From positions 1 through 64,000 of IMG/VR virus record IMGVR_UViG_3300033498_000048: a DNA stretch of 64,000 bases; one strand, 5' to 3'. Shown here piece by piece: positions 1 through 64,000 of the stretch. The stretch is from a virus (Duplodnaviria > Caudoviricetes). The number at the start of each line of letters is the position of its first letter. Positions within the stretch are counted from its first letter, which is position 1. The notes below the pieces were generated by a model that was not told where the DNA came from, did no database searches, and was given only the letters and a program-made list of their open reading frames with translations. The position numbers and the translations under genes are program-made.

Positions 1-482
1 TCGAGCTAAGTAATAGATTTAATCAAACTAACACTAGATTGGTATCATCATTTGAGAATGATGTATTCAAAGCTATTGTTAATAGGAACGTATCATCATT
101 TGAGTTGAGTCCAGTTGAATATGGAATCATTACTGAAAGACTGGTACACTATACAAACGTTGAGTTAAGTAATAGATTTAAACCGACTAATACTAGATTG
201 GTATCATCATTTGAGAATGATGTATTCAAAGCTATTGTTAATAGGAACGTATTTGTTTTTGGAACAAATGTTTCCACAGAGTTTGGACCAGTTAGGTGGT
301 GTAACTGTGCTGAAGAAACGCAGTTACAATCGAACACTTATTATATGGTTGGATGGGATAGTGTGGCATTATGTCCAGTATATTGGACAAGTGTTGGTAG
401 TGCAGATTTAACACCATCTCAAACAACACCACAATTGATGGGTAATTTAACTAATGTGTTAATTGTTGGAACATTGTTTTAG
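1..482 (+). CDS. C-terminal part of a repeat-containing protein; frame is open at the window start
   Basis: Frame is open from nt 3 (ELSNRFNQTNTRLVSSFEND...) to TAG at 482. Near-identical direct repeat at 3-93 and 162-252 (159-bp, 53-aa period). Confidence 0.6.
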   Translation, partial: ELSNRFNQTNTRLVSSFENDVFKAIVNRNVSSFELSPVEYGIITERLVHYTNVELSNRFKPTNTRLVSSFENDVFKAIVNRNVFVFGTNVSTEFGPVRWCNCAEETQLQSNTYYMVGWDSVALCPVYWTSVGSADLTPSQTTPQLMGNLTNVLIVGTLF

Positions 483-673
483 TAACATTGGTAGTCTCCA
501 ATCATCTTTTGTTATTTCTATTATAGTCATTAATGAGTCCATTAGGTTAGTTACTAAATTACAATATATTTCATTATGTTCAAATGGAAACTCAATTGAA
601 TATTTAAACATAGCTCTTGAATTATTCACATCACTAATGTGAACCATTTTCTTAGTTGGATTTTTAGCTCGTA

Positions 674-1003
674 TCATCCAAGGCTTGTTGTGGATAATAT
701 ATCCAGATTTTTTATCAATCGAAACATCTTGGTCAAGATTAAGATATTATCGTCCATAAGTGTAGGATGTTTAATTGCCATCATATAGAATATTGATAAT
801 ATCTCAATATTTGTAATTGGAGTTCTAATGTCATTAGAAATCAATACTAATGATTGTGGTAATGGAACACCGTCCAGTATATTATCAACCAGTTTTAGGT
901 TTTTCACTTTAGGCAAAGTATCAAATGTCAACGATTCGGCATAACTTAAAAATGGTTTTAAAGTTCTTCTGTGTATCATAATATTAAGCTCCAAACAAAA
1001 CAA
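674..1003 (-). CDS. hypothetical protein
   Basis: 109-aa ORF, no recognisable motif. Confidence 0.5.
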   Translation of the reverse strand: MFCLELNIMIHRRTLKPFLSYAESLTFDTLPKVKNLKLVDNILDGVPLPQSLVLISNDIRTPITNIEILSIFYMMAIKHPTLMDDNILILTKMFRLIKNLDILSTTSLG

Positions 1004-1037
1004 AATTATAACTAATTGTTAATTGAATGTCAACTAT

Positions 1038-1045
1038 TATAAATA
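1038..1045 (+). promoter_or_regulatory. T4-type late promoter TATAAATA
   Basis: Exact T4 late consensus 23 nt upstream of ORF 1068. Confidence 0.65.
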
Positions 1046-1067
1046 TATAGTTTAACGGATAATTATA

Positions 1068-1688
1068 ATGTTTAAAACGTTTAAAAGCTTTATAATGGAA
1101 GATGGTGAAGTATCAACAACGTCAAATATTGTTGGAGGTAATCCAATGTTGTTTAAAACAATAACAACAAGGAAGCCGTTAGTTGAAACTGTATATGATT
1201 ATGCAAGTTGCCAATTTACCTTAGATTATTATTTAACTGGGGTCATAAAGGAATATGCTAGACATTTAGTTAAGGAAATAGATTTGGGAGAAGATGGGTA
1301 TGTTGTTAATCCACACATTACAGTTTGCTATGGGTTAACACTGGACAAACCAATTGAATTGTTTGATTTATTGGAATCAGAATTAATACACCCAACATAT
1401 GTTGATATTCTGGATGTTGATATATTTGAATGTGATGACTACAATGTTCTAATATTACCAATTAAAAGTGAAAAACTAAACAAATTAAATCGAATCATAA
1501 ATGGAAACCTAGATGTTGTTGATACTGGATATGGAACATATAATCCACACATTACATTGGCATATTTAAAGAAAGATGTTGATTACACAAAATATACAAA
1601 CAGAAAAGACCTAACGCAATTTAATGTAAAGTTGGACAAATTCCAATTTAGTGACAAGTTAGGTACTATTACAAATTTTAATTACTAG
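1068..1688 (+). CDS. 2H phosphoesterase (T4 57B/Acb1-like) with capsid-targeting-like leader
   Basis: Two HxT motifs (NPHITVCYG, YNPHITLAY) and LILPIKSEKL resembling T4 57B; N-terminus MFKTFKSFIMED. Confidence 0.75.
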   Translation: MFKTFKSFIMEDGEVSTTSNIVGGNPMLFKTITTRKPLVETVYDYASCQFTLDYYLTGVIKEYARHLVKEIDLGEDGYVVNPHITVCYGLTLDKPIELFDLLESELIHPTYVDILDVDIFECDDYNVLILPIKSEKLNKLNRIINGNLDVVDTGYGTYNPHITLAYLKKDVDYTKYTNRKDLTQFNVKLDKFQFSDKLGTITNFNY

Positions 1689-1697
1689 GGGAATAAA

Positions 1698-2195
1698 ATG
1701 TTAAGTTATACCGAGTTTATACTGGAACGGTTAGATGCAGATGTAGAAAGGAATAAGTGGTTGGATCCAGATGATGACCCAAAATCAAAACAAACAAACG
1801 ATACCGTGAATTTTTCTGGAATTGAATTTGATGTTGAAATGGACAATGATGATATTTCTGGATTATATCTATCAGACGATACGAGACAAGTTCACAATTG
1901 GATTGATTATTTAGATGATAGTGCAATTGATGATATAACAAAGCTTGCTACTGGAAACAATCCAAAGGGAAAACTTCCACAACGATTTACAAATAAAGAT
2001 GATTTAGATTCAGTTGATGTTATGTTTCCAGATAATAAGGGAATTGAATTGTCCGTATATTACACCGAACCTGATAGTGATGGTGAATTTGAATTGGGTG
2101 GTTCTTGTGTGGATTCAAAATATGATATTGGTCAATGGTTTAACGAATATGCTGTTGAACTATTACACGATTTAGTTGCTAAAAAAGTAAGCTAA
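1698..2195 (+). CDS. acidic hypothetical protein, probable internal virion protein
   Basis: 165-aa ORF with GGGG RBS; N-terminus MLSYTEFILE resembles the T4 CTS MKTYQEFIAE. Confidence 0.65.
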   Translation: MLSYTEFILERLDADVERNKWLDPDDDPKSKQTNDTVNFSGIEFDVEMDNDDISGLYLSDDTRQVHNWIDYLDDSAIDDITKLATGNNPKGKLPQRFTNKDDLDSVDVMFPDNKGIELSVYYTEPDSDGEFELGGSCVDSKYDIGQWFNEYAVELLHDLVAKKVS

Positions 2196-2202
2196 CTTGA
2201 TT

Positions 2203-2241
2203 AAATAGTTGGAATATGGTGTTATTATATTCCAACTATTT
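2203..2241. terminator. hairpin terminator
   Basis: 15-bp inverted repeat AAATAGTTGGAATAT/ATATTCCAACTATTT just after the stop at 2195. Confidence 0.6.
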
Positions 2242-2614
2242 TGATACTTAATTACACAATCTAATGTGATAATCGTCACAATCATTTCCCAGATATTAAA
2301 TATCTATTATTACCAAGATACTTTTCAAACACACCACTTTGGACAAAGCCCTCCAACATCAATTTCAATTGGGATAACCTAATACGATTGTATCGTGTAG
2401 TGGTACATCAATTCGTTTTAAATTGTTCTTGTTTCCACCCATATTAAAAGCTTCTTCAACTTCAAACTTAGAAGCAGCTGGACGCCAATGTGCTTTAATT
2501 CCAGGTAATTCACGAGTTTTAATTTCCCATAATGATTCTGGTTTTTGGTGGTGTTTAATATCGTTATTCCAAATGTTATACATGGACATGGTAATAATCT
2601 CAGTTGTGGTTTAA

Positions 2615-2622
2615 TATAAATA
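2615..2622 (+). promoter_or_regulatory. T4-type late promoter TATAAATA
   Basis: Exact consensus upstream of ORF 2633. Confidence 0.6.
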
Positions 2623-2632
2623 CGTTATTTTA

Positions 2633-3250
2633 ATGGTGAATTATATGAAAGATATGCTTACATTTGCTACATTTTATTTAAATGAGGCTAGACAACAAAA
2701 CCTAGAATATTCTGAAAAAATGGCTAAAGACCAGATAGATAAAGTGATAGTGGAACTTGCGGGAACTCAAAGTGCTATTGCTACAAAACTGGCTAAAAAG
2801 TTTAAGGTTATTAAAGAAGCTGCTGCTAAATTGAAATCTCAAGAAGAAGAATTGAATGTGGAAGCTAAAGACTTAGTTTCCAATTTATTTGATGCTGAAG
2901 ATGTTGTATATACGCGAATAGTAAAAACTTGTTCACTAACTATTCAAGTATCAAAAGAATATCAACGTGAAACTACAAAAGTTGATACCGATGGGATTAT
3001 GGCTGACATATTAAAGTTAGCTCCAGAATTAGAAGATAAAATTAAAGAAATTGTTAAGGCTCGCACTAAAATAACAAAATCTAACGTGATGAGTGCTTTA
3101 ACGATTAAATCTGAATCAATCACATTGGACGAAGGTGTCTTAGATTCTATTAAGAAATTCTTTGTTGATTTGTTAAGTAAGTTCCAATTATGGGCTAAGT
3201 CTTTTGATACCAAACTCGATACTATTGAGAAACAATTGGCAGCTGCTTAA
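2633..3250 (+). CDS. helical hypothetical protein, probable internal virion protein
   Basis: 205-aa ORF; CTS-like MLTFATFYLNE near the N-terminus; late promoter upstream. Confidence 0.65.
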   Translation: MVNYMKDMLTFATFYLNEARQQNLEYSEKMAKDQIDKVIVELAGTQSAIATKLAKKFKVIKEAAAKLKSQEEELNVEAKDLVSNLFDAEDVVYTRIVKTCSLTIQVSKEYQRETTKVDTDGIMADILKLAPELEDKIKEIVKARTKITKSNVMSALTIKSESITLDEGVLDSIKKFFVDLLSKFQLWAKSFDTKLDTIEKQLAAA

Positions 3251-3527
3251 AAATGTGATAGTGGAAAACCTCATCATTATTTAAGGCTAATATTTCACCC
3301 CAATCAGTTCCAAATTCAATTAAATCACACTTAGTTAGAATAACAACATATAAGTCATTATCAATTAGTGGCTTATACGTTTCAATTATTTGATGATATG
3401 AATTGCAAATTCCATAATTCAATTTGTTGTCAATATTAAACCACAGTTGAAATTCGCTAGCTGATAACATCGGATATTCAGTTGTTAAATAGACTCCAAC
3501 ATCTAATTGTATTCCATCTAACATCAA
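3222..3527 (-). CDS. hypothetical protein
   Basis: 101-aa ORF abutting ORF 3524-3913. Confidence 0.55.
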   Translation of the reverse strand: MMLDGIQLDVGVYLTTEYPMLSASEFQLWFNIDNKLNYGICNSYHQIIETYKPLIDNDLYVVILTKCDLIEFGTDWGEILALNNDEVFHYHIFKQLPIVSQ

Positions 3528-3913
3528 TCAGCATCCGTTAGGCTTGGAATACTAATAACATATATTTTTTCACTATCAAATAACGAACAAACAAATACTT
3601 CGGTTTGTTCGTGTTTGTTGTTGAGTCTCAATTCAGTTGATAAAAAAGAATCAATTGATTCAAACAAAATGGAATCAGATTTTTTGAAACTAATATAATC
3701 CGTACTCATCATTGCTGTAATAAAACCACTTCCTTCAATAACCTCTACTTTAGTTTTATAACTTCGTTTATCTATCAGTCTTAATTTAAATTGTGTTTTC
3801 TTAACCAATCCATTTGATGTCTGCAATATTACAATAGAAGCATATTTGTTGTCTAGTAAAAATTGTTTACATTTTTCAGTACAGGTTGTGGTTAAACTTT
3901 TTGGAACAATCAT
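3524..3913 (-). CDS. hypothetical protein
   Basis: 129-aa ORF in a tight minus-strand run. Confidence 0.55.
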   Translation of the reverse strand: MIVPKSLTTTCTEKCKQFLLDNKYASIVILQTSNGLVKKTQFKLRLIDKRSYKTKVEVIEGSGFITAMMSTDYISFKKSDSILFESIDSFLSTELRLNNKHEQTEVFVCSLFDSEKIYVISIPSLTDAD

Positions 3914-3923
3914 ATTGATACCA

Positions 3924-4238
3924 TCATTTGAATAATTGAAGAAATTTAAAAAATTTAGACCATTCTAGCCTAGGCTTAAATACCAGTACAACTTCTTGTT
4001 TGTCAAATGCTAATTCCGTCACTACGAACCAGTCATCGGCTTGTTTTTTTGCAGCCTCAAAGGTTTGCTCTGAAACAACACAAGTAACTTTTCTAAACGA
4101 TGTGTTTAACCATTCGGCAATAACTGGGTCGTCTTTGTTCCATTTTAACGACATTAAATATCCAGCATGGAGACAAGAATTTACAGCGTGTCCAGTATCT
4201 ACCCAATCTTTTATTAAGATGTATGATTTTAATAACAT
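3924..4238 (-). CDS. peptidyl-tRNA hydrolase 2 (Pth2)-like protein
   Basis: 104 aa; pattern KSYILIKD..G.AVNSCLHA...W...FRKVTCVV matches the Pth2 family (K..I.V..D..G...Q..HA...W......K.V..V). Confidence 0.6.
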   Translation of the reverse strand: MLLKSYILIKDWVDTGHAVNSCLHAGYLMSLKWNKDDPVIAEWLNTSFRKVTCVVSEQTFEAAKKQADDWFVVTELAFDKQEVVLVFKPRLEWSKFFKFLQLFK

Positions 4239-4588
4239 TTAACTACCTTATGCGTATAACTTTTTTTAAGCTTTTTAATTTGTTCTTTGTGATAATCAAC
4301 TTTGTCGTAAATACTTAAATTATAAGCACGATTAGCATCATCTATATTTAAATGAAATGTTTTTAGAATGTCAACTGAACTAACGTCACCTAAGATAAAC
4401 GTAGCTAGTTCAACCTCCTTATTATGGTCCCGGATTTTAACCACTTGTCTGGATGAGTGTGTTGATTGTACAACGGTGATTACGAATTTAGCTGGAGGAA
4501 TACTAGCTATGTTACCAAACTCATCAAATAAGCACCACACATAAACCACATCACCAGTTTTTAACTTTAAAACATCATCTTTATTCAT
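4229..4588 (-). CDS. hypothetical protein
   Basis: 119-aa ORF overlapping the next gene's start. Confidence 0.6.
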   Translation of the reverse strand: MNKDDVLKLKTGDVVYVWCLFDEFGNIASIPPAKFVITVVQSTHSSRQVVKIRDHNKEVELATFILGDVSSVDILKTFHLNIDDANRAYNLSIYDKVDYHKEQIKKLKKSYTHKVVKCY

Positions 4589-4598
4589 TTTATTTACC

Positions 4599-5030
4599 TT
4601 AAATTGTTTCTATTTGAAATTCTTTATTCAGGATTAATAAACTGGTTTGTTTAGTAATAAAATGTCGATGTTTAATTACAACGTATGAATATGAATCTAA
4701 TAAATTAAGTGTAGAAACGAATATCGAATTTGCAAATGATATAATTTGTGGTGAACCTACAGAATGTGAAGCAATATCATATGCAACGCTATTAACATAC
4801 TCTGCTACTGAAGACACATATTCAAAACAATACCTAGGATTTATTGGAATTAATATACACTCTATTTTATCACTGTTATACTTACGACCTGAGCAACATA
4901 TATCATAAGATGATACAGAAACTTGTAAATTGTTAATATTCAAGTTTAATAACATTCTCTTAGTCTGTTCTATTCTTTCTACTGGAACAAACAATAAATT
5001 GATTCCGATACAAAATGCGTTGTTATACAT
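4599..5030 (-). CDS. hypothetical protein
   Basis: ATG at 5030 (MYNNAF...) overlaps the upstream stop by 8 nt; the longer 5222 call overlaps ORF 5023-5457. Confidence 0.55.
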   Translation of the reverse strand: MYNNAFCIGINLLFVPVERIEQTKRMLLNLNINNLQVSVSSYDICCSGRKYNSDKIECILIPINPRYCFEYVSSVAEYVNSVAYDIASHSVGSPQIISFANSIFVSTLNLLDSYSYVVIKHRHFITKQTSLLILNKEFQIETI

Positions 5031-5457
5031 TTTTATTCTCTCTATTTTTCCCGATGTGATAGCCGTTACACCATACGCATTTATAACAAGAAAAATGTAC
5101 TCCCTTCTTGTTTGACATTGAGTTGGCAGCCTTTGATGCTGATTCTTTAGTTGGATATGGTACTTTTGGTTTACCAGAATATACTGCAATGTGTGAGTTT
5201 TTGTGGAACATTCCCCACGCATTTCTAGTAATAAAGAAGTTGATTAATAACCGTTTTAATGGCAATTGGTCTTTGATGGCTAGGATTAAATTATGTATTA
5301 ACATTGTATTATCCGTTTTAAATGACATGGAATGGAACGGGGAATTTGTGATGTGGTACTTACTAAGATTCCCTAAACTTATTTGGACATTAACCCAAAC
5401 ACTTTTGTTAGATTGTATATTAAATTTTATACGTTTGCTGTACGTTCCATCATACAT
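5023..5457 (-). CDS. conserved phage protein with Zn-binding motif
   Basis: GKPKVPYPTKESA...YKCVWCNGYHIG (CxxC...H). Confidence 0.6.
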   Translation of the reverse strand: MYDGTYSKRIKFNIQSNKSVWVNVQISLGNLSKYHITNSPFHSMSFKTDNTMLIHNLILAIKDQLPLKRLLINFFITRNAWGMFHKNSHIAVYSGKPKVPYPTKESASKAANSMSNKKGVHFSCYKCVWCNGYHIGKNRENKNV

Positions 5458-5758
5458 TGGAACATTGTAGTTTTATATAGTTTACTAACTTAATAAATGC
5501 CTCCTAATTTACATTTACTTTTTTGTGTATAAAACTACTCAGTTTTCAATGCTTAAATATGTCATTTTACTAATTGGTTGTGGAAACTTTTAAAGTTATT
5601 GGCTTCTTTGTTTTTAATTCCATCTGTAACGTTGTCCACAAATCTGCTAATTGTTTGCGCGTTTTACAACACGAGGCAGCTGCGTGATATGTGGAAACAC
5701 CAATTCTAGTTGCTATAATTTCTAACTCGTTGCGTGTCATTGTATTATAATATTTTTA

Positions 5759-5944
5759 TCATTGAAATTGTTTAACGATATGGACTACATAATCATTGAT
5801 GACTTCTTTAACAAATTCTACTAAGTCATAACTTCGGTTTTTATAGACTTGTGGAATATAATCCCTTGCGTTTGCACTAGAGAATTTTTCACGTTCTAAT
5901 TTACCACCACGAAACAGGTTTACTTCACAAAAATCTTCATACAC
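5759..5944 (-). CDS. hypothetical protein
   Basis: 61-aa ORF with GAGG RBS. Confidence 0.45.
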   Translation of the reverse strand: MYEDFCEVNLFRGGKLEREKFSSANARDYIPQVYKNRSYDLVEFVKEVINDYVVHIVKQFQ

Positions 5945-5984
5945 AACATAATAACCCTCAAATTAACAATAAATTTTTCATAAA

Positions 5985-6080
5985 TGGTAGCTCGGTATGT
6001 TTGGATAAAACGTAATGACTCATTTCACACTGCTTAGTCGCGTACCAGCCGACTTGAGATGTCATTCTAAATTCAAGCTA
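5985..6080 (-). ncRNA. possible structured RNA with tRNA-like CCA end
   Basis: Minus strand: closing stem TAGCTTG/CGAGCTA then CCA; nested helices AATGAC/GTCATT and AGTCG/CGACT. Confidence 0.3.
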
Positions 6081-6156
6081 TTTCTGAATAAAAATAAAAG
6101 TTTGTCTCTATGGACAACTTGAATATATTAGCCTCCAATGACTGCTTAGAATGCAG

Positions 6157-6429
6157 TTATGGAAATAAATCTCCATATTCAAATCTAATAGCTTTGGCTT
6201 TCATAACCACACAGTCAGATATATTAGATTGTTTTTTGTGATTTGTAGTTAATTTATAAATCACACCACAGTTACATTTACAATGTAAATTATTTATTTC
6301 AACTGCAATCTGCCGTGGTACAGCATTTAATGAAAATCTATCTAAATTACATCTACCATCCTTGGTTTGAAAATCAACTTCTTTACCACATTCGTTACAG
6401 TCGAAAACTATACTATCAAACATACTCAT
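6157..6429 (-). CDS. hypothetical Zn-finger-like phage protein
   Basis: MFDSIVFDCNECGKEVDFQTK (CxxC) and a later CxC. Confidence 0.55.
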   Translation of the reverse strand: MSMFDSIVFDCNECGKEVDFQTKDGRCNLDRFSLNAVPRQIAVEINNLHCKCNCGVIYKLTTNHKKQSNISDCVVMKAKAIRFEYGDLFP

Positions 6430-6558
6430 TACAAATTTATCCTAGTCAATTATCATTTGAATTGTCTTTAATTTTTCAGCAGCTAAAGTTGAATCCGAAT
6501 CAAACTCCGCTCTAAGCTGAAACTCCTATCCCAAGCTCTTTCTGGATGAATATAAACT

Positions 6559-6593
6559 TTGTTAATATTGGTCAATTTGACCAATATTAACAA
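6559..6593. repeat. perfect 35-bp palindrome
   Basis: TTGTTAATATTGGTCAA-T-TTGACCAATATTAACAA, 17-bp arms and a 1-nt centre. Confidence 0.9.
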
Positions 6594-6785
6594 CTAAGGT
6601 AAAAAATCACTCTGCGTACGGAAAGCCTTTCTTTCTTCGGGTGAAAGTGAACTCAGATAATCTTTACCACTTCTGAAATATTCTTCCAGTTCTTCATCAG
6701 TCATTTGAATATCGGTTCTATCATTTTTCGTAATACAACTTTTCCAAGTAGTTATAAGAAACGATATGGATTTACTTATACCCAT
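6594..6785 (-). CDS. hypothetical protein
   Basis: 63-aa ORF coupled to the upstream ORF. Confidence 0.5.
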   Translation of the reverse strand: MGISKSISFLITTWKSCITKNDRTDIQMTDEELEEYFRSGKDYLSSLSPEERKAFRTQSDFLP

Positions 6786-6991
6786 TATAATTTCTCCGAA
6801 TCAATTATTGCTTGAATTGCCTTTAACTTTTCAGTATCTAAAGTTGTACCAGAATCAAATTCCGCATCTAATTTAATATTATGGTTCTTACCTAAAATCT
6901 TAACTATCTTATTAAAGGCTGCACACTTCCGTTGCTCTACTGTTTTTTGATGCTTAACATCTGCACGTTGTTTGGTCATAATAAAATCCAA
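6785..6991 (-). CDS. hypothetical protein
   Basis: 68-aa ORF. Confidence 0.5.
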   Translation of the reverse strand: MDFIMTKQRADVKHQKTVEQRKCAAFNKIVKILGKNHNIKLDAEFDSGTTLDTEKLKAIQAIIDSEKL

Positions 6992-7029
6992 TGTGGTTAA
7001 TTCAAGTTTTTAATTATACACAACCGACC

Positions 7030-7272
7030 CTAGTAAGTCAACACTAAATCAAGTTCTTGTTTTAATGTATGTCTTAACTCTTGACGAGTTTCGCCATCAT
7101 ATTTACGTTCATTTCCACATCCAATACAAGAACAGTTTTTTGGAGTGTTGTTTAATATTCCTAATCTTTTGGGGTTATTATTTCCACCCCAATATTGTTT
7201 ACGCTTAACCTTTAATCGTTCTATGTGATGTCTACGGATTGCCTTTTCGTGTTGTTCAATTGTTATGTCCAA
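7030..7272 (-). CDS. small basic Cys-containing hypothetical protein
   Basis: TPKNCSCIGCGNERK motif. Confidence 0.6.
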   Translation of the reverse strand: MDITIEQHEKAIRRHHIERLKVKRKQYWGGNNNPKRLGILNNTPKNCSCIGCGNERKYDGETRQELRHTLKQELDLVLTY

Positions 7273-7538
7273 TATTTTAACCTACCTTTATCAATAATAT
7301 CTGGTTCATAGTTTGAATCCAATTTGAACTTTCGCAATTCATTCTTGTGTTTTCTGCGCAATGGTCTTTCAGATGTTAAGTTTCTGAACCACGCTGGTTC
7401 AGGTTCTTTATATTTCACAGTAGAATTAGAGCCATCACGTTGACTCATTGTCTTTCCAACATCATAAGCATTAGTGCCAATTGAATGATTTACTTGGAAC
7501 CAAGTACCAGCAAATTTAATATAATCGTGATATTCCAA
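7263..7538 (-). CDS. small basic hypothetical protein
   Basis: PAWFRNLTSERPLRRK...YWT; 10-nt overlap with the next gene. Confidence 0.55.
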   Translation of the reverse strand: MEYHDYIKFAGTWFQVNHSIGTNAYDVGKTMSQRDGSNSTVKYKEPEPAWFRNLTSERPLRRKHKNELRKFKLDSNYEPDIIDKGRLKYWT

Positions 7539-7763
7539 TCTATTTCTATACGAACTAAAAACAACACCTTTCGGCGAAAAGTTCTTGACACAATTATACT
7601 CCTATTTCAAAGAAATGTGTTTTTGAATATGTCCAATAGCAACCTCGATGTTTTTGTCCAACTGGACAATATGGTACATCTCCAGACAAATGGTCATCTA
7701 ACTTTTTATTACAATGTTTACATCTCACAATTCTACTCATTGAAATCACGCTCAGGTAAGTGT

Positions 7764-7854
7764 TGGAGTTGGTATAGGGAATTGAACCCTACGGTCAAGC
7801 CTGTATCTAGTTTAATGACGATGGTTTTGCAGACCACTCGATACTAATACCAAC
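7764..7854 (-). tRNA. atypical tRNA-Cys(GCA): reduced D-arm, 29-nt variable region
   Basis: Acceptor GTTGGTA/TACCAAC, U73, CCA; anticodon arm GTGGT-CTGCAAA-ACCAT; T-arm TAGGG-TTCAATT-CCCTA. Confidence 0.7.
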
Positions 7855-7965
7855 ATTCTTTATTTAATAAAAATAACTTACGCTGTTTTTTATCATATTG
7901 CACATCCAACTTAATAAAACTGCATTGTCACTCAAAATGTTTAGTGATGTCAACTACTAAAGTAG

Positions 7966-8274
7966 TTATTGTATAATCATAAACCCATTTTTGTATTTTT
8001 CTTTAACTAAAGAAAGCAGTTTTGATACATCTCTTCCAGAGAAAGAACCACTTTCGACATCACCAATAAAATTGTTGACATTTTCTCCATCAACAATAGC
8101 TACAACACTATCATGTCTGTTACAATAATCAACCAATATTGCTGGTACTTCACAATCGAATACACCTGCTTCCGCTAATGAATATACCGTTTGAGAGCCG
8201 ATATAATCCTCAAATGAGGGATTTTGTATATCAGTAATATAAAAACCCATAATAATAATCACCTTTCTTAACAT
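7966..8274 (-). CDS. hypothetical protein
   Basis: 102-aa ORF. Confidence 0.55.
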   Translation of the reverse strand: MLRKVIIIMGFYITDIQNPSFEDYIGSQTVYSLAEAGVFDCEVPAILVDYCNRHDSVVAIVDGENVNNFIGDVESGSFSGRDVSKLLSLVKEKYKNGFMIIQ

Positions 8275-8350
8275 TAATAAAAACAGTATTATAACTTAAA
8301 ATTTTTATTAATGTCAACTAAAATTATATTCGATATTTCAATAGGAATAT

Positions 8351-8433
8351 CGGAGAGCATCGGAATCGAACCGAAAGGTTTTACCCTCGACAGACTTAGC
8401 AGGTCGTCCCTAGTCCAACTAGGATTACTCTCC
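8351..8433 (-). tRNA. tRNA-Ser(GCT)
   Basis: Acceptor GGAGAGT/GCTCTCC, G73, loop CTGCTAA, long variable arm, T-loop TTCGATT. Confidence 0.85.
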
Positions 8434-8735
8434 ATTAACGTATCGGATTGTGCTGTTGTGTTCCATATCAAATAATTTTTTATTGAATAATATTGAGATG
8501 ATATTCCAAGAGCTAATATCCATTTAACTTCTGTATAATCAACATTTTTTAAACTTATTCTTTGCAATAGTTCTATTATTAGTCATAATAACATATACTA
8601 TATTAAATTTTATTGTTTCAATCTAAAAACCACACAAAATAGCCTTAGATTAACGTTTAGTTGAACTTGATACTAGCATACCATTTTTATTAAAAACAAG
8701 CTTAAAAACGATTGTCGGTGTACTCCAGTTAAGAT

Positions 8736-9098
8736 TTACCATTTTAATCTACGCATATCAGTATGATGTAGATTAGGCGATGGTGCAAATTTATTAAAAT
8801 CAAAACAATGTTCTTGTTTATCAAACTTAGTGTGTAGTAATTCCAATAAAGTTACTACATTTTGAATAGTATTTATTTTTATGCTATCTACATTTTTCAT
8901 TGTTCCTATGTTGGATAAACTATATCTATCGTGGTTTAAATATTTTCTATAATAGTAGTCTGTTAGACTACTCGATTCTCGATGTAACTGGAGTAATACT
9001 CCCATATCAGTCTCTACAGAAACTTTATTTATAATACCAAATAGATTTTTTACGTCTTTTTCAAATTCCATAGTTGTTACTCTAATACCTATTTCCAA
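8736..9098 (-). CDS. hypothetical protein
   Basis: 120-aa ORF. Confidence 0.5.
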   Translation of the reverse strand: MEIGIRVTTMEFEKDVKNLFGIINKVSVETDMGVLLQLHRESSSLTDYYYRKYLNHDRYSLSNIGTMKNVDSIKINTIQNVVTLLELLHTKFDKQEHCFDFNKFAPSPNLHHTDMRRLKW

Positions 9099-9158
9099 AA
9101 CACGAATTAATGTAGTTAAATTACAGTTTGCTTAGTAATGAAATGTATATTCCATGTT

Positions 9159-9686
9159 TTACAATATAAATCCACTATCTTCTACTACATATTCTACAAT
9201 TCCATCAAAATCTTTTATTATTACATCAGCAAGTATTTTTTGCCTTAACTTTGAATAAAGTTCATCTAATCGTGTTAGGGAATCTCGTACTTTGTTATTA
9301 TATTTAATAATACAATCTTGTTCGTTATCGCATATTTGATAGCCAGTGTATAATCCAGTAAAGGTTGATTGTTCGAGTCGTTCACCAATAGTGATTATTT
9401 CGTCACCTATGTCAATTCCTAGTTCACACACTGCCAAGAAATCACCAAACACAAAACTGTGTTTAATGGTATATTGAAATGTGATTGTTCCAAATGTAGG
9501 AACAAGATTAACGCTTAAACCTAAATGTTTATCACGTTCATATCCGAACACCCAAACGTCATCATCTTCATTAAGTGAATTAATATCTATCATATATCCT
9601 CCGTTTGAAACGACAAACTTCAAAGTTAAATTTTTAAAATGTGACACCTTTGGAATTAGCATAACAAAGGTGTCGTTGTTAATCAA
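9159..9686 (-). CDS. hypothetical protein
   Basis: 175-aa ORF; the real start may be the internal ATG (MIDINS). Confidence 0.55.
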   Translation of the reverse strand: MINNDTFVMLIPKVSHFKNLTLKFVVSNGGYMIDINSLNEDDDVWVFGYERDKHLGLSVNLVPTFGTITFQYTIKHSFVFGDFLAVCELGIDIGDEIITIGERLEQSTFTGLYTGYQICDNEQDCIIKYNNKVRDSLTRLDELYSKLRQKILADVIIKDFDGIVEYVVEDSGFIL

Positions 9687-9900
9687 TGCTTAACGAAACG
9701 ATACTCGACTCTTAATGTCTGACCTCGCTTAAGTGCTTGCTTGAACCTATTACAATTTCTTGTAACTTCATACTTTATAGTCCATCAGGCATATAAATGA
9801 ACTTTACTACTGCTTAATTATATTTGAACCTGCGTGGAAATAACTCTCCCGACTCTGTTACAACAGCATTTTACCAAAGTACAATATAATGTCAAGCTAT

Positions 9901-10152
9901 TTATTCATCTGTAAAACTTAGAACTGGTTTGTATCGTTTCACATCAGTCTTATACATGAATCCACCAACATAACCGTACCACCTATCATCTATTAAGGTT
10001 GCTAGTAAAGGTCTACCTAACATATCTTCAATTATTGCTTGTTGTCCATTATATGCTTTAGTTGTATCTACCCAATCTTTATTGTAATTTTCCTTAGCAG
10101 TTTTTAAATCTCTTCTACGAATAAATGGAGATTGTTTAATCAGCACTATCAT
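9901..10152 (-). CDS. hypothetical protein
   Basis: 83-aa ORF in a coupled run. Confidence 0.5.
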   Translation of the reverse strand: MIVLIKQSPFIRRRDLKTAKENYNKDWVDTTKAYNGQQAIIEDMLGRPLLATLIDDRWYGYVGGFMYKTDVKRYKPVLSFTDE

Positions 10153-10327
10153 TTAACAATTCCTCAATAAACTCACATTCAATTATACCTTGTCTGGATA
10201 TAGTACCAAATGAATCATATTCAATAACATTAATAAAATATTCATCAACTAATGTTCCAGTAACTATTTCACCTGCATAAAAATAATTACCATTCCATTT
10301 AACCTTCCCTGCTACATTAAGAATCAT
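10136..10327 (-). CDS. small beta-rich protein; stand-alone paralogue of the C-terminal domain of ORF 15476-16393
   Basis: GKVKWNGNYFYAGEIVTGTL...VIEYDSFGTISRQG aligns with GIVKYNGNHFFSGEVVSGTV...VVEYDNIGNISRQG. Confidence 0.7.
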   Translation of the reverse strand: MILNVAGKVKWNGNYFYAGEIVTGTLVDEYFINVIEYDSFGTISRQGIIECEFIEELLNDSAD

Positions 10328-10550
10328 ATTCGTCTGGAACCTTCATTTGTTTTTTACATTGTCTAGCTAAATCTGCTGTTAATGCTAGCATTTCATTATG
10401 GCGAACACTGCCCCTTTTATAGGGAGAATCATCAATTGCTTGCATAGCACAATTTATAAGCCATCTAGCAGTGTTCCAATCTTCAATCTTTAAAGTGATT
10501 GTTTCCTTCTTCTTATTAAATACAAGTCCAAACATTATAACTATCTCCAA
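10317..10550 (-). CDS. hypothetical protein
   Basis: 77-aa ORF with GGAG RBS. Confidence 0.55.
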   Translation of the reverse strand: MEIVIMFGLVFNKKKETITLKIEDWNTARWLINCAMQAIDDSPYKRGSVRHNEMLALTADLARQCKKQMKVPDEYDS

Positions 10551-10584
10551 ATAAAAGCTATTAAAATTTACTGGTCCACTAACT

Positions 10585-11043
10585 TCACATTAAAGTTGGA
10601 ATCAATCTCGATGATTTGTGAGCTAAAAACTTTTTAGGGAAATATTGATGTGGTTTAATTAAAACGTGTTCAATATCCATTGACAATTGTGTAATGAAAT
10701 CTTCAACTGATTTTCCATAAACATGAAAATCAACATGGACTCGTGTCCAAACTCTATTGAAGCCACTACCACCCGAACCAGTCATTGATACCCATAGCCA
10801 CCCTCTAGGAGTTTTGTTCCCAATACTCAAAACATCAAATTTAAAAAAGATTTGCATTGGTACACCTTGTTCAATTGAACCAAATGATACACATTTTAAT
10901 CTTGACACAAATCCACTAGAAGTTTTTTCAAACAATATAGGGAAATCTTCTAGTTCAATGTATCGTCTCAACTTAGTTAAGTCTAACACAAGTTCTTTGC
11001 TTAAGGTGTTTTCAATATCTAATATATCGGTGATGTTTGACAT
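10585..11043 (-). CDS. hypothetical protein
   Basis: 152-aa ORF with GGA RBS. Confidence 0.6.
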   Translation of the reverse strand: MSNITDILDIENTLSKELVLDLTKLRRYIELEDFPILFEKTSSGFVSRLKCVSFGSIEQGVPMQIFFKFDVLSIGNKTPRGWLWVSMTGSGGSGFNRVWTRVHVDFHVYGKSVEDFITQLSMDIEHVLIKPHQYFPKKFLAHKSSRLIPTLM

Positions 11044-11052
11044 TTTTGTTCC

Positions 11053-11092
11053 TTGTTGTTTTTATGTTGTTTTTATGTTGTTTTTATGTTGT
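11053..11092. repeat. short tandem repeat (TGTTTTTATGT-like 11-mer, about 3 copies)
   Basis: Seen directly in the leader of ORF 10585-11043. Confidence 0.7.
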
Positions 11093-11212
11093 ACATTGTA
11101 AATTAAGTGTTTCCAATTGTCAACTAAAATAACCTTGGATTTGTAATTACAAATAACATCAAAGTACGGATTAAATCGCTCTATGTGCTAAGTAATTATC
11201 ATGTATAACAAA

Positions 11213-11450
11213 AATCAACAAGTTAGCACTTGCAAGTGTTAGTTAATCATATAACTTGTCCAAGTGCTAACTCATTGATGGATAATAATTGACAATGAAT
11301 TATAACAAAATCAATAAGTTAGCACTTACAGTGTGGTCTTAATTATATAAAGACTGCAAATGCTAACTTGTTGATTCTTAAATTATTTCTGGAAGTGTGA
11401 ATGTCCACAAGTGCTAATATTATGAATCAATGACATAGCACTTGTGGAAC
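11213..11450. repeat. TTAGCACTT-N30-AAGTGCTAA palindromic element cluster (2 full units plus half-sites)
   Basis: Left arms at 11223 and 11319; further half-sites near 11410 and 11435. Confidence 0.9.
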
Positions 11451-11467
11451 AGATATTAATTATATAA

Positions 11468-11743
11468 TCAAGTTAATTGAGCATAAAGTGTTTTGAGTAC
11501 AACACTTTCACTAATACCTTTTAATATGATTGTAGTATCATCATTATCAATTGTACTAACGATGGATACATCATACACATTAGATTCCCATTTAATTATT
11601 TGAATCATCGTAAACCAATCTATCGGTTCAAAGTGAATAATATCATATTTTCTATGAAAGTCTTTACCTAGTTCAAAGAAGTCTGTTTCAGAGTTTGAAT
11701 CAAATCCAAAAGATTGTACACATACATTAAAAATATTATCCAT
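11468..11743 (-). CDS. hypothetical protein
   Basis: 91-aa ORF. Confidence 0.6.
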   Translation of the reverse strand: MDNIFNVCVQSFGFDSNSETDFFELGKDFHRKYDIIHFEPIDWFTMIQIIKWESNVYDVSIVSTIDNDDTTIILKGISESVVLKTLYAQLT

Positions 11744-11753
11744 TATTAATCAC

Positions 11754-12326
11754 TCACACCTCAATGGAATTTAGGCTGTCACACTTCAATTCAGCTAATT
11801 TTTTCAGCAACCTTTCGCGTTTTGCTGCTATTTCACGATATTTTATCAAAAGGGCTTTATACTCTTTGTAAACTTCACAAGCTTGGTCGGGAGTAAATAG
11901 AACTTCTTTATTAAGTGTTCCAGTATATGCTGGGCGTAATTTAACCAGCTCATTCCAGAATAGGTCAAACACTTCTGGGATATATTCCGTGTTCAATAGG
12001 TATGCTCCAGTAGAGAATTGGAAATATAAATACCAGCCATCTTTAGGTTGCTCCATGGTATCAAGGGATAATGTTTGGTTCTTTGAGCCTTTACCAAACC
12101 TACGCAATGTCACAAAATTATCTAAATCAAAGAAGTCTGTCCACCCATAATGTCGTTCAGTCAGAATGCCCCCAAATAATTTTGAAACTTCTAAAAAGTG
12201 AATACGAGTGGTAAGAGTGTCATTCAAACGGGTCACATCATCTGGCACTAATTGGTGTGCAGCAGCTGTTACATGGTTTAATATATCACGGTAAATGGTA
12301 AGTTTGGATTCTAAATCTTGAGTCAT
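11754..12326 (-). CDS. hypothetical protein
   Basis: 190-aa ORF with GGAG RBS and upstream promoter. Confidence 0.7.
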   Translation of the reverse strand: MTQDLESKLTIYRDILNHVTAAAHQLVPDDVTRLNDTLTTRIHFLEVSKLFGGILTERHYGWTDFFDLDNFVTLRRFGKGSKNQTLSLDTMEQPKDGWYLYFQFSTGAYLLNTEYIPEVFDLFWNELVKLRPAYTGTLNKEVLFTPDQACEVYKEYKALLIKYREIAAKRERLLKKLAELKCDSLNSIEV

Positions 12327-12363
12327 GGTTGTTCTCCAGTTTTGTTAAGCAGTTAATTCGTAT

Positions 12364-12393
12364 ATTGTACACAATTAGCTTGTATAAAGTCAA
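12364..12393 (-). promoter_or_regulatory. sigma70-like early promoter
   Basis: TTGACT-N18-TACAAT on the minus strand, with TG just upstream of the -10 box. Confidence 0.55.
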
Positions 12394-12413
12394 CTGGAAT
12401 ACTCGTTAGTAAC

Positions 12414-12680
12414 AAATCAATAAGTTAGCACTTACAACAATTAGGTAATTCATAACACTGTCCAAGTGCTAACTCATTGATTCTTATACGATACAACTTA
12501 ACTCAATTAAATCAGTCCGTTAGCACTTGGAACGATTTACTAATTACTAACAACTCCAAAGTGCTAAGTCGTTGATTTATATTAATTGATAGTGTTACTA
12601 TTCACATCTCAATTAAATCAATAGGTTAGCATTTACAACCGATAATGTATTATAACTGTTCCGAGTGCTAACCAGTAGAT
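12414..12680. repeat. palindromic element cluster (3 units)
   Basis: Left arms at 12425, 12520, 12626. Confidence 0.9.
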
Positions 12681-12724
12681 TTTTGGATGGTACAGTAAAA
12701 GTGAACTTTCATGGTCACTTATAA

Positions 12725-13522
12725 CTAACACAACTCTGGAATTTGAGTTTTTAGATAATCATAAATTTGCCAGCAATTAAGTGTTTTTGTTGATATAGAT
12801 TTTGGAACTATGTTTTTCCAATCAGTATTCACACAAACTTCAATTAATTTTGTTTTTAAATCCTTATTGTAGCAATAAAAGTAAATTTCGCTAGCATACT
12901 CGCCAATGTAATTTGGACGTACACCAACACTACCCCAAGAACAAATTGAATAACAAAAATCATCTGTTATCGACTTTTCATTTCTAGTTTTGTTTTTTGT
13001 TCTAAGTTTAATGTCACGGAATGGATGGTTTTTTGGAGCAACATTTAACACTCGATTTAGTGGACGTTTCCAAATGTTAAAACAACAGTGCAATTTGACT
13101 CCAGAATACTCAATATCAGGTAACTCGTGTGATGACACCAAATCAAACTTATAGAAGCTCCTAGATGAATTTAGTTGGCTTATAGGTTGTATAAACGCAA
13201 TGTAATCACCTATATTAACACTTTTATTATAGAATTTTAAGCTTAAATTATTGGAAAATCCAAATGGAGGGTTACCGATAACACATCGTCCAGTCTTATA
13301 TGCTATTTTTAAAGTCAAATAATCCTGTTTAATAATATCTGGATATTCTGGTTCAATATCATATGCTAATGTATTAATAGGTAATTGTGTTAAGAATGAG
13401 CCATTTCCAGCCGATGGTTCAAGATATTCCGTTATTGGAAAATTATGTTCATTCAAATACTGTAGACATAATGCTACTATGTCTGGGTTGGTGTAATACT
13501 TATCAAAATTTATTTTGGACAT
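12725..13522 (-). CDS. DNA amino-methyltransferase (N6-adenine type)
   Basis: DKYYT, SAM-binding EPSAGNGSF, catalytic VIGNPPFG. Confidence 0.8.
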   Translation of the reverse strand: MSKINFDKYYTNPDIVALCLQYLNEHNFPITEYLEPSAGNGSFLTQLPINTLAYDIEPEYPDIIKQDYLTLKIAYKTGRCVIGNPPFGFSNNLSLKFYNKSVNIGDYIAFIQPISQLNSSRSFYKFDLVSSHELPDIEYSGVKLHCCFNIWKRPLNRVLNVAPKNHPFRDIKLRTKNKTRNEKSITDDFCYSICSWGSVGVRPNYIGEYASEIYFYCYNKDLKTKLIEVCVNTDWKNIVPKSISTKTLNCWQIYDYLKTQIPELC

Positions 13523-13553
13523 ATCAATGCGTTAATTAGGTAGAATAAGAAAG

Positions 13554-14015
13554 AATCAATGAGTTAGCACTTACAAACTGGTATTAGTTATATAACTGTT
13601 CCAAGTGCTAACCTATTGATTTATAATAGTTGACAATGAATGATAAAACTATCAATGACTTAGCACTTGGACAGTGTTATTAATTACTTAATAGCTGCAA
13701 GTGCTAAGTCATTGATAGTTGGTGTATGATATGGTAAAGATGAATCGTCCACGTGCTAACTACAAATTGAGTTAAAATATAAAATCAATAGGTTAGCACT
13801 CACGAGTGTTAGGTAATTTGTAAACGGTTACAAGTGCTAAGTTATTGATTCTCAATACAACACAATTTATATTAGTTTATCAATAACTTAGCACTTATAT
13901 GGATGTATTAATTATATAACTGTTCCAAATGCTATCATATTGATTTAATTGAGCATAAATGTATTAGTAATATCAATAAGTTAGCATTTGGAACGTGTTA
14001 GTAATTAACCACAAC
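13554..14015. repeat. palindromic element cluster (4 full units, 1 degenerate, 1 half-site)
   Basis: Left arms at 13564, 13660, 13793, 13888, 13981. Confidence 0.9.
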
Positions 14016-14175
14016 TGCTAACTTTAACCCACTCTTGTAAATCCATAATATTGAATGTATCTCTGTATATTTTACAATCAATGAACCATACACATTTAGC
14101 TGTATTTTCATCAATTGATTCCACAGTCATCAATGTTCCACCAATTTTCATGTTTACTACACTACCAATATTCAT
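14005..14175 (-). CDS. YodC/DUF2158-like small protein (not in the ORF track)
   Basis: My translation: MNIGSVVNMKIGGTLMTVESIDENTAKCVWFIDCKIYRDTF... (56 aa), matching the xGDVVxLKSGGPxMTV...CxWF pattern. Confidence 0.6.
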   Translation of the reverse strand: MNIGSVVNMKIGGTLMTVESIDENTAKCVWFIDCKIYRDTFNIMDLQEWVKVSSCG

Positions 14176-14217
14176 TTTTAATTTCCTGTTTGTTATATAG
14201 TAAATCTATTTATTAGA

Positions 14218-14225
14218 CATAAATA
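14218..14225 (+). promoter_or_regulatory. late-promoter variant CATAAATA
   Basis: One mismatch to TATAAATA, 24 nt upstream of ORF 14249. Confidence 0.4.
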
Positions 14226-14248
14226 CTTCACTTTAAGGACAGTCTAAT

Positions 14249-15409
14249 ATGAAGATATTAATGCCTATTGATGATGCGTCATTCTATGGAACAATTCCAG
14301 TTGATAATGTTCTTTATAATCCACAAATTATACTAGGAGGTATTGAAAGGATGTCGTCATTGTTATGTAATACAGTATTTGATGACATTACCATCATCCC
14401 ATGTATTACAACAATTGTTGATAGACTAAATAAATCGAGGGCAAAGTTGGTTAAACAGAGCATAGATTTCCATAAACCAGATTTAATCTTATTACATTAT
14501 CCATGGAAATACACAGCAACACTTAAAAACTCTAAAATTCCAATAATTGCATTTATCCACGATGATTATAGTGGAAAGTCTTGTGGTGGTATAACAATGT
14601 ACACTGGATTGAAAAAATCGTTAGAAATGTTACAAGATGGACATCATATTGCGTTTCTAGGTGAACACCAACTTAGTTGTTATATCAATCATATCCACAA
14701 TAAAATAGACCCGAATTACCTAGTAAACATTGAACAGACGCATATATTTAGACCAGCATATTGTACTAATACAACATTCAACTCACAACGAATTTATGAT
14801 GTGATGAATGTGTCAAGAATCCAACGCATCAAAAACGCATTTGCTCCACATGAATTTGTATTTGATACAACATTTACAAGTTTAATATCAACCAAACGAC
14901 TACCTTCGCGTGAAAACGATAATTTAGGTAAACAAAACGCTAAGTACGAAAATGATAACTTAAACATCAAATGGAAGTCATACCCAAATTGTATTACCAT
15001 ATTAAACAACACATCAGAAGAAAACTTTGAGTATTTAAGACAAGCAAAAACTTTTATGGTAGCGTGGACACGCGAGCCTTGGGGTATAACAGCACTGGAA
15101 GCATTATCTTGTGGTGTTCCATTAGTGGTTTTGACAGATGAAAGTGGAATCAACGCCTCAGATGAAATTGTGGCTGATAAATCACATTCTATTAAAATTG
15201 TAAAAACTAAGGATTGTAAAGAACAGGTCATTAATGCAATTGAGGTATTATCACAATACTCAACTGAAAAACGATTAGAAATTGCCAAAATGACAATGGA
15301 AAGGCACTCTTTAGATGCGTGGAAAAGAATGTTTTGTGATATGTTTGATAAGAGGATGTCGAGTTGTGTTAAGCCAACTCAATCTTTGTTGAAGTTTGTA
15401 TCACACTAG
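14249..15409 (+). CDS. GT-B glycosyltransferase (GT4-like)
   Basis: Signature REPWGITALEALSCGVPLV (E-x7-E); N-terminal MKILMP...GGIER. Confidence 0.8.
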   Translation: MKILMPIDDASFYGTIPVDNVLYNPQIILGGIERMSSLLCNTVFDDITIIPCITTIVDRLNKSRAKLVKQSIDFHKPDLILLHYPWKYTATLKNSKIPIIAFIHDDYSGKSCGGITMYTGLKKSLEMLQDGHHIAFLGEHQLSCYINHIHNKIDPNYLVNIEQTHIFRPAYCTNTTFNSQRIYDVMNVSRIQRIKNAFAPHEFVFDTTFTSLISTKRLPSRENDNLGKQNAKYENDNLNIKWKSYPNCITILNNTSEENFEYLRQAKTFMVAWTREPWGITALEALSCGVPLVVLTDESGINASDEIVADKSHSIKIVKTKDCKEQVINAIEVLSQYSTEKRLEIAKMTMERHSLDAWKRMFCDMFDKRMSSCVKPTQSLLKFVSH

Positions 15410-15413
15410 GCGT

Positions 15414-15475
15414 AAGTTAGCACTTGGACATTGGTGTTAATTATATAACTTGTCCAAGTGCTAACACGTTGATTA
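15414..15475. repeat. single palindromic element between convergent genes
   Basis: TTAGCACTT at 15417, N30, AAGTGCTAA. Confidence 0.9.
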
Positions 15476-16393
15476 TTAAATGAATTGACTGATTTCTACT
15501 GTACCTTGTCTTGATATGTTTCCAATATTATCATATTCAACTACATTAAGATAGTTGTCATTAGATACAGTACCGGAAACCACCTCACCAGAAAAAAAGT
15601 GATTTCCATTATATTTAACAATTCCACTCTTTAAGCTACTTGTGTCGTTTTTAGGTTCAAAAAAACGCAAATTCTTTTTACTCATAATCTCAACTGATTT
15701 GGTTTCAACTTCATAATCTAGGAATGATATGCTTGAAAGTTCAACTGGAATATCGGTAGCAATAATCATATCAGTATCAATATACAATACACATGGATTC
15801 TTAGATATTTGTTCCATTATGTTATATCCAATATTTGAAATCCAATTAGCATCTTGGAACGCTGTTAATTTACTATTGTTTGATGTGACATACCAATATA
15901 ACATATTAAGGAATACCTTTAATGCTATAATCTTGCCTTTAAGTTCATGGTTCTTTTCAACAAAAAATTCGCGTTTTAATTCAGTTCTTTCGATTTTTAA
16001 TTGTTTAACCATTTCACCGAAGTTAGGAATATTCCAAAATGGATAGTTTCCAATAAGAGCTGAATATAGGTTGTTTATCGTGATTACTTTCACTCCAATG
16101 AATGTACCAGTATGGTTCACTCCAATGAATGCTTGTGGATGTTCTTGAACTGATGTGAAATCCAGTTTCTTTGGTTCAATTATAATTGGAGTGATATTAA
16201 GCTCAGTAATAAGCTTTGTGATAACACTGTCAACTAAATAATGTGGGATAGAATCAGGGTTAAATTCAGAGATTGGTTTTCCAGTAAAATCTTGTACAAC
16301 ATCATAAATGATTTTAGATAATAAGCTCATGTGTTTATTTCCTTTAAAAGTTATTTTAATTGTCTGACTTGTTTTTGAATATATACAAATCAT
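15476..16393 (-). CDS. degenerate family-B DNA polymerase fragment fused to a small C-terminal domain
   Basis: Motif B-like KVFLNMLYW and motif C-like YIDTDMI; motif A region reads TINNLYSALI and lacks the catalytic Asp. Confidence 0.6.
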   Translation of the reverse strand: MICIYSKTSQTIKITFKGNKHMSLLSKIIYDVVQDFTGKPISEFNPDSIPHYLVDSVITKLITELNITPIIIEPKKLDFTSVQEHPQAFIGVNHTGTFIGVKVITINNLYSALIGNYPFWNIPNFGEMVKQLKIERTELKREFFVEKNHELKGKIIALKVFLNMLYWYVTSNNSKLTAFQDANWISNIGYNIMEQISKNPCVLYIDTDMIIATDIPVELSSISFLDYEVETKSVEIMSKKNLRFFEPKNDTSSLKSGIVKYNGNHFFSGEVVSGTVSNDNYLNVVEYDNIGNISRQGTVEISQFI

Positions 16394-16417
16394 TTCTTTT
16401 GTTTAATGTTACCATAT

Positions 16418-16879
16418 TTAAATTCCATTCAGAACTCTAAAATAACTAAAAATCATAATTCGTAGGTCTTTTGGAATAATAACGTTAGTATTCACAAGTC
16501 CTAAGTAGTTTTGTGTGGTGTTGTTCCAAGCTTGTTTAATTCTATCATTATCAGCAACAATCAAATTGATAATCTCACCTTCACAGTTGTATTTGATACT
16601 TCTGCTTGGATAATTGGTATGCGCAATTGGGTCTGCTTTGGGTAAAGCGTGATTAGTGACTAACAAATCATACTCATCATTCGTTATTACATAATCATAA
16701 TCAGATTCAATAGTAGCTCCACCTAGTACCCTTGAACCAGTGGAAACTGCAATCAATTTCACTTCTGCTAATTGATTTGTGGTCATATCAGCAAATTCAA
16801 CCTCCCTTGAACACTTTACAACATCACAACATTCTTCTAAGAAGACATCTAATAAGTCGCCCATAATATTACCTCGCAT
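16418..16879 (-). CDS. small Pol-beta-superfamily nucleotidyltransferase
   Basis: TGSRVLGGATIESDYDYVI (GS...DxD), later IINLIV. Confidence 0.6.
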   Translation of the reverse strand: MRGNIMGDLLDVFLEECCDVVKCSREVEFADMTTNQLAEVKLIAVSTGSRVLGGATIESDYDYVITNDEYDLLVTNHALPKADPIAHTNYPSRSIKYNCEGEIINLIVADNDRIKQAWNNTTQNYLGLVNTNVIIPKDLRIMIFSYFRVLNGI

Positions 16880-16881
16880 AA

Positions 16882-17319
16882 TTATAAAATAAAAAGATTT
16901 TCGTCTGTTTGGTGTGGAACGCCAAACGCCATTAAAAAGTTGTGAACTGTCATGGATTTTTCGCCAGTTGATAGTTCCCTGTATTGCTTATTGATGTATG
17001 AATATTCTGGAACTTTAAATGGAATTGCTAGTACCAGTTCATATGTGTTGCTATTGAACGTATCAATTAACACTTGAATGGTTTTGTTTACATCTTGAAT
17101 TTTGAAAAGTGGTGTGTTATAGACTTCAACTGAAACACAACATTTTGACTTTTGGAATATATCAACACTTTGCATAAAGTTTGTTGTCTTTTTATCATTT
17201 AGTACAAGGATGAAAGTAATTGACACTAAAGACTTATCACTGGAACCAATAGTTAAAGTCTCAGATTCTACTATTGCTGTTCTAAGTGCCGAATTAATAG
17301 TTTGTTGGTTTAGTTCCAT
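16882..17319 (-). CDS. hypothetical protein
   Basis: 145-aa ORF. Confidence 0.6.
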   Translation of the reverse strand: MELNQQTINSALRTAIVESETLTIGSSDKSLVSITFILVLNDKKTTNFMQSVDIFQKSKCCVSVEVYNTPLFKIQDVNKTIQVLIDTFNSNTYELVLAIPFKVPEYSYINKQYRELSTGEKSMTVHNFLMAFGVPHQTDENLFIL

Positions 17320-17321
17320 AA

Positions 17322-17582
17322 TTAAATTACCACTTTGTAGATTTCTAAATGTGTTACTGATAATGCAGATTTAACTAATATTGTATCAAACTTTGTTGGA
17401 ATTATATAAATCTTATCTTGGTATAATTCTAATATCTTGAATGGTTGATTTAACATATCTCCATCAAAAACGTTTACATAATTGTCTGTATCAAGAAATT
17501 GACACCATTCAACATCAGTTAGTCTGAATGATTCTTTACATGATTCGGTTAATTTTACCAAATCACCAACTTGGAACTCCAT
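17322..17582 (-). CDS. hypothetical protein
   Basis: 86-aa ORF starting MEFQVGDLV. Confidence 0.6.
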   Translation of the reverse strand: MEFQVGDLVKLTESCKESFRLTDVEWCQFLDTDNYVNVFDGDMLNQPFKILELYQDKIYIIPTKFDTILVKSALSVTHLEIYKVVI

Positions 17583-17714
17583 AATTAAACTCCAGTGTTA
17601 TTTGAATTAATTGGTACAGTGGATTAAAGGTTTGTTGTGCTTTAACATAGACTTGCATTAATTCCACTTAATGCAACAATAACAGATTATTCGTGGAATT
17701 TTACCTAAGTAAAT

Positions 17715-17801
17715 CAGAGAATAGCAGAATCGAACTGCAAGGCTTTTATGTCCTTGAACTGTTTTCCAAACAGCCATCATAACCATATGATAATATTCTC
17801 T
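17715..17801 (-). tRNA. tRNA-Ser(GGA)
   Basis: Acceptor AGAGAAT/ATTCTCT, G73, loop TTGGAAA, long variable arm, T-loop TTCGATT; CCA not encoded. Confidence 0.8.
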
Positions 17802-18043
17802 AGGAATTGTGATATTAGCGATTCACGCATTCTTAAATTATCGTGGCTTACGAAACCCTCTTATATTAAAGAATATAGCCGAATAATTTTCAATAATACT
17901 AATATCAAACTTTAAACATTATGCTTGGAATCTCACTAAATCCATAATCATACTATTATTCCCAGTTGTTTAAGTTGTTCAAGTATTATAATTACTTAAA
18001 TAATGAAGTCAATAATTATTTTGATGTGGTTGGAGAATCGAAC

Positions 18044-18260
18044 TAATTAAAAATAACAATGGTTGGTACTGAATTTCCAACATAGAATCCACTTTAAAAC
18101 ATATTCACGTTTTCGCCTCAGACCCAAGATTGCCATCTTTTTGTGCGTGTTCGGGTTCTTCATTTCGGGTGCATATTCCCTAATCTGTCAGGATTCTTAC
18201 AACCAGGAACGTACCTAAGATATGTGTATCAGCCTACACATTCATTGTTATTTTTAATTA
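18044..18260 (-). ncRNA. unknown structured RNA closed by an 18-bp perfect stem
   Basis: TAATTAAAAATAACAATG/CATTGTTATTTTTAATTA; GC-richer non-coding interior; strand inferred from neighbours. Confidence 0.45.
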
Positions 18261-18347
18261 ACTCTGGAATACAATCTTTAGTGATATGTAATAACTCTTT
18301 TAAGGTGAATAATGTTTACTGACATAGTAAACCTTAAGGTTAATGTG

Positions 18348-18437
18348 TGGAGCTCCATGGGAGAGTCGAACTCCCAACACGCTTGCGCGATGTGACGGGT
18401 TACAAAGCCGTTCCTGTACCAGTTGAGGCAATGGAGC
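18348..18437 (-). tRNA. tRNA-Thr(TGT) with long variable arm
   Basis: Acceptor GCTCCAT/ATGGAGC, U73, CCA; loop TTTGTAA; variable region CACATCGCGCAAGCGTGTT; T-loop TTCGACT. Confidence 0.8.
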
Positions 18438-18446
18438 TTTAATGCG

Positions 18447-18603
18447 TTATGGTTTATGGCAAGACACTGGGTTTTCACCAATACTATTAAGAGTCACCTT
18501 AATATATTCAGTGGTTCAATCAAGTGACTTAATCTTGTTAATTTCCACTTACTATGGTTGGAATCGTTCACCAATCATCATTCAGTCCTGCCATAAACCA
18601 TAA
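18447..18603 (-). ncRNA. unknown structured RNA closed by a 15-bp perfect stem
   Basis: TTATGGTTTATGGCA/TGCCATAAACCATAA; internal GTCAC/GTGAC helix. Confidence 0.45.
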
Positions 18604-18604
18604 A

Positions 18605-18742
18605 GGCTTAGAATACCATTCTTAAACACTCATCATATATGCAAATCCTGAGAAGGAAGTTTATCGGTTTTACCAGCATATTTAGATTAGTAAGTTATCT
18701 CGGTTATTCTTATTTGAGTGAATAAGAATGGTATTCTAAGCC
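18605..18742 (-). ncRNA. unknown structured RNA closed by a 20-bp perfect stem
   Basis: GGCTTAGAATACCATTCTTA/TAAGAATGGTATTCTAAGCC, continued by CACTCA/TGAGTG. Confidence 0.5.
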
Positions 18743-18879
18743 AAAGATGGTATGAACAATCAAATATAGTTTTTATCGCGTTTTAATATTAAACTACGTC
18801 CATGTTACTGGACGATTGGACTTTACCAATATCACGTCATTGGAAGTGAAGTATCTATATTTTACACAATACCATCTTT
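18743..18879 (-). ncRNA. Y RNA-like gene (YrlA type, diverged tRNA module)
   Basis: 11-bp end stem; internal loop TGTGTA/GATTGTTC; stem AAATATAG/CTATATTT; ATACTTC; T-like ATTGG/CCAAT; closed acceptor CGTCCA/TGGACG; D-like TAGTTTAATATTAAAAC. Confidence 0.65.
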
Positions 18880-19201
18880 TAAAAACAAATTATTCCCAAA
18901 TTCCAATACAGTTAAATTTACCTGTATCAACATCAAACGTAAATGATACAGAAAAACCATTGTAACCAGTAACATTTTCTGGACTATCGTGACATTTTTC
19001 AATAGAAAGCACAACTTTACCTCTATCTGTCACTTCATCAACGTTGAGGTTTAATGAGTTGCTTTGTTTGTTCTAAATCAGTCATTATTAGATTCCTAGT
19101 TTAAATGGATACTATAAACACATTTAAATTGATGTCAATCAACTAAATTCTGTTTGAGTTTTCTTTATTTAACGTGGGACTATTCTATCACCACAATAAT
19201 A

Positions 19202-19444
19202 CTATTTTAACCAATGAATCCCTGGAGCATAATGCTTTTCAATAAATTTAACATCTTTTTTTGTAGCATCGAATCCAAGTAATATTGAATCACCATGAGG
19301 GTTTAATACCTCAGTTAAAAAATCATCAACATCACAATCAGCGTCCAACATAGCAAAATCTTCACGGTCAGTCGGGTATTCTTTCACTTCAAAAACATGG
19401 CAACTAAATGGGTCAGGCATTGGAACGTGCATTAATTTCTTCAT
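19202..19444 (-). CDS. hypothetical protein
   Basis: 80-aa ORF. Confidence 0.6.
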   Translation of the reverse strand: MKKLMHVPMPDPFSCHVFEVKEYPTDREDFAMLDADCDVDDFLTEVLNPHGDSILLGFDATKKDVKFIEKHYAPGIHWLK

Positions 19445-19455
19445 TTTTTATAATC

Positions 19456-19860
19456 CTATATCAAAAATTTGTCATTAATATCATAATGTAATTTAGTTTC
19501 TGGGATAACATCTTTATTATCCAATACCATTTTCTTAATATCATTAAATCTTTTTTCAAGTGATTGTGTTGTTACACCTTTCAATGACTTTGCTCTGATT
19601 TTAGCTATTGAATAAGCACAATATGTTCCAGATTCTGGTCTAATGTACATACTGTGTCCAGATTCTGCATAAAACACACCATCTGTTATAGTGAATCCAT
19701 AATTCAACACATCATTTTCAAAGTACCCATTCGTTACTTCTGTCTTATCTTTTGCCAAATAACCTCTACACATCAACAACTCTGTATTACCACCAACAGA
19801 TATTTTTGACTTAGGAAAAACTTTATTCCAAGTGTTAATAACGTCTTCTTTATTTACCAT
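19456..19860 (-). CDS. hypothetical protein
   Basis: 134-aa ORF. Confidence 0.65.
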   Translation of the reverse strand: MVNKEDVINTWNKVFPKSKISVGGNTELLMCRGYLAKDKTEVTNGYFENDVLNYGFTITDGVFYAESGHSMYIRPESGTYCAYSIAKIRAKSLKGVTTQSLEKRFNDIKKMVLDNKDVIPETKLHYDINDKFLI

Positions 19861-20253
19861 ACTATAATACTCTCAAGGATTGTTATATTGTGGAACACAT
19901 AATACACATTTTATTCCAAAGAGTCAACATAAATTTGTGTATTAAGCTAGAAACGTTCTTTTAATGTCTTTCACAGTTGTTCCATATAGTAACAATTCGT
20001 AAACTGTATTAGTGTCACTATGATTCCAAAGCGTTCCAGAATCAATAGACTTAAGTATTTTGATGATTGTTGTTTTAATCGACTTTCTATTAATAGGCTA
20101 AATGAGTAGTTTGTACCATAATATCCCTATGGATTACCTTTCCAGCCCACATAGTTCGAGTAATTCTTGACGTGGAGTTTTGTGAGATTTGTTTATAATT
20201 CACATTATATTGAGTTTGTTATTAACCAGTTTACTTTTTAAAACATCTATTTG

Positions 20254-20343
20254 TGGATATGGAAGGAATTGAACCTACGATGTTTACCACGAGGGAACGG
20301 ATTTACAGTCCGATGATGCACAACCAACAGCACCCTCATATCC
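20254..20343 (-). tRNA. tRNA-Tyr(GTA)
   Basis: Acceptor GGATATG/CATATCC, A73, loop CTGTAAA, long variable arm, T-loop TTCAATT. Confidence 0.85.
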
Positions 20344-20352
20344 AAATTTATT

Positions 20353-20440
20353 ATTTAATAATTTACCAGAAACAATCCGATTCGGTGTTTATTTCACCAA
20401 AGAAGTAACCGAGTCATTCATCATGGCAAATTATTAAATA
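20353..20440 (-). ncRNA. short Y RNA-like gene (no tRNA module)
   Basis: End stem ATTTAATAATTT..CCA/TGG..AAATTATTAAAT enclosing TGATGA...GGTTACTTC...GATTGTTTC. Confidence 0.6.
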
Positions 20441-20477
20441 TTGTGTGGATGTTATTTCCACACATTTATTATTTAAC

Positions 20478-20551
20478 TGGTGCATCTGGGAGGAATTGAA
20501 CCTACTTCGCTCGATTATCAGTCGAGTGTTAGACCATTTAACTACAGATGC
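20478..20551 (-). tRNA. tRNA-Ile(GAT)
   Basis: Acceptor GCATCTG/CAGATGC, CCA, arm CTCGA-CTGATAA-TCGAG. Confidence 0.9.
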
Positions 20552-20843
20552 AATTGTAATATATCTTTTGAAGTCCATATCAAACAAATTGTTTATCTTT
20601 TAACAACATTAATAGAATTAAAAGATAAATGTTGACTTCACTGTTCACCTAGTAAATTAACGTATTCAAAATTCCCAGATTCAACAGAAGCTAGTACCTT
20701 TAGTATTTCATTTTGTAATTCATCACCACTTATATTTTGATTAGACCCTGGATATACATCTATTAGTGTTAGTCCAACATCATTCAGTTTATCGTTTAAA
20801 TCATTCACATTACACCTATATTCGTAAATTCGTTGAGTCTATT

Positions 20844-21119
20844 CTACCAACTGTAGACTTTTTTGATTTGCACACTTTCTATAACATACCAATATTGCCA
20901 TGTTCCACATTCACCGTTAGGGTCATCGACCCCACATTCATCGTAATCGACAGAGGTTATAACTTCCACATCATACCTCAAGTTATCAACCATCATATCA
21001 AATTTAAAGGTCTTTGTACCTTTAAACCAGTTACATCCAATGTTACACAGTTCGTTTCTGATAAAATACCAGATTGCTTCCTCTACATCAACAGATTTAA
21101 TGGTACGCAATTCAATCAT
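20844..21119 (-). CDS. hypothetical acidic protein
   Basis: ATG at 21119 (MIELRTIK); the longer 21206 call runs into tRNA-His. Confidence 0.6.
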   Translation of the reverse strand: MIELRTIKSVDVEEAIWYFIRNELCNIGCNWFKGTKTFKFDMMVDNLRYDVEVITSVDYDECGVDDPNGECGTWQYWYVIESVQIKKVYSW

Positions 21120-21151
21120 AATAACTCCAATTCTAACCAACACTTCATTAT

Positions 21152-21225
21152 GGGCGATTGATGGGAATTGAACCCACATCTTTGGGGTCACAACCCAACA
21201 CTTCAACCACTAAGCTACAATCGCC
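21152..21225 (-). tRNA. tRNA-His(GTG)
   Basis: G-1:C73, arm TTGGG-TTGTGAC-CCCAA, T-loop TTCAATT. Confidence 0.9.
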
Positions 21226-21330
21226 ATCGTTTTGAACTTTAGCTCAATCTATATGGATTCCATATATCTTAACTATTATAATACATTAATTCACATAACA
21301 TAAAAGATGTTAGATTTGATAATAAAACCA

Positions 21331-21381
21331 TGGACGCGAAAGGACTCTAACCTTAACTTACAATTGATTCAATTTGCGCCC
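21331..21381 (-). pseudogene. tRNA remnant (acceptor plus T-arm; D and anticodon arms deleted)
   Basis: GGGCGCA...AAGG-TTAGAGT-CCTT-TCGCGTCCA, only about 51 nt. Confidence 0.45.
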
Positions 21382-21402
21382 TAGAGTTTTATTATTGATA
21401 AT

Positions 21403-21489
21403 TGGTACGGATGATGGGACTCGAACCCACACGCTCTTTCGAGCAAGGGATTTTAAGTCCCTCGTGTCTACAATTTTCACCACATCCGC
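21403..21489 (-). tRNA. tRNA-Leu(TAA)
   Basis: GCGGATG/CATCCGT, A73, CCA, loop CTTAAAA, long variable arm. Confidence 0.92.
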
Positions 21490-21503
21490 ATTATTTGAAA
21501 AGT

Positions 21504-21578
21504 TGGTCGGAGCTGGGAGAATCGAACTCCCTTAATCTGGTTCCCAAAACCAGCGACTAACCAATAGCCTAAACTCCG
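21504..21578 (-). tRNA. tRNA-Pro(TGG)
   Basis: CGGAGTT/AGCTCCG, CCA, arm CTGGT-TTTGGGA-ACCAG. Confidence 0.9.
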
Positions 21579-21735
21579 TTTATTGTTTTCGTTTCGCACT
21601 TTTGATGGTGGCGAAACACCATTTTAACTTGATAGACTAAAGCAATTTCCCCGTAGCGTGTGGCTGAATCTATTGCTAACAGCTCAACGAATTTCACGTT
21701 GCGATTGATACCTACGCGAGTTTGTCTATCTATTT

Positions 21736-21818
21736 TGGTAGGCGACCTGGGACTCGAACCCAGAATGACATGGAGTCTAAATCCACTAGCTTTGCCAATT
21801 TGCATTAGTCAGTCGCCC
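21736..21818 (-). tRNA. atypical tRNA-Leu(TAG)
   Basis: GGGCGAC/GTCGCCT, A73, CCA; arm GTGGA-TTTAGAC-TCCAT; extended 5' connector and only a 6-nt variable region. Confidence 0.8.
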
Positions 21819-21824
21819 ATATTA

Positions 21825-21937
21825 TTTAAAAATTAACTAGAAACAATCTAAAACAGTATTAGAGGTTGAAATCATTGTTCCAACCTATTTCAATATAATG
21901 GAAGTAACCGTTTCATACACCATAGTTAATTTTTAAA
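21825..21937 (-). ncRNA. Y RNA-like gene (no tRNA module)
   Basis: End stem TTTAAAAATTAACTA/TAGTTAATTTTTAAA; TGGTGTA-TGAAAC-GGTTACTTC ... GTTTTA-GATTGTTTC; internal hairpin AGGTTG/CAACCT. Confidence 0.65.
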
Positions 21938-21940
21938 CCT

Positions 21941-22032
21941 TGGTGGGTAATGTAGGAATCAAACCTACTAGAGTCCTTTCGGAACTGACAGATTTACAGT
22001 CTGTTGCGACCCTTCAACTTCGCCGATTACCC
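21941..22032 (-). tRNA. tRNA-Tyr(GTA), second copy
   Basis: GGGTAAT/ATTACCC, A73, CCA, arm ACAGA-CTGTAAA-TCTGT, long variable arm. Confidence 0.88.
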
Positions 22033-22047
22033 TCTATTTTTACTTTG

Positions 22048-22118
22048 TGGATGCCCTAAGAGTCGAACTTAGAAGGTCAATATTACAGTCAGTCCCCGAT
22101 ACACTTGACTAGACATCC
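22048..22118 (-). pseudogene. degenerate tRNA with broken anticodon arm
   Basis: Acceptor GGATGTC/GGCATCC, D stem AGTC/GACT and T-arm CTAAG-TTCGACT-CTTAG intact; anticodon/variable region about 5 nt short and unpaired. Confidence 0.55.
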
Positions 22119-22447
22119 TTTTATTATTTGAGCCGTTTATTGGACTTTAACCATTGAGGCAATCACTCCTCACACACTTTAGAAACGACTTGGAAATTTA
22201 TCATTAAATGCTACAGCAAAATCATTACCGAACCTAACTAATATTTCATAATATACTTTGATTCGAGTTGACCTATTTAATACAAATTCTGATACTTCAT
22301 TGGTAAACTCGTTATTAACAAAGTATTCAGCAGCTTCTTCAACATCTAACATTTTATGTACCTTAACTTGATTGCTTGATTAAGTGTCACATTTTAAACT
22401 ATTTTAAAACAATGTCAACACTTTTTAAACAATCAAATGTTATTATG

Positions 22448-22519
22448 TAGCGAGTGTGGGAATCAAACCCACGACCTTTGGCTTATGAGACCAAAAAGCT
22501 ATCACTGCTATAACTCGCT
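22448..22519 (-). tRNA. tRNA-Met(CAT), body resembles initiator type
   Basis: AGCGAGT/ACTCGCT, arm TTGGT-CTCATAA-GCCAA; lacks the three G-C pairs typical of initiators. Confidence 0.8.
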
Positions 22520-22720
22520 ACATAATAACACTTTAATACATATTCCCTAATATTCCAGGACGATACAACTCCTTTGAACACTTTACACATCTATAAACAT
22601 GACATTTGTAACTTTCACTCACAATAATACTATTATAGTGAATGTATTTGAATACATGATTACAAAACCAACGCCTAAAAAATAACATTTCATTCACCCA
22701 CAACAACTTTAAATAAACAC

Positions 22721-22860
22721 ACTAGAAACAATCAAATACAGATATTATCGTGCTTTTACCATTAAGCTAAATGTCCACAAATATTGGACATTAAGAGAAT
22801 CGAACCCTCCTAAGTCTGCTAGACAGGCAGCCACACTCCCAGAGTGTGACAGCACCATTA
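22721..22860 (-). ncRNA. chimeric tRNA-Asp(GTC) / Y RNA-like gene
   Basis: 5' part GGTGCTG, D-like arm, CTGC-CTGTCTA-GCAG and T-arm; 3' part closed acceptor AATGTCC/GGACATT, D-arm TAGCTTAATGGTAAAAGC and GATTGTTTCTAG. Confidence 0.6.
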
Positions 22861-22865
22861 TTTAT

Positions 22866-23117
22866 TTAACAATTCAATCGTTTTAATTGGTTTACATCAT
22901 TTATCGTTCTACCAAAAATAACACATTTTTTAGTCATGTACCAATTAGACGCTTTAGTTACTTGACCAACTTTATATTCAATGAAAACATTATCACTTTT
23001 AAATTGAAATGATTGTGGATAATGTTTATTCGCATCATTTTTAAACTTTGGAGCAAAGGTCTCGATTAAAACTAAATACTCAGAAATAGCTTTCTTTTCA
23101 TCACTTGATAACTTCAT
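22866..23117 (-). CDS. hypothetical protein (paralogue of 23427-23639)
   Basis: ATG at 23117 (MKLSSDEK); the longer call overlaps tRNA-Asn. Confidence 0.65.
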   Translation of the reverse strand: MKLSSDEKKAISEYLVLIETFAPKFKNDANKHYPQSFQFKSDNVFIEYKVGQVTKASNWYMTKKCVIFGRTINDVNQLKRLNC

Positions 23118-23150
23118 TTTCAATTCCACTGATATTTCAAATAATATTAG

Positions 23151-23236
23151 CTCTATTGGGAGGACTCGAACCTCCATACGGTTTCCCGAATACAAAGCAT
23201 TAACAGTGCTTCCTCTTGCCATTAGAGTACAATAGA
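23151..23236 (-). tRNA. tRNA-Asn(GTT) with long variable arm
   Basis: TCTATTG/CAATAGA, G73, arm AAGCA-CTGTTAA-TGCTT, variable region TGTATTCGGGAAACCGTAT, T-arm GGAGG-TTCGAGT-CCTCC. Confidence 0.82.
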
Positions 23237-23365
23237 GCTAATATTACTAAATTGACGTAAAACATTCAATAGCTATGTTTATCATTTAAATATGAAGTAA
23301 CTATCATATACACTATAAAGGTTTCACTTATCAAGTTATTTAGTAATTATAAATTACTTGATTTA

Positions 23366-23639
23366 TAATGTCAAGCGTTTTAACTGGTTTACATCATTTG
23401 TTTTCACTCCAAACACCGTTACATCTTTACATCTTTACATCTTTAGTCATGTACCAATTATCTAGTTCTTTATTTCCACGCACAACTTTATAATCAATGT
23501 CAAGATTAGGATTCATAAACTGGAAAACCTGTAAATGGTGTTTAGTTGAATCATTTTTAAACAGATATGTAGCATTTACTTGAATCAAATCCAAATATGT
23601 TTGAATTGCCGATTTTTCAGCCACAGTTAATTGTTTCAT
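23366..23639 (-). pseudogene. paralogue of 22866-23117, frameshifted by an 8-bp tandem repeat
   Basis: (AAAGATGT)x3 at 23421-23444 gives a premature TAA; a single copy restores TKDVTVFGVKTNDVNQLKRL, matching TKKCVIFGRTINDVNQLKRL. Confidence 0.7.
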
Positions 23640-23713
23640 TGTACTACCTCATAATATATGTGTTCAAATCATAATGCACATTATATTTATAAGGTACTAC
23701 CGTGTCAAGTGTT

Positions 23714-24808
23714 TTATTTAAAACTATGTTCAAACACTAATATCTTCTTGTTCAATTCTTCTAACAATTCCAACCGTTTATCTTCTTTAAATGGTTGGAT
23801 GGTTATTAGTTGCTTCAAGTCAACATCAAATGATTTTTCAACAATATCGAGCTTACAAGATGAATGAAATATCGGTAAACAATTATTCCAAACTGCTCCA
23901 ATAAGCCTATCAATAGATATTACATTAGTGTCATATGCTGGAAAAACCATTGTATATCTAGTCCTTGATAACCTTTCGTTGTATTCATTCCAACTCAAAT
24001 ACCGATTATTAACACCAACCCTATCACTCTTAATATAAATTTCTGAATCGGTAAAATTATTTGCGAATCCATATAACTCGTTTTTATATAGTGTATCCCT
24101 ATTATGGGATTTCATATAAGTTGTATATCCACCAATGAAATTTATATTCTTATCAAGATTCGGTTTGATACTATGATTCAATAAATAATATTGATGTGAG
24201 TCCAACCTATTTGTATCATATTGTGGAATACCATATCCATAATATTTGTAATATTCATATTTTGGATAAATAGTTTGAAACAAATCACACGACATTTCAG
24301 TTGTATCAAAATTGTATTCGTGTAATGGAATTTTATATTCATTGTGAGCCTTTAACATCACCAATATATTAAAAATCCTAGATGCAGCACTCATAAACTT
24401 AAGTTGTCCAGAATCAAATGGAAATACATTACACCTGCGACTATTCCTAAAAAAATGTGAAGTGTGTTGAACATAACTTCCAATAATAAACAATTTTGAA
24501 TAATGCTGGAGGCTACTAACATCTATTTTTTCATAAACATCGTACCAAGATGTATATTGATGCGATATATACTGCTCATATAATAAATGTAACGAGAAGT
24601 TTATATCCAACCCCATCTCATTATTAAAGAATGTTATATCACTATTCGTTTTGTTATTTGATAACATATCAACATCAAATCCGATAGATTTTAAGATGGC
24701 AAGATGCCTTCGCCAATTTGCAGCATTAGTGGAAGTCGAAGTCGAAGCTCCAGTATAAAACAATATTTTAGACTTATTTTCTACGCTTGTATTATTCACA
24801 TCAATCAC
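23714..24808 (-). CDS. probable GT-B-fold glycosyltransferase
   Basis: 364 aa; C-terminal YNERLSRTRYTMVFPAYD...IDRLIGAVWNNCLPIF resembles the GT-B donor-binding segment of phage glucosyltransferases. Confidence 0.5.
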   Translation of the reverse strand: MIDVNNTSVENKSKILFYTGASTSTSTNAANWRRHLAILKSIGFDVDMLSNNKTNSDITFFNNEMGLDINFSLHLLYEQYISHQYTSWYDVYEKIDVSSLQHYSKLFIIGSYVQHTSHFFRNSRRCNVFPFDSGQLKFMSAASRIFNILVMLKAHNEYKIPLHEYNFDTTEMSCDLFQTIYPKYEYYKYYGYGIPQYDTNRLDSHQYYLLNHSIKPNLDKNINFIGGYTTYMKSHNRDTLYKNELYGFANNFTDSEIYIKSDRVGVNNRYLSWNEYNERLSRTRYTMVFPAYDTNVISIDRLIGAVWNNCLPIFHSSCKLDIVEKSFDVDLKQLITIQPFKEDKRLELLEELNKKILVFEHSFK

Positions 24809-24828
24809 CTATACGATATATAAAAATG

Positions 24829-24836
24829 TATTTATA
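24829..24836 (-). promoter_or_regulatory. T4-type late promoter TATAAATA
   Basis: Exact consensus on the minus strand, 20 nt upstream of ORF 24808. Confidence 0.55.
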
Positions 24837-24857
24837 CACAGTATAGGTGCTATTTAG

Positions 24858-25913
24858 TTATTGTTTGTGTACACTAAATTTCATAAGGTTTGGAGTAACA
24901 ATATTCACGAATCTATCAACTCCAGGTTCATCTTTTAATTGTGTCCAATCAGTGCCATTCCAGTACTTGAATATTTCAGACTCGTTCCAGTGTTTCAAAT
25001 CACATCTTGAAAATGTTACGTTACACTTATTACAAGCGTATGGAGTATCAGCTCTATTTTTATACCTAAGTCTACGTCTGATGGTTTGCATTTCCTCACC
25101 ATACCAAAACTTTTTAAAACCATCAACACCATCTAAAACATTGCCAAACTTGCCTTTAGTGACTTGTAATCCATCTTGACAGCACAACAAATAAGAACCA
25201 TCGGACGCTACAGTTACATACAAAAACGGTTGGTTACAACGTCTAGTTAATGGTTTTTCTAATGGACGCATATTGAAGTTTTTTTGAGCAGTTCCCCTAT
25301 CCCAATTCATGTTTCCATACCAATTCCCTAATAGTCCAGCTCTAAGTCTTGACTTGGGCCATGTAGATGGTTCGTCCATCAACACAATGATTTTCAAATC
25401 TGGACCATGATATTTCCATGGAGATGGAGCATTTTCAGGTTTATTATAATAACTGTAAAATGGATAACCAGATTCGGTTGCTAATTGCTCATATCTTTCA
25501 TGTGGTCCATATTGGTCAACATATAACACATTAGCACCAGCATCCAACAAATCTTTCATTTTATACTTGCCAGACAATAACTTTGTTCCATTTGTTGTAA
25601 TTTGGATTTGTGTCAATGGAGCAAGTTCTCTAGCAACTGGTAACAAAGTTAATAATTCATCGTTTAATGTCGGTTCACCCACGAACCCACATAAATCAAC
25701 TCTAACTGTTGGGGAAACCTCATTCAATATTTCAAATGTTCTTTTCCACACCAATTCATTCATTTTATTGTTATTAGATTTTGGAATTAAATCAGCACAA
25801 CAATGGTCGCATTTTAAATTACACCCAAATGCTGGTTCAATACTCCACACAATAGGAGAGGTTGAACCCAATGGTTTAATTTTTTTAGGAGTTTTTATTT
25901 TTTTAAATTCCAT
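24858..25913 (-). CDS. radical SAM / SPASM(twitch)-domain protein
   Basis: CNLKCDHC (CxxxCxxC), GEPTL, ITTNG, C-terminal RCNQPF...VASDGSYLLCC...CNKC. Confidence 0.88.
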   Translation of the reverse strand: MEFKKIKTPKKIKPLGSTSPIVWSIEPAFGCNLKCDHCCADLIPKSNNNKMNELVWKRTFEILNEVSPTVRVDLCGFVGEPTLNDELLTLLPVARELAPLTQIQITTNGTKLLSGKYKMKDLLDAGANVLYVDQYGPHERYEQLATESGYPFYSYYNKPENAPSPWKYHGPDLKIIVLMDEPSTWPKSRLRAGLLGNWYGNMNWDRGTAQKNFNMRPLEKPLTRRCNQPFLYVTVASDGSYLLCCQDGLQVTKGKFGNVLDGVDGFKKFWYGEEMQTIRRRLRYKNRADTPYACNKCNVTFSRCDLKHWNESEIFKYWNGTDWTQLKDEPGVDRFVNIVTPNLMKFSVHKQ

Positions 25914-25929
25914 TACAGTTCCCTAGTTT

Positions 25930-26110
25930 AATTACAAAATGAAGTTTGATTACAATAGAAACAATCATATGTGGTATGATTTGGCTATTGCTCTACCAAC
26001 TGAGCTACATTAACATAATTTGTTAATGGTGAGATTTGAACTCACGACAAATAGGTTTAAGATGTAACCACACATTTCACCATATTATAATCCAACTTCA
26101 TTTTGTAATT
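25930..26110 (-). ncRNA. yrlA: YrlA-type Y RNA (permuted tRNA mimic)
   Basis: Long end stem; TGGTGAA-ATGTGTGGT-TACATCT; T-arm GTGAG-TTCAAAT-CTCAC; loop-closed acceptor CATTAAC/GTTAATG; D-arm TAGCTCAGTTGGTAGAGC; ACCACATAT-GATTGTTTCTA. Confidence 0.8.
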
Positions 26111-26124
26111 AAACGGTTAATTAT

Positions 26125-26197
26125 TCCCCCTAGACAGAATCGAACTGTCATTCCCCGATTATGAGTCGGACACTTTTAACCAATAAGTTATAGGGGG
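26125..26197 (-). tRNA. tRNA(CAT), Ile2-like or elongator Met
   Basis: CCCCCTA/TAGGGGG, A73, arm TCCGA-CTCATAA-TCGGG. Confidence 0.85.
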
Positions 26198-26205
26198 TTA
26201 ATCTT

Positions 26206-26277
26206 TGGAGCGGATATGGGAACTCGAATCCCAGCAAATGGGTTGGAAGCCCATTGTCACACCTCGTGATTACCCGC
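26206..26277 (-). tRNA. tRNA-Gly(TCC)
   Basis: GCGGGTA/TATCCGC, U73, CCA, arm ATGGG-CTTCCAA-CCCAT. Confidence 0.88.
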
Positions 26278-26301
26278 AATATATTTATTTAATGTAATTT
26301 G

Positions 26302-26374
26302 TAAGCATGGCTCGATTTGAACGAACATTCCATGAGTCAAATTCATGTGTACTAACCAATTATACTACACGCCT
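26302..26374 (-). tRNA. tRNA-Gln(TTG)
   Basis: AGGCGTG/CATGCTT, arm CATGA-ATTTGAC-TCATG, T-loop TTCAAAT. Confidence 0.8.
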
Positions 26375-26389
26375 ACAAATTACACTAAA

Positions 26390-26489
26390 GTGATTTTACG
26401 GGGCTATGCTTTATCATAGAACCAACCCATGCTTTTAACATATGCAAAGCTCTAACCTTATAGGGAAAACATAAGCCCCGTAAAATCAC
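26390..26489. ncRNA. unknown RNA or hairpin closed by a 16-bp perfect stem
   Basis: GTGATTTTACGGGGCT/AGCCCCGTAAAATCAC around a 68-nt interior. Confidence 0.45.
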
Positions 26490-26646
26490 TCAATTAATTT
26501 TAATAATTCATATTGTTTCAATAGTCTTTTTTAACGTTATATTGACATCCACAACTCCATTCTTTTCCCTCGCATTTTAATTTGTGATAACGGTAAATGG
26601 CTTCCTCCACTTTTCATATTACACTAAACTCCGAAATGGTACACGT

Positions 26647-26844
26647 TTATGGATTCAAATAATATTGAACATCAGCATCCCACATCCAACTATTATCATC
26701 TAACCTCCACCCACCATACTCTTTTGTGAACAATTTAATGTTACCAGTTAGATTTTGAATTAGATATTGATTTCCAATTATTGGAACAACATCAATCACA
26801 CTAATCCACCCTAGTTTCTTTAACTTATTGTTAGACAATCTCAT
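26647..26844 (-). CDS. hypothetical protein
   Basis: 65-aa ORF. Confidence 0.55.
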   Translation of the reverse strand: MRLSNNKLKKLGWISVIDVVPIIGNQYLIQNLTGNIKLFTKEYGGWRLDDNSWMWDADVQYYLNP

Positions 26845-26873
26845 AATTAATTATTCCCATAACAAAACAAATT

Positions 26874-26966
26874 TGGCGGAAGAGGTGGGACTCGAACCCA
26901 CAAACCAACCTTCATTGGTCAAACAGTTTTCAAGACTGCGCAGTTCACCTATACTGTAGCTCTTCC
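26874..26966 (-). tRNA. tRNA-Ser(TGA)
   Basis: GGAAGAG/CTCTTCC, G73, CCA, loop CTTGAAA, long variable arm. Confidence 0.92.
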
Positions 26967-26968
26967 AT

Positions 26969-27044
26969 TGGTGGATGGTATTGAAATCGAATCAATTTCC
27001 CTGGATTTTCAGTCCAGTGCTATTACCAAACTAGCTCACCATCC
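26969..27044 (-). tRNA. tRNA-Phe(GAA)
   Basis: GGATGGT/ACCATCC, CCA, arm CTGGA-CTGAAAA-TCCAG. Confidence 0.9.
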
Positions 27045-27313
27045 AATATTTTTTAAATAATCATTGTTTCTATATAATAACCTTTAATTGGTATTATTTA
27101 AAATTGTTAATTTGAACTCCAACCGTCATGTTGGAGAATAAGCTAGTCAACACAAATCTTGACGTATCAGAGGACTATATTACACACTGTGACATCAATA
27201 TCCTAGAAATGCTGAGTTCTATCAATTTTAAATAATAACACTATCACCACAAGTTTTTTAAATTATACATTGGCAGTTAATGATTGTCAACATCTAATTT
27301 CAATACTAATAAA

Positions 27314-27345
27314 TGGTGTTCCTGACTGGAATTGAATCCGTAACA
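27314..27345 (-). pseudogene. tRNA 3' remnant (T-arm, acceptor 3' strand, CCA)
   Basis: GGA-TTCAATT-CCAG-TCAGGAACACCA with no upstream cloverleaf. Confidence 0.4.
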
Positions 27346-27350
27346 TTAAT

Positions 27351-27500
27351 TTTTAAAAATACTAGGAATTTGCGAATATAGAGATTTTACACGCTCTACC
27401 ATTAAGCTAAATGACCCTCGTATTGGTCATTAGAGGAATCGAACCTCTATCATGTTCGCCGAATGAAGTAACTATATTCTACACCATAGTATTTTTAAAA
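27351..27500 (-). ncRNA. yrlA: YrlA-type Y RNA immediately downstream of the Ro60 gene
   Basis: 14-bp end stem; TGGTGTA-GAATATAG-TTACTTC; T-arm AGAGG-TTCGATT-CCTCT; closed acceptor AATGACC/GGTCATT; D-arm TAGCTTAATGGTAGAGC; CTATATTC. Confidence 0.82.
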
Positions 27501-27595
27501 ACTTTTTTAATCTACTTCCAAGATGTAGTATTTAGTACACCTTGGAAGTAAGACAATTAACTAACTGTTGCAAGTGCTAACTCATAGATAGTTTC

Positions 27596-29014
27596 CTAAC
27601 TATCTTCACTTTGATGGTTATCTAACCCTTCCATTGAAGCAATGTAAGTCAAAAATGAACTAGACCAACCACTGATTTCAGATGTCCACACACCTTTATA
27701 ATTAACACCATGCGAATGTGAACTTACATCAATAATGTAATTAAACTTCCCAAAAGGTTTTGGAGGTGCTTTTACTCTATCACAGTCCTGTGAGTCACTA
27801 AAGATAATAATCCTATCAAAATCTGTACCAACATTCAATTGACACCAATCTAAACATTGTCTAGTGAATATGCCACCTCCACCAACTTTAACCCTTTCAT
27901 CTTCAATTTGTTTTACTAAACCAAATCCTTTGTTTGGATATTTAATATGGTTGTGTTTGCCAGTATAAGTAGAATCAACCCCAGCAGTAATGACAAACTC
28001 AAAATCTTCACACATATTAATCGCAGCTATTGCCATTGCTGTTCCAGCATCCAATCGAGTGAACTCTGAATCTTTAGATGAAATCTCACTTCGCATTGAA
28101 CCAGATACATCAAGAATAATCAAAGACTTTCCAGTTAATTTACTTACATTTGCATAGCTACGGAACATTACTTCTTCAATATCACGCTCAAATTCAGGTG
28201 AATATCTAACTGCTTTAAAGTAATCTAAAGGAAGTAACATTCCAGTTTTAACATTAGCAATAGCGTTTTGAATAACAAGTCTATCAACTCCAGCAGCTTT
28301 CATGTTTCTGATATTGCGCAACAATGCTAATCCACCCAATTTGTTTTCTTGGATTAATCTTGTCCATGATTCTTTTTTATCAGCTCCACTAGACAATGCA
28401 ACTTCCCATGTATCTGGAGTTTGTAACGTGTTTTCAGCCAATTTTTTAAAGCAATCTGCTTGTTCTTGTGTTACTGTTTTTGGGTGTACCATAAACATGA
28501 CATCACGCAATTTAACTGCATTACCAGTACCACGATATTTAGCTAAAGAATATTCGTTAAAATTCAAAAACGCTTTCGCTATTCCACGTTTCATAGCACT
28601 TGGTAGTGGACGTTTACCTCCATTCCAGTACAATGAAACCAAATCTGATAACATATCAGCACGAGTACAAACTTTAGGAATGACATCTGCAATCAATGTA
28701 CGATGTGATTCATGTTTAGCCATTTCAACAATCATCAAAATTGGAACATGACGTAACTTTTGCATAACACGACATTCAATAGCCAATTTAGCAACTTCTT
28801 CTGGTTCACATAGTGGAATCAACACTTTAATCTGCGATGCAACTTCTAAACCATCGACATACGCATTGTTTTCCCACAACAAACAAGCTAACACTAATCT
28901 TCTCAATGTTAAGATATTGCTTTGTTTAGCTGCTACATTACCCATTCCACCTGCCAATCGAACGTCTTGTTCAAAACGGTTATCAACAGCTTTAGTGTTC
29001 ATTTTTTTAGACAT
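27596..29014 (-). CDS. rsr: Ro60/TROVE-domain RNA-binding protein with C-terminal vWA domain
   Basis: LRRLVLACLLWE, LRHVP, RADML, F.EYSLAKY, VKLRDVMFMVHPK, TWEVALS, ALLRNIRNM; MIDAS LDVSGSM and IIFSDSQ; GAGG RBS before ATG 29014. Confidence 0.92.
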   Translation of the reverse strand: MSKKMNTKAVDNRFEQDVRLAGGMGNVAAKQSNILTLRRLVLACLLWENNAYVDGLEVASQIKVLIPLCEPEEVAKLAIECRVMQKLRHVPILMIVEMAKHESHRTLIADVIPKVCTRADMLSDLVSLYWNGGKRPLPSAMKRGIAKAFLNFNEYSLAKYRGTGNAVKLRDVMFMVHPKTVTQEQADCFKKLAENTLQTPDTWEVALSSGADKKESWTRLIQENKLGGLALLRNIRNMKAAGVDRLVIQNAIANVKTGMLLPLDYFKAVRYSPEFERDIEEVMFRSYANVSKLTGKSLIILDVSGSMRSEISSKDSEFTRLDAGTAMAIAAINMCEDFEFVITAGVDSTYTGKHNHIKYPNKGFGLVKQIEDERVKVGGGGIFTRQCLDWCQLNVGTDFDRIIIFSDSQDCDRVKAPPKPFGKFNYIIDVSSHSHGVNYKGVWTSEISGWSSSFLTYIASMEGLDNHQSEDS

Positions 29015-29032
29015 TTTCAATCCTCATTACAT

Positions 29033-29066
29033 TAGGAACAATCTAATCGTTACATTAGACACCATA
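29033..29066 (-). promoter_or_regulatory. minimal Y-RNA-like motif in the Ro60 mRNA leader (putative autoregulatory site)
   Basis: TA-TGGTGTC-TAAT-GTAACG-ATTA-GATTGTTCC-TA reproduces the shared internal loop, 7 nt upstream of the GAGG RBS. Confidence 0.6.
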
Positions 29067-29316
29067 AATATTCATATATTGCTTTAATGTGGCTTCCACA
29101 GTTGCCACATTCTATCAATTAATTCTTTGCCAAAAGCTTGTTGCATATCTGTTAAACAATCACTACGCATACAACGTAATTGTGATAATGTTTCAAAGTC
29201 AACAGTAACTTGGGTTATATGTATTATCTATCAACACATTAAATCCGTCTACTTCCACTTTATCCACCTTTATCAGTTTAATTTATTTCCATGTCACTCG
29301 ATAAATGATTAATTTG

Positions 29317-29389
29317 TCACCCAGGTGGGACTTGAACCCACAACCCTTCAATTAAAAGTCGAATGCTCTTCCTATTGAGCTACTGGGTG
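29317..29389 (-). tRNA. tRNA-Lys(TTT)
   Basis: CACCCAG/CTGGGTG, D stem GCTC/GAGC, arm TTCGA-CTTTTAA-TTGAA. Confidence 0.9.
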
Positions 29390-29459
29390 ATAATTGAATC
29401 ACTAAACGTATCTTTTTATTATAGATACTTCCTAACTATCTGTCAACTGACTATTCACT

Positions 29460-29696
29460 TTAAGCTAACATCACATTATATTTCACACCTAAACCCAACA
29501 CTTGAGAGTTTTGTCTGAAATTTACATATTCTCCAGGTTGGTTTGGAACTTCAATTTTAAAATGTGTATAAGCATATAATCCATGCAATTTTACCATTTT
29601 AATGAATTGCATTAACAACATTTCATTTCCACAATCTTCACGGAATTTTGTGATTAGTGGTACTAATTTTTTCAAAACTTTATCATTTGCGTTCAT
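29460..29696 (-). CDS. hypothetical protein
   Basis: 78-aa ORF behind a TTGACT-N16-TATAAT promoter. Confidence 0.55.
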   Translation of the reverse strand: MNANDKVLKKLVPLITKFREDCGNEMLLMQFIKMVKLHGLYAYTHFKIEVPNQPGEYVNFRQNSQVLGLGVKYNVMLA

Positions 29697-30063
29697 AATA
29701 ATTAAGATTCAAGGTTAGTTAATATTTTTTTTATTATACAGTGTTATCCATCAAAGTCAACAAAATAATTAAAGATTACACCTAAAACTAACGCATCATA
29801 TTCGTGCGTTGATTAACCCTCCAGAGATTTCATGCTCTAATTCATCAATTAGTAGAATCAGATGTAATCTAAAAACATTAAAGTTATATACCTGTTCATA
29901 TAATAGCCACGAGTAAGGGGACAAAAACCCAAGTTAAACGTCTAGCCTAAAATTATACGAAGTGAGCTAGTTTACCTTCCACTCGTTTGTATTATCCAAT
30001 CCAATGGAATTAACAACAACCAAACTTAAAGTCAATAAAATATATAACTTAATGTTCCGAACT

Positions 30064-30363
30064 TCATAATTTTAAATTATAGCTATATTGAGGTTCAATG
30101 TCAACTTTTTTCAAACAATCTGCTGTTTTTTCTGACATGAATAGACAATCGCCCCGTCTGATTATTTGTCCATCTTCCATGACATCTTGTGTATCGACTC
30201 CAAATAAATCATCACAAAATCCATCTATTTCTTTTCGATACTCGTCACTAAATTCAACATCTTTCGATATTCTAAATCGAGATGCTTGAATTGGTCTAAC
30301 AATATGAACACTAAGTCCACCATAAGTTAAACCATTCTTATGTGTAGATTTGGGTTGGTTCAT
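30064..30363 (-). CDS. hypothetical protein
   Basis: 99-aa ORF, 4-nt coupling with the upstream ORF. Confidence 0.6.
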   Translation of the reverse strand: MNQPKSTHKNGLTYGGLSVHIVRPIQASRFRISKDVEFSDEYRKEIDGFCDDLFGVDTQDVMEDGQIIRRGDCLFMSEKTADCLKKVDIEPQYSYNLKL

Positions 30364-31079
30364 TTAGTTTCCTCCAGATTATATGTTACAATAGGTTTAA
30401 TACGATATAAATATTCTACTTTTGATGTTATTCTATTCATTGTAGATTTGATGTCATCGGATGATTTGAATGTCGTTCCGTCTCGTAACTTGACTATTCT
30501 TGGATTGACACTATTGAAAAATTCAACTCGACTAATTTCATTAAAATAATTAGCATCTAACGAACCATTACCGTGCTTTGTAAATATTATATTTACGGTT
30601 GGTGTACCACTTGATAAAAAATTATAATACCTTTCGATTGAAATAAAACTATCTTCATATAAGATTTCATGTGGATTAATTGGAACAAGTGAAAAGTGAC
30701 ACCTAGTATGTTCTTGCTTAATGTATATCTTATCATCAAATCCAATTGAATCTAAAACCCTGCAAATGTTAGTTAGTGATAACAAGTCACGAATATATGT
30801 TTCCAACTGGATATAATTAAATTCATTGCAGGTTTCGGTATATGGAAGCACAATTGGAACTTCTACAAATCCATGTAATTCAACAAATCCCAATAAGCGT
30901 TCAACTATAGTCTGCTTACTCGTATTACAATCGACAGTAATGCCAAGCTGTTTTTGTGTGATAAGTAAGTCTTCAATATCAATTTTGTCACTTTCAACTA
31001 TTGATTGAATCGCACATTTCGTCCCGACAATACTGACAAGGAACTCTATTTGTTTTAATAATTTCACACAACACTCCAT
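30360..31079 (-). CDS. hypothetical protein
   Basis: 239-aa ORF. Confidence 0.65.
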   Translation of the reverse strand: MECCVKLLKQIEFLVSIVGTKCAIQSIVESDKIDIEDLLITQKQLGITVDCNTSKQTIVERLLGFVELHGFVEVPIVLPYTETCNEFNYIQLETYIRDLLSLTNICRVLDSIGFDDKIYIKQEHTRCHFSLVPINPHEILYEDSFISIERYYNFLSSGTPTVNIIFTKHGNGSLDANYFNEISRVEFFNSVNPRIVKLRDGTTFKSSDDIKSTMNRITSKVEYLYRIKPIVTYNLEETK

Positions 31080-31146
31080 TTAGTTTCCACAGGATAATTC
31101 TTCTAACAGGTTTAATAAAATAATCTAGCAACATATTCATTCCATT

Positions 31147-31229
31147 TGGTAGGCAGTAAGGGACTCGAACCCTTAAAGGCTTGGATTCTTAGTCCAATAG
31201 CTGTACCAATTCGCATTAGCCAACTGCCC
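31147..31229 (-). tRNA. atypical tRNA-Leu(AAG)
   Basis: GGGCAGT/ACTGCCT, A73, CCA; arm TTGGA-CTAAGAA-TCCAA (A34); same layout as tRNA-Leu at 21736. Confidence 0.8.
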
Positions 31230-31733
31230 ATTTGTGTAAATCGAATTTAACATATCAAGCTTTCCACTAACCACATTCAGCTTATTTGTTATGTCGTTTT
31301 TGTACTCAACATAACTGCTAACATCCATATTAGGGTAACTAGATGCTCCTTGTAAATAATCATTAGTGTTTTTTAAATCAATTAACAGTCTATCTTTTAT
31401 TCCAATAACACGGTCTATCTCACTGATAATTTCACTTTTTGACATTTGGACTGATAAACCAATCTCGACATATTCAGTAATATCACGCCTATCGGTTATT
31501 ATAACGTCTTCACCCCGTTCAATGATATATCTAAACGATGGATTAATAATCAACTTTACAATCTTACCACAAGATTGTGTAACAGCAATAGATTTTTTAT
31601 TTATCTTAGTGATAATACCACGCAATAATCCATAATAACTATCATTAACTGTTATGGTGTCTCCCAATAACAAATCTGAATTAGATAATATACTAATGTA
31701 ATAAACCATTTTAGCTAACACTAAACACCTCAA
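31173..31733 (-). CDS. hypothetical protein; 3' end overlaps tRNA-Leu(AAG)
   Basis: 186-aa ORF with a TTGACA-N17-TATATT promoter at 31760-31788. Confidence 0.6.
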   Translation of the reverse strand: MRCLVLAKMVYYISILSNSDLLLGDTITVNDSYYGLLRGIITKINKKSIAVTQSCGKIVKLIINPSFRYIIERGEDVIITDRRDITEYVEIGLSVQMSKSEIISEIDRVIGIKDRLLIDLKNTNDYLQGASSYPNMDVSSYVEYKNDITNKLNVVSGKLDMLNSIYTNGQLANANWYSYWTKNPSL

Positions 31734-31759
31734 CGTTATTGGACTATATTAATTTGCAC

Positions 31760-31788
31760 AATATACGTTAAAGTATGTTTAGTGTCAA
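31760..31788 (-). promoter_or_regulatory. sigma70-like early promoter
   Basis: TTGACA-N17-TATATT on the minus strand. Confidence 0.6.
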
Positions 31789-31797
31789 CATTTATTT

Positions 31798-32388
31798 TCA
31801 CAAGTCGTAAACACGCCTTCCTTTAGCTATCGCATCTTTTGCCATTCTACCTAGGTAGTTACAGGCTTCGTCCACTGGAGCCTCAATGGGTTCTTTAAAT
31901 ATGAACGGTCTACCATTTACCTTAGTATTGAACATTCCAGTTTTTCCGAACACAGGATTAGCAAACTTAATAACTTTGTTCATTCCAGGATAACCACTAT
32001 CATTAGTTCCAATTAACAATCCTTCTGTACCACCTTTTGGAACATACAACACTGAATCTTGGTCATACTTATTTCCCAACTTTAGTATCTCAGACTTCAA
32101 ATCACCCGTATCTTTTAAATCAACAACAAATAATGATTCTTCAGAAACTTCAACGGCATCTTCAGTACCATAATCTTCAATATAAGCACCTTTTACAGCA
32201 GTTACACCGAATTTCTTTTCTAGTGTAGATTTTAACTCACGGTTTAATCCTTGGTTAATAGCTTTGGTATTTTTACCACGGAACGCTGTTATGAATCCAG
32301 TATCGTGGTCTTGCATTGCTTGCCATGTGCGACTTAAAGAAGCCTCACTGATTACATTACTTTTATAAAATTCATCAAACGATAACAT
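31798..32388 (-). CDS. conserved T4-like phage protein with CTS-like leader
   Basis: MLSFDEFYK..ISEASLSR...GFITAFRG...EESLFV...KYDQDSVL; TATAAATA at 32412-32419 upstream. Confidence 0.7.
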   Translation of the reverse strand: MLSFDEFYKSNVISEASLSRTWQAMQDHDTGFITAFRGKNTKAINQGLNRELKSTLEKKFGVTAVKGAYIEDYGTEDAVEVSEESLFVVDLKDTGDLKSEILKLGNKYDQDSVLYVPKGGTEGLLIGTNDSGYPGMNKVIKFANPVFGKTGMFNTKVNGRPFIFKEPIEAPVDEACNYLGRMAKDAIAKGRRVYDL

Positions 32389-32411
32389 ACACACCTCTAA
32401 GGTTAAATATG

Positions 32412-32419
32412 TATTTATA
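32412..32419 (-). promoter_or_regulatory. T4-type late promoter TATAAATA
   Basis: Exact consensus 23 nt upstream of ATG 32388. Confidence 0.6.
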
Positions 32420-32614
32420 TTCACCAATTATTAAGATAAGTCAATACCCTAGTTTCTGCAATTTCTTCAATTAACGCACACGCCAATCTCAATAAATATG
32501 TATGACAAGAACTATATTGTGGATTTAATTTATTACTATATAAATTTCATCTGTAATCATACCACTCAACACCATCTTTAAAAGACACATTTCTATGGTT
32601 TCTACCAATTTGTT

Positions 32615-32818
32615 TCATAATACACATCTCCAACATTCAACTACAGAATCATCATCTTCAAATGTAAAACCTAAACGCATTGTTTCGTTGTGGGTCGTGA
32701 TTCCCTTTACAGTATTAACCTTATTACCAGATTTAAATGGTTTATTTGAACGCTTTTTAACTAGCTGTCCTATTAGGTGTTGATATAGGTCGACACTTTC
32801 ATTCTCAAATTTTTTCAT
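32615..32818 (-). CDS. conserved small phage protein
   Basis: KKRSNKPFKSGNKVNTVKG...FTFEDDDSVVECWRC. Confidence 0.6.
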   Translation of the reverse strand: MKKFENESVDLYQHLIGQLVKKRSNKPFKSGNKVNTVKGITTHNETMRLGFTFEDDDSVVECWRCVL

Positions 32819-32830
32819 AATAATTGACTC

Positions 32831-33421
32831 CTAACTAAGATTAATTGATTGTCCACAGAATGGACAATATTTAATGTCAATAACATCTTCACCCACCATC
32901 TTAACATTCCGATTTTCACACACTCCCACAATTGTAGATGAGTAATCAATTCCATCACTTAATGTATATTTCCCATTGCAAGATTTTTTAGTAAGTGGAT
33001 CCATATCTTCAATATGCACAAATCCATCACGACCAACATATAACCGGAACACATCACCAATTTCCTCACCTTGGGCTTGCATTTCGCCAGTTAGTCCAAA
33101 TTCTGGAAATTCCTCACGCATGAATAATATAATAAGATTAAGCTCCTCAATTGGTATAAGGTATTCATCATAAGCTTCAATACCCGTTTCATCATCTTTG
33201 ATTGTTGTTGTAATCAAGCTATCAATTGAATCTTTTAAAACATCTGGGTATTGAAGCTGGTATTTTTTAAATAGGGTTGGAATGTGAATTGCCTCTTTTT
33301 TTGCCCTTCTTTCAGCGTTACCATATAAAGATTTAAGACGATGATATTGTGCATCGGTCAATTCATTAACAAAATTTAGTGAACCTGAATAACTTACTGA
33401 ATAACTCATAATAAACTCCAA
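32831..33421 (-). CDS. hypothetical protein with C-terminal Zn-ribbon
   Basis: 196 aa; GEMQAQGEE.GD; IKYCPFCG. Confidence 0.65.
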   Translation of the reverse strand: MEFIMSYSVSYSGSLNFVNELTDAQYHRLKSLYGNAERRAKKEAIHIPTLFKKYQLQYPDVLKDSIDSLITTTIKDDETGIEAYDEYLIPIEELNLIILFMREEFPEFGLTGEMQAQGEEIGDVFRLYVGRDGFVHIEDMDPLTKKSCNGKYTLSDGIDYSSTIVGVCENRNVKMVGEDVIDIKYCPFCGQSINLS

Positions 33422-33819
33422 AAATCAAATGTTAAATTTCTTCATAGTTCCAAGATACTGGAGAATGATTTTTTACAAAATGGTCGTAAGCTGCTTTTGA
33501 ACTAGCGTAAACAACATCTTCAAAATTTCCAGATACAGTTCCACACATTGGGTGTGTGGCTACAAAATCATTGATAAAAGGTAATAATCCTCATTTACTT
33601 CTGTTGTAATTGTCCAACACTTGAATGTTGTTTTGAATATTGTTTATGTTATTCAATATCACTATAAGCAAGTTCTGTAACACACTCTGGACTCAAAGTT
33701 ACAGCAGAAGTGATGTTGTCAACATTTGGTTCAATTTTAAATGGCAGCTTTTTATTTTTCATATAATGTCCTTAAAAAGATGGAATCTAATCCACAATAG
33801 TCAAGTATTCAGTATTATA

Positions 33820-34002
33820 TCAAGCGAACTCTGCTATATCTATTAACAACACATCAATATCAGTATAAAAATGTTCAAGCGTTGGTTCAGTCGTTACAAT
33901 GCTACCACCTTCAATATGGTCTATTGTAAATTTCATTTTAGCTAAGTCATTGCCTTGGCTTTGGATTGTTTGTAAATATTTTAAAACATCTAGTGCTGTC
34001 AT
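33820..34002 (-). CDS. hypothetical protein
   Basis: 60-aa ORF. Confidence 0.45.
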   Translation of the reverse strand: MTALDVLKYLQTIQSQGNDLAKMKFTIDHIEGGSIVTTEPTLEHFYTDIDVLLIDIAEFA

Positions 34003-34083
34003 TTTAATTAAACCTCTAACTTGTGTGAAATTTGATTTGTGTAATATACATACATTAAAAACAATTGTAAACCTAAATCGTGT

Positions 34084-34335
34084 TCATTGTCTAAGCTGTG
34101 TAATAAGTTCAGCAAGTTCAACTTCCCTTGACTTTAATCGTTTACATTGTAATTCCAATTCTACACTAAATTTTTTAGATTTTTCGTGTCTATAGTTTTT
34201 GAGGTCAACTAAATCTCCATAGTATTCATTTACCCAATCAACAAATTGTTCATCGGATAGTGTTCCCAACCTGATTTCTTCATAAACATCATTACACGAT
34301 TTAATGGTCATAATGGTTCTCCAGATGGCAAACAA
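34084..34335 (-). CDS. hypothetical protein
   Basis: 83-aa ORF. Confidence 0.5.
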   Translation of the reverse strand: MFAIWRTIMTIKSCNDVYEEIRLGTLSDEQFVDWVNEYYGDLVDLKNYRHEKSKKFSVELELQCKRLKSREVELAELITQLRQ

Positions 34336-34586
34336 GGTGTGAAAATGACACCTACACCTGTTCCATCACCAACAGTACACCGTACATTAAGGTAATCGGA
34401 ACAGTATGTGTCCGAAAATAAACACCCTTTGCAGCTACCATTTGCCTCTACAATAACATTCTTAACTGCTGTTTTTCTTGCTTCCCTAATTCCTTTGCTT
34501 AGTTTTAGAATCGCTCCAACTGGGTATATAGTAGGAGTGGCTTTCCTAGAGTCTCTGGAAAAGTCTTTAAGTTTTAATTTTGGCAT
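34308..34586 (-). CDS. hypothetical Cys-rich protein
   Basis: SCKGCLF...C...RC motif. Confidence 0.55.
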   Translation of the reverse strand: MPKLKLKDFSRDSRKATPTIYPVGAILKLSKGIREARKTAVKNVIVEANGSCKGCLFSDTYCSDYLNVRCTVGDGTGVGVIFTPCLPSGEPL

Positions 34587-34705
34587 GGTTATTATCCTAT
34601 TTGATTTGTCTTACAAGTCAAGTATATTGATAACATCTTTACACAACCAATTAATTAAGATTTTGTGTAAATTGTCTTGTGCTGTCATTGTTAATTAAAA
34701 ATAGA

Positions 34706-34734
34706 ATTATACTTAGTTTGAATTTCAAAGTCAA
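34706..34734 (-). promoter_or_regulatory. sigma70-like early promoter
   Basis: TTGACT-N17-TATAAT on the minus strand. Confidence 0.7.
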
Positions 34735-35186
34735 CTATTAATTTATTTTTCAATCGCATCAATTGCAATGATTTACAATTACTTGCGAAAAGTCCAAGGA
34801 CTTATATTCTATTCTGTCAAATAATGACTTAAGTGAACCATACCATTTATTATCTGAATATACCCAAACTTCTGATTCATTATTAATAACAACGGCGAAC
34901 TTACCAAGCTCATTAAAAAAATCAAACTCATATTTTACAACACAATAAACTCTGGAATCTTAATTGCAATAATATCATACTCGCTACTATATGTCCAATT
35001 CATATCAGACATTGCCTCAATCAATTTAATCACTTCACCCACAATATCAGTCATAATGGTTCTCCAGTTTCTGTACACCGTTTTAAGATTATAGCCACGC
35101 CAGACTTTGAATATACCTTGGCACAAGTAAGGTATTCCGTGCAGTTGAATAGTGGTAATAATAAGCAATTGTCACAAGTGAGCTGT

Positions 35187-35465
35187 TCACATCATTGTCT
35201 GTAAAAATGCCAATGTATTATCTGTCCAGTCAACCCACACTTTTAACGTTGGATTAGCGATGAGGGTTTCAACAATTTTTGCTGTGTAATCACAATTTCC
35301 ACCCTCAGCACATTTATATTGTGCCAAAAATCTTTTATTGTTCTTGCCATGATTACTATCTCCTTCTCCTAAATGATTATCTATAAACTGTGTGTGAAAG
35401 TATAAAGCAAAATAAATCAAATGTAAAGGTTTATTTGTCATTAGCAGTTCTAGGAGGTATAACAA
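35187..35465 (-). CDS. hypothetical protein
   Basis: 92-aa ORF; real start is probably the internal ATG (MTNKPL). Confidence 0.5.
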   Translation of the reverse strand: MLYLLELLMTNKPLHLIYFALYFHTQFIDNHLGEGDSNHGKNNKRFLAQYKCAEGGNCDYTAKIVETLIANPTLKVWVDWTDNTLAFLQTMM

Positions 35466-35538
35466 ACTATCAATGACTTAGCACTTGGAACTATTATATA
35501 ACTAAGACCATACCGTAAGTGCTAAGTCATTGATAGTT
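35465..35538. repeat. single palindromic element with perfect 22-bp arms
   Basis: AACTATCAATGACTTAGCACTT-N30-AAGTGCTAAGTCATTGATAGTT. Confidence 0.92.
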
Positions 35539-35966
35539 TACTTTGTAAACACCACGTTACATCCTGTAAATCAGATTGGATTCGATATAAGCTAAACTCA
35601 TTGCATGGAATAAATATTCGTACAAGGTCGTCACTTGTATATGAATAGTTATCTACCAAAATAACTAACTATAGATATAATTCCATTGGATATTATCTTG
35701 TGAAGATGGTGTCCAAGTAATACATTATCACAATTTACAATTGGCTTACAGTGTAAGAAATCACTGAACCCTATTTGTTCTATGGTTATTGCTGGTATAT
35801 TAATTGGAACAAATATTGTCGATAACATTTCATTTGGAATATCTGACCAAGCTAACCACTTTTGCCACGAACTTTTTGCATCAGATACAAGTAATTCATC
35901 TAAAAGCAAAATCGGACTAATAACTTTGGTATTCGCAATCTTTGCTACATTGCTGTATTTTTCATA

Positions 35967-37598
35967 TTACACTATAATCCTTGACATAATCTCTTGGTTT
36001 AATGCTATGCCCATTAAATCATTAGCAGTTTTTGGGTTTTTAACTGAACTATCAATTTGATTGCCCATTAAAAATCCTATGGTAGAACCGTTATATCCAC
36101 TCATATAAAACACATTTTCATTATCCCCGTATGTTTCAAATTTTGCTGTGGACTTTTTACCATAAAATGAATTTGGAATATCCCAAAATACAAATACAAA
36201 TTCGTCAACAAAAACACTAGGGAATCCACCTAATAACAATTCATTTTTAAAGCCTTCAACATTTGTTAATGTATCGGATTGACCAGCTTTATCAAATTCA
36301 CCATCACTTAAACACAATATTCCAGTAGGAAACCGTGATAATTCAATTCCAGATTTTAAAAAGTCAACAAATGACGTAGCCACTGCTAATAAGTTAGTTG
36401 AACCAACATTTTCTGAATTATCATTTTGGATTCTTTCAACTGGTGTTAATCCATTCCAAACCTTTAATGTTGCGTCAGTTCCAAACTCATAAAAAATGTT
36501 ATTAAATGGACCAGTCAACATATAACTGAAAAACAATGCTAATGATTTTCCAATATCATAACTAGATACTTTTAATCCATAAGCATTATCTGTCATTGAT
36601 AACGATGTATCGAGAACCGTAATAAAGTTGGCTTTTCGATTTACATTATTGGATGCCAATTCGACTAAACCCATAAATTGTTTATTGATTGTCATTGTTT
36701 CCATCAATGATAACTTTTTATTAGTGTGATTGGACTTAACTTTAGCTAACAATTCAAATGGATAGCCAGTATATTTAACAACAGGTTTATTATCAATCCA
36801 AGTTAAATACCTATCGGTTAAATTGTGTTTTTCTAAAAACTTAGATGAAACAAGTTTAGATAATGCTCTCCCTGGAATTGAATTAAAATCCAATTGTGAC
36901 ATCAATTGTTTACTGATTTGTTGCTGCCATGTGTTTGCAGTTCCACTTGATTTCAATTCACGGTACTTTTGATATGGACTAAAATCTCCACGTTTAATTT
37001 TACCAAACATCGTTGTGGCTAAATGTTTTGCAATATAATGTCTAGCTTGTATTCTTGGTGTCTTATTGGCAATATTTGAACTAATTGATGGTAAGTACAT
37101 TTTCACCAATCCAGTAGTTTGTGGATTTTCTAATCCAGCTAATATCAAATTAGTGAATGCTATCCAATTAAGTTTTCTATTAGCCCAACCATTATGCTCT
37201 AAATCATAAGTTAGCATTTGAAAAATGTCTTTCCATGACCCAGCACAAATAATCAATTCAATGTTGTTCCAAAATAATTCTGGAACAATTCTAGCTAACC
37301 ACATTGCCCTAATAATTGATTCGTGTTTTAAGCCTTGTCCACGTTGTACCGTTTCAGTAATTGTTCCATCAAAGAATTTAACTTTTCTATCAATTAATCT
37401 AAGATATAAGGTTAAAGCCAACGTTTTGTGTGGACATTGTGAATATAACAATCGCATATCAGCACTAATTGATTCCCATGTTCTAATTTCACGATAATGT
37501 GACACAGAACCAAACTGGTCAATAAAATCATCACCTGTTGTAGCGTACTTTAATGCTCCATTACCTGATTTTATTCCCACTGAATTTTTATTAATCAT
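35967..37598 (-). CDS. DUF2828-type TROVE-like / vWA protein
   Basis: SGNGALKYATTG, RGQGLKHE, GSWKDIF, KMYLPS, KYRELKS, IPGRAL, YPFEL; MIDAS LDTSLSM; GSTNL; LSDGEFD. Confidence 0.75.
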   Translation of the reverse strand: MINKNSVGIKSGNGALKYATTGDDFIDQFGSVSHYREIRTWESISADMRLLYSQCPHKTLALTLYLRLIDRKVKFFDGTITETVQRGQGLKHESIIRAMWLARIVPELFWNNIELIICAGSWKDIFQMLTYDLEHNGWANRKLNWIAFTNLILAGLENPQTTGLVKMYLPSISSNIANKTPRIQARHYIAKHLATTMFGKIKRGDFSPYQKYRELKSSGTANTWQQQISKQLMSQLDFNSIPGRALSKLVSSKFLEKHNLTDRYLTWIDNKPVVKYTGYPFELLAKVKSNHTNKKLSLMETMTINKQFMGLVELASNNVNRKANFITVLDTSLSMTDNAYGLKVSSYDIGKSLALFFSYMLTGPFNNIFYEFGTDATLKVWNGLTPVERIQNDNSENVGSTNLLAVATSFVDFLKSGIELSRFPTGILCLSDGEFDKAGQSDTLTNVEGFKNELLLGGFPSVFVDEFVFVFWDIPNSFYGKKSTAKFETYGDNENVFYMSGYNGSTIGFLMGNQIDSSVKNPKTANDLMGIALNQEIMSRIIV

Positions 37599-37625
37599 GT
37601 TTATTTCCTTTAGTCAATATCTAAC

Positions 37626-37890
37626 AATCAATGACTTAGCACTTGGAACAGGTTATTAATTACTTAATAGCTGCAAGTGCTAAGTCATTGATTGTTGGTT
37701 AAGTTACCATTCATACTCAATTATAAAGAATCAATAGGTTAGCACTTACATGGGTGTATTAGTTATATAACCGTTCTAAATGCTAAGTCATTGATTGTAT
37801 TATCATTCATTGTCATCTACTATAAATCAATGAGTTAGCACTTGGACGTTGTTACTGATTACCTAATCACGTCCAAGTGCTAAAACTAGC
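37626..37890. repeat. palindromic element cluster (3 units)
   Basis: Left arms at 37636, 37739, 37835. Confidence 0.9.
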
Positions 37891-37891
37891 T

Positions 37892-38194
37892 TCATTTGGT
37901 TTCGGCATCTTTAAAAACAGGTTGTATGAAGGTATTAACCTTTAAAATAACATCATTAACATTCACATCATCAATTGATATAGAGTAATCAACAACTTGT
38001 TTATTACCATAATTGATTAATTGAACTCGAATACGATTTAACCAGATAAAGATTAAGATGTTGATGTCAGGATAATCTGATTTGTGATACAAGCACGGAA
38101 AACCACATTGCGAACCAGATTGTAAGTCTACTCCAGTGATACCAGTTTTAACATTGTTGAAAATTTGATTTATTGTTTCATTCGTAAATGGCAT
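37892..38194 (-). CDS. hypothetical protein
   Basis: ATG at 38194 (MPFTNE); the longer call starts inside a repeat. Confidence 0.55.
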   Translation of the reverse strand: MPFTNETINQIFNNVKTGITGVDLQSGSQCGFPCLYHKSDYPDINILIFIWLNRIRVQLINYGNKQVVDYSISIDDVNVNDVILKVNTFIQPVFKDAETK

Positions 38195-38210
38195 CTTAAT
38201 TTGCTCCGTA

Positions 38211-38670
38211 TATGTTAGCACTTGTAGTTATTAGGTAATTTGTAACACCTCTAAGTGCTATCTTGTTGATTTAATTGATAATAATATATACTAATATAAT
38301 CAATAAGTTAGCACTTAGAACAGTTATATAACTAAGACCAGACTGCAAGTGCTAACTCATTGATTCAAATGGCGTTTGATTAATTTAAGTTAATTCAATG
38401 AGTTAGCACTTAGGGCGTGTTACAAATTACCTAATGCCTGTAAGTGCTAACTCATTGATTCTTATGTAATACGATTTATATCAATTAATTCAATAAGATA
38501 GCATTTGGAGCGTGTTATAAATTACTTAACGACTGTAAGTGCTAACTCACTGATTTTTATATAATATAATTTACCTCAATTAAATCAATAAGATAGCACT
38601 TGGAGTCTGGTCTTAGTTATATAACTGTTCTAAGTGCTAACTCACTGATATACACACTGTTAGCATTTGC
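38211..38670. repeat. palindromic element array (5 units, 95-bp period)
   Basis: Left arms at 38215, 38308, 38403, 38498, 38593. Confidence 0.92.
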
Positions 38671-38677
38671 CTGATGG

Positions 38678-38908
38678 TTAATTTAAAAGTCTCCTATACA
38701 AATAACAATTAAGCTCTTTGTCAGACTTTATTGGAAAATACTCGTCTAATACTTCATCACATATCCAATAATCAGAACCACTAAAATCTATTTGTGGATA
38801 ATCATGCTTTAATTGTGATGAATATAATGTCTCACCTCGGTCTATACAATATCGTTGCGATATACTAATATACCCAGCTAATATTGCTTCAATTTTAAAG
38901 ATACTCAT
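38678..38908 (-). CDS. hypothetical protein
   Basis: 76-aa ORF with GAGG RBS. Confidence 0.6.
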   Translation of the reverse strand: MSIFKIEAILAGYISISQRYCIDRGETLYSSQLKHDYPQIDFSGSDYWICDEVLDEYFPIKSDKELNCYLYRRLLN

Positions 38909-39049
38909 TTACACCTCTTAATGGAACATATCCATGCTCGATAAACTTTTGTTTAAGCTCTTCCAATGACATTGAGTTAATACGTTCCATAGCTCGTTTA
39001 GCCAATTCTTGAATGTTCATTTCACTTCTCCAATGTTTTTGATTGTGTT

Positions 39050-39185
39050 AGTTAGCACTTGCTGGATTCAGATATATTAACGATGTCAAAGTGCTTTCCA
39101 GTTAATATTCAATATCAATTAAAACAATGAGTTAGCACTTGGAGCTGTCTATTAATTAACTACCACTTGTAAGTGCTAACTTATT
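39050..39185. repeat. palindromic elements (1 degenerate, 1 full)
   Basis: TTAGCACTT near 39052 and 39133. Confidence 0.8.
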
Positions 39186-39187
39186 GT

Positions 39188-39433
39188 TTAATATCGTTTA
39201 TCTTGTTTTGACACCCATTCCCAAGCGGATTCTTCACTTTCAAAAACGTGGAATTGGGCAAAATGAATCTTTCTGTGTTTACAGTTTCTAATATCTAAAA
39301 AACTACCATTGTCATCTCCAGTTATATGATTCACAACATTAGTTGTCTTAAAATCTCTGGTTCCATTTTTATATCGAAGTTCAAGTATATTATACATTTT
39401 CATTAAACCTATCAATTGATTTGAATATTGCAT
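39188..39433 (-). CDS. hypothetical protein
   Basis: 81-aa ORF. Confidence 0.5.
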   Translation of the reverse strand: MQYSNQLIGLMKMYNILELRYKNGTRDFKTTNVVNHITGDDNGSFLDIRNCKHRKIHFAQFHVFESEESAWEWVSKQDKRY

Positions 39434-39704
39434 TTAAGTTTTTAATTCCAACTGGATTAGCAGAATGAACTTGTAATTTTAATTGACTTGGATATTGTCC
39501 GTTATATGCCAATTCTTCTAAGTATTCAGCAATCGGAATGCTAGTTACTGGAATATCATTAATTGTTCCTAAGTCGTGGTCAAATGATATAACAGTTATT
39601 CTTTCTATAGATTCTTTTATCAGTTCCATAGCAGATTCTAAATCCCTAACTAATATCCAAGAACTGTCTGGTTGGTCTCTAATATCATCAATATATATTT
39701 TCAT
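39390..39704 (-). CDS. cyclic-phosphate-processing receiver (cREC)-like domain protein
   Basis: MKIYIDDIR..P..W.LVR...ISFDHDLG...VHSANPVG is the characteristic pattern. Confidence 0.75.
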   Translation of the reverse strand: MKIYIDDIRDQPDSSWILVRDLESAMELIKESIERITVISFDHDLGTINDIPVTSIPIAEYLEELAYNGQYPSQLKLQVHSANPVGIKNLNAIFKSIDRFNENV

Positions 39705-39723
39705 ATAAAACTCCTCATAATAA

Positions 39724-39790
39724 AATCAGTAGGTTAGCACTTGGAACGGTTATATAACTAATACCACGTTGTAAGTGCTAACTCATTGTT
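39724..39790. repeat. single palindromic element
   Basis: TTAGCACTT-N30-AAGTGCTAA. Confidence 0.88.
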
Positions 39791-39803
39791 TCGTATAGAA
39801 CGG

Positions 39804-40130
39804 CTAAGGAGCTATACCGACATCATAAGAATAATTATCACCATCACAATATCGCTCCACCCAATCTAAATATTCCTTAGATGGTTCATCATGTGTACAT
39901 ATTGAATATTCGCCTTTACCGTTACTCCACTTTCTTATCGAGATTTCCATTTTAGTGTTTTTTATGATTCTAGCTATCTGGTCTAATACCCACGCTTTAT
40001 GGTGTGAACCATCTATTTGTCCATATCGAAATAGATAATGTTCTATCCAATCTTCTTTAGTGTAATCTTTATATGGAGTGTTTTCTATATCAACTGGAAA
40101 TAGACCCAAATATCGTACTTCGTCTTTCAT
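39804..40130 (-). CDS. conserved phage hypothetical protein
   Basis: RYGQIDGSHHKAWVLDQIARI...YDVGIAP. Confidence 0.65.
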   Translation of the reverse strand: MKDEVRYLGLFPVDIENTPYKDYTKEDWIEHYLFRYGQIDGSHHKAWVLDQIARIIKNTKMEISIRKWSNGKGEYSICTHDEPSKEYLDWVERYCDGDNYSYDVGIAP

Positions 40131-40262
40131 ATTTCAACCTCATTTAATTTTAGGGTTAGCTGGCTGTTGATTATAAAACTTTTATGTGATGTTCTATTGG
40201 AATGATAGTAATTGATTCTATCGTATGGATTTCACTACCTTCATATCCATACGGCATAAACT

Positions 40263-40577
40263 TTATGTGTTTTTTTCACATTTACTCCTTTGTTGTTTTC
40301 TAATATTAACACCACACATTAATAATTCTTCCCTCAAATTATTATCAAACGGATATTGTCTTAACTTACTAGCAAACATTCCATATCTATCAATTACTAA
40401 TTTGTTATCATTCAAAAGAACATAATATCCCTCTAAACTTTGTTGACAGATTTGAATTTGTGCATTTAATAATTCATATTCGTTGACATATCCCAATAAC
40501 ACATCTTCATTATCATATAACGGTATTCTAACATAATCAATAGTTTTCAACTCAATCATTCTTATTCTCCAGTTCAA
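40263..40577 (-). CDS. hypothetical protein
   Basis: 104-aa ORF. Confidence 0.55.
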   Translation of the reverse strand: MNWRIRMIELKTIDYVRIPLYDNEDVLLGYVNEYELLNAQIQICQQSLEGYYVLLNDNKLVIDRYGMFASKLRQYPFDNNLREELLMCGVNIRKQQRSKCEKNT

Positions 40578-40583
40578 CTTTAC

Positions 40584-40844
40584 CTAAAAACTAGGTCTAT
40601 ATTTCAACTTATCATATTCACTCTTGTCAATTAATTGTAGTTTTTTACCAATTAAGGTTTGGTTATAACAATCTATTATAACCAAACCAACTGCTTTCAA
40701 ATCCCAACCACATTCATTGCACCACACATGACCATCTATAGAGTTTAATATCGTATGGTTATCACCTACAATCATTGCATATTGGCTAGTCATTGACATT
40801 CCAATATTATCAAATTTTACTCCATTCACACGTTCAATATTCAC
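40584..40844 (-). CDS. hypothetical protein
   Basis: 86-aa ORF. Confidence 0.55.
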   Translation of the reverse strand: MNIERVNGVKFDNIGMSMTSQYAMIVGDNHTILNSIDGHVWCNECGWDLKAVGLVIIDCYNQTLIGKKLQLIDKSEYDKLKYRPSF

Positions 40845-40866
40845 AACTAACTCCTTATAATAATTA

Positions 40867-41030
40867 AATCAATAAGTTAGCACTTATTGGCATTAGTTAA
40901 TTAGTAACACCGTCCAAGTGCTAACCTACTGATTTAATTGAGTATAATATACACTAATATTATCAATAGGTTAGCACTTGGACCAGTTAAGTAATTAATA
41001 CCACGTTGTAAGTGCTAACTCATTGATTTA
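40867..41030. repeat. palindromic element cluster (2 units)
   Basis: Left arms at 40877 and 40971. Confidence 0.9.
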
Positions 41031-41032
41031 TA

Positions 41033-42247
41033 TTACACTAATATAATTGTGTTGAATTTAGTACGACTGAGTGCAGTGTACAAACAACGCAGTTTTTCTT
41101 CAATAGTTCCAGGCATACTTAAGATGTCTTTTGTGTTGATTACTGTAGTATCATACGATGACCCCTGGGATTGATGTGCAGTTAAACAATATGAATGTTT
41201 AACATGAATAAACGTATCTCTAAATTTATAATAATCTTTCCAAGTAAACGATTTATCACCTTTAGCTAATTGATTTCCCATTTCAGTTAATATGGAATTT
41301 AAACCAATTCTATCTTGTGGAGCAACAAAACTATTGTTAATGACTAATGATGGAATTTCAAATTTTACACTTCCAACTTTGATTATTGAATTATGTGGCT
41401 CTATATCTTCAACATCAATAATATCACCAATATTCATTACAATGGTGTTATTAGTATCAAGTTTATATGGACGCTGTAATATCAACGATTCGTTCTTTGA
41501 GTATATGAACTCTGCATTTGGATAAATTGTTTGATGACATAAATCATTTAGATTATCTACAACTACATTCCTATACGCAATAGCCGAACAGTTTTTGGTA
41601 TTTAACTTATTAGCCATTTGATTCAATATTGAAATGAAGTTATCACTTTTACGAATTATAATAACACTTCTGGTGATTCCATCTTTTCCAACGATTTGTC
41701 CAGAAAACTTAGATAAGTCTGGAATAATATTCGTTTTTGACAATATTAATGTGCGTAACAATGCCAATAATGGTCTTATTGGATGATTAACATTCGTTTG
41801 TCTCATTTGTTCAGTTAATGTGATACTTTCATGTACCAAAGAAAATGCTGGACTATAATTTAAATTTACTGGAAATAATTGTGCTTCATCTCCAACAATA
41901 ACAATCTTAATATGTTTTAATCGTTTAACTCTTGAACATATTATATCATCAACCATACTACCTTCATCTATTACTAATACATCATATTGTGTAGATTTAC
42001 ATTCACCTTTTTTGTCAATACTGACAACTCCAGTATATTCATTTACAACTAAGCCTAAGAATGAATATATCGTCATACAATCAATTTGATTACAACCCAT
42101 TTCAATTAGTACATTCACAGCTTTGTTAGTTGGAGCTGTAAATGCTATACGAACATTCTTTGACACCTGTTGTAATAAATACGTTTTCCCAGTTCCAGCT
42201 TCACCGTATAGCCCTATTCGTTTATCCCTAGGGCTATTCATAATCAA
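41033..42247 (-). CDS. dda: Dda-like SF1B DNA helicase
   Basis: GEAGTGKT, APTNKA, DEGSM, GDEAQLFPV, LTEQMRQ, CLTAHQSQGSSYD, LYTALSR. Confidence 0.85.
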   Translation of the reverse strand: MIMNSPRDKRIGLYGEAGTGKTYLLQQVSKNVRIAFTAPTNKAVNVLIEMGCNQIDCMTIYSFLGLVVNEYTGVVSIDKKGECKSTQYDVLVIDEGSMVDDIICSRVKRLKHIKIVIVGDEAQLFPVNLNYSPAFSLVHESITLTEQMRQTNVNHPIRPLLALLRTLILSKTNIIPDLSKFSGQIVGKDGITRSVIIIRKSDNFISILNQMANKLNTKNCSAIAYRNVVVDNLNDLCHQTIYPNAEFIYSKNESLILQRPYKLDTNNTIVMNIGDIIDVEDIEPHNSIIKVGSVKFEIPSLVINNSFVAPQDRIGLNSILTEMGNQLAKGDKSFTWKDYYKFRDTFIHVKHSYCLTAHQSQGSSYDTTVINTKDILSMPGTIEEKLRCLYTALSRTKFNTIILV

Positions 42248-42306
42248 ATCAACAGCATTATTTTGTAATTGATTTAATTTAATTTTATATCACTCCACAA
42301 CTTTAG

Positions 42307-42729
42307 TTACCGATTATCGTTATCAATTATCAAATCAGACTTTGGATTAAAAATGAACAATCTAAGTTCTTCTTTAGACAAATCAGCAGTTGTGCCACTC
42401 GATTGGTGGTCAATGTAACTATCTTTATCAAGGTCATACACAACAGAAGAACATCCTGTTTGTTCCATAATAACTTCCGTTAATAAAGCTAACTTGGAAT
42501 AACTATGCTGATAATCTACAGCTACATAATTTGCCTTAGTTATGGCATCATTATATTCTTCATAACCCCAACCAAACTCACCTCCAGTCAACGTTACAAC
42601 ACCATCCTCATTAACTGGTAATGTTTCTAATAACTCATCCGTATCACTAATTGAAATTGAATGAGTTGAGGATGAGTTAGTTTCAAATACATCTTTTCTA
42701 ATTATTTGCTTCATTTTGTTTTCCCTCAA
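42307..42729 (-). CDS. FETNSSSTHS-motif protein
   Basis: IRKDVFETNSSSTHSISI...GGEFGWG...YIDHQS...FIFNPKS.L.IDNDN. Confidence 0.7.
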   Translation of the reverse strand: MRENKMKQIIRKDVFETNSSSTHSISISDTDELLETLPVNEDGVVTLTGGEFGWGYEEYNDAITKANYVAVDYQHSYSKLALLTEVIMEQTGCSSVVYDLDKDSYIDHQSSGTTADLSKEELRLFIFNPKSDLIIDNDNR

Positions 42730-43615
42730 TTGTAATAATTGCCCATTTTGCCACGTCTGCGTCCGAATCAGTAGTTAATTGTTCTAATGCCCAATTTGGT
42801 AGTTTTTCATTTGTAGCAAGTTCCATACGAATATACTTGTCATCACAATCTAAGAATTTAACTAAGAGGTCAGCTGGACAATTATCATTATAAACCATAG
42901 TTGTTTTAATATCTTTATAAGTGTCATCAGCTTCAACTATAGCCAATATGTGATGTGGGGTATTCTCATTTGAAATTATCTCGGTTACTATTTCCAAGTT
43001 ATCCATATTCAAATTAAACAACAATTCCAATATTGAATCAGTTGATTTTGGATGACTAGCAACATCTAATTTATCACTATATGTTCCATTAATAGCCCAC
43101 TCGGTTAATGTTTCAACATCAACATTCGTGTCGTAGCCATTATCATTTCCAGTTTTAAGTATTGACTTTGGGTTAAAGATAAAACTTCTTAATAATTCTG
43201 GAGATTCAAATAAATAATGTAAGTCTTTACTCTCAACAGATTGATGGTCAATATAACCAAAATCAAAATACAATTCATTTGTAGTGTAATTCTTTTTAGG
43301 AGTACCCTTAAAAATTACATTATCACATTGAGTTTGTTCTTTAATAATCTGCTTCAATACAGATAGGAATTGTTCACTTTTATCTCCAGACCAATCTAAA
43401 GCATAAATTAGGGAATAATTAGCTTTATCTATTGTGTTGGAATATGTTTTCCATTCCCAACCAAACTTACCTCCAGTTATAATAACATTACCATCAATAT
43501 CAACTGGCAACGTTTCAAACAATTCATTTGCTAATGTTGAATCCAATGATATTGAATGGGTTGAAGATGAATTTGTTTCAAACACTTTTTTTCTAATCAT
43601 ATTATTTGTTCTCAT
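42698..43615 (-). CDS. FETNSSSTHS-motif protein with C-terminal helical-repeat extension
   Basis: Paralogue of 42307-42729 (IRKKVFETNSSSTHS, GGKFGWE, YIDHQS, FIFNPKS); C-terminal LA.N..TP/LP repeats. Confidence 0.72.
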   Translation of the reverse strand: MRTNNMIRKKVFETNSSSTHSISLDSTLANELFETLPVDIDGNVIITGGKFGWEWKTYSNTIDKANYSLIYALDWSGDKSEQFLSVLKQIIKEQTQCDNVIFKGTPKKNYTTNELYFDFGYIDHQSVESKDLHYLFESPELLRSFIFNPKSILKTGNDNGYDTNVDVETLTEWAINGTYSDKLDVASHPKSTDSILELLFNLNMDNLEIVTEIISNENTPHHILAIVEADDTYKDIKTTMVYNDNCPADLLVKFLDCDDKYIRMELATNEKLPNWALEQLTTDSDADVAKWAIITIEGKQNEANN

Positions 43616-43913
43616 AGTAAGGTTCCTCGGTTGAGTCGGATGAAGTGTTTAATAAGCCCATACTAATTAATTGGTCATACCTATAGCTCTGGAATTTAGA
43701 CTTCACTTTCGATTTTCGCCTTGGTTTTATTGTTATTTCACATTCCCACACCTCCCAATCCCCACCTTTTGGAGGATTAATACAACCAACTATCATTCCA
43801 GCAAACAGTTGTGAACCCTTATCGTTAGGGTTACTTGTAACAAACTTTCCAATGGTTTTAAATTCACGTTCGCCTGTTATTGGCTCTAAATCAATTGCTA
43901 ATGTTTTTTTCAT
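43602..43913 (-). CDS. hypothetical protein
   Basis: ATG at 43913 (MKKTLA) overlaps the radical SAM stop. Confidence 0.55.
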   Translation of the reverse strand: MKKTLAIDLEPITGEREFKTIGKFVTSNPNDKGSQLFAGMIVGCINPPKGGDWEVWECEITIKPRRKSKVKSKFQSYRYDQLISMGLLNTSSDSTEEPYYENK

Positions 43914-44766
43914 AATAGTTTTTAATGGATTGATAATTGCTTTTATGTTCATTCCGTGATGATGGAGAAAAATACTTATCAACGGCATTAATATAAAATG
44001 AGTGTTCGTGTTGGTATGATGATTTCCACAAATCATCTGGAATGAATCTTTTTATCTTTAATTGTTCCAATGCTAAATTATCAAACGCAACAACATCAAA
44101 CAACTTAAATAGCTCATTTACATACCATAACCATTGTTTGTGTGAACGTGATGTTAAGTCAACTTTACCTAGATTGAATCCAAAGTCCTTTTCACCTAAA
44201 ATTAATATCTTTTTAACACCTATTGTAGATAGCCCTTTAACTGCACTAAAATCGTCTATACCAGCGATAACGTGGACAACCATGTTATCATACTCAGTGA
44301 ACGGTATAAACGCTGTAATGGCACGGAATGACACTCCAAGACCATATATTAACTGATTATCAATCAAGTGTTGGATGTGTTTACGCATTGAAGCTATTGT
44401 TAATTGATTAACTGTAAGATTGCATATGAAACCACACTCTTTAGCCCAATGTAAGAACTCCCACAATTGTTCTGAATATTGGTTACAACCGATAGCCAAT
44501 TCAATTCCAGCTGGAATTTCTGCTAACACAGACTTTAACTCGGTGTAATCACACTCATCACCATCCACAGTTGCGGATTCGTGGCAAAAGTGACACACCG
44601 ACTTTCCAGTATTTTTATTATAACCAAGTGGACACCCAGATTGGACTCGAATATCAATGTTTAACGGATAATCAAGTTTAAGTTCATTATCCACCCAAGT
44701 AACGGTTCTTGTTCCGTCTAATAATACCGAAACAACGGCATTACCATTTGTATATTCTACAATCAT
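43891..44766 (-). CDS. radical SAM protein
   Basis: PLNIDIRVQSGCPLG...CHFCHES (CxxxC motif with insertion), ELAIG, NLTVN, VAFDNLALEQL. Confidence 0.78.
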   Translation of the reverse strand: MIVEYTNGNAVVSVLLDGTRTVTWVDNELKLDYPLNIDIRVQSGCPLGYNKNTGKSVCHFCHESATVDGDECDYTELKSVLAEIPAGIELAIGCNQYSEQLWEFLHWAKECGFICNLTVNQLTIASMRKHIQHLIDNQLIYGLGVSFRAITAFIPFTEYDNMVVHVIAGIDDFSAVKGLSTIGVKKILILGEKDFGFNLGKVDLTSRSHKQWLWYVNELFKLFDVVAFDNLALEQLKIKRFIPDDLWKSSYQHEHSFYINAVDKYFSPSSRNEHKSNYQSIKNYYEKNISN

Positions 44767-44768
44767 AA

Positions 44769-45317
44769 TTAACCTTTTTTCTTAATTTTTAAAAGTTCAT
44801 TAATAATGGAGTTAAGTTTAATGTTTTCAACATCGGGTGTCAACAAGTTTAATACATTTTGAAGTAAATCGGTTTTATTCGGAAATATTAATTTTAGTGC
44901 TTCTTCACCTGAACCATATACTCCAAGATACCAAACATCATCTGGAATCGAATGTCCAATTATAGATTCAAATCTTGTCCTATTAAAAAACAATATTGAT
45001 GGAACATCATACACCACTGGAATAATTAAAGCAGTTGAACCACGACAAATATGAGTCATTGATTTAATCATATCAACCTGCTCATCGCGTTTTTTGTTAT
45101 TTGATGTGTAAGCATTATACACATATATTCCAATACTTGGTTCATCTGTCAATATTCTTGAAAATTGTCCAATTGCGGAACTGTAAATATCATTCTCATA
45201 AACCTTATATTGGTCTTTTTCAAATATCGTAGACAATATTTTATCTACAATTTTCAAATTTAATTCAGTATCACACAACACTCTAATTCTTCTTTTCATA
45301 ATATACTCATTTATCAA
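44769..45317 (-). CDS. hypothetical protein
   Basis: 182-aa ORF. Confidence 0.6.
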   Translation of the reverse strand: MINEYIMKRRIRVLCDTELNLKIVDKILSTIFEKDQYKVYENDIYSSAIGQFSRILTDEPSIGIYVYNAYTSNNKKRDEQVDMIKSMTHICRGSTALIIPVVYDVPSILFFNRTRFESIIGHSIPDDVWYLGVYGSGEEALKLIFPNKTDLLQNVLNLLTPDVENIKLNSIINELLKIKKKG

Positions 45318-45595
45318 TGGAAACTGTCATTTAAACCCAACATTGTAGTCATTCAATATTAGAAATCTTACTAACATCCAAACCAAACGGTTTCGTGTTT
45401 TTATCAATCCAATCCCTCAATTCTTCTACTTCACACAACAATCCAATTTGTTCTTCATGGGGCATTGTATCAAAATGAAATTTAATACTGTTAAACATCC
45501 CGATAATTCCTGATAATGCTATCATAATTGTTCCTCGTTCCTTCTTCTTAAACTGTTAATGGGATAACTATTGCAAATAGTTCCTTTAGTTACCG

Positions 45596-45949
45596 TTAAT
45601 AGTCACAATATCTGCATTTTACATCTCCTTCATCGTTGATGATTTCTAAAATAGCTAAACTTTTAGATGTATTAGATAACCCATTCTTACTCCACACATT
45701 ATATCTATCTTCCCCAACAAAACCTATAAAATCCCCTATACTATAATCACTAGGGTAAAAATTATCTAAATCTTCTTGGTCTTCGATATATACATTTTTG
45801 ACATATACTAACTTACCACAATTTAACTTAACTAAACATTTACCATTTTTATCACAGATATTTTTTAGTTTTGTAGTAAATGGGTTTAATCTATCTTCTA
45901 AATAAATTATAGCTGGATTTTCTGATAATTCTGTCATAATTGATGCCAA
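45596..45949 (-). CDS. hypothetical protein
   Basis: 117-aa ORF. Confidence 0.55.
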   Translation of the reverse strand: MASIMTELSENPAIIYLEDRLNPFTTKLKNICDKNGKCLVKLNCGKLVYVKNVYIEDQEDLDNFYPSDYSIGDFIGFVGEDRYNVWSKNGLSNTSKSLAILEIINDEGDVKCRYCDY

Positions 45950-46005
45950 TTAACATTTTTAAAAACGATGGCGTATTGTAACACACCTAAAAATAAAAAG
46001 TACAA

Positions 46006-46743
46006 CTATTTTGCATAGAGTTCGTTCCATCTGTTTTTGATAAATTCAAAATAATCTGAGTCGGATATTCCATTATATTTCCCAATTGCAAATGCGTCAT
46101 TCAATTCTATAATAACATACTTGCCATTTTTTAATTGTCCAATATCTAATGCTAAGGTTTCAGTTTTTATATATTTCAAACAATCTGATATGAACTTGCT
46201 TGATGGAACCTTATCATCAACAGAATCATCATATTGACATATTGAAATAACTTTACCATTTGTAATATAACATCTCCATTCAGCTTGAATCGAAATCAAA
46301 TCACTTTGATATATTAACAAATCATATGGAATATTTTTAAATATGTTATATTGTTCTAATTCATATTCACTACTATATGAATTAATATTATCACCACGAT
46401 AAATGAATCCTGAAAACAATTTAGTCGTAACTGGTTTAATGAAAATTGGGGATTCATTTAATTCAGATTTGTTTCCAATTGAAATATTCCTTCGATAAAA
46501 CTCAATTGGAAACTTAATAAGGTCTAAGCTATTAAAACCATAATATGGGATTTTCAGCAATTCAATAACTCGATTGACAAATTCCACAGAACCAACTGGA
46601 ATAGCTCCATTAATAAAGTGGTCTGTGTGTTTGTTTATATCTGCCAAATCGCACTCAATTAGGTTTAAGTTATCCTTAACCATACTCAATTTGCGAATAC
46701 ACCTAGATTCGCTTGAATTACTGCGTTGTAATATTACCAACAT
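46006..46743 (-). CDS. ATP-grasp protein (R2K/DUF4343-like)
   Basis: PVGSVEFV, FIKPV..KLFSG, AEWRCYI, ALDIG, IIELNDAFAIGKY. Confidence 0.75.
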   Translation of the reverse strand: MLVILQRSNSSESRCIRKLSMVKDNLNLIECDLADINKHTDHFINGAIPVGSVEFVNRVIELLKIPYYGFNSLDLIKFPIEFYRRNISIGNKSELNESPIFIKPVTTKLFSGFIYRGDNINSYSSEYELEQYNIFKNIPYDLLIYQSDLISIQAEWRCYITNGKVISICQYDDSVDDKVPSSKFISDCLKYIKTETLALDIGQLKNGKYVIIELNDAFAIGKYNGISDSDYFEFIKNRWNELYAK

Positions 46744-47227
46744 TTAAGTGTTCCTCCCTAACTGCCATTAAGACTTGACCCAATAAGTTTTTGCCACGCC
46801 ATGTAGATTTGTTCCAAGCTAATGGGTCATCTTTACCTAATTTAATTCCCCATATATCATCAAATGGTGATGCTTCAACTAAAATGGTTGGATAAGTTGA
46901 AAGTAATTGTTCCATTAAGTCAGGGTTTTGTTCAAATTTTAATGTACAAGCCTCAGTCATATAATTGACACTAACGTTTGTCCACTCAGATTCACTAAAC
47001 AATTTAACTTTCTGTCCTAGCTTTTTATGTTCTTTTGGGTCTGTTTCTTGGAGTATCAATCTAGCAATTCTTTCATCGCGAAAGTGTAACGCTTTTTTGA
47101 GCATAAAATATTGTTCGGAACAATTGAATGTTGTTCCGTTAGATGTGAATTTACATGAATGGAAGTTTGAAAAAATTGAACCCCAAAACAATGTCATTCC
47201 ATTTTCTATTCGTATTCCTCTAATCAT
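46718..47227 (-). CDS. NADAR (YbiA/DUF1768) family ADP-ribosyl/N-glycosidase
   Basis: FSNF, SEQYFM..KA..F.D, KLGQKVK.F, LVEASPFDDIWGI, WRGKNLLGQVLM.VRE. Confidence 0.9.
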   Translation of the reverse strand: MIRGIRIENGMTLFWGSIFSNFHSCKFTSNGTTFNCSEQYFMLKKALHFRDERIARLILQETDPKEHKKLGQKVKLFSESEWTNVSVNYMTEACTLKFEQNPDLMEQLLSTYPTILVEASPFDDIWGIKLGKDDPLAWNKSTWRGKNLLGQVLMAVREEHLNVGNITTQ

Positions 47228-47253
47228 TGGTATTTCCCACTTTAATATTAACT

Positions 47254-47466
47254 TCAGCCTATTCTGCTTGGTCTACACTCAAAAACAGAGCCACAAGTTT
47301 CACAATGTTCAATGTAAATTGTTACCGTTCTTTCACCATCGTCACAATCAAAAATCAAATCCTTAAACCGTGTTTCTGTAAGTTTTGAACAATCGCATTT
47401 TATTAGTTCACCACATTCATCACACCAGCCACTATCTAATTCACCATGCTCACTACATTTGTACAT
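47254..47466 (-). CDS. Cys-rich small protein
   Basis: C..H, CDECG, CDC, CETCG motifs. Confidence 0.55.
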   Translation of the reverse strand: MYKCSEHGELDSGWCDECGELIKCDCSKLTETRFKDLIFDCDDGERTVTIYIEHCETCGSVFECRPSRIG

Positions 47467-47625
47467 TCAATGTCATCCAACTTATTTTTTATGGGTCTAT
47501 ATCAAATATAAACATTATTTACTCACCAACATTGAGGGGTGCTAAATCTGCACCCATCGTAGTATAACTTAATTAATGGATGCAAGTGCTAACTCATTGA
47601 TTTATGGTTACACACTGGATTGGGA

Positions 47626-47976
47626 TTAGTTCCTTATCCAAAAAGATTTTACTTTAGCAGCAATAAGTAATTTTTCAATGTCATAACTTGGATTCTTACT
47701 ATTTTTAACCCTTCGCAAGTTGTGTTTCATCACACCCTTTACCACGTCAACATCGTTTGGGTTTAATACCTCAATCACAACACCAGCATATTTTAATATA
47801 GTACCCGTAGCTTTATATAGAGTTTTGCCAGTCCCATCACAACATCCACAGTTTGAACTTCCATTATTATCATACCGACCAGAACCAGAACAAGCCGAAC
47901 ATACTCCGAGTTTATGTTTATAAACATTACTGTAATATCTTTTTGTTCTTTCTTTTTTTGCCTCTAAAAAGGTCAT
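47626..47976 (-). CDS. protein with DnaJ-like Zn-finger repeats
   Basis: CSACSGSG...CGCCDGTG. Confidence 0.55.
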   Translation of the reverse strand: MTFLEAKKERTKRYYSNVYKHKLGVCSACSGSGRYDNNGSSNCGCCDGTGKTLYKATGTILKYAGVVIEVLNPNDVDVVKGVMKHNLRRVKNSKNPSYDIEKLLIAAKVKSFWIRN

Positions 47977-48077
47977 TTCATTTAGTCCTTGTCAAGTTAA
48001 ATATGTTAGTATGTGGAACATTTATGTGATTAATCCAAGTACACATCACTTACAACCATTAGTTAATTATAAGACCG

Positions 48078-48419
48078 TCATTGATTCTTGATTAACCGTT
48101 GTATAGTTTCACCTAAAACCGTATCTTCGTTTCCACAATCATCACTAACCAAATACAATCCCATGTTTAGTAATGTGTTGGTAACTGTGGTTTGTTTATT
48201 GTTGATGTTACTAATAAACTTAAAGCCTGTTTTGAACCAAGTTCCATTGGATATAAGTTCTTGTCTTCTTACTAACATTTCTGCCCTTGAACGAACTCTA
48301 AATAATATGTTTGGATTATACCAGTTCCCATTTGGTAATTTACCACCAGCTATTAGTCCTATAGTAAGATTCTTTATCAGTTTGTTAAGTTGCTTAACTC
48401 TTAAATTCTTTGTCATCAA
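48078..48419 (-). CDS. hypothetical protein
   Basis: 113-aa ORF. Confidence 0.55.
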   Translation of the reverse strand: MMTKNLRVKQLNKLIKNLTIGLIAGGKLPNGNWYNPNILFRVRSRAEMLVRRQELISNGTWFKTGFKFISNINNKQTTVTNTLLNMGLYLVSDDCGNEDTVLGETIQRLIKNQ

Positions 48420-48497
48420 TTACCCCTTTAAGTTTTGTTTATATTACAGGTGTTTTAATATCTTGTCAATTGTATTTAATAATAAATATCACACGCA

Positions 48498-48833
48498 ACT
48501 ATCAATGACTTAGCATTTGGAACAGTTAGGTAATTACTAACACACCACAAGTGCTAAGTCATTGATAGTTGTTATCGTATAAGTTTGGTAGTAACTGTTC
48601 CAAGTGCTAACTCGTTTGTGTCAATAACCTGTTCTATAATATCATTCATTGTCAATTATTAAGAATCAATGACTTAGCATTTGGAACAGTTATATAATTT
48701 AATTAACTAATGCCTGTAAGTGCTAACTCGTTGATTCTTAATAATTGATAAATATACAGTAACAATCAATAACTTAGCACTTGGAACAGTTATACAACTA
48801 AGACCACGGTGTAAGTGCTAACTCATTGATTCC
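48498..48833. repeat. palindromic element cluster (3 full units plus a half-site)
   Basis: Left arms at 48510, 48674, 48774. Confidence 0.9.
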
Positions 48834-48856
48834 TAACAAATGTAAGGAGTAAACGA

Positions 48857-49456
48857 ATGTTGAGCTTTCAACAATATAAAAATAGACCGTTATATGAAAG
48901 TATATCTAAAGGTGAACCGATAATCGTAGTTGACATCCAACCTGCATATGAAAAATTTTGCGATGATGTTATTTCAAATGACGCATTCATACAAATGATA
49001 AACAACCAAGAAAACATATTGTGGTTTTTTAATGGAGATTTTGATGGATTAACCAATGATAACATAAACACATTAAAGTCGTGGTTATTAGAATATGGAA
49101 TCACAAAGAAGACATTAAAACGAATTACATTTAAAGAAAAGTCTTATGGGTTTCTTAGGGGGTGGATGGATAATGATGTTCCATATAATATCATTATTAA
49201 GGTTATACGAGAAATGTATATAAAAAAGAAATATAGCTCAGATGAATTAGATTTAACTAAAGTGTTAAATGACGATGAACTTGAATTAGTTCCACAATAT
49301 GATTCAATTGGATTAACTGATATAGCTATTGCACAATTAAAGAAATATTCTGGATTTATTTGTGGTGGTGGAGCAGAAGAATGTTTGAGGGAAATTGAAT
49401 TACTAATGTCTGCTTTTAATTTCAAATGTAAACGATTACAAGAATATATCTATTAA
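48857..49456 (+). CDS. isochorismatase-like (cysteine hydrolase) protein with CTS-like leader
   Basis: IIVVDIQPAY, F.EKSYG, ICGGGAEECL; N-terminus MLSFQQY...LYES; AGGAG RBS. Confidence 0.6.
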   Translation: MLSFQQYKNRPLYESISKGEPIIVVDIQPAYEKFCDDVISNDAFIQMINNQENILWFFNGDFDGLTNDNINTLKSWLLEYGITKKTLKRITFKEKSYGFLRGWMDNDVPYNIIIKVIREMYIKKKYSSDELDLTKVLNDDELELVPQYDSIGLTDIAIAQLKKYSGFICGGGAEECLREIELLMSAFNFKCKRLQEYIY

Positions 49457-49457
49457 T

Positions 49458-51329
49458 ATGGCAGACCAATATTACAATAATGTTCAATTTGCATTAAGTT
49501 TAAATGGAGACTTCTTAGATTGGAGTAAACATAACAGAAGTGTAACAATTGATTCTGGAATTATAATGTCAAATAGTGTTATTAAATATGGTTCATATTC
49601 AGCCTATTTTCCAGCTGCTGTTAGTAGAACTATGTTGATAGATTACATTGATTGGACACCAAATACCGATGATTATACTATAGAGTTTTGGATAAATGCA
49701 ATAAAAGCAAGTTCACCAGCAAATGTCTTTTTAATTGGACAATATAGAGATTCCAATAACTTTTGGAAACTATACCTAAATTCAATTAATAATGATGTAA
49801 TATTGACATCATCCTCTGGAACCACCATTACAGCATCAAATTCATTTTTAAACAATTGGAATACATGGAATCATGTTGTAATGGTTCGGTATAATTCAAT
49901 TACCTCAATTTACATTAATGGTGCTGTAGTATTAACTGGAAACTTTACTATACCTACAATCAATGAACCAATTTTAATTGGAGGTTTACAACATTCAGGG
50001 ACTAATGAGTTCTTTGTTGGATATTTAAGTGATATTAGATTCACTAAAGGGATAGCAAGATATACATCTAATTTTAATGTCCCAACACAATTATTAGAAC
50101 AATCATCATTAAAAACAGTTTTGATTCAAACTATAGATTCAATTAGTTGCATTAATCCACAATGTAACTTTGATGTTTATATTGTAGGCTCTGGTAAAGT
50201 TAAATCATTTGTTAGTAATAGTTATGGGAACATTGTAATTAAAGTTCCAGAGGATGTTGTTGTCGAATTAACTGCGTATGCTACTGGATATAAAAAAGCC
50301 AGATTAGAGTTTAAATCATGTCCTGATGTCGTTACATTGAACTTAAATAGAATAGTTAATTCAAATTCTGATACAATACAACAACTATTACCATTAATAT
50401 ATTTTTCATGTGAAAATGATTCCAATGGTATATTAGCCAATTCTGGAATTACATCTGGACAAATGTCATTATTGAATACCAATTATATTACAAAATTAAA
50501 TAGTTTGATTTATGGAATTTATTACCAATTATCAGATACAATTGAACTGAATCCGATTAATAATGGTTGGACTGGTTTAAATGGATTAACTGATAATACA
50601 ACAGGCTACCAAAATATCACAACGACTGGAGGTAGCTATTGTTTTTGGGTAAAACCTACCAAATCAATTGTAATTTATAACGAGTCAATAACTGGAAATT
50701 ATGCTGACAATTTAGACCAAAGATTTTTAATTACTCCAGAATACAGTATTAACAACGTGTTTTATGGAATATCAATAGGCATTAATGGCATTCAATTTTA
50801 TATGCGAAAGGGAACAACCTTTTCTCCAGTATTAACTTGGATTAACGATTTGTCTAATTGGAATCATATTGTATTAACGATTAATTCAAATGGAGTTCCA
50901 ACATTATATATGAATGGAATATTCATTAAATCGACAAATTATGTTCCAGTTGGTGATAGGTATCTGGGATTAAACATTGGAACAGATACCAGTGGAAATA
51001 GACATTCATTTGCTGGCTCATTTACTGATATGTGTTTATTCGGTTATGATGTTAGTATTCCAAACATTAATAGAATAATGAATAGTCAATTGAAATATAA
51101 AATACAGGGAAAGGTTGTAGATTCAAATGGTAATGTTAAACCAAGTATAATTAGAGCTTATTCACATGAATCTGGAGAGTTAATTGGTGAATGTACAACA
51201 GATATTGATGGGGATTATGTCTTGATAACAAGTTCAAATGTTGCTAGTTATGTTACCTGTTTGCAATTAGATTGTGATGATATTTCAAGTGAAGGAATGA
51301 TTTACACTAATGTCATTCCTTCGTTATAA
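49458..51329 (+). CDS. LamG/ConA-like lectin-domain protein, probable tail-associated adhesin
   Basis: Two LamG-like units (DYTIEFWI...WNHVVMVR...SIYING...F.GYLSDIRFTKGIARY; YCFWVK...WNHIVLT...LYMNG) and a C-terminal TTDIDGDY carboxypeptidase-regulatory-like segment. Confidence 0.75.
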   Translation: MADQYYNNVQFALSLNGDFLDWSKHNRSVTIDSGIIMSNSVIKYGSYSAYFPAAVSRTMLIDYIDWTPNTDDYTIEFWINAIKASSPANVFLIGQYRDSNNFWKLYLNSINNDVILTSSSGTTITASNSFLNNWNTWNHVVMVRYNSITSIYINGAVVLTGNFTIPTINEPILIGGLQHSGTNEFFVGYLSDIRFTKGIARYTSNFNVPTQLLEQSSLKTVLIQTIDSISCINPQCNFDVYIVGSGKVKSFVSNSYGNIVIKVPEDVVVELTAYATGYKKARLEFKSCPDVVTLNLNRIVNSNSDTIQQLLPLIYFSCENDSNGILANSGITSGQMSLLNTNYITKLNSLIYGIYYQLSDTIELNPINNGWTGLNGLTDNTTGYQNITTTGGSYCFWVKPTKSIVIYNESITGNYADNLDQRFLITPEYSINNVFYGISIGINGIQFYMRKGTTFSPVLTWINDLSNWNHIVLTINSNGVPTLYMNGIFIKSTNYVPVGDRYLGLNIGTDTSGNRHSFAGSFTDMCLFGYDVSIPNINRIMNSQLKYKIQGKVVDSNGNVKPSIIRAYSHESGELIGECTTDIDGDYVLITSSNVASYVTCLQLDCDDISSEGMIYTNVIPSL

Positions 51330-51461
51330 CCCTCAATTCAGTTTCTTTAAATTATATTCCATTGAGTGTAACAAACTTGTTTAATACCCAATGTCCAAAG
51401 AATATATACTCTTTAGGTAATTTTTCCCAATAACCGTTATTCCAATATTCAACATCAAATT

Positions 51462-51980
51462 TTACCATTTGTTATCACCTTGAACATAACCGATTGCATT
51501 AATAATTTCATCCCATGAAACTGCTCTGTTTATTCCCAAATCATAACCATAATCTTCTGTTTCATGGGTTGAAATTGAATAATGTATCACTCCATCCTCA
51601 GTGATTAACGCTGTCAATATTCCTGAGTCCTTTGATTTAAAAGTTATGTTGAAATAACCAGTGTCTGCATCAATAGAAATACAAGGGTCATACTTTGAAA
51701 TTGTTGGAACCAAATAAAGAAAGTTCTTTGCGGATGCGTTTGAAATTTCTTTGAAGTGTTTGATTTTCTTAAAAGCCTCATTATAATTGGCTATAACCAC
51801 ATCGAATCGTACAAGGGTATTTTCCCATTCCTCTGTACTATGTTCCCAAGTATATAACATAGCCTCTCGATGAAAATCAATATTTAATTGTGTGATATAT
51901 TCTATCCACTTTTGTTCTAATTCGGTACACTTTGTCACCACGATAACCTCGATGTGTGATATTTTATGGATGCCTGTCAA
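51462..51980 (-). CDS. hypothetical protein
   Basis: 172-aa ORF, 4-nt coupling with HD-Pnk. Confidence 0.55.
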   Translation of the reverse strand: MTGIHKISHIEVIVVTKCTELEQKWIEYITQLNIDFHREAMLYTWEHSTEEWENTLVRFDVVIANYNEAFKKIKHFKEISNASAKNFLYLVPTISKYDPCISIDADTGYFNITFKSKDSGILTALITEDGVIHYSISTHETEDYGYDLGINRAVSWDEIINAIGYVQGDNKW

Positions 51981-53209
51981 TTAACAACGATTACAATTTC
52001 ATCAAATTCACCTAATGATGGTAATTGCATTTTCCAATATTGTGAATTAATAACTTCTACTGGAACATTCTTATCATGTCGAGTTGATTGTCTATCAACA
52101 TTGCTTTTGAATGCTGTTAGGAATACAACTCCAATAGTGTGATATTTTCTATTTTTCAACTCATTTAAATGATATTGGCGTGTGTTTTTAATGGTGTTGG
52201 TGTTATCAACAATCATATCGGAATTTAGTCTTGCAATACTTAATAATCGTTCTTTACACTTTGCTTTAAAATGCGAGTCTTTTGTGGATTTGTAAAAGCT
52301 AGTTGCATAATCATTTCCATACAACTCGATTCTCAAGTCGTCCATTGAAAATGTTGGTAAATTGCCTAATTGATTTCTAAATGTTGTTTTTCCAGAACCA
52401 GAAGCTCCAATCATAAAATAAGCCTTTGGAAACTTATTATTTCTAGGGCTATTAAAATAATCCAATTTGGCTAAATATTGCGATTTAAAATTAGCACACC
52501 ATTCCTCGGCTTTTTTATTATTTTGTGTATAATCATCACTAATCCTACCATAATTATCTGATAACAAAATATCTAAAAACACATCAACATTACCTATGAA
52601 TTTAGATATAGTCCAACACATATCACTAATACTGTTTTTGTTTGTAATGTTCCAAGGTTTATGTTGTTCAATTAGCCAAGCTATTACAAACAATAATTCA
52701 TTAGTAAATAATGGCTTTAATTGTGGACTTGCTAATATGAAATCAATGAATATTCTTGATGATTGCAATTCATGTCCAGTAAATGCAAAATACGTTCCAC
52801 GTTCAATTGAATATTTTTCAATTTTAGATTTTGGTTTTCCAACATCGTGAAATAATAATACTACCGAAACAATAAAGTCATTAATATTCCAATTATTAGA
52901 ACATAGTATCGAATATTCTTCCAGTGCCATTTTAGTATGAATGGCAACATTAGACTCACGATGGAATGGAGATTGTTCAACACAATTTTCCATATCATTC
53001 CACAATTTTGATACAACTAATGATTGTTGTATTGTATCAAACATTTCTTTATAATTCATATTAATCCCATTTAAAATCATCACATGGTTTATGGTACTCT
53101 CCGATATATTCACAACATCCAAAATAGAATTGCCTACAGTTTTTACAACAGATTGTAGTTTGTATTGTTCGTTTTGCATATTCTTCATTGTGATTTGCCA
53201 TATTTGCAA
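51977..53209 (-). CDS. HD-Pnk: HD phosphoesterase fused to a P-loop polynucleotide kinase (RNA end-healing)
   Basis: SPFHRESNVAIHT, LFHDVGKP, LIEQH, DNYGR; C-terminal IGASGSGKTT, SMDDLR, IVDNTN...R. Confidence 0.8.
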   Translation of the reverse strand: MQIWQITMKNMQNEQYKLQSVVKTVGNSILDVVNISESTINHVMILNGINMNYKEMFDTIQQSLVVSKLWNDMENCVEQSPFHRESNVAIHTKMALEEYSILCSNNWNINDFIVSVVLLFHDVGKPKSKIEKYSIERGTYFAFTGHELQSSRIFIDFILASPQLKPLFTNELLFVIAWLIEQHKPWNITNKNSISDMCWTISKFIGNVDVFLDILLSDNYGRISDDYTQNNKKAEEWCANFKSQYLAKLDYFNSPRNNKFPKAYFMIGASGSGKTTFRNQLGNLPTFSMDDLRIELYGNDYATSFYKSTKDSHFKAKCKERLLSIARLNSDMIVDNTNTIKNTRQYHLNELKNRKYHTIGVVFLTAFKSNVDRQSTRHDKNVPVEVINSQYWKMQLPSLGEFDEIVIVVN

Positions 53210-53287
53210 ATGTAGTACCAGTCCTAACAGTAGAATGTATTTGCCTAGTAAATTCGTGTATGTTTTTCTTATCTGTCTTTCTTGCCA

Positions 53288-53560
53288 TTATCTTCTTCCC
53301 AGTGTCAATTTAAATGATTTTCTACCATCGGTAATTTCATTAAACTTGTAGATTATATTGGAATCAGAAACAAGTGTTTTAAAATATTCCATAAAAATAC
53401 GATGTGGTGAATTTCTCAAATATCGTGTACCTTGAATTATATCACCATTTTTCATAAACAACACAAAGTCTTTATCTCCTTTAAATATTCTAATGGATTC
53501 AACATCACACAAATTAACTTGGTCAACATTATCTGTTGTGTCGTTTGTGAATTGAAACAT
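53288..53560 (-). CDS. hypothetical protein
   Basis: 90-aa ORF with GGAG RBS. Confidence 0.6.
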   Translation of the reverse strand: MFQFTNDTTDNVDQVNLCDVESIRIFKGDKDFVLFMKNGDIIQGTRYLRNSPHRIFMEYFKTLVSDSNIIYKFNEITDGRKSFKLTLGRR

Positions 53561-53612
53561 TTACTATCTCCAATGGATTAAAAGCATATTATACAACAAA
53601 CAGGAGGTTAAA

Positions 53613-53939
53613 TCAAACAATAGAAACATCGTCATCTTCTATTACATAGTTAATTCGTTTGACTTTTGGTTTTACTGTTCCCAACTCGATTATCGAACAC
53701 CCATAAGGTCTTGTTTGCTTCGATGGTACAACTGATAGGTCTACAGTAGCATCTAATATTTTTCCAATTGCTTGTCGCGGACTATTAGCTTCAACCATAT
53801 GTTCATTCAAAAAACGTTCTGATTCACCATCTGCGAGGTCATCACCAACCGTTTCATCAAACATTATCAAGTACCAAGCCATACTATTTCTCCAATTGAT
53901 TAAAAACATATTATACATTAAACCGAATTTTAAAGTCAA
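53613..53939 (-). CDS. hypothetical protein
   Basis: Real start is probably ATG 53883 (MAWYLI), behind a TTGACT/TATAAT promoter. Confidence 0.55.
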   Translation of the reverse strand: MTLKFGLMYNMFLINWRNSMAWYLIMFDETVGDDLADGESERFLNEHMVEANSPRQAIGKILDATVDLSVVPSKQTRPYGCSIIELGTVKPKVKRINYVIEDDDVSIV

Positions 53940-53949
53940 CCTATTTCAA

Positions 53950-54291
53950 TCAATCCCTAGTAGTTTCAACCCGTATTGAATCTAATAACTCGACTGGAAC
54001 CAATTGCTCAATAATATCACCGATTGCTGAATCATCAAATGTTGCTCCAGTATAAATAGTCAATATTAATTTCGTGTCTAATTCTATTGTGATGTGCCAA
54101 ATATCATATCCATATAATAGAACATTGTCATAAAAACATAATAAAAAATCATGCAATTTGTGTAATTCTATATAATGCAGTATTTCTGTGGTATCTCCAA
54201 AATAATCATATTTTAATGGAAGTTTTGGGTCATAATCGGTATTCATAAAATTGTAATTCCTTGTTAAAAGTGTTATAGTAGTGTAACACAT
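53950..54291 (-). CDS. hypothetical protein
   Basis: 113-aa ORF. Confidence 0.5.
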   Translation of the reverse strand: MCYTTITLLTRNYNFMNTDYDPKLPLKYDYFGDTTEILHYIELHKLHDFLLCFYDNVLLYGYDIWHITIELDTKLILTIYTGATFDDSAIGDIIEQLVPVELLDSIRVETTRD

Positions 54292-54314
54292 TTTATTTAT
54301 TAAAAGCCATTAAT

Positions 54315-54479
54315 ATGTTATCTTTTAAACAATACTTAGCCGAATCAAAAAAGTCTGGTAATCGCATTCAGCACTTTCAAATTAACACTCGTGGAAAAGA
54401 TTTTGTGGTTGGAGACATACATGGAGCATTTAATCACTTATTAACCGAGTGCTATTTTACAATTATACAAATCAATTAA
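54315..54479 (+). pseudogene. truncated metallophosphoesterase (lambda-phosphatase/PphA-like) with CTS-like leader
   Basis: My translation: MLSFKQYLAESKKSGNRIQHFQINTRGKDFVVGDIHGAFNHLL...* (54 aa); only the first GDxHG motif remains. Confidence 0.7.
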
Positions 54480-54678
54480 AATAGACCTGGAGGTACAAAT
54501 ATACGCAATTTTTTATTACCAAATGAACTTTGATACTTAGATTTAAGATGTGGTACACGTCCACCTCTTGCGACCTCCTCTAAGCATTTAGTGTAGTTAG
54601 CATGAATCCTACTTTTGTGTTCAATTTTCGGTTTAACAGTTACCATCTCGACACCCCATTAGATAACTTATGGAACAT

Positions 54679-55398
54679 TTAATTCACTCGATTCCATAAG
54701 TAAATTTCAGCATTTTTAAAAGAATTGTCTTTGTGTGGAGTCCAATCAACACTTGAAAAATCTTTGGTTGGATTGTCAGCTATGATTCGTTCAAATTCTA
54801 ATTCCCCAGCAACACGATTAGCGTAACTAACGGCATTATCTATAGTAAAATCAATTCCAAATTTTTTGCCCCTTTGTACTAAGTATGCAATAGCTTCACC
54901 AACAAGAACATCATTGTTATCTGATTCATTCTCTTTGATATGATATAAATCAATAGCCCGTTTAGCACATTCGACATACTTACGGACTTTCCCAGTTCCA
55001 ATAAAATCATACTGAATCCATTTAGTGTAATCTGGACTAGGTAAACTGACGTGTTTATCAAGGTATTCTGATAATTTAGTATTATCCAATGATTTTAAAA
55101 CACTAATAGCTTCACCAACAACATTTGTATTGTGTTCTTGAATTGCTGCGTTATAATTTACAACACACTCAATTTCTTTTTCAATTTCAATGATTTGGTC
55201 GTCAGTGATACTAGCTAAATTGAAGACTTCGTAATATTCAGCATCGCTAGTTATACCCCAATCACAAAGGTCTGGAAACTGAATGTGGCACAAATCACGG
55301 TCATTTGATAAATAGAATCCACGAATAACCCATAGAATTGATGGGTGATTAAAAACTAAAAACTTTTGTACTTGTTTCATAAAAATATACTCCTTCAA
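54679..55398 (-). CDS. hypothetical protein (paralogue of 62413-63132)
   Basis: FNHPSILWVIRGFYLSN...LASITDDQI; both are 239 aa. Confidence 0.7.
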   Translation of the reverse strand: MKEYIFMKQVQKFLVFNHPSILWVIRGFYLSNDRDLCHIQFPDLCDWGITSDAEYYEVFNLASITDDQIIEIEKEIECVVNYNAAIQEHNTNVVGEAISVLKSLDNTKLSEYLDKHVSLPSPDYTKWIQYDFIGTGKVRKYVECAKRAIDLYHIKENESDNNDVLVGEAIAYLVQRGKKFGIDFTIDNAVSYANRVAGELEFERIIADNPTKDFSSVDWTPHKDNSFKNAEIYLWNRVN

Positions 55399-55694
55399 TC
55401 TAGTGGAACATTCAATCCAACTGATACAACTTCACAAGTATGAATGAACACATCTTCTTGTATGGTAGTTGGCTGTTTACACATCTTTAACATTTCAAAG
55501 TAAAACCAGTTCGAGATTGGTAAATGTCCACTTTGAAAGAATGGACCCAACAAGCGATTAACCGTTACATCGTTGATGAAATGTTTGTAACACAATTGTT
55601 TGAAAAGGTTATTTAACTCCGTATCATCTGATTGAAAACACAATCCATATCCGTGGACTTCATCTGGATAATGTATATACAATTTTGTTATCAT
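55395..55694 (-). CDS. hypothetical protein
   Basis: 99-aa ORF. Confidence 0.55.
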   Translation of the reverse strand: MITKLYIHYPDEVHGYGLCFQSDDTELNNLFKQLCYKHFINDVTVNRLLGPFFQSGHLPISNWFYFEMLKMCKQPTTIQEDVFIHTCEVVSVGLNVPLD

Positions 55695-55696
55695 TT

Positions 55697-56056
55697 TCAG
55701 TCCATAATAGTAATAGGTTGACCTTCTTTTCTAATGAGTTCCTTTTTATCAGATACAATATTATTGAAAATCTTATTTGTTTTAACTGTTAAATTGATAG
55801 AAATATAATCTAATGTATCGTGTAACAAATTAATAACCCTTAATACACTATTAACTTCATAATCGAAACATTGAATATCAACCCCACCTCCAATTACCCA
55901 TGTTTCAACTACTCCAATTTTTCTTAAGACACTTCTTAAATTTTCAGCAGCTAAGTACGAATTGTTGATATTTGTATTCTTAAACTCAACAGGAATAAAT
56001 TTTCTTGGAATCCTATATCCTAATTCAACTAACTGTTTGTGTTCTAAATGTCTCAA
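55697..56056 (-). CDS. hypothetical protein
   Basis: 119-aa ORF. Confidence 0.55.
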   Translation of the reverse strand: MRHLEHKQLVELGYRIPRKFIPVEFKNTNINNSYLAAENLRSVLRKIGVVETWVIGGGVDIQCFDYEVNSVLRVINLLHDTLDYISINLTVKTNKIFNNIVSDKKELIRKEGQPITIMD

Positions 56057-56102
56057 CTTATTAACTAAGAAATTATAACATTCAGTATCATAATCATATG
56101 GT

Positions 56103-56306
56103 TCATTGTATTGAAGAAGTTAAAGTTCTAACCACACAAATCTTATCAACTAAACTAGATAAAATTTGTATTAAAGCAACTTTATCTTCTTCCACTGAAC
56201 CATATCTGTAATAAAACCTTTTATATACAGATATTAACCTTTTCTTATTCTGAGTTTTACAAGCTCTAATTAATAGCTGCTCGATATTAGTTAATTTTGT
56301 TGTCAT
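56103..56306 (-). CDS. hypothetical protein
   Basis: 67-aa ORF. Confidence 0.45.
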   Translation of the reverse strand: MTTKLTNIEQLLIRACKTQNKKRLISVYKRFYYRYGSVEEDKVALIQILSSLVDKICVVRTLTSSIQ

Positions 56307-56541
56307 GTTTGTTACTTACCAAATTTGATTTAAAATCCTTAAAAGTTGCCAGTTTTACAGCATCGTTCCAATTGGAACCTGTATTGTCCGTCCGTATTTC
56401 AGTTACTTTGTAGATATGACCGTTCACATTAATACAATCAAAACATAGTTTGGTTCTCAATGTGATAATATCAAATTCATCAGTTTTTTAGAAAACCAAC
56501 ATACAACTGGTCTATCGAACCATCTTCTCATTTAACACCTA

Positions 56542-56991
56542 TTAAAATTCTGTTCCGTTTGAACTAATGTAATCAGCTTTTACGTCATTAACACTTTTTG
56601 CGTATATTGAATGTCGCCACTCGCTTCTGATTTTTTCAATTGATTTTGGTGTTGGTAATCTACCTACCAACACATACACACATCTAAATGTATGGTGGTA
56701 ATTCTTTTGGACTTCAGCATTTTCACCATGAGTAAGATGACCACTATATTCTTTCCACTTTAATGCCGTAGATTCAGAACTAAACGTTTTAATGATTGTG
56801 CGTTTATCACGCATATCTGTTGATTGTTCTATGCCATAAATTGCCATTTTTACTCCTAGAGAAATTGTGTAATCAAGTGTTACAGTGTTAATAATTATAT
56901 GAACCAAAATGCTAATGGAATATATACGAATCAAGCCATCGTAGTATCTCCAAAATATTGTTTCTAAGCTATGGAACATATTGTAACACAT
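56542..56991 (-). CDS. hypothetical protein
   Basis: Real start is probably the internal ATG (MAIYGIEQ). Confidence 0.5.
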   Translation of the reverse strand: MCYNMFHSLETIFWRYYDGLIRIYSISILVHIIINTVTLDYTISLGVKMAIYGIEQSTDMRDKRTIIKTFSSESTALKWKEYSGHLTHGENAEVQKNYHHTFRCVYVLVGRLPTPKSIEKIRSEWRHSIYAKSVNDVKADYISSNGTEF

Positions 56992-57027
56992 CTAAAAACA
57001 AAATGTACAACTTTTTTTAAAATGACG

Positions 57028-57286
57028 TATCAATGAGTTAGCATTTGGAGCTATTAGGTAATTAGTAAACAGTTCCAAGTGCTAACTCATTGATAGTGTT
57101 ATCATTCATTGTCAATTATTAAGAATCAATGACTTAGCACTTACTGCGTGTTACTAATTACCTAATAGCCCCAAGTGCTAACCTGTTGATTTTATTATAA
57201 TATAATTTATGTTTGTAAACCAATGAGTTAGCACTTCGGCAGTGTTATGTTATTAATACCTATTATAAGTGCTAACCTATTGATAA
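57028..57286. repeat. palindromic element cluster (3 units)
   Basis: Left arms at 57038, 57134, 57228. Confidence 0.9.
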
Positions 57287-57295
57287 TGTTAGTTA

Positions 57296-57997
57296 TCAGA
57301 GTGTAATATGTTTCACCAAAGAAATTCTATATTTTTTTATAACATTGTCTAAAAATTGTAAAAAGGGTTTATCTAATTCACTGTTGGGGTCTGCTATCAC
57401 AACAACAGCATCTGGATTAACATCTCCCAATAATTTGGAAATGGTAGCCCACCAACCTTTATATTCTGATACTACTCGTTTTGCTTTAAAGATGTTGGTT
57501 CCGATATTGTTAGTTGCCACCAACACATCACGGTGTTTGTAATACAAGTCTTCAAAGTGGAAAAAACCATGATAATCTTGTTTCCTAGAACACACGAGTG
57601 AAAACTTAACAAATGGAGCTTTATTTTGTACCAATTTTATAATTTTGTTTTCATAATCATCTTTAAACTCTAACCTAGGTGGAAATAGTATAACAACATT
57701 AAACGCATTTTGCATTTTCTTTTCGAGTTCGGCATTGTCTTTTAATGTAGCCAACCTATCATTTTCAATTTGTTTCAGTTCCAAATTACGCTTATCGGTT
57801 TCTTGTTTAAGTTTTAGTATTCTAACTGGGTCTATTGAATTTAACTTGTTTTGGACATCTGCTATCTCAGAATCAAGTTTTGAAATGTATTCCCTATCAA
57901 GGGTATCTGCATATTGTTCAATGCTTTTGGTACGATTTAATGAATCCAGTTTTAATTCAAGTGAATGTATATCTCGTTGGAGTGATGTAAAACCCAT
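57296..57997 (-). CDS. coiled-coil hypothetical protein
   Basis: 233-aa ORF behind promoter 58030-58058. Confidence 0.7.
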   Translation of the reverse strand: MGFTSLQRDIHSLELKLDSLNRTKSIEQYADTLDREYISKLDSEIADVQNKLNSIDPVRILKLKQETDKRNLELKQIENDRLATLKDNAELEKKMQNAFNVVILFPPRLEFKDDYENKIIKLVQNKAPFVKFSLVCSRKQDYHGFFHFEDLYYKHRDVLVATNNIGTNIFKAKRVVSEYKGWWATISKLLGDVNPDAVVVIADPNSELDKPFLQFLDNVIKKYRISLVKHITL

Positions 57998-58029
57998 TTT
58001 AGTATTCCTGTAGTTATATTGTTATTGTA

Positions 58030-58058
58030 ATTGTATTTAACATAAACCGTGAAGTCAA
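58030..58058 (-). promoter_or_regulatory. sigma70-like early promoter
   Basis: TTGACT-N17-TACAAT on the minus strand, divergent from CATAAATA (58063-58070) on the plus strand. Confidence 0.65.
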
Positions 58059-58100
58059 TAGGCATAAATAATTCAATTAAACTTATTTTAAGGATATACT

Positions 58101-61100
58101 ATGCTACATGAAAATAGCTTATATGTTGACAACATTGCATCTAGGAAAGAAATTTTAAAAAATAAAACTAAAGTGATGGACACATTGATGTTTAATTACT
58201 TCGGGTTTATAGCATTACTTGCCACAAAGCCATCAGACTCAGGTATATTAAAAACATATAAGAATAAAGATAAGTCCGTTAGTTTGGACAAAATAGATTA
58301 TTCAAATAGCGACATTTGCATATCAATACTTTTAGCTATTGATTCTGGTATTATTGATGATTCCATTGCTGAAAAGATGTTGACATTGTTTTCAAAGCTG
58401 CGAAATGGAATCATCAATGCTGATAACTTTGATAATAATAGTTTAATAAACTTGTTAATAAAAACCAAGTATCAAGTTAATAAACCATCATCCGCAATAT
58501 TATCAATTGTGGATTCATATACTGGAAATGGTGATATTAATCAATTTGTATTAGACTTGGTTGAAGCAGCAAATAATTCCAAATATAAAGACTTAACGTC
58601 TGAATTTAGAGCTGTCACTAAACTTGTGTTTAAATATGACACACTACCAGATGATGTTTCAATGCCAACTAAAGCAATTGTTGCAAAGGGAACAATTGCT
58701 CGCGCCCAACAATTAGCAAGGGCGGAAGCAGGTGCTGAAAAGTATGAACAAGATACATTTAATAATAGTTTGAAAACTGCTTGGACAGAGGTTAAAGCAA
58801 ATAGTCCAGCTCAATTTGAAATATTCTACAAACTATCCAGCGTTAAAGAAATGGAAGAGTTTGTAACCACACATCCAATATTTGATATTGATAAGTTTGT
58901 GGTGTGGTTAAATGTTACTTACATTAAAAACCAATTTCCAGCTGAAAATACAAATGTTTTATATGATTATCTATTTGGATTATTCAAAACAGAAAGAAAA
59001 ACACATTTTGATGTTATTGGAAAACTATTAGTGGATAAAATATCTTATTATTCCCAATCAATGTCAGTTGATGATATAGTAAAAACATTCGGTGTATTTA
59101 AGCCATCTAATAATATATTGGATTCATCTATAACAAGTGCAATGGAATCAGTTGCAGATTTAGTTCTTGACCATTTAGTTCACAAGTATGAAACTATAAC
59201 TCCAGCCAACTTTAAAGAACTTAAAGATTATACTACAAATTGTATTCGTTTGTTGTCTAATTATGGAACATCCGTACATAGACGATTAGGTGATGTGATA
59301 GCCCAATTATTAAAATCTATGGGTACTAATCAGTCCAAGTCTAATGATAGTGCTAGGGCATTTTGTTCATTATATTCTACTGGTGTGATTTATATTGATG
59401 TCCAATCTAGTAAATACACAAGATATTTAATTGAATTTCTAAATAATTATTTTGAATACGATGTGTTACAATCACAGAAAAAGTTTAATGTGAGTATATA
59501 CGATAGCTTATATCAATTGATGTCACAAGACCAACGGGATTTAATCGACATTCTGAGAATGTCCATTTCATATAAAGTTGAGTTAGTTGTTGTTCCTGAA
59601 TATGTGAGGTTAAAGGATTTATTCGATGGGGTTATTGCTAATGAATCTACACTTGATAGCTTAGTAAAGAATTTAGCATCTTATAGGTTGAACGATAATG
59701 ATTATGCTAAGTTTGTTGAGAATAGTAGAAGATACATTGTGACTGGATATGATAAATTCATGGACATATACCCAACATTAATCAATTCTAATAACAATAA
59801 TCCAAATACAATTGGAATGGTTGTTAGATTGTACAAAGATTTATTCACATCACTAAAAGATAATCCAATACCAAGTACAACTAAATCAAAACGTGTTATA
59901 ACAGATATAATTGAGCGTATGGCGAATTTGTGTGAACATGAAAAAGATTACACCATATTAAATACAATATTTGATTCAGTAAACATATCTGATTTATATT
60001 CAATAGCTAGTTTATTGTCCGATGATACTAAGTACATATTTTATACATGGATTAATAATAAGGCAAATGTTGATATTGATTTCCAATCATCTATTGTTAA
60101 TGGAACACCAGATACTTTAAGTGGATTTGTAGATTCAATTATATACAACCCACAAAATACTTTTTTGATAGAATCATTAGATGTAGCAGTTAAGTTTGTC
60201 ACTATGTTTTTATCTGATAATCCGTACACATCTGATGGAATGTCTGAAATTCCAGACTATATGATTAGGTTATACAATAAACACCCAACATTAAGAGATG
60301 TAATATTAAATAAAATTCTTACAGATTCAACATACAAGTTACTTGAAGCTGCTATCAATATGTATAAAGAAAGTGTGTTTTCGTTATTGTTAAATGCTAA
60401 TGGAAAATTGATTCCAGATGATAAAACAACTAATTATATTGTGTCTTATATTAGAGCTAATATTTCAAACATACCAAGCCTTGAATATTTTAAGGGTTCA
60501 GATTATATATTAAATGTGATTAGTAATGAAATAAAATCACAAGTTATCACTAAAGTACAATTAGCTCCAGAAGAATCACTTGCATTACTATCAAGTCAAG
60601 CGTGTGATGTTGATTTATTAAATGATATACTCACAGACACTGATATTGTAAAATCTTACAAAGAATATATCACGACATCACCTGAAATATTTTCTACCAA
60701 TATGCACAAAATATTCAATAAAGTAATAACACATCCACATAATGTTAATATGAATACTGCGAATAACTTATTGAATGTGATTAAACATTTTGAATCAAAC
60801 AAATCACTATTGAAATCATCAGAAAGGAACTCACTTGTAAACTTATATTTTGAAATTGTGATTAACATATATTTAAAACAACCTGAGTCTGCTGATATTA
60901 TTTTTGATAAAGTTGGAACTAAAATGCAACAAAGTATGTTAGAGTACGTTGAACAATTTGCATTTGTAGAGTCAGCAATGAAGTCAATTACATCGGATTC
61001 TAATCCTATAAAACCTATGATTAAACTCGATAGAGATAAAATATGTAGTGTATTAGCTATTAACAGAATTAAACTTCCAGAAAACACCAAAGTTGAATAT

Positions 61101-62093
61101 ATAAAGGGAATGAAATTAACTGATATGTTAAAAAAAGGTGGAGTTCAACCAGAAAATAACATAATCACTGATTTACAATTAACCCCAAAAACAAAAACAA
61201 AAACGGAGTTAGAAGAACTATCAATCGAATACGATAAAAAGTTTAATAATAAAAATGAAAGTGGACAATATTCATATATGTTTATGGACGAATATGATGT
61301 GAGAATCCAACTGCAAGCTGATGGAATAAAAAAATTCATAGAAAACAATCCAGATACTGAGATTATGGACATAGCGTTCCACGGTACTGGAACACTAGCA
61401 GCTAGTATGATTTTACGTTATGGATTCAATGTTATTACAGAACAAATGGCAGAAGAATCTGGAGTAAAATTTGCAGGTAGAAGTTTGGGTGATGGTATTT
61501 ACTTTTCAGATGCGATTGATAAAGCTGGTTCTTACGCTTATGACAATGATGCCACAACCGATGGTTTAGGTGGATATATATTCATTATGAAAGCTGCTTT
61601 GGGACATAAAGGAAAACAATATCAAACATATAAAGGTTATAATAACGAGTGGTGTGTATTCTTTCCGAATGAACAATTGATGATTTATAAGGCATATAGG
61701 ATTAAAGCTGTTAATCCTGGAACATTTAGTAGAATTGTTGCGAAACACAAATTAAAAGAAAATTACACTGGCTTCACAACGTTTGCAAACTTCATAAACG
61801 AAGCTGAACTTATCCAATCAGATAACATCCAACAAAACGGTGATGCTATGGGAACTATAAAGCTAATTTTTATGGATGGTACATTGCCTTTAAATAATGA
61901 TGTTACAATTGACTCAACATCATTTAGAGTTGACGATGACAAAGCTTCAATAGTTAAAACAATGCGTGGAACAGAACTAACAATTAATGCGAATAATAAC
62001 GTGAATATATCACACAAAATTCCATTTACCAAAACCTTTATGGTTAGACATCCAGAATTATTAAAACTTGTATTGGGTGTAATTAAACAATAA
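58101..62093 (+). CDS. large protein with C-terminal PARP-like (H-Y-E) ADP-ribosyltransferase domain
   Basis: IAFHGTG..AASMILRYGF...GRSLGDGIYFSDAIDKAGSY...GYIFIMKAALG...NEWCVF matches the PARP catalytic signature; long helical N-terminus. Confidence 0.8.
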   Translation: MLHENSLYVDNIASRKEILKNKTKVMDTLMFNYFGFIALLATKPSDSGILKTYKNKDKSVSLDKIDYSNSDICISILLAIDSGIIDDSIAEKMLTLFSKLRNGIINADNFDNNSLINLLIKTKYQVNKPSSAILSIVDSYTGNGDINQFVLDLVEAANNSKYKDLTSEFRAVTKLVFKYDTLPDDVSMPTKAIVAKGTIARAQQLARAEAGAEKYEQDTFNNSLKTAWTEVKANSPAQFEIFYKLSSVKEMEEFVTTHPIFDIDKFVVWLNVTYIKNQFPAENTNVLYDYLFGLFKTERKTHFDVIGKLLVDKISYYSQSMSVDDIVKTFGVFKPSNNILDSSITSAMESVADLVLDHLVHKYETITPANFKELKDYTTNCIRLLSNYGTSVHRRLGDVIAQLLKSMGTNQSKSNDSARAFCSLYSTGVIYIDVQSSKYTRYLIEFLNNYFEYDVLQSQKKFNVSIYDSLYQLMSQDQRDLIDILRMSISYKVELVVVPEYVRLKDLFDGVIANESTLDSLVKNLASYRLNDNDYAKFVENSRRYIVTGYDKFMDIYPTLINSNNNNPNTIGMVVRLYKDLFTSLKDNPIPSTTKSKRVITDIIERMANLCEHEKDYTILNTIFDSVNISDLYSIASLLSDDTKYIFYTWINNKANVDIDFQSSIVNGTPDTLSGFVDSIIYNPQNTFLIESLDVAVKFVTMFLSDNPYTSDGMSEIPDYMIRLYNKHPTLRDVILNKILTDSTYKLLEAAINMYKESVFSLLLNANGKLIPDDKTTNYIVSYIRANISNIPSLEYFKGSDYILNVISNEIKSQVITKVQLAPEESLALLSSQACDVDLLNDILTDTDIVKSYKEYITTSPEIFSTNMHKIFNKVITHPHNVNMNTANNLLNVIKHFESNKSLLKSSERNSLVNLYFEIVINIYLKQPESADIIFDKVGTKMQQSMLEYVEQFAFVESAMKSITSDSNPIKPMIKLDRDKICSVLAINRIKLPENTKVEYIKGMKLTDMLKKGGVQPENNIITDLQLTPKTKTKTELEELSIEYDKKFNNKNESGQYSYMFMDEYDVRIQLQADGIKKFIENNPDTEIMDIAFHGTGTLAASMILRYGFNVITEQMAEESGVKFAGRSLGDGIYFSDAIDKAGSYAYDNDATTDGLGGYIFIMKAALGHKGKQYQTYKGYNNEWCVFFPNEQLMIYKAYRIKAVNPGTFSRIVAKHKLKENYTGFTTFANFINEAELIQSDNIQQNGDAMGTIKLIFMDGTLPLNNDVTIDSTSFRVDDDKASIVKTMRGTELTINANNNVNISHKIPFTKTFMVRHPELLKLVLGVIKQ

Positions 62094-62104
62094 GATGTTG
62101 TTTT

Positions 62105-62141
62105 ATAGCATCGTTCCGTTAGTTACTTGGAACGATGCTAT
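62105..62141. terminator. hairpin terminator between convergent genes
   Basis: 13-bp arms ATAGCATCGTTCC/GGAACGATGCTAT. Confidence 0.7.
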
Positions 62142-62149
62142 TGTGTTGT

Positions 62150-62416
62150 TTATCTGATTCCAACTTCACTAGGGAAGAATGCGTTATAGCGATTGAAAAA
62201 TGATTTAATCACATTTTTATTAGCATTAGTTATTTCAAATTTGACTGTTCCACCTAAAAATGTAATTGAAAGGTGATATAGTCCATCTTTAACAGAACAA
62301 TTGAGTATTAACTTAAACTCAGTTGGACGAACAATTGTAACTAAGTCGTTAGACATAAAATCAAATTCACCATTTTCGCCTAAAATATTTTGGAAATGTT
62401 TAAATAAGTCTTTCAT
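62150..62416 (-). CDS. hypothetical protein
   Basis: 88-aa ORF, 4-nt coupling. Confidence 0.6.
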   Translation of the reverse strand: MKDLFKHFQNILGENGEFDFMSNDLVTIVRPTEFKLILNCSVKDGLYHLSITFLGGTVKFEITNANKNVIKSFFNRYNAFFPSEVGIR

Positions 62417-63132
62417 TTTAACTCCAGCTTTGAACCAAAATAGTTGATTATTGAAATGTCTACTGATTCAAATGAATGTCCATGGTTGGTGTTCCATGTA
62501 ACGTCACTCAAATCAACTTCTGGGTTTAGTGTCATAATTCGATATAACTCTAGTTGAGCAGCACATTCATCAGCAAGACGAATTGCATTTCCAAAATTGA
62601 AATCTACTCCACAACGCTTACCTTTTGATATTAAATATGTAATAGCTTTACCAATTAAGATATTAACATCTTCATCTTCTTTCAACTTTTTGTGGTATGC
62701 CTCTAATGTAGCTTTAGCACAATCAACATATGTGCGAACCATTCCGACTTTCATTATGAACGCGGACTCATGACTAGTCCATTCTAAATAATCTGGACGT
62801 GGATATTCAACCTTTTCATCGAGTGACTTTGATAACAAACAATTGTTCAATCTTTTTAAAGTCTGAACAGCAACATCAATTGCAGTTTTATTTTCGGCTT
62901 GAATGTTTTTGTTGTTGAAGAAAACAAAATCAATCTCACATTCAATGTCAACGATTTGCTCATCTGTAATATTAGCTAACCTAGTAATCAAGTCAAATTT
63001 ATCTTTAGTGTCTATTCTATCTAATGTTACTTCGCCTGATAAGTTTGAATGGTGTAAAACACCGTTTGATAAATAGTAACCACGAATAACGTTCAAAATT
63101 AATGGATTAGTGAACTTTCTAAATTCTTTCAT
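62413..63132 (-). CDS. hypothetical protein (paralogue of 54679-55398)
   Basis: FTNPLILNVIRGYYLSN...LANITDEQI. Confidence 0.7.
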   Translation of the reverse strand: MKEFRKFTNPLILNVIRGYYLSNGVLHHSNLSGEVTLDRIDTKDKFDLITRLANITDEQIVDIECEIDFVFFNNKNIQAENKTAIDVAVQTLKRLNNCLLSKSLDEKVEYPRPDYLEWTSHESAFIMKVGMVRTYVDCAKATLEAYHKKLKEDEDVNILIGKAITYLISKGKRCGVDFNFGNAIRLADECAAQLELYRIMTLNPEVDLSDVTWNTNHGHSFESVDISIINYFGSKLELK

Positions 63133-63187
63133 ATTGTGTACCTGTTTGAGTGTTGATAAACTTGTATATTGTTGTTTCCAGGAACAT

Positions 63188-63457
63188 TTAATCTAAATAT
63201 AACAAGGTATCACAAAATGATATAAATGCGTCTATTTTATGCCAATCCATGCTATTCCTAGTGTTATAATCAGTCCTTTCTTCTTTTAACAAGGTTTTTG
63301 TTTCTTCTAACCACAATTCTCTGTTTTTAGGGTCTCTATCTTTAAGAATGCCCCTTAATGAACTCAATCTAGTATTCAAAAACATAGTTGGAGTATTATC
63401 AGTCAACGTTTGGACAACAGATTCACAAACATTTACCATTGTTCTATTAAAATTCAT
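63188..63457 (-). CDS. hypothetical protein
   Basis: 89-aa ORF. Confidence 0.6.
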   Translation of the reverse strand: MNFNRTMVNVCESVVQTLTDNTPTMFLNTRLSSLRGILKDRDPKNRELWLEETKTLLKEERTDYNTRNSMDWHKIDAFISFCDTLLYLD

Positions 63458-63521
63458 TATTCACCTTCCATTAATAATTAAGGGTTATCACATATCATAT
63501 CTAGTGTGAATTGTCGTACAA

Positions 63522-63950
63522 TCACAATAATTCGCTAAGGTACTTATAATTTGAGTATAATCCACAAAAGTTTGTTGGAATTGATTTTCCCTTAGCATCG
63601 TACAAAAATACATATTCTGTATCTTCAGTTAATGATGATAACGCAGTATTGTATGCGATTTTACCCATATCGTCTAGTTGTTTGTACCAAGCATCAAAAT
63701 TATCATTCTGTGTGAAAATTTGCCAATGTGGGTCACGTTCTAATGTTCCAGACTTTCTATGTTGATTTCTGAGTTTACCCATTTCATTTCTGAAATTAAT
63801 GAATATTAAGTGGTCAATCACATTTTTATCGGTACAATCTCTCAACCGTTTTGGTTCACTTCTACGGAACAGTTCAGTAGCAATCACTTTCCATGGTCTA
63901 TCATCGTTTACCTTAACTCCAAACAAGCCATATATAATTGAATTTCTCAT
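63522..63950 (-). CDS. hypothetical protein
   Basis: 142-aa ORF. Confidence 0.6.
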   Translation of the reverse strand: MRNSIIYGLFGVKVNDDRPWKVIATELFRRSEPKRLRDCTDKNVIDHLIFINFRNEMGKLRNQHRKSGTLERDPHWQIFTQNDNFDAWYKQLDDMGKIAYNTALSSLTEDTEYVFLYDAKGKSIPTNFCGLYSNYKYLSELL

Positions 63951-64000
63951 TTTGTCTATTTTCCATAATATTAAGTTTAAGCCATACTCAGTTTAACTTC

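Follow-up and report, generated by a model that had tools for sequence, protein, structure and literature searches.

The window, that is, the 64,000-nt stretch of DNA analyzed here, comes from a phage genome of 306 kb that carries two 83-nt five-helix tRNA-Leu genes, designated A and B (Table 1). Both lie on the minus strand, and their coordinates and length came out exactly as a preceding sequence-only reading of this DNA had given them. Both genes specify a 7-bp acceptor stem with G1.U72, a 5-7-5 anticodon arm and a standard T arm. The connector between the acceptor and the D stem measures 7 nt in each gene instead of the usual 2, the gap between the acceptor and the anticodon stem amounts to 25 nt versus 19-22 nt in ordinary tRNAs, and 6 nt separate the anticodon stem from the T stem, with the long arm of class II tRNAs being absent. 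The additional nucleotides after the acceptor 5' strand and the short segment before the T arm had been pointed out in the sequence-only reading and are found in both genes; likewise, the tRNA-Leu gene at 21403 does possess the ordinary long variable arm ascribed to it, and is of class II. The D arm in the tRNA-Leu of E. coli equals that of gene A in length and layout, and the U.U of the D arm is swapped for G-C or G.U in variant homologues.

Table 1. Positions within the window of tRNA-Leu genes A and B, their parts, and a comparison gene of the same phage.
Feature	Position	Strand	Details	Basis
Gene A, five-helix tRNA-Leu(UAG)	21736..21818	(-)	83 nt	sequence reading; model R1 94.8 bits
Gene A, 3' end	21736-21738; 21739	(-)	encoded CCA; A73	
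Gene A, helix X 5' strand	21808..21810	(-)	RNA nt 9-11, GAC	sequence and family covariation
Gene A, helix X 3' strand	21767..21769	(-)	RNA nt 50-52, GUC; adjoins anticodon stem	sequence and family covariation
Gene A, optional fourth X pair	21811; 21766	(-)	U8 with A	
Gene A, D arm	21788..21804	(-)	RNA nt 15-31; U.U, G-C, C-G, A.A; loop AAUUGGCAA	
Gene A, D-arm joints	21805-21807; 21787		3-nt linker to helix X; A to anticodon stem	
Gene A, anticodon arm	21770..21786	(-)	anticodon UAG, 21777-21779	
Gene A, T arm	21747..21763	(-)	CUGGG UUCGAGU CCCAG	
Gene B, five-helix tRNA-Leu(AAG)	31147..31229	(-)	83 nt	sequence reading; model R1 97.5 bits
Gene B, 3' end	31147-31149; 31150	(-)	encoded CCA; A73	
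Gene B, helix X 5' strand	31219..31221	(-)	RNA nt 9-11, GGC	sequence and family covariation
Gene B, helix X 3' strand	31178..31180	(-)	RNA nt 50-52, GCC	sequence and family covariation
Gene B, D arm	31199..31215	(-)	U.U, G-C, C-G, G.A; loop AAUUGGUAC	
Gene B, anticodon arm	31181..31197	(-)	anticodon AAG, 31188-31190	
Ordinary class II tRNA-Leu(UAA), same phage	21403..21489	(-)	long variable hairpin GCUC/GAGC	

Covariation of helix X

The enlarged connector had been proposed to pair with the short variable segment. This complementarity is present; in gene A it comprises four pairs (U8-G-A-C with G-U-C-A), in gene B three (G-G-C with G-C-C) next to a U8.U mismatch, and the exchange of an A-U for a G-C pair between the two genes is real. 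Judged from A and B alone, a complementarity of 3 bp would be weak evidence for a helix. Our analysis relied on 56 distinct homologous sequences, collected through pattern scans in which the connector and variable segments were unconstrained. Columns 1-13 and 25-58 were unconstrained in these collecting patterns, so that the pairing of X was not selected for.

Across the 56 sequences, 97% of the cells that match nucleotides 9-11 with the first three variable nucleotides (50-52) are paired, and all three X pairs are intact in 53 of them. Pair 11-50 occurs in four types (CG 30, UA 19, AU 4, GC 1), pair 10-51 in three (GC 29, AU 25, UA 1), and pair 9-52 as either GC (27) or GU (27). Shuffle controls yield 77% pairing (sd 2, maximum 84.5%; 5000 shuffles), and sliding the partner by 1-3 columns lowers the value to 12-69%, with 58-60% after a slide of a single column. 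When all columns were blindly ranked against each other by mutual information, 11-50 took the fifth and 10-51 the ninth place amid canonical stem pairs, and the top 16 pairs are exactly those of the proposed stems. Seven fully complementary types of helix X are interleaved among 30 backbone clusters, and the pairing is kept in variants having one additional nucleotide ahead of the X 3' strand; one or more pairs are broken in three members (L045, L050 and L033). G9 is nearly invariant even though its partner, nucleotide 52, alternates between C and U, and this position may consequently do more than pair. Judged by this family-wide covariation, the proposal of an additional connector-variable helix in a tRNA-Leu devoid of the long arm is well backed, and compensatory evolution maintains the fifth helix just as strongly as it does the four classical stems.

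Nearest-neighbour energies disfavour helix X (mean +1.75 kcal/mol), and X is present in the minimum free energy fold of just one of the 56 sequences; these single-sequence folds disrupt the T and anticodon arms, and we set them aside as uninformative. Helix X is also absent from the RNAalifold consensus predicted from the family alignment. RNAalifold places a UGGN/GCUA hairpin with a 3-nt loop into the D region, to which we give no weight since G18G19 would be buried in it and double changes are almost absent from it.

Leucine identity, detection and distribution

Leucine anticodons are present in each of the 56 family sequences (TAG 37, CAA 7, TAA 6, GAG 3, AAG 2, CAG 1), as are U33 and A37; A73 is found in 55, the exception being a misaligned row, and CCA is encoded in 45. 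Complementary isoacceptors of this X type occur within one contig, as in L040 and L041 with TAG, TAA and CAA. The leucine codon use of the phage carrying A and B (TTA 54%, TTG 23%, CTA 10%, CTT 9%) matches its TAA, TAG and AAG tRNAs.

The E. coli leucyl-tRNA synthetase (LeuRS) strictly requires A73, the A15-U48 pair, G18G19 and A20a, but not the long arm (PMC9976931). This identity set is kept throughout the family, and U8 is retained as well; U48 (column 55) and A20a (column 26) are found in 56 of 56 sequences, and A20a, U48 and A73 all lie in unconstrained columns, while A14, A15 and GG sit in columns that the second search pattern prescribed and the first one prescribed in part. Since the published identity elements for bacterial LeuRS are all retained, the altered LeuRS recognition that the sequence-only reading had considered would be, if anything, unlikely for A and B. 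That a tRNA-Leu can do without the long arm is not a matter of course, as the E. coli LeuRS reportedly did not charge a type I tRNA-Leu from Streptomyces (PMC6614811). No LeuRS gene was found in the phage genome, whose lone class I synthetase is MetRS, and a dedicated phage-encoded LeuRS partner was rejected on this ground.

Both RNAs display the 7-bp acceptor stem, the 5-bp anticodon stem with its 7-nt loop, the 5-bp T stem with a UUCRANU loop, the discriminator and the CCA end of an elongator tRNA, and the acceptor, anticodon and T stems covary in the 56 sequences. What they do not have is the standard four-way junction, in which the connector measures 2 nt and the variable loop is unpaired or forms its own hairpin. 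Genes A and B reach 23.5 and 23.2 bits with the Rfam tRNA model (RF00005), below its gathering threshold of 29 bits, and these matches are local, covering model positions 9-63 only. ARAGORN overlooks 47 of the 61 family copies; it reports nothing for gene B, and it calls gene A as 79 nt long with mismatches in a shifted acceptor stem, a fold that we rejected as an artefact of forced standard spacing. Due to this blind spot of the tRNA finders, phage tRNA-Leu counts will be underestimated.

The family is widespread and almost confined to phages. X-type tRNA-Leu genes are common in viral contigs, the 56 distinct sequences stem from contigs of 4 to 379 kb, and the members reside in large phages from many habitats; a scan of 185,579 species genomes detected them on just four contigs of metagenome-assembled genomes (MAGs). 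They are present, yet unannotated, in the cultured Rhizobium phage RHph_I1_18 and Synechococcus phage BUCT-ZZ01. Reported or binned hosts are varied, with Synechococcus and Rhizobium on the one hand, and MAG bins of Acinetobacter, Betaproteobacteria and Bacteroidota on the other. A megablast search for near-identical phage genomes with 2 kb gave nothing useful. No RNA run is listed for this DNA; the one run that contains it is a DNA run from a microbial-mat metagenome, which may be the source sample. Our full-text search of the literature returned no account of a helix between connector and variable segment, nor of phage tRNA-Leu with a short arm, which is not proof of novelty.

Proposed fold and competing readings

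The features described above lead us to view A and B as probable working, leucine-accepting elongator tRNAs from a phage-borne family with a rearranged core. In this fold, the connector is extended from 2 to 7 nt (U8, G9-N10-N11, U-W-A), nucleotides 9-11 and the three nucleotides immediately behind the anticodon stem make up the 3-bp Watson-Crick helix X, and the long variable arm is gone. The usual four-way junction is split into two three-way junctions linked by X; the strands measure 1, 3 and 0 nt in the junction acceptor/X/T, and 3, 1 and 0 nt in the junction X/D/anticodon. This topology suggests that X and the weak D stem could lie side by side atop the anticodon stem, and that their packing might replace the base triples 9-12-23, 10-25-45 and 13-22-46. 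With such a packing, neither the elbow nor the face that bacterial LeuRS reads would be moved, and the host LeuRS would charge both RNAs, of which A would read CUA/CUG and B would read CUU in this phage. Coaxial stacking of X on the anticodon stem would render the arm from the anticodon to the elbow about two layers shorter.

Few RNA folds are as conserved as the cloverleaf. To our knowledge, only few natural elongator tRNAs depart from it, and each of these is informative with respect to synthetase recognition and the tolerance of the ribosome. The family suggests that bacterial leucine identity can sit on a tRNA body that lacks the class II arm and has a split junction, and the cultured phages RHph_I1_18 and BUCT-ZZ01 provide systems for asking why phages carry re-engineered tRNAs. 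The leading idea for the loss of the arm would be an escape from host factors that recognize class II tRNAs by this very element. Evasion of tRNA-targeting defences, as put forward in the sequence-only reading, is likewise a hypothesis. We regard it as rather doubtful, though worth stating, that the five-helix design is a counter-defence in which LeuRS identity is kept while the long arm that marks class II is shed; helix X would then act as a structural patch that lets an arm-less tRNA-Leu fold and be charged well in many hosts. Candidates for the factors escaped are AbiE/MenT-type nucleotidyltransferase toxins, which reportedly prefer tRNAs with a long arm (bioRxiv 10.64898/2026.01.19.700257). 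If true, nature would have produced a new tRNA architecture for a defined selective cause, and orthogonal leucine tRNAs could be built on it as a ready-made scaffold.

Alternatively, the fold could be real and the RNAs could operate outside translation; mimicking tRNA-Leu, they would be decoys or sponges for nucleases or toxins that the host directs at tRNAs, or would partner phage proteins. Their neighbourhood is rich in Ro60/Y-RNA-like genes, with a cluster comprising a TROVE/Ro60 gene and YrlA-like RNAs, and the sub-threshold scores of A and B in standard tRNA models would fit as well. However, a decoy would have no need to keep U33 and A37 in a 7-nt anticodon loop or to be limited to the six leucine triplets, in complementary sets within one phage, and the preservation of A73, CCA and the LeuRS identity elements, together with anticodons that fit the codon use of the phage, renders this reading improbable.

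Far less probable still is a fold without any extra helix, in which a canonical D stem (10-12/28-30) closes an enlarged D loop of 15 nt and the covariation of X reflects shared ancestry. Gene B is able to form G-C, C-G and U-A at these positions, X is not predicted by thermodynamic folding, and our shuffle controls carry no correction for phylogeny. In the 56 sequences, however, the 10-12/28-30 pairs are only 74% paired, without covariation and without double changes; pair 10-30 is mismatched in 26 sequences and pair 12-28 in 11, and the 3' side AGC is invariant while nucleotides 10 and 11 change freely. The distribution of the X types over the backbone clusters and the drop in pairing after a one-column slide argue against mere ancestry. 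The canonical GCU/AGC D stem, which the sequence-only reading had named as the outcome that would speak against its proposal, thus fails on the counts for 10-30, 11-29 and 12-28; the D stem of the family sits further in, at columns 15-17 with 29-31. That A and B are decaying, functionless tRNA-Leu remnants with a deleted variable arm and an inserted connector is extremely unlikely, despite the poor ARAGORN and Rfam scores, the non-matching acceptor 5' half of the relative L033 and the missing GG of the relative L022:5720-5800, since all five stems are kept by compensatory changes in 56 distinct sequences, which pseudogenes would not exhibit, and the length is constant at 83 nt.

Comparison with known tRNA types

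A and B have much in common with bacterial class II tRNA-Leu (E. coli, B. subtilis and the phage gene at 21403-21489): the 7-bp acceptor stem, A73, leucine anticodons, the standard T arm, a D arm whose stem has three pairs and an additional R13.A22-type pair, a D loop AAUUGGNAN with A14, A15, G18G19 and A20a, and U48 for the A15-U48 Levitt pair. They differ from it by lacking the long variable hairpin, by a connector of 7 instead of 2 nt, and by the split junction. G9, described for tRNA-Leu as part of the G9-G12-C23 triple (PMC12360207), pairs with nucleotide 52 in A and B.

The long arm is also absent from type I tRNA-Leu of S. coelicolor (CAA), mitochondria and phages; that of S. coelicolor is charged by a bacterial LeuRS (PMC6614811). 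Phage type I tRNA-Leu genes of 77-80 nt are found in T5-like, Acinetobacter, Lactobacillus and many metagenomic phages; they agree with the X type in the D loop, the T arm and often G1.U72, and true type I copies of 77-79 nt occur in the same tRNA islands or contigs. Type I tRNA-Leu, however, is an ordinary cloverleaf detectable by ARAGORN, whose connector measures 2-3 nt and whose variable loop, of about 4-7 nt, is unpaired, whereas A and B have a 7-nt connector and three of their six variable nucleotides paired.

tRNA-Pyl and mammalian mitochondrial tRNA-Ser(UCN) possess extended anticodon stems with an extra pair 26/44 and a 1-nt connector. As in A and B, the variable region is reduced in favour of a longer helix stacked on the anticodon stem, and the core is non-standard. 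The nucleotides of their extra pair adjoin the anticodon stem on both strands; in A and B, by contrast, the 5' partner of X stems from the lengthened acceptor-D connector, and the D arm leaves the extended helix as a branch. Allo-tRNAs and tRNA-Sec combine a long variable arm with 8/4, 9/3 or 9/4 acceptor/T stems, and some have leucine or serine identity; they are likewise natural tRNAs whose helix arithmetic departs from the cloverleaf. A and B differ from these in having 7/5 acceptor/T stems, no long arm, and a new helix in another place.

Layout of the two tRNA-Leu genes in the phage genome

The complete virus record, whose first 64 kb constitute the window (G+C content 31%), comprises 305,782 bp with direct terminal repeats and originates from a microbial-mat metagenome. 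ARAGORN predicts 17 tRNA genes in the full genome, all of them on the minus strand and within 17.7-29.4 kb. The two 83-nt genes studied here, gene A and gene B (Table), possess an acceptor stem of 7 bp that starts with G1.U72 and is followed by A73 and an encoded CCA, an anticodon arm of 5-7-5 layout, and a T stem of 5 bp with the loop UUCGAGU. Their spacing is odd: the anticodon stem is separated by 25 nt from the acceptor stem and by just 6 nt from the T stem. For gene A, ARAGORN gives only a 79-nt version, with the acceptor stem moved 4 nt inwards and mismatches tolerated, and it makes no call for gene B; the Rfam tRNA model matches both genes locally (model positions 9-63) with 23 bits, below its gathering score of 29 bits. 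The sequence-only reading had described the two genes accurately, including the complementarity of the extended connector to the variable segment (GAC/GUC in gene A, GGC/GCC in gene B).

Features of the phage genome discussed in the text
Feature	Coordinates	Strand	Remarks
Gene A, tRNA-Leu(UAG)	21818 to 21736	-	83 nt; anticodon loop UUUAGAC
Gene B, tRNA-Leu(AAG)	31229 to 31147	-	83 nt; anticodon loop CUAAGAA
Class II tRNA-Leu(UAA)	21403-21489	-	starts with G1.U72; D loop AAAAUUGUAGA
ORF over gene A	21569-21805	-	mechanical call; covers most of gene A
ORF at gene B	31173-31733	-	mechanical call; 57-nt overlap with gene B; no Pfam or PHROG match
TROVE/Ro60-like protein gene	27596-29020	-	PF05731; phrog_850 RNA-binding protein; inside tRNA cluster
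YrlA (Y RNA-like) matches	25952-26083; 27363-27471	-	sub-threshold; inside tRNA cluster
S-adenosylmethionine lyase family ORF	31798-32427	-	PF23780, E 2e-15; about 570 nt upstream of gene B
TTGACA-17-TATAAT sites	30104; 29446; 27290; 23708; 23374	-	perfect; window 20000-32500
Promoter-like site	22418-22391	-	11 of 12 matches
Methionyl-tRNA synthetase	G000:C1 (phage genome) about 244729-246279 (fetched locus L072, 145-1695)	-	516 aa; PF09334 E 6e-125; TIGR00398 437 bits; outside window

At least the ORF called over gene A is probably spurious. On the minus strand of window positions 20000-32500, the five perfect promoter sites are accompanied by several 11-of-12 sites, with a total promoter-like count that just modestly exceeds that of shuffled sequences; the 11-of-12 site listed in the Table lies upstream of a run of tRNA-Tyr, a Y-like RNA, gene A, tRNA-Pro and tRNA-Leu. 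The class II tRNA-Leu(UAA) carries a single G in its D loop in place of the expected doublet G18G19, which belongs to the LeuRS identity elements. Among the three leucine tRNAs of the phage, this ordinary-looking copy may be the one more deviant in the elbow.

A helix between the connector and the variable region

As two sequences cannot decide between pairing and chance, relatives were collected with search patterns that left the connector (columns 1-13) and columns 25-58 free. Pattern scans, the window copies and one GenBank phage yielded a gapless alignment (A1) of 56 distinct 83-nt sequences of this family, which we term X-type. In helix X, formed by nucleotides 9-11 of the extended acceptor-D connector and nucleotides 50-52 at the start of the variable region, pair 11-50 is CG in 30 sequences, UA in 19, AU in four and GC in one; pair 10-51 is GC in 29, AU in 25 and UA in one; and pair 9-52 is GC or GU in 27 sequences each. 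Overall, 97% of the cells are paired, and all three pairs are present in 53 of the 56 sequences. When partners were shuffled among sequences, 77% were paired (sd 2; maximum 84.5% in 5000 shuffles), and displacing the partner on the 3' side by 1-3 columns gave 12-69%. A blind mutual-information scan of all column pairs placed 11-50 at rank 5 and 10-51 at rank 9, and its top sixteen pairs are exactly those of the five proposed stems. Seven fully complementary types of helix X (GAC/GUY, GGU/ACY, GGA/UCY, GGC/GCY, GAU/AUU, GAG/CUU and GUC/GAU) occur interleaved among 30 backbone clusters (85% identity).

The alternative that the sequence-only reading had given as a refutation, a canonical D stem (10-12/28-30), fails on the counts: its 3' side is invariant, double changes are absent, and 10-30 is mismatched in 26 of the 56 sequences. 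Taken together, the pairing in A1, the controls, the mutual information and the failure of the canonical D stem leave us highly confident that helix X is real, and the covariation thereby bears out the additional connector-variable helix that had been proposed from genes A and B. Its nearest-neighbour energy, that of a 3-bp helix closing a multiloop, is unfavourable (mean +1.75 kcal/mol); it appears in the minimum-free-energy fold of just one of the 56 sequences and is absent from the RNAalifold consensus. The support for helix X is evolutionary, not thermodynamic.

Core arrangement, decoding and leucine identity

Behind helix X, the D arm consists of U.U (columns 15.31), G-C (16-30), Y-G (17-29) and R.A (18.28) and carries the loop AAUUGGNAN; in length and layout it matches that of tRNA-Leu in E. 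coli. R1, a covariance model built from A1, recovered further copies missed by the patterns, and since U.U is replaced by G-C in three of these and by G.U in one, pairing at 15.31 is supported. Five helices thus make up the X-type RNA: a 7-bp acceptor stem, the 3-bp helix X, a D stem of 3 bp with a non-canonical pair in addition, and anticodon and T stems of 5 bp each; the usual four-way junction is turned into two three-way junctions joined by X. The junction strands measure 1 nt (U8), 3 nt (N-U-U) and 0 nt at acceptor/X/T, and 3 nt (U-W-A), 1 nt (A26) and 0 nt at X/D/anticodon. Because U8 lies immediately 5' of G9 and U48 follows two nucleotides after the 3' strand of X, the G9-Y52 end of X must adjoin the U8-A14 and A15-U48 layers. 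At the opposite end of X, N11-N50 borders directly on the anticodon stem, with 0 nt in between.

In ordinary tRNAs, the deep groove of the D stem takes up strands 8-9 and 44-48, which are antiparallel there and contribute to the triples 9-12-23, 10-25-45 and 13-22-46. The equivalent strands of X-type RNAs, one of them lengthened, instead pair with each other. In such a core, the anticodon stem would carry helix X and the weak D stem next to each other, with U8-A14 and A15-U48 spanning the two at the top, and the D-loop/T-loop elbow would be undisturbed. Under the Lescoute-Westhof rules for three-way junctions, the lengths of the junction strands permit such an arrangement. If X, and not D, were stacked coaxially on the anticodon stem, that arm would lack about two layers. 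G9 is nearly invariant, which hints at a further contact.

U33, A37 and a leucine anticodon (TAG 37, CAA 7, TAA 6, GAG 3, AAG 2, CAG 1) are found in all 56 sequences of A1. A73 occurs in 55, the exception being a row shifted by a 1-nt deletion, and CCA is encoded in 45. The identity set of E. coli LeuRS consists of A73, the A15-U48 Levitt pair, G18G19 and A20a, and the long arm is dispensable (PMC9976931); U48, A20a and A73 lie in pattern-free columns and are conserved in A1. U8, which forms a U8-A14-A20a triple in tRNA-Leu crystal structures (PMC12360207), is found in 54 of the 56 sequences. Leucine anticodons with A34 (AAG) recur in phage tRNA-Leu genes of both X-type and class II architecture (gene B, 31188-31190; L055:1216-1298; L040 near 7940).

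Leucine codons in the long ORFs of the phage are TTA (54%), TTG (23%), CTA (10%), CTT (9%), CTC (2%) and CTG (2%), and its class II UAA and X-type UAG and AAG tRNAs cover those most used. This combination of an X-type UAG with a class II UAA gene is seen in many contigs. In some contigs (L040, L041, L022, L046), the X-type genes number two or three and complement each other in their anticodons. A search of the phage genome found no LeuRS domain; the sole class I synthetase encoded is the methionyl-tRNA synthetase. On these sequence features, the best reading is that the host LeuRS charges the products of genes A and B, which then read CUN codons, and we consider it probable that both are functional, leucine-charged tRNAs with a split-junction core. 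Possibly, they are decoys or other non-translational RNAs, yet such a role would leave both the strict conservation of the anticodon loop and the complementary isoacceptor sets unexplained.

As to why phages would shed the long arm of tRNA-Leu, one testable idea is that they thereby evade host factors which recognise class II tRNAs by this arm. According to a preprint (bioRxiv 10.64898/2026.01.19.700257), a preference for long-arm tRNAs is likely for the abortive-infection toxin AbiEii, as it is seen for MenT3, and tRNA-Leu-3 is a target of MenT1. Against a simple version of this idea stands the retention of long arms by the Ser, Tyr and one of the Leu tRNAs of the phage.

Distribution and relation to known tRNAs

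The search pattern identified 54 loci on viral contigs of 4 to 379 kb, many of them >100 kb, with family members in 49. Among prokaryotes (one genome per species; 185,579 species), only six pattern loci were found, four of them family members, all on 9-103 kb MAG contigs that bear tRNA genes in dense arrays; both MAG contigs checked carry phage-typical genes alongside (NAMPT and PRPP synthase; HNH endonuclease). Two cultured phages possess unannotated copies: Synechococcus phage BUCT-ZZ01 has two, and the single copy of Rhizobium phage RHph_I1_18 fills the gap between annotated tRNA-Pro and tRNA-Tyr genes. The same tRNA islands also carry type I (77-79 nt; short variable loop) and class II (84-91 nt) tRNA-Leu genes, and type I-like copies occur in T5-like, Acinetobacter and Lactobacillus phages. 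The G1.U72 wobble recurs in phage tRNA-Leu of each of the three architectures; it is present in 31 of the 56 X-type sequences (A1 columns 1 and 79) and in copies of T5-like STG2, an Acinetobacter phage and Lactobacillus phage Bacchae (L002, L003, L004).

Several members are atypical. The acceptor 5' half of L033:4110-4192 is mismatched to the 3' half (a recombinant or pseudogene), L022:5720-5800 has a shortened D loop without GG, L045:12883-12965 lacks in-register X pairing, and pair 11-50 is mismatched in both L050:3001-3083 and L050:2483-2565. On three contigs of 221-233 kb (L009, L013, L027), the first pattern also matched a tRNA-like gene that is conserved, is unusual in its 5' region and has GGCAGAAAC as its anticodon-loop sequence; this gene does not belong to the X-type family.

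ARAGORN missed 47 of 61 X-type copies on the fetched loci, reported eight as Leu with wrong ends, and called six Gly, Ser or Val. Calls of tRNA-Gly(acc), tRNA-Ser(act) or tRNA-Val(gac) over approximately the full 83-nt span were seen at L023, L032, L043, L045, L056, L060 and L068; such rare-anticodon calls in phage annotations may be misfolded X-type members.

A connector-variable helix is absent from a review of non-canonical natural tRNAs (PMC7609411), and our full-text literature search found no description of one. The type I tRNA-Leu of Streptomyces coelicolor is charged by its own bacterial LeuRS and not by that of E. coli (PMC6614811). X-type RNAs are clearly tRNA-Leu by their identity elements, with a secondary structure outside the cloverleaf.

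What the first reader, a model, noticed from the sequence alone, without database searches (positions are those of the whole stretch)
22721..22860. tRNA-Asp/Y-RNA chimera: a snapshot of Y RNAs arising from, or recombining with, tRNA genes
Seen: the 5' half looks like a tRNA-Asp (GGTGCTG, D-like hairpin, CTGC-CTGTCTA-GCAG with GTC anticodon, T-arm), but the matching acceptor 3' strand is absent. The T-arm runs instead into a YrlA 3' half (AATGTCC/GGACATT closed acceptor, TAGCTTAATGGTAAAAGC D-arm, GATTGTTTCTAG) very similar to the copy at 27351-27500. It also begins with TGGTG like the Y RNAs. Inference: recombination through the shared T-arm gave a Y RNA that displays an anticodon loop, a possible decoy for Asp-anticodon nucleases, or a non-functional hybrid.
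Basis: partly seen in the sequence, partly recalled or inferred. Interest (0 to 1): 0.72.

Follow-up and report, generated by a model that had tools for sequence, protein, structure and literature searches.

The report
Divergent phage Y RNA, not tRNA-Asp chimera
The element is an odd-looking extra copy of the small "Y RNAs" that this giant phage encodes beside its own Ro60 protein; its supposed tRNA-Asp half is made of ordinary Y-RNA parts plus one added hairpin, so it is not a tRNA/Y-RNA fusion.

Summary
The 3' two-thirds (T arm, closed 7-bp "acceptor" hairpin, D arm, GAUUGUUUCUAG) is clearly a YrlA-type Y RNA. It lies 4.7 kb from a phage Ro60/TROVE gene, among about six paralogs in a tRNA array of a 305-kb phage.

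The tRNA-Asp reading does not hold.
- A covariance model built from 7 other phage Y RNAs aligns the whole element collinearly (59.7 bits, E 1.5e-12, against 34.8 bits for the tRNA-like core alone).
- "GGTGCTG" overlaps the family's 5' AUGGUG motif, the presumed Ro60 contact.
- The "anticodon arm" (CUGC-CUGUCUA-GCAG) is the V stem-loop already described for YrlA. 13 of 16 relatives have a hairpin with a 7-nt loop at that position.
- The "D-like hairpin" is a 12-bp extra hairpin, and it lacks the invariant tRNA bases A14, R15 and G10.
- ARAGORN at its default threshold does not call a tRNA even when given a perfect artificial 3' acceptor strand.

What is unusual is that the conserved UUACUUC motif is lost, helix 2 is reduced to G·U pairs, and the extra hairpin can sequester the 5' strand of helix 2. 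No ortholog and no RNA data were found, so I cannot tell whether the copy is functional or decaying. Interest is low to moderate.

The parts
22859..22869 (-). 5' strand of the outer terminal stem (UUAAAUAAAUA)
   Evidence: It pairs over 11 positions (one G·U) with 22709-22719 in the free and the constrained MFE folds. This is only weakly above chance in AT-rich DNA: 397 of 5000 shuffles reach it. Paralogs reach runs of 10-17.
22853..22858 (-). AUGGUG, the family's conserved 5' motif. It corresponds to the GNCGAA-type Ro60 contact of bacterial Y RNAs.
   Evidence: The same hexamer stands at the 5' end of the copies at 21839-21923, 25957-26083 and 27363-27488, and as UGGYG in 16 aligned phage Y RNAs. 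The link to Ro60 rests on Chen et al. 2014 and is inferred here.
22827..22853 (-). Extra hairpin hp1: GCUGUCACACUC-UGG-GAGUGUGGCUGC, 12 pairs with one U·U and a 7-bp perfect core. Its 3' strand is the family's helix-2 5' strand; its 5' strand is a 12-14 nt insertion that no relative has.
   Evidence: It is part of the MFE folds. The core is reached by 47 of 5000 shuffles. MAFFT and the covariance model align GAGUGUGG with the helix-2 5' strand of the paralogs.
22815..22831 (-). V stem-loop: (G)CUGC-CUGUCUA-GCAG(A), followed by the 5-nt linker CUUAG. CUGC stands where relatives have the conserved UUAC(UUC).
   Evidence: 13 of 16 family members have at least 3 pairs closing a 7-nt loop 4-6 nt before the T stem, and the stems covary. 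Chen et al. 2014 describe this V stem-loop and the YUAY motif that begins it. It competes with the extended form of hp1 for GCUGC.
22793..22809 (-). T-arm mimic GAGGG-UUCGAUU-CUCUU
   Evidence: It matches Rfam YrlA positions 31-81 (local match of 17.8 bits) and model R1.
22770..22792 (-). Closed 'acceptor' hairpin AAUGUCC-AAUAUUUGU-GGACAUU, 7 perfect pairs
   Evidence: Against the nearest paralog (27xxx: AAUGACC...GGUCAUU) the fifth pair changed on both sides, A-U to U-A. This argues for selection on pairing.
22752..22767 (-). D-arm mimic GCUU-AAUGGUAA-AAGC, preceded by UA (U8 A9); it carries A14, G18 G19 and A21
   Evidence: A 17-nt exact match to the paralog at 27397-27413.
22734..22741 (-). 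3' strand of helix 2 (CUGUAUUU)
   Evidence: All 8 positions can pair with GAGUGUGG (22831-22838), but 5 of them are G·U (read directly from the sequence; the covariance-model alignment flags no non-standard pair there). The family-type fold is much weaker than the hp1 fold: -17.9 against -42.2 kcal/mol.
22722..22733 (-). GAUUGUUUCUAG, the family's conserved 3' strand that faces AUGGUG
   Evidence: Exact copies of GATTGTTTCTA stand at 21838-21848 and 25956-25966, and one-mismatch copies at 20367 and 29033. It is conserved as UUGUUYC in 16 phage Y RNAs.
22709..22719 (-). 3' strand of the outer terminal stem (UGUUUAUUUAA). It is set off from the conserved motif by an extra UAGUG.
27596..29020 (-). 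Phage Ro60 (TROVE) gene, the presumed protein partner
   Evidence: Pfam TROVE, E 7.7e-14. It is 57% identical to the TROVE protein of Bacteroides phage crAss001.

Best explanation
The element (window 22709-22869, minus strand) is a divergent paralog of the YrlA-type Y RNAs that this 305-kb phage encodes inside its tRNA array, next to its own Ro60 (TROVE) gene.

Like its paralogs, it has the 5' AUGGUG and 3' GAUUGUUUCUA strands brought together by a terminal stem. By analogy with bacterial Y RNAs this is the Ro60-binding module. It also has a tRNA-like module made of a V stem-loop, a T arm, a closed 7-bp acceptor-like hairpin and a D arm.

By analogy with Yrn1 and YrlA, the RNA would sit on Ro60 and use the tRNA-like module to gate the ring or to tether a host enzyme such as an exoribonuclease or a tRNA-recognising enzyme. 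These steps are inferred, not shown here.

This copy differs in three ways.
- A 12-14 nt insertion pairs with the 5' strand of helix 2 to form a strong side hairpin.
- The original helix 2 survives only as a G·U-rich pairing.
- The conserved UUACUUC motif reads CUGCCUG.

The apparent tRNA-Asp 5' half is the sum of the AUGGUG motif, this extra hairpin and the family's V stem-loop.
For: 1. Context: a TROVE gene at 27596-29020. Rfam YrlA gives sub-threshold hits on two paralogs, 37.1 and 27 bits.
2. Model R1 was built from 7 Y RNAs without this element (33 pairs, 27 with compensatory changes). It scores the element 59.7 bits, E 1.5e-12, end to end. The tRNA-like core alone scores 34.8 bits, so the flanks add about 25 bits.
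3. R1 finds Y RNAs beside the Ro60 genes of all 7 related IMG/VR contigs, which validates the model.
4. Helix 2 is pairable at 8 of 8 positions.
5. GCAGAC matches the family linker GCGRAC.
6. The V hairpin is family-wide and published.
7. A compensatory change in the acceptor hairpin against the 27xxx paralog.
8. The similarity is mosaic: the middle is nearest the 27xxx copy and the 3' tail nearest the 18xxx copy (72%).
9. ARAGORN at its default threshold calls a false tRNA-Leu in the 5' half of a bona fide Y RNA of a related phage. A tRNA look in the 5' half is therefore a family trait.
Against: - Rfam YrlA reaches only 17.8 bits locally, against a gathering score of 69.
- The element is the only one of about 20 full-length relatives without the UACUUC motif.
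- The model's best alignment uses a different 5' register (basal stem CACACU/AGUGUG, with 4 nt of the 5' motif missing) from the one that keeps AUGGUG. The true 5' end is therefore open.
- The family-type fold is about 24 kcal/mol weaker than the hairpin fold.
- The terminal stem is shorter and offset, with a shuffle p of about 0.08.
- There is no ortholog, no RNA evidence and no Ro60-binding data.
Confidence: 0.82

Rival explanations
1. Decaying paralog. The copy descends from the Y-RNA family but no longer works. The hairpin insertion, the lost UUACUUC motif and the G·U-only helix 2 are damage, not adaptation. This rival concerns function only and agrees with the best explanation on ancestry.
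For: - It is the only family member without UACUUC.
- It has the lowest full-length score among the window's tRNA-module copies: 59.7 against 112-122 bits, although those three were training sequences.
- The terminal stem is weak and offset.
- The hairpin fold would sequester the helix-2 strand.
Against: - The T arm, D arm and both conserved end motifs are intact.
- The 7-bp acceptor hairpin is perfect and shows a compensatory double change against its nearest paralog.
- Every departure in helix 2 still pairs, 8 of 8. Neutral decay would not be expected to preserve that.
- A 12-bp near-perfect hairpin is itself an ordered feature.
Confidence: 0.35
2. The 5' two-thirds of a tRNA-Asp gene was joined to the 3' part of a YrlA gene by recombination within the shared T arm. 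The product is a hybrid that shows a GUC anticodon loop and could act as a decoy for Asp-anticodon nucleases.
For: - A 4-bp stem with the 7-nt loop CUGUCUA (U33, GUC) lies 5 nt before the T stem, the geometry of a tRNA anticodon arm.
- With a synthetic 3' strand, ARAGORN calls tRNA-Asp once its threshold is lowered to 80%.
- The phage carries tRNAs for Tyr, His and Asn but none for Asp.
Against: - A fusion at the T arm would remove the Y RNA's own 5' strand, yet AUGGUG and a terminal stem with the 3' flank are present.
- The whole 5' part aligns to the Y family.
- The hairpin at the 'anticodon' position exists in 13 of 16 relatives with other loop sequences.
- Position 37 is U, and 27:43 is G·A.
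- The 'D arm' has U14, C15 and A10 in place of A14, R15 and G10.
- ARAGORN at its default threshold rejects the construct, and at 60% it also calls a nonsense tRNA on the opposite strand.
- Rfam tRNA gives no hit.
- No similarity above 10-11 nt to anything else in the genome or to phage tRNAs.
Confidence: 0.06
3. Permuted or split tRNA-Asp gene. The order anticodon arm, T arm, acceptor 3' strand, loop, acceptor 5' strand, D arm is that of a circularly permuted tRNA gene. Cleavage in the acceptor loop and joining at the D/anticodon junction would give a working tRNA-Asp.
For: - The module order fits a permutation opened at position 26/27.
- 7-bp acceptor-like stems of YrlA can be cut by RNase P and receive CCA in M. 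smegmatis (Chen et al. 2014).
- The genome has no tRNA-Asp.
Against: - The same module order holds for the whole family with unrelated loop triplets, so it is not specific to Asp.
- The base after the acceptor 3' strand is A and position 38 is A, whereas bacterial Asp identity uses G73 and C38 (from my own knowledge, not tested here). Position 37 is U.
- 18 nt and about 30 nt of extra RNA would have to be removed, and no ligase or splicing signal was identified.
Confidence: 0.02

Closest known systems
YrlA-type bacterial and phage Y RNAs (Rfam RF02553; Chen et al. 2014, PMC4201824)
   Same: - It is encoded near a Ro60/TROVE gene.
- The 5' and 3' ends are brought together with a conserved 5' motif.
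- The internal tRNA-like module has the order V stem-loop, T arm, closed acceptor-like stem, D arm.
- The 7-bp acceptor-like stem resembles that of M. smegmatis YrlA.
- Several Y RNAs occur per genome.
   Different: - It scores far below Rfam's gathering score: 17.8 bits here and 27-37 bits for the paralogs, against 69.
- The 5' motif reads GGUG.. rather than GNCGAA.
- In this copy the YUAY/UUACUUC motif is replaced (CUGCCUG).
- The helix joining the two modules is reduced to G·U pairs, and its 5' strand is captured by an inserted hairpin.
Paralogs in the same window (minus strand: 18744-18878, 25949-26091, 27356-27495 with a tRNA-like module; 20360-20432 and 21831-21931 without)
   Same: Same strand and same tRNA array, with the same AUGGUG and GAUUGUUUCUA end motifs. 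The T-to-D region is 82% identical to the 27xxx copy and the 3' tail 72-81% identical to the 18xxx copy.
   Different: The paralogs have a Watson-Crick helix 2, the UUACUUC/UUACAUC motif and complementary terminal runs of 10-17 directly abutting the motifs. This copy has none of these in canonical form.
Thermus phage phiLo Ro60 with Yrl1/Yrl2 (PMC12135203)
   Same: A phage-encoded Ro60 with more than one phage-encoded Y-like RNA close to the gene. Binding to Ro60 and to host PNPase was shown there, and this is the mechanism I assume here.
   Different: The sequences are unrelated. The phiLo RNAs were picked by a CGAA motif. Nothing comparable to the hairpin-rearranged copy is described there.
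Tandem tRNA genes mis-scored as YrlA (a caveat raised by Chen et al. 2014)
   Same: A T arm followed by a D arm, with tRNA-looking sequence upstream.
   Different: In tandem tRNAs, the stretch between T arm and D arm consists of two unrelated acceptor strands, and each tRNA closes its own acceptor stem. Here that stretch is a self-complementary 7-bp hairpin, and the 5' GGUGCUG has no partner. A true tandem-tRNA false positive in a related phage scored only 25.7 bits with many broken pairs.

Membership tests
YrlA-type Y RNA | Encoded close to a Ro60/TROVE gene (Chen et al. used 4 kb or less) | tested here: met
   The TROVE gene is at 27596-29020. The element lies 4.7 kb downstream on the same strand, slightly beyond 4 kb but inside one array of paralogs.
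YrlA-type Y RNA | T-arm-like and D-arm-like stem-loops with tRNA-invariant bases, separated by a closed acceptor-like stem-loop | tested here: met
   Rfam YrlA positions 31-81 align. R1 scores the core 34.8 bits, E 7e-9. UUCGAUU, U8 A9, A14, G18 G19 and A21 are all present.
YrlA-type Y RNA | 5' and 3' ends form a stem carrying the 5' Ro60-contact motif (GNCGAAN0-1G) | tested here: inconclusive
   AUGGUG and GAUUGUUUCUA are identical to the paralogs' motifs. The motif, however, reads GGUGCUG, the terminal stem is offset and weak, and the model prefers another register.
YrlA-type Y RNA | V stem-loop upstream of the T arm, begun by the conserved YUAY | tested here: inconclusive
   The hairpin is present at the right distance. 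YUAY reads CUGC (Y-U-G-Y), and the rest of UUACUUC is lost.
YrlA-type Y RNA | Reaches Rfam RF02553's gathering score (69 bits) | tested here: not met
   17.8 bits, local match only. The clear paralogs also fail, at 37.1 and 27 bits, so the Rfam model does not cover this phage clade.
YrlA-type Y RNA | Matches a covariance model of Ro60-linked phage Y RNAs built without it | tested here: met
   R1: 59.7 bits, E 1.5e-12, model positions 1-138.
YrlA-type Y RNA | Bound by Ro60 in vivo or in vitro | not testable with these tools
tRNA (tRNA-Asp) | Acceptor stem formed by the 5' end and the strand after the T arm | tested here: not met
   The T arm is followed by AAUGUCC, which pairs with GGACAUU and not with GGUGCUG. 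No CAGCACC lies downstream.
tRNA (tRNA-Asp) | D arm with U8, G10, A14, R15, G18 G19 and A21 | tested here: not met
   The 5' hairpin has A10, U14 and C15 and is really a 7-12 bp stem with a 3-nt loop.
tRNA (tRNA-Asp) | Anticodon arm of 5 bp with a 7-nt loop, U33 and a purine at 37 | tested here: not met
   It has 4 bp plus a G·A mismatch. U33 is present, but position 37 is U (drawing).
tRNA (tRNA-Asp) | Recognised by tRNA finders | tested here: not met
   ARAGORN finds nothing here. RF00005 gives no hit at E up to 0.01 genome-wide. With an artificial perfect 3' strand, ARAGORN still finds nothing at its default threshold.

The most novel reading that the evidence does not exclude
In this clade of phage Y RNAs, the 'V' stem-loop may be a true anticodon-arm mimic. 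13 of 16 members have a 7-nt loop. In those loops the second base is U in 10 of 13 and the sixth is a purine in 12 of 13, and the hairpin ends 4-6 nt before the T stem, as an anticodon arm does.

On this reading each paralog is a circularly permuted tRNA look-alike, opened at the D/anticodon junction and tethered to Ro60, and each shows a different triplet (here GUC). The set could serve as Ro60-linked decoys or sensors for host enzymes that read anticodon loops, such as nucleases or modification enzymes. The extra hairpin of this copy, which competes with the V stem, could switch its loop on and off.
Probability: 0.08. Interest if true: 0.75.

Novelty: new member of a known kind. Interest (0 to 1): 0.3.

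Why it matters
The result removes an attractive but unsupported story, that a Y RNA had been caught recombining with a tRNA gene. It also shows how the false impression arises. The 5' halves of these phage Y RNAs naturally look like tRNAs, and ARAGORN miscalls one as tRNA-Leu in a related phage. This is a practical warning for tRNA annotation in phage genomes that encode Ro60.

On the positive side, the element documents how far a Y-RNA paralog can be rearranged while keeping its tRNA-like core: helix 2 is turned into a side hairpin and the YUAY motif is lost. This gives a natural variant for testing which parts Ro60 binding needs.

The wider setting is the more interesting subject. Many Y RNAs lie in a phage tRNA array, their V loops resemble anticodon loops, and crAss001 carries circularly permuted tRNA-shaped versions.

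Tried and rejected
- **Close relatives.** Megablast and blastn of the region against 50,697 phage records gave no relative, only 26-nt chance matches.
- **Exact pattern.** An exact pattern for the 'anticodon' hairpin found nothing in IMG/VR.
- **Ro60 relatives.** Those in IMG/VR are at most 51% identical. They carry Y RNAs, but none has this copy's arrangement.
- **Syntenic loci.** I searched for syntenic loci through the neighbouring radical-SAM protein in JGI metagenomes. Nine loci at 52-79% identity came back, none with a Y RNA or tRNA nearby, so no ortholog was available.
- **Sequencing runs.** No RNA holder is listed. Two DNA runs from microbial-mat metagenomes hold the sequence: one is the probable source, the other holds identical 151-nt pieces. 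There is therefore no information on expression or RNA ends.
- **Repeat or mobile element.** I tested whether the 5' hairpin is a repeat or mobile element. Nothing longer than 10-13 nt recurs in the genome.
- **Terminator.** No intrinsic terminator is predicted there, since no U tract follows the hairpin.
- **Tandem tRNA genes.** Rejected, because the acceptor strands do not fit.
- **Full V-plus-T alignment.** MAFFT misplaced gaps in the V-plus-T region, so pairs were counted on the 17-nt hairpins only. Those hairpins were selected for pairing, so the paired percentage is biased. The covariation, and the 13-of-16 count from the unselected set, are the usable parts.

Full report
**Setting**

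The window is the first 64 kb of a 305,782-bp IMG/VR virus record with direct terminal repeats. The sequence comes from microbial-mat metagenomes. Between 17.7 and 31.2 kb, all on the minus strand, lie 17 ARAGORN tRNA genes. The same stretch holds a TROVE/Ro60 gene at 27596-29020 (Pfam E 7.7e-14), which is 57% identical to the TROVE protein of Bacteroides phage crAss001. A set of Y-RNA-like genes is interspersed among the tRNAs. Rfam's YrlA model touches two of them below its threshold: 25952-26083 at 37.1 bits and 27363-27471 at 27 bits, against a gathering score of 69.

**Observation**

The coordinates are given under the observation check and parts. The strand after the T arm does not complement GGUGCUG. 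BLAST within the genome links the T-to-D region to the 27xxx copy (82%, E 3e-7) and the 3' tail to the 18xxx copy (81%, E 9e-5). An independent Logan assembly of the probable source sample spans 20000-29500 in one contig without differences.

**The family**

By eye and by pattern search, the window holds copies with a tRNA-like module at 18744-18878, 25949-26091 and 27356-27495. Short copies without the module lie at 20360-20432 and 21831-21931. Weak stubs lie at 23245-23318 and 29026-29072.

All copies share one plan, in this order:
- a terminal stem;
- AUGGUG;
- helix 2, 5' strand;
- (G)UUACUUC;
- a variable insert;
- helix 2, 3' strand;
- GAUUGUUUCUA;
- the terminal stem again.

A degenerate pattern found the same kind of RNA in five other IMG/VR phages. 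I aligned three window copies and four foreign ones, leaving out the element under study. RNAalifold gave 33 pairs, 27 of them with compensatory changes: terminal stem, helix 2, T arm, closed acceptor and D arm. The covariance model R1 built from this alignment finds Y RNAs directly beside the Ro60 genes of all seven Ro60-related contigs. It also finds up to seven hits in one 104-kb phage. R1 is therefore a valid detector of Ro60-linked phage Y RNAs.

**How the element fits the family**

With filters off, R1 scores the element 59.7 bits (E 1.5e-12) over model positions 1-138, that is, end to end. The tRNA-like core alone scores 34.8 bits, so the two flanks together add about 25 bits.

In the alignment:
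- GAGUGUGG takes the place of the helix-2 5' strand. It can pair at all eight positions with CUGUAUUU, though five of the pairs are G·U.
- CUGCCUG takes the place of UUACUUC.
- GCAGAC matches the family linker GCGRAC.
- The 3' tail is 72% identical to the 18xxx copy.

Two 5' registers are possible. The model's register uses CACACU/AGUGUG as the basal stem and lacks 4 nt of the 5' motif. The other register keeps the exact AUGGUG and an 11-pair outer stem (22859-22869 with 22709-22719). It treats GUCACACUCUGG as a 12-nt insertion, or 14 nt if the preceding CU is counted. In both registers the element is collinear with the family. A fusion at the T arm would have removed the Y RNA's own 5' strand, yet that strand is present.

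**The three tRNA-Asp features**

1. *"Acceptor strand."* GGUGCUG overlaps the family's AUGGUG motif.

2. *"D-like hairpin."* This is a 7-bp perfect stem with a 3-nt loop, extendable to 12 pairs with one U·U. The core is reached by 47 of 5000 shuffles. Read as a D arm it would have A10, U14 and C15, which breaks the most invariant tRNA positions. The real D-arm mimic, with U8 A9 G10, A14, G18 G19 and A21, lies downstream.

3. *"Anticodon arm."* This is the family's V stem-loop. In an unselected set of 16 full-length members, 15 have a hairpin ending 3-7 nt before the T stem. The summed hairpin score is reached by 7 of 1000 shuffles. With a fixed frame of 5-nt arms and a 7-nt loop, 13 of 16 have at least three closing pairs and a 4-6 nt tail. 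The stems covary, for example UUCUA/UAGAG, UUCGA/UCGAG, CUCG/CGAG, CUGC/GCAG and AGGUG/CGCCU (that alignment was selected for pairing). Chen et al. 2014 described exactly this: a less-conserved stem-loop 'V' upstream of T, begun by a conserved YUAY. YUAY is the UUAC of UUACUUC.

In a related phage (L005), ARAGORN at its default threshold calls a 'tRNA-Leu(tag)' from the 5' half of a bona fide Y RNA of 98 bits. This shows that the tRNA look of the 5' half is a family property.

The element's own 5' half is a poor tRNA:
- RF00005 does not hit it.
- When I appended a perfect artificial 3' acceptor strand, ARAGORN still found nothing at its default threshold.
- ARAGORN called tRNA-Asp only at 80% stringency. 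At 60% it also called a nonsense tRNA on the opposite strand.
- Position 37 is U, and 27:43 is G·A.
- No tRNA-Asp exists anywhere in the genome.
- The 5' segment has no similarity above 10-13 nt to anything else in the genome or in 50,697 phage records.

**What is really unusual**

Among about 20 full-length relatives, this is the only copy without UACUUC. It is also the only one with a strong hairpin made from the helix-2 5' strand and an upstream insertion. Thermodynamically the hairpin fold wins by a wide margin: -42.2 kcal/mol with the tRNA-like core enforced, against -17.9 for the family-type fold. The extended hairpin also competes with the V stem for GCUGC. The terminal stem is shorter than in the paralogs and is set off by five extra bases.

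Against simple decay stand three points:
- the T and D arms and both end motifs are intact;
- the acceptor-like hairpin is a perfect 7 bp, with a double (compensatory) change against the nearest paralog (AAUGACC/GGUCAUU to AAUGUCC/GGACAUU);
- every departure in helix 2 still allows pairing.

The mosaic similarity suggests exchange among Y-RNA paralogs rather than with a tRNA: the middle is nearest 27xxx and the tail nearest 18xxx.

**Mechanism (inferred)**

By analogy with D. radiodurans Yrn1, Salmonella and Mycobacterium YrlA, and the Thermus phage phiLo Yrl RNAs, the paired ends with AUGGUG bind Ro60. The tRNA-like module then engages a host factor. In D. radiodurans and phiLo that factor is PNPase. 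In Salmonella and Mycobacterium, tRNA-modifying enzymes, RNase P and the CCA-adding enzyme recognise the module. In this copy the connector helix has become a side hairpin, so the tRNA-like module would hang from the Ro60-binding strands by single-stranded linkers. Whether this changes its function or abolishes it cannot be decided from the sequence.

A perfect TTGACA-17-TATAAT lies at 23374-23346 on the minus strand, upstream of the tRNA-Asn gene and this element. No terminator is predicted in between. Co-transcription with the tRNAs is therefore plausible but not shown.

**Comparison and novelty**

The element belongs to the known kind 'YrlA-type Y RNA' in a phage clade that Rfam's model does not reach. 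It is a rearranged member of that kind. It is not a tRNA, not a pair of tandem tRNAs and not a tRNA fusion.

No ortholog could be found and no RNA run holds the phage. Function against decay therefore stays open. I put the Y-RNA ancestry at about 0.82 and the tRNA-Asp fusion at about 0.06.

The most novel reading still allowed is that the V loops of this clade are deliberate anticodon-loop mimics. In the 7-nt loops, U is second in 10 of 13 and a purine is sixth in 12 of 13. On that reading this copy shows GUC. I give it a probability of about 0.08.

**Earlier notes of this scan**

Notes on the same window already list the Ro60 gene and six Y-like loci, including this one. I reached the same family independently and tested it with R1. 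The notes did not change my reading.

Noticed in passing
L011 5810-6716 (Bacteroides phage crAss001, NC_049977.1 about 95964-96870, the unannotated gap downstream of TROVE gene gp96): The gap holds two short Y-like RNAs (L011 about 5905-5995 and 6003-6078). It also holds two tRNA-shaped RNAs with an OPEN 7-bp acceptor stem and a T arm, the first also with a canonical D arm. In both, the anticodon-arm position carries a circularly permuted Y module closed by a loop and followed by UUACUUC.

L011 6084-6227 scores 46.6 bits on Rfam tRNA with an 82-nt insert. The second lies at L011 6339-6478. These are real tRNA/Y-RNA hybrids of another topology. I found no paper linking crAss001 to Y RNAs.
   Followed up: partly
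L005 6535-6672 (IMGVR_UViG_3300005676_000138): ARAGORN at its default threshold calls 'tRNA-Leu(tag)' at 6535-6608. That stretch is the 5' half of a Y RNA (98 bits on R1) lying directly upstream of a Ro60 gene. This is a likely source of false tRNA annotations in phages that encode Ro60.
   Followed up: yes
window 18744-29072, minus strand: The V stem-loops of the family mostly have 7-nt loops of the form Y-U-NNN-R-N, for example CUUCCAA in the 18xxx copy and AUUCGGC in the 27xxx copy. The loop CUUCCAA recurs in an unrelated phage contig (L007). The loops resemble anticodon loops or U-turns.
   Followed up: partly
window 23245-23318 (-) and 29026-29072 (-): Two weak, short Y-like stubs: UAGUG...GUUACUUC...AAUGUUUU upstream of tRNA-Asn (R1 12.1 bits), and AUGGUG...GAUUGUUCCUAA just upstream of the Ro60 start (R1 14.5 bits, E 0.07).
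   Followed up: no
window 23346-23374 (-) and 22391-22418 (-): A perfect sigma-70-type promoter match (TTGACA-17-TATAAT, 12 of 12) lies upstream of tRNA-Asn, and an 11-of-12 match lies downstream of tRNA-Met. This suggests a host with classical -35/-10 promoters, even though the Ro60 protein is closest to those of crAss-like phages.
   Followed up: no
window 37723-37806 (-); genome 86866-86919 (-) and 162282-162373 (-): Three dispersed copies of a motif ending ..AAGUGCUAA(C/G)(C/U)(C/U)AUUGAUUCUU(C/U)AU, preceded by AUGGUG or AUGAUA. This may be a repeated regulatory or RNA element unrelated to the Y RNAs.
   Followed up: no
window 24858-25913 (-): A radical SAM/SPASM protein gene sits inside the tRNA/Y-RNA array. 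Its relatives (52-79% identical) in JGI metagenome contigs have no tRNA or Y RNA nearby.
   Followed up: partly
G009 (IMGVR_UViG_3300005264_000005, 103.7 kb) 55654-83061: Another phage with many Y-RNA copies: seven R1 hits. One of them is a tandem-tRNA false positive at 77346-77482. One, at 75454-75600, carries an 80-nt insert that is not tRNA-like. Multi-copy, modular Y-RNA arrays are therefore not unique to this phage.
   Followed up: partly

What the first reader, a model, noticed from the sequence alone, without database searches (positions are those of the whole stretch)
29014..29066. Minimal copy of the Y-RNA motif directly upstream of the Ro60 ribosome-binding site: probable autoregulation
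Seen: the Ro60 leader reads TA-TGGTGTC-TAAT-[GTAACG]-ATTA-GATTGTTCC-TA, 7 nt before the GAGG Shine-Dalgarno and ATG 29014. It is the same TGGTG/GATTGTT(T/C)C internal loop found in the six candidate Y RNAs, shrunk to 34 nt with no effector module. Inference: free Ro60 could bind its own mRNA and repress translation, keeping protein matched to Y-RNA abundance, as ribosomal proteins do with rRNA-mimic operators. I do not know of this being described for Ro60. The copy also independently points to this loop as the protein-binding determinant.
Basis: partly seen in the sequence, partly recalled or inferred. Interest (0 to 1): 0.88.

Follow-up and report, generated by a model that had tools for sequence, protein, structure and literature searches.

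The report
Truncated Y-RNA stub in Ro60 leader
Just upstream of a giant phage's Ro60 gene sits a 43-base hairpin that copies the Ro60-gripping part of the phage's own Y RNAs, so Ro60 might sense and limit its own synthesis, but the nearest relatives lack the hairpin and nothing yet shows that it works.

Summary
Observation confirmed. On the minus strand, 29066-29033 reads exactly as described. It ends 7 nt before the ribosome-binding site GAGGA and ATG 29014 of a TROVE/Ro60 gene.

A covariance model built only from 27 mini-Y RNAs of other metagenomic loci finds five of the six candidate Y RNAs in the window (36-55 bits). It also finds the leader element (29071-29029, 17.8 bits, E about 0.01); the best chance hit scores 12.7 bits. 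A strict motif-plus-stems pattern occurs three times in the 305-kb genome: two Y RNAs and this site. The element is therefore a real Y-RNA Ro-binding module without its apical part.

- The closest Ro60 relative (71% identity) keeps only the 3' half plus the ribosome-binding site and lacks the hairpin.
- Nine relatives at 58-61% identity have no stub.
- In about 20 more distant loci a complete Y RNA lies 8-89 nt upstream of the Ro60 start. A Y-derived relic at this position is therefore the natural null.
- Free-RNA folding favours pairing of the motif's UCCU with the ribosome-binding site over the Y-like fold.

Earlier notes of this scan report similar hairpins in other rsr leaders. I did not test them. 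I found no paper describing Ro60 autoregulation.

The parts
29418..29446 (-). Consensus sigma-70-type promoter (TTGACA-17-TATAAT, 12/12), the probable start of the transcript that carries tRNA-Lys, the leader and Ro60
29316..29389 (-). tRNA-Lys(UUU), first gene of the probable transcription unit
   Evidence: Rfam tRNA, 69.8 bits
29072..29315 (-). 244-nt spacer or 5' UTR of unknown nature. No Y-model hit, no convincing ORF, and no significant similarity to the two mini-Y RNAs that occupy this position in the nearest relative
29029..29071 (-). Y-RNA stub: lower stem (29071-29065 / 29034-29029), bulged U 29064, GG 29063-29062 facing CC 29036-29035, 5' motif UGGUGUC 29064-29058, upper hairpin 29060-29054 / 29047-29041 with loop GUAACG 29053-29048, 3' motif GAUUGUUCC 29043-29035
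   Evidence: (R1 17.8 bits)
29034..29037 (-). UCCU inside the 3' motif. In the free-RNA ensemble it pairs with the Shine-Dalgarno AGGA (probability 0.5-0.84), in competition with the Y-like GG:CC pairing
29021..29025 (-). Shine-Dalgarno GAGGA, 6 nt upstream of the ATG
   Evidence: the same GAGGATT-AAAATG is found in L010
27596..29014 (-). Ro60/TROVE gene (472 aa)
27358..27493 (-). YrlA-like Y RNA with a tRNA-like domain, about 100 nt downstream of the Ro60 stop codon; about 90% identical to its counterpart in L010
   Evidence: Rfam YrlA 27 bits; R1 51.7 bits

Best explanation
Shown. The element is the Ro60-binding half of a mini-Y RNA: terminal stem, bulged U, GG:CC pairs, the UGGUG / GAUUGUUCC loop and a second stem. 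The apical GUUACUUC or tRNA-like module is replaced by a 6-nt loop. It sits in the 5' UTR of the phage Ro60 mRNA. Its 3' strand ends 3 nt before the Shine-Dalgarno and 15 nt before the ATG.

Inferred origin. It derives from, or was rebuilt on the remains of, a Y RNA gene. In this Ro60 clade such genes very often lie directly upstream of the Ro60 ORF.

Inferred function, the step I commit to with modest confidence. The stub still offers Ro60 a binding site in cis. When Ro60 exceeds the supply of free Y RNAs, it binds the leader, and the roughly 50-kDa ring next to the ribosome-binding site hinders 30S binding. This would be negative feedback that Y RNAs can titrate. By my own recollection (no source checked here) the geometry resembles the ThrRS operator of E. 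coli thrS and the operators of ribosomal protein genes.

A complication. In the free RNA the motif's UCCU prefers to pair with the Shine-Dalgarno. Ro60 binding would therefore have to capture the less stable Y-like conformer, and the sign of the effect is uncertain.
For: - Exact anatomy and distance to the ribosome-binding site.
- An independent covariance model built from 27 mini-Y RNAs of other loci, with 17 of 17 pairs covarying, scores the stub at 17.8 bits, E about 0.01. It aligns the lower stem, both motif halves and the upper stem, and skips only the apical 36 model positions.
- The strict descriptor hits only this site and two Y RNAs in the whole genome.
- The stub keeps every family-invariant letter of the Ro module: the G of GGUG, the UU, and the C of UUCC.
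- The family 5' motif GGYGWA corresponds to the published Ro-recognition motif GNCGAAN0-1G (PMC4201824).
- The only strong promoter is upstream of tRNA-Lys and no terminator intervenes.
- In six more distant loci a complete Y module ends 8-28 nt from the Ro60 start codon: L030 8, L046 16, L051 18, L052 18, L007 20, L003 28. A Ro-binding stem abutting the Ro60 ribosome-binding site is therefore a recurrent layout.
- The 3' half plus the ribosome-binding site is the only significantly conserved block of the upstream region between the window and its 71% relative (score 34, 0 of 500 shuffles).
Against: - The nearest relative L010/L011 lacks the hairpin and gives no model hit in its leader.
- Seven relatives at 58-61% have no Y-like element in their leaders.
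- The lower stem is weak: three A-U pairs, or six with a bulge and a G-U.
- The Y-like fold (-4.8 kcal/mol) loses to hairpin plus anti-SD pairing (-7.5), and GG:CC pairing has probability below 0.05.
- The 5' motif has C where the 27 family members have A, U or G.
- The two halves of the stub form a 15/19 direct repeat (p about 0.02), so the hairpin may be a by-product of a local duplication.
- There is no RNA-seq and no binding data.
Confidence: 0.4

Rival explanations
1. Relic. The stub is the decayed remainder of a Y RNA gene that once lay directly upstream of Ro60, perhaps reshaped by a local tandem duplication. It no longer binds Ro60 in any useful way. Only its 3' half (UUGUUCCUAAU) is under selection, as part of the translation-initiation region, where UCCU acts as a weak anti-Shine-Dalgarno.
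For: - Y RNAs immediately upstream of Ro60 are the commonest layout in this clade. They are also known from M. smegmatis, D. radiodurans and Thermus phage phiLo (PMC4201824, PMC12135203).
- The 71% relative keeps only the 3' half plus the ribosome-binding site. There these fold into an interrupted 11-bp hairpin that sequesters the Shine-Dalgarno, at -5.2 kcal/mol.
- In the window UCCU:AGGA pairing has probability 0.5-0.84.
- There is a 15/19 direct repeat inside the stub.
- No stub is seen in nine relatives at 58-61%.
Against: - The 5' motif, the bulged U, the GG:CC register and a perfectly paired upper stem flush with both motif halves are all intact.
- With the 3' half held fixed, I estimate by hand (not computed) about 2e-4 as the chance of the rest arising in random sequence.
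- A neutral relic as old as the split from L010 (71% aa) should have drifted.
- UCCU:AGGA is only 4 bp (-2.2 kcal/mol), too weak to explain an 11-nt conserved block alone.
Confidence: 0.35
2. Processing or stability element, or a very small stand-alone Y-like RNA. The stub marks the mature 5' end of the Ro60 mRNA after tRNA-Lys is cut out. With or without bound Ro60 it protects the message from 5'-end-dependent decay. Alternatively it is excised as a roughly 43-nt RNA.
For: - Ro60 appears to be co-transcribed behind a tRNA and ahead of a YrlA, so the primary transcript must be processed.
- M. smegmatis YrlA and YrlB are processed from one precursor upstream of rsr (PMC4201824).
- The upper hairpin is the most robust local structure of the leader (P 0.65-0.92).
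Against: - The lower stem is too weak for a stable free RNA.
- There is a 244-nt spacer between the tRNA and the stub, so the stub is not at the tRNA cleavage site.
- The hairpin is not more stable than shuffles (z -0.9).
- No expression data are available.
Confidence: 0.12
3. Positive switch. Ro60 binding stabilises the Y-like conformer (GG 29063-62 with CC 29036-35). This frees the Shine-Dalgarno from the UCCU anti-SD, so Ro60 or Y-RNP status activates translation rather than repressing it.
For: The two conformers are mutually exclusive and differ by only about 2.7 kcal/mol. The Shine-Dalgarno is predicted to be mostly paired in the free RNA.
Against: - The anti-SD helix is only 4 bp.
- A bound ring 3-7 nt from the Shine-Dalgarno would more plausibly hinder than help the 30S subunit.
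- Positive feedback has no obvious logic for matching the protein to its RNA partners.
Confidence: 0.08
4. Chance resemblance in AT-rich non-coding DNA.
For: - The genome has 31% G+C and short words recur often.
- Two pattern scans of IMG/VR with parts of the leader returned only unrelated coding hits, showing how easily such words occur.
Against: - The strict descriptor gives 3 genome hits against 0.55 expected, and the odds of one landing within 60 nt of the Ro60 start on the right strand are about 5e-5.
- The independent model scores it above all background hits.
Confidence: 0.01

Closest known systems
Bacterial and phage Y RNAs (YrlA/YrlB, Yrn1/Yrn2; Rfam RF02553; Chen et al. 2014, PMC4201824; Thermus phage phiLo Yrl1/Yrl2, PMC12135203)
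   Same: Same strand and immediate neighbourhood of the Ro60 gene. Same Ro-binding architecture: terminal stem, a GNCGAA-like 5' motif (here GGUGUC; family consensus GGYGWA), an internal loop and a second stem. Y RNAs lying upstream of Ro60 and sharing its transcript are documented.
   Different: No apical module (no GUUACUUC and no tRNA-like domain). Only 43 nt. Very weak terminal stem. It lies inside the mRNA leader 3-7 nt from the Shine-Dalgarno, not as a separate gene. It is not detected by Rfam YrlA.
Translational autoregulation by molecular mimicry: E. coli ThrRS on the thrS operator (tRNA anticodon-arm mimic just upstream of the SD), ribosomal proteins S8, S15, L1 and L20 on rRNA-mimic operators, and the phage MS2 coat protein hairpin at the replicase start (from my own knowledge; no source was checked here)
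   Same: A shortened copy of the protein's normal RNA ligand placed next to the ribosome-binding site of its own mRNA. The normal ligand would compete for the protein.
   Different: For Ro60 no binding, repression or conservation has been shown. Here the mimic does not include the SD or the AUG, and the closest homologue lacks it.
Earlier notes of this scan on Ro-site-like mini-hairpins in rsr leaders of other genomes (e1-2694084, e1-2641530, e1-3984127)
   Same: The same idea: a miniature copy of the Ro-binding helix next to the Ro60 start codon, in one case said to be conserved across cyanobacteria, an actinomycete and phages.
   Different: Different genomes and motif variants (CGAA-type). 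These are AI notes that I did not re-test. In my own sample of this clade the stub is lineage-specific.

Membership tests
Ro60 / TROVE protein (the gene downstream) | TROVE (HEAT-repeat ring) domain | tested here: met
   Pfam PF05731, E 7.6e-14. 4392 homologues at E<=1e-40, all TROVE. The genome scan finds this single locus.
Ro60 / TROVE protein (the gene downstream) | Full-length similarity to a solved Ro60, including the C-terminal vWA region | tested here: met
   phmmer against PDB: Thermus phage phiLo Ro60 9KOP/9L5Y, E 4e-19, query residues 37-462 aligned to 38-484. The MIDAS residues were not inspected.
Y RNA (YrlA/YrlB-type) | Encoded on the same strand within 4 kb of the Ro60 gene | tested here: met
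   Minus strand, ending 15 nt upstream of the Ro60 ATG. Criterion from PMC4201824.
Y RNA (YrlA/YrlB-type) | Ro-recognition motif on the 5' strand (GNCGAAN0-1G; in this clade GGYGWA) facing a conserved 3' strand (GNYUGUUCC) | tested here: met
   5' GGUGUC matches 5 of 6 positions of the clade consensus; the last letter, C, is not seen in 27 members. 3' GAUUGUUCC matches fully. R1 aligns both.
Y RNA (YrlA/YrlB-type) | Long terminal stem formed by the 5' and 3' ends | tested here: not met
   Only 3 A-U pairs, or 6 pairs with a bulge and a G-U. Pairing probability below 0.02 in context. True Y RNAs in the window have 10-14 bp.
Y RNA (YrlA/YrlB-type) | Apical effector module (tRNA-like T/D arms, or at least the conserved GUUACUUC segment) | tested here: not met
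   Replaced by the 6-nt loop GUAACG. R1 skips 36 model positions. No Rfam YrlA hit.
Y RNA (YrlA/YrlB-type) | Accumulates as a discrete RNA bound by Ro60 | not testable with these tools
   No RNA runs hold this phage.
Autoregulatory mRNA operator by ligand mimicry | Copy of the protein's RNA ligand in its own mRNA, at or next to the ribosome-binding site | tested here: met
   transcript context.
Autoregulatory mRNA operator by ligand mimicry | Conserved in the leaders of homologous genes | tested here: not met
   L010/L011 (71%) lack the hairpin. L012, L063-L066, L076 and L077 have nothing. L013 and L075 have full mini-Y RNAs. More distant loci have complete Y RNAs 8-89 nt upstream.
Autoregulatory mRNA operator by ligand mimicry | The protein binds the operator and lowers translation | not testable with these tools
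   Needs EMSA, toeprinting and reporter assays.

The most novel reading that the evidence does not exclude
A phage Ro60 controls its own translation through a minimal Y-RNA mimic in its 5' UTR. The leader is bistable: the motif's CC pairs either with the upstream GG (Y-like fold, which Ro60 can bind) or with the Shine-Dalgarno. Free Y RNAs titrate Ro60 away from the leader, so protein output follows Y-RNA supply. This would be the first autoregulatory circuit described for any Ro60. It would also define the minimal Ro60-binding determinant of bacterial-type Y RNAs.
Probability: 0.3. Interest if true: 0.75.

Novelty: new variant of a known kind. Interest (0 to 1): 0.5.

Why it matters
Ro60-Y RNA particles are conserved from bacteria to humans, and Ro60 is a major lupus and Sjogren's autoantigen. 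How cells or phages match Ro60 to its RNA partners is not known. A natural 43-nt minimal binding module next to the ribosome-binding site would give a directly testable feedback model. It would also be a ready-made minimal substrate for binding and structural studies of bacterial-type Ro60.

If it is only a relic, it still records how Y RNA genes decay and are reshaped at the position where this clade usually keeps them. The comparative work also shows that arrays of tRNA-less mini-Y RNAs beside phage Ro60 genes are very common, covary strongly, and are largely invisible to the current Rfam model.

Tried and rejected
1. IMG/VR pattern scans with leader words (TTGTTCCTAAT..TGAGGATT; ATGGT..TTGTTCCTAAT..TGAGGA). 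These gave 11 and 9 loci, all chance matches inside unrelated coding DNA and no relatives.

2. The idea that the 244-nt spacer between tRNA-Lys and the stub holds decayed copies of the two mini-Y RNAs of L010. The best local alignment score was 17, below the shuffle mean of 20, so I dropped it.

3. Expression evidence. No RNA run holds the phage. Laying contigs of four DNA runs gave only near-identical fragments. The one covering the leader stops at 29056 with one difference, so it offers no covariation data.

4. Rfam. No family matches the stub. YrlA matches only two of the full Y RNAs, below its gathering score.

5. Promoter inside or downstream of the stub. None was predicted. A weak 9/12 site at 29251-29223 also lies upstream.

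6. A terminator or attenuator role. The hairpin is not followed by a T run and no terminator is predicted.

7. The leader hairpin of the GC-rich relatives (L004 group). It is a strong stem followed by an SD-sequestering stem, but it is not recognisably a copy of their Ro site.

8. Coding explanations. Only 22-73-aa ORFs without ribosome-binding sites overlap the region on either strand.

9. Two reviews on Ro60 (PMC10870794, PMC6542706) are not held in the library.

Full report
SETTING

The window is the first 64 kb of a complete 305,782-bp phage genome with direct terminal repeats (IMG/VR record, 31% G+C). A near-identical DNA holder is a microbial-mat metagenome, and fragments occur in freshwater metagenomes.

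Between 17.7 and 29.4 kb the minus strand carries 17 tRNA genes. It also carries a TROVE/Ro60 gene at 29014-27596 (Pfam E 7.6e-14). The nearest solved structure is Thermus phage phiLo Ro60, E 4e-19.

Several Y-RNA-like genes lie on the same strand:
- 18879-18743
- 20440-20353
- 21936-21826
- 22860-22721
- 26092-25948 (Rfam YrlA 37 bits, below the gathering score)
- 27493-27358 (YrlA 27 bits)

The minus strand reads TA-TGGTGTC-TAAT-GTAACG-ATTA-GATTGTTCC-TA at 29066-29033. It is followed by 7 nt, GAGGA (29025-29021), 6 nt and ATG 29014.

A strict descriptor (TGGTG, TTGTTYC, a flanking lower stem of at least 3 bp and an inner stem of at least 4 bp) matches three places on both strands of the whole genome: this one and two Y RNAs. 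Sixty simulated genomes gave a mean of 0.55. That puts the chance of a hit within 60 nt of the Ro60 start on the right strand near 5e-5.

AN INDEPENDENT TEST

From loci fetched with the Ro60 protein I collected 27 tRNA-less mini-Y RNAs. None came from the window. Their alignment has this consensus, in order:
- lower stem
- UGGUGAA
- 8-bp stem
- GUUACUUC
- variable region
- return strand of the 8-bp stem
- GCUUGUUCC
- return strand of the lower stem

All 17 predicted pairs show compensatory changes. This includes the pair between the first G of GG and the last C of UUCC (17 G-C, 10 A-U). The 5' motif is the clade's version of the published Ro-recognition motif GNCGAAN0-1G (PMC4201824).

The covariance model built from this alignment (R1) was run over the window with filters off. 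It gave these hits:
- five Y RNAs at 36.6-54.6 bits
- a partial seventh candidate at 23315-23259 (18.8 bits)
- the leader element at 29071-29029 (17.8 bits, E about 0.01)
- the next, unrelated hit at 12.7 bits

The alignment matches the lower stem, bulged U, GG, 5' motif, four upper-stem pairs, 3' motif and CC, and skips the 36 apical model positions. The element is therefore a true Ro-binding module without an effector module.

TRANSCRIPT CONTEXT

A perfect TTGACA-17-TATAAT promoter lies at 29446-29418, 20-odd nt before tRNA-Lys (29389-29316). No terminator-like site is predicted between 27000 and 30500. No promoter is predicted between the stub and the ATG.

The most likely transcript is therefore tRNA-Lys, a 244-nt spacer, the stub, Ro60, and possibly the YrlA-like RNA at 27493-27358. 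The next perfect promoter (27290-27262) lies beyond that RNA. The stub should be part of the Ro60 5' UTR.

RELATIVES

- Closest Ro60, 71% identity (L010 and L011, two samples with identical leaders). It has a TTGACA promoter and two mini-Y RNAs. Its leader keeps TTGTTCCTAAT, the Shine-Dalgarno and the first codons, but has no hairpin. R1 with filters off finds nothing there.
- The block TTGTTCCTA..ATGTxATGAGGATTxAAA is the only significantly conserved stretch of the upstream region (score 34; 0 of 500 shuffles reach it). The rest, including the window's spacer against L010's two mini-Y RNAs, is not.
- By contrast, the YrlA-like RNA downstream of Ro60 is about 90% identical between the two phages, with compensatory T-arm changes.
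- Nine relatives at 58-61% identity have no stub. L012, L063-L066, L076 and L077 keep their Y arrays downstream and have plain leaders. L013 and L075 have complete mini-Y RNAs 33 and 79 nt upstream.
- In about 20 more distant loci, one to seven Y modules lie upstream on the Ro60 strand. The last one ends 8-89 nt from the start codon, and within 8-28 nt in L030, L046, L051, L052, L007 and L003.

Two conclusions follow. A Ro-binding stem abutting the Ro60 ribosome-binding site is a recurrent layout. It is also a known one: M. smegmatis, D. radiodurans and phage phiLo have Y RNAs upstream of Ro60. The truncated form, however, is specific to this phage.

FOLDING

- In the context of the leader the upper hairpin forms with probability 0.65-0.92.
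- The Y-like GG:CC pairs and lower stem have probability below 0.05.
- Instead, UCCU (29037-29034) pairs with the Shine-Dalgarno AGGA (29024-29021) at probability 0.5-0.84.
- Energies are -4.8 kcal/mol for the Y-like fold and -7.5 for hairpin plus anti-SD.
- In L010 the conserved block forms the 5' arm of an interrupted SD-sequestering hairpin (-5.2 kcal/mol).
- The 43-nt element alone is not more stable than shuffles (z -0.9).
- The two halves of the stub are a 15/19 direct repeat 23 nt apart (p about 0.02 by shuffling), so a local duplication may have produced the hairpin.

INTERPRETATION

It is shown that this is a Y-RNA Ro-binding module, stripped of its apical part and embedded in the Ro60 leader next to the ribosome-binding site. 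Everything about function is inferred.

I put about 0.4 on a cis-acting Ro60 site that feeds back on translation. The most likely form is steric repression that Y RNAs can relieve by competition.

I put about 0.35 on a relic whose 3' half survives as part of the initiation region (a weak anti-SD). About 0.12 goes to a processing or stability role, about 0.08 to a positive switch, and about 0.01 to chance.

The relic reading is favoured by three things: the lack of conservation, the weak lower stem, and the unusual C in the 5' motif. The functional reading is favoured by three others: the intact register of every Ro-module element, the retention of all invariant letters, and the recurrent geometry in other phages.

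LITERATURE AND EARLIER NOTES

The two key papers contain no mention of autoregulation, and a full-text search found none for Ro60.

Earlier notes of this scan report similar Ro-site-like hairpins in other rsr leaders, one said to be conserved across cyanobacteria, an actinomycete and phages. So the scan has raised this idea before on other DNA. I did not test those claims and do not count them as evidence.

VERDICT

I class it as a new variant of a known kind (a Y-RNA module used, or left, in cis). Interest is moderate and hinges on a simple binding experiment.

Noticed in passing
R1 scores it 18.8 bits, E about 0.005. It lies just downstream of the odd tRNA-Asn.
   Followed up: partly
L001-L077 (about 45 metagenomic or viral loci), alignment A2, model R1: A very large family of tRNA-less mini-Y RNAs (65-105 nt), built as lower stem, UGGUGAA, 8-bp stem, GUUACUUC, variable region, GCUUGUUCC. 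They form arrays of 1-7 copies on the Ro60 strand, upstream or downstream. All 17 of 17 pairs covary. Rfam YrlA does not capture these short forms.
   Followed up: partly
L001/L002/L027-L029 (about 2945-2997), L033/L034, L075 (1122-1200): In several relatives a terminator-like hairpin with a T run sits between the last Y RNA and the Ro60 Shine-Dalgarno, with no room for a promoter. This suggests that Ro60 is made by read-through of the Y RNA terminator.
   Followed up: no
window 27358-27493 (-) compared with L010:2548-2683: The YrlA-like RNA downstream of Ro60 is about 90% identical between the two phages, with compensatory T-arm changes. Its 3' Ro motif differs, however: CGCAAAUUCC in the window against GUCUGUUCC in L010.
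   Followed up: no
window 29072-29315 (-): The 244-nt spacer between tRNA-Lys and the stub folds partly into a Y-shaped structure (UGAUAA...UUAUCA stem around 29271-29178). It matches no model and has no convincing ORF. Its nature is unexplained.
   Followed up: partly
window 29024-29065 (-): Direct repeat AUGGUGUCUAAUGUAACGA / AUUGUUCCUAAUGUAAUGA (15/19, 23 nt apart). Each copy contains an AUG-UAA start-stop pair. L010 has its own 14/19 repeat at the homologous place.
   Followed up: partly
window 27262-27290, 29418-29446, 30076-30104 (-): Three perfect 12/12 TTGACA-17-TATAAT promoters within 3 kb, together with GAGG-type ribosome-binding sites. They point to a host with a canonical sigma-70 and SD system. 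The 58-61% Ro60 relatives differ: their leaders are A-rich and lack an SD.
   Followed up: no
L012:5011-7104; L077:2187-2836: RNA-repair genes follow the Ro60-Y RNA cassette in relatives: an RNA ligase plus an AAA_33 kinase-like gene in a 285-kb contig, and a Hen1-type methyltransferase in another.
   Followed up: no
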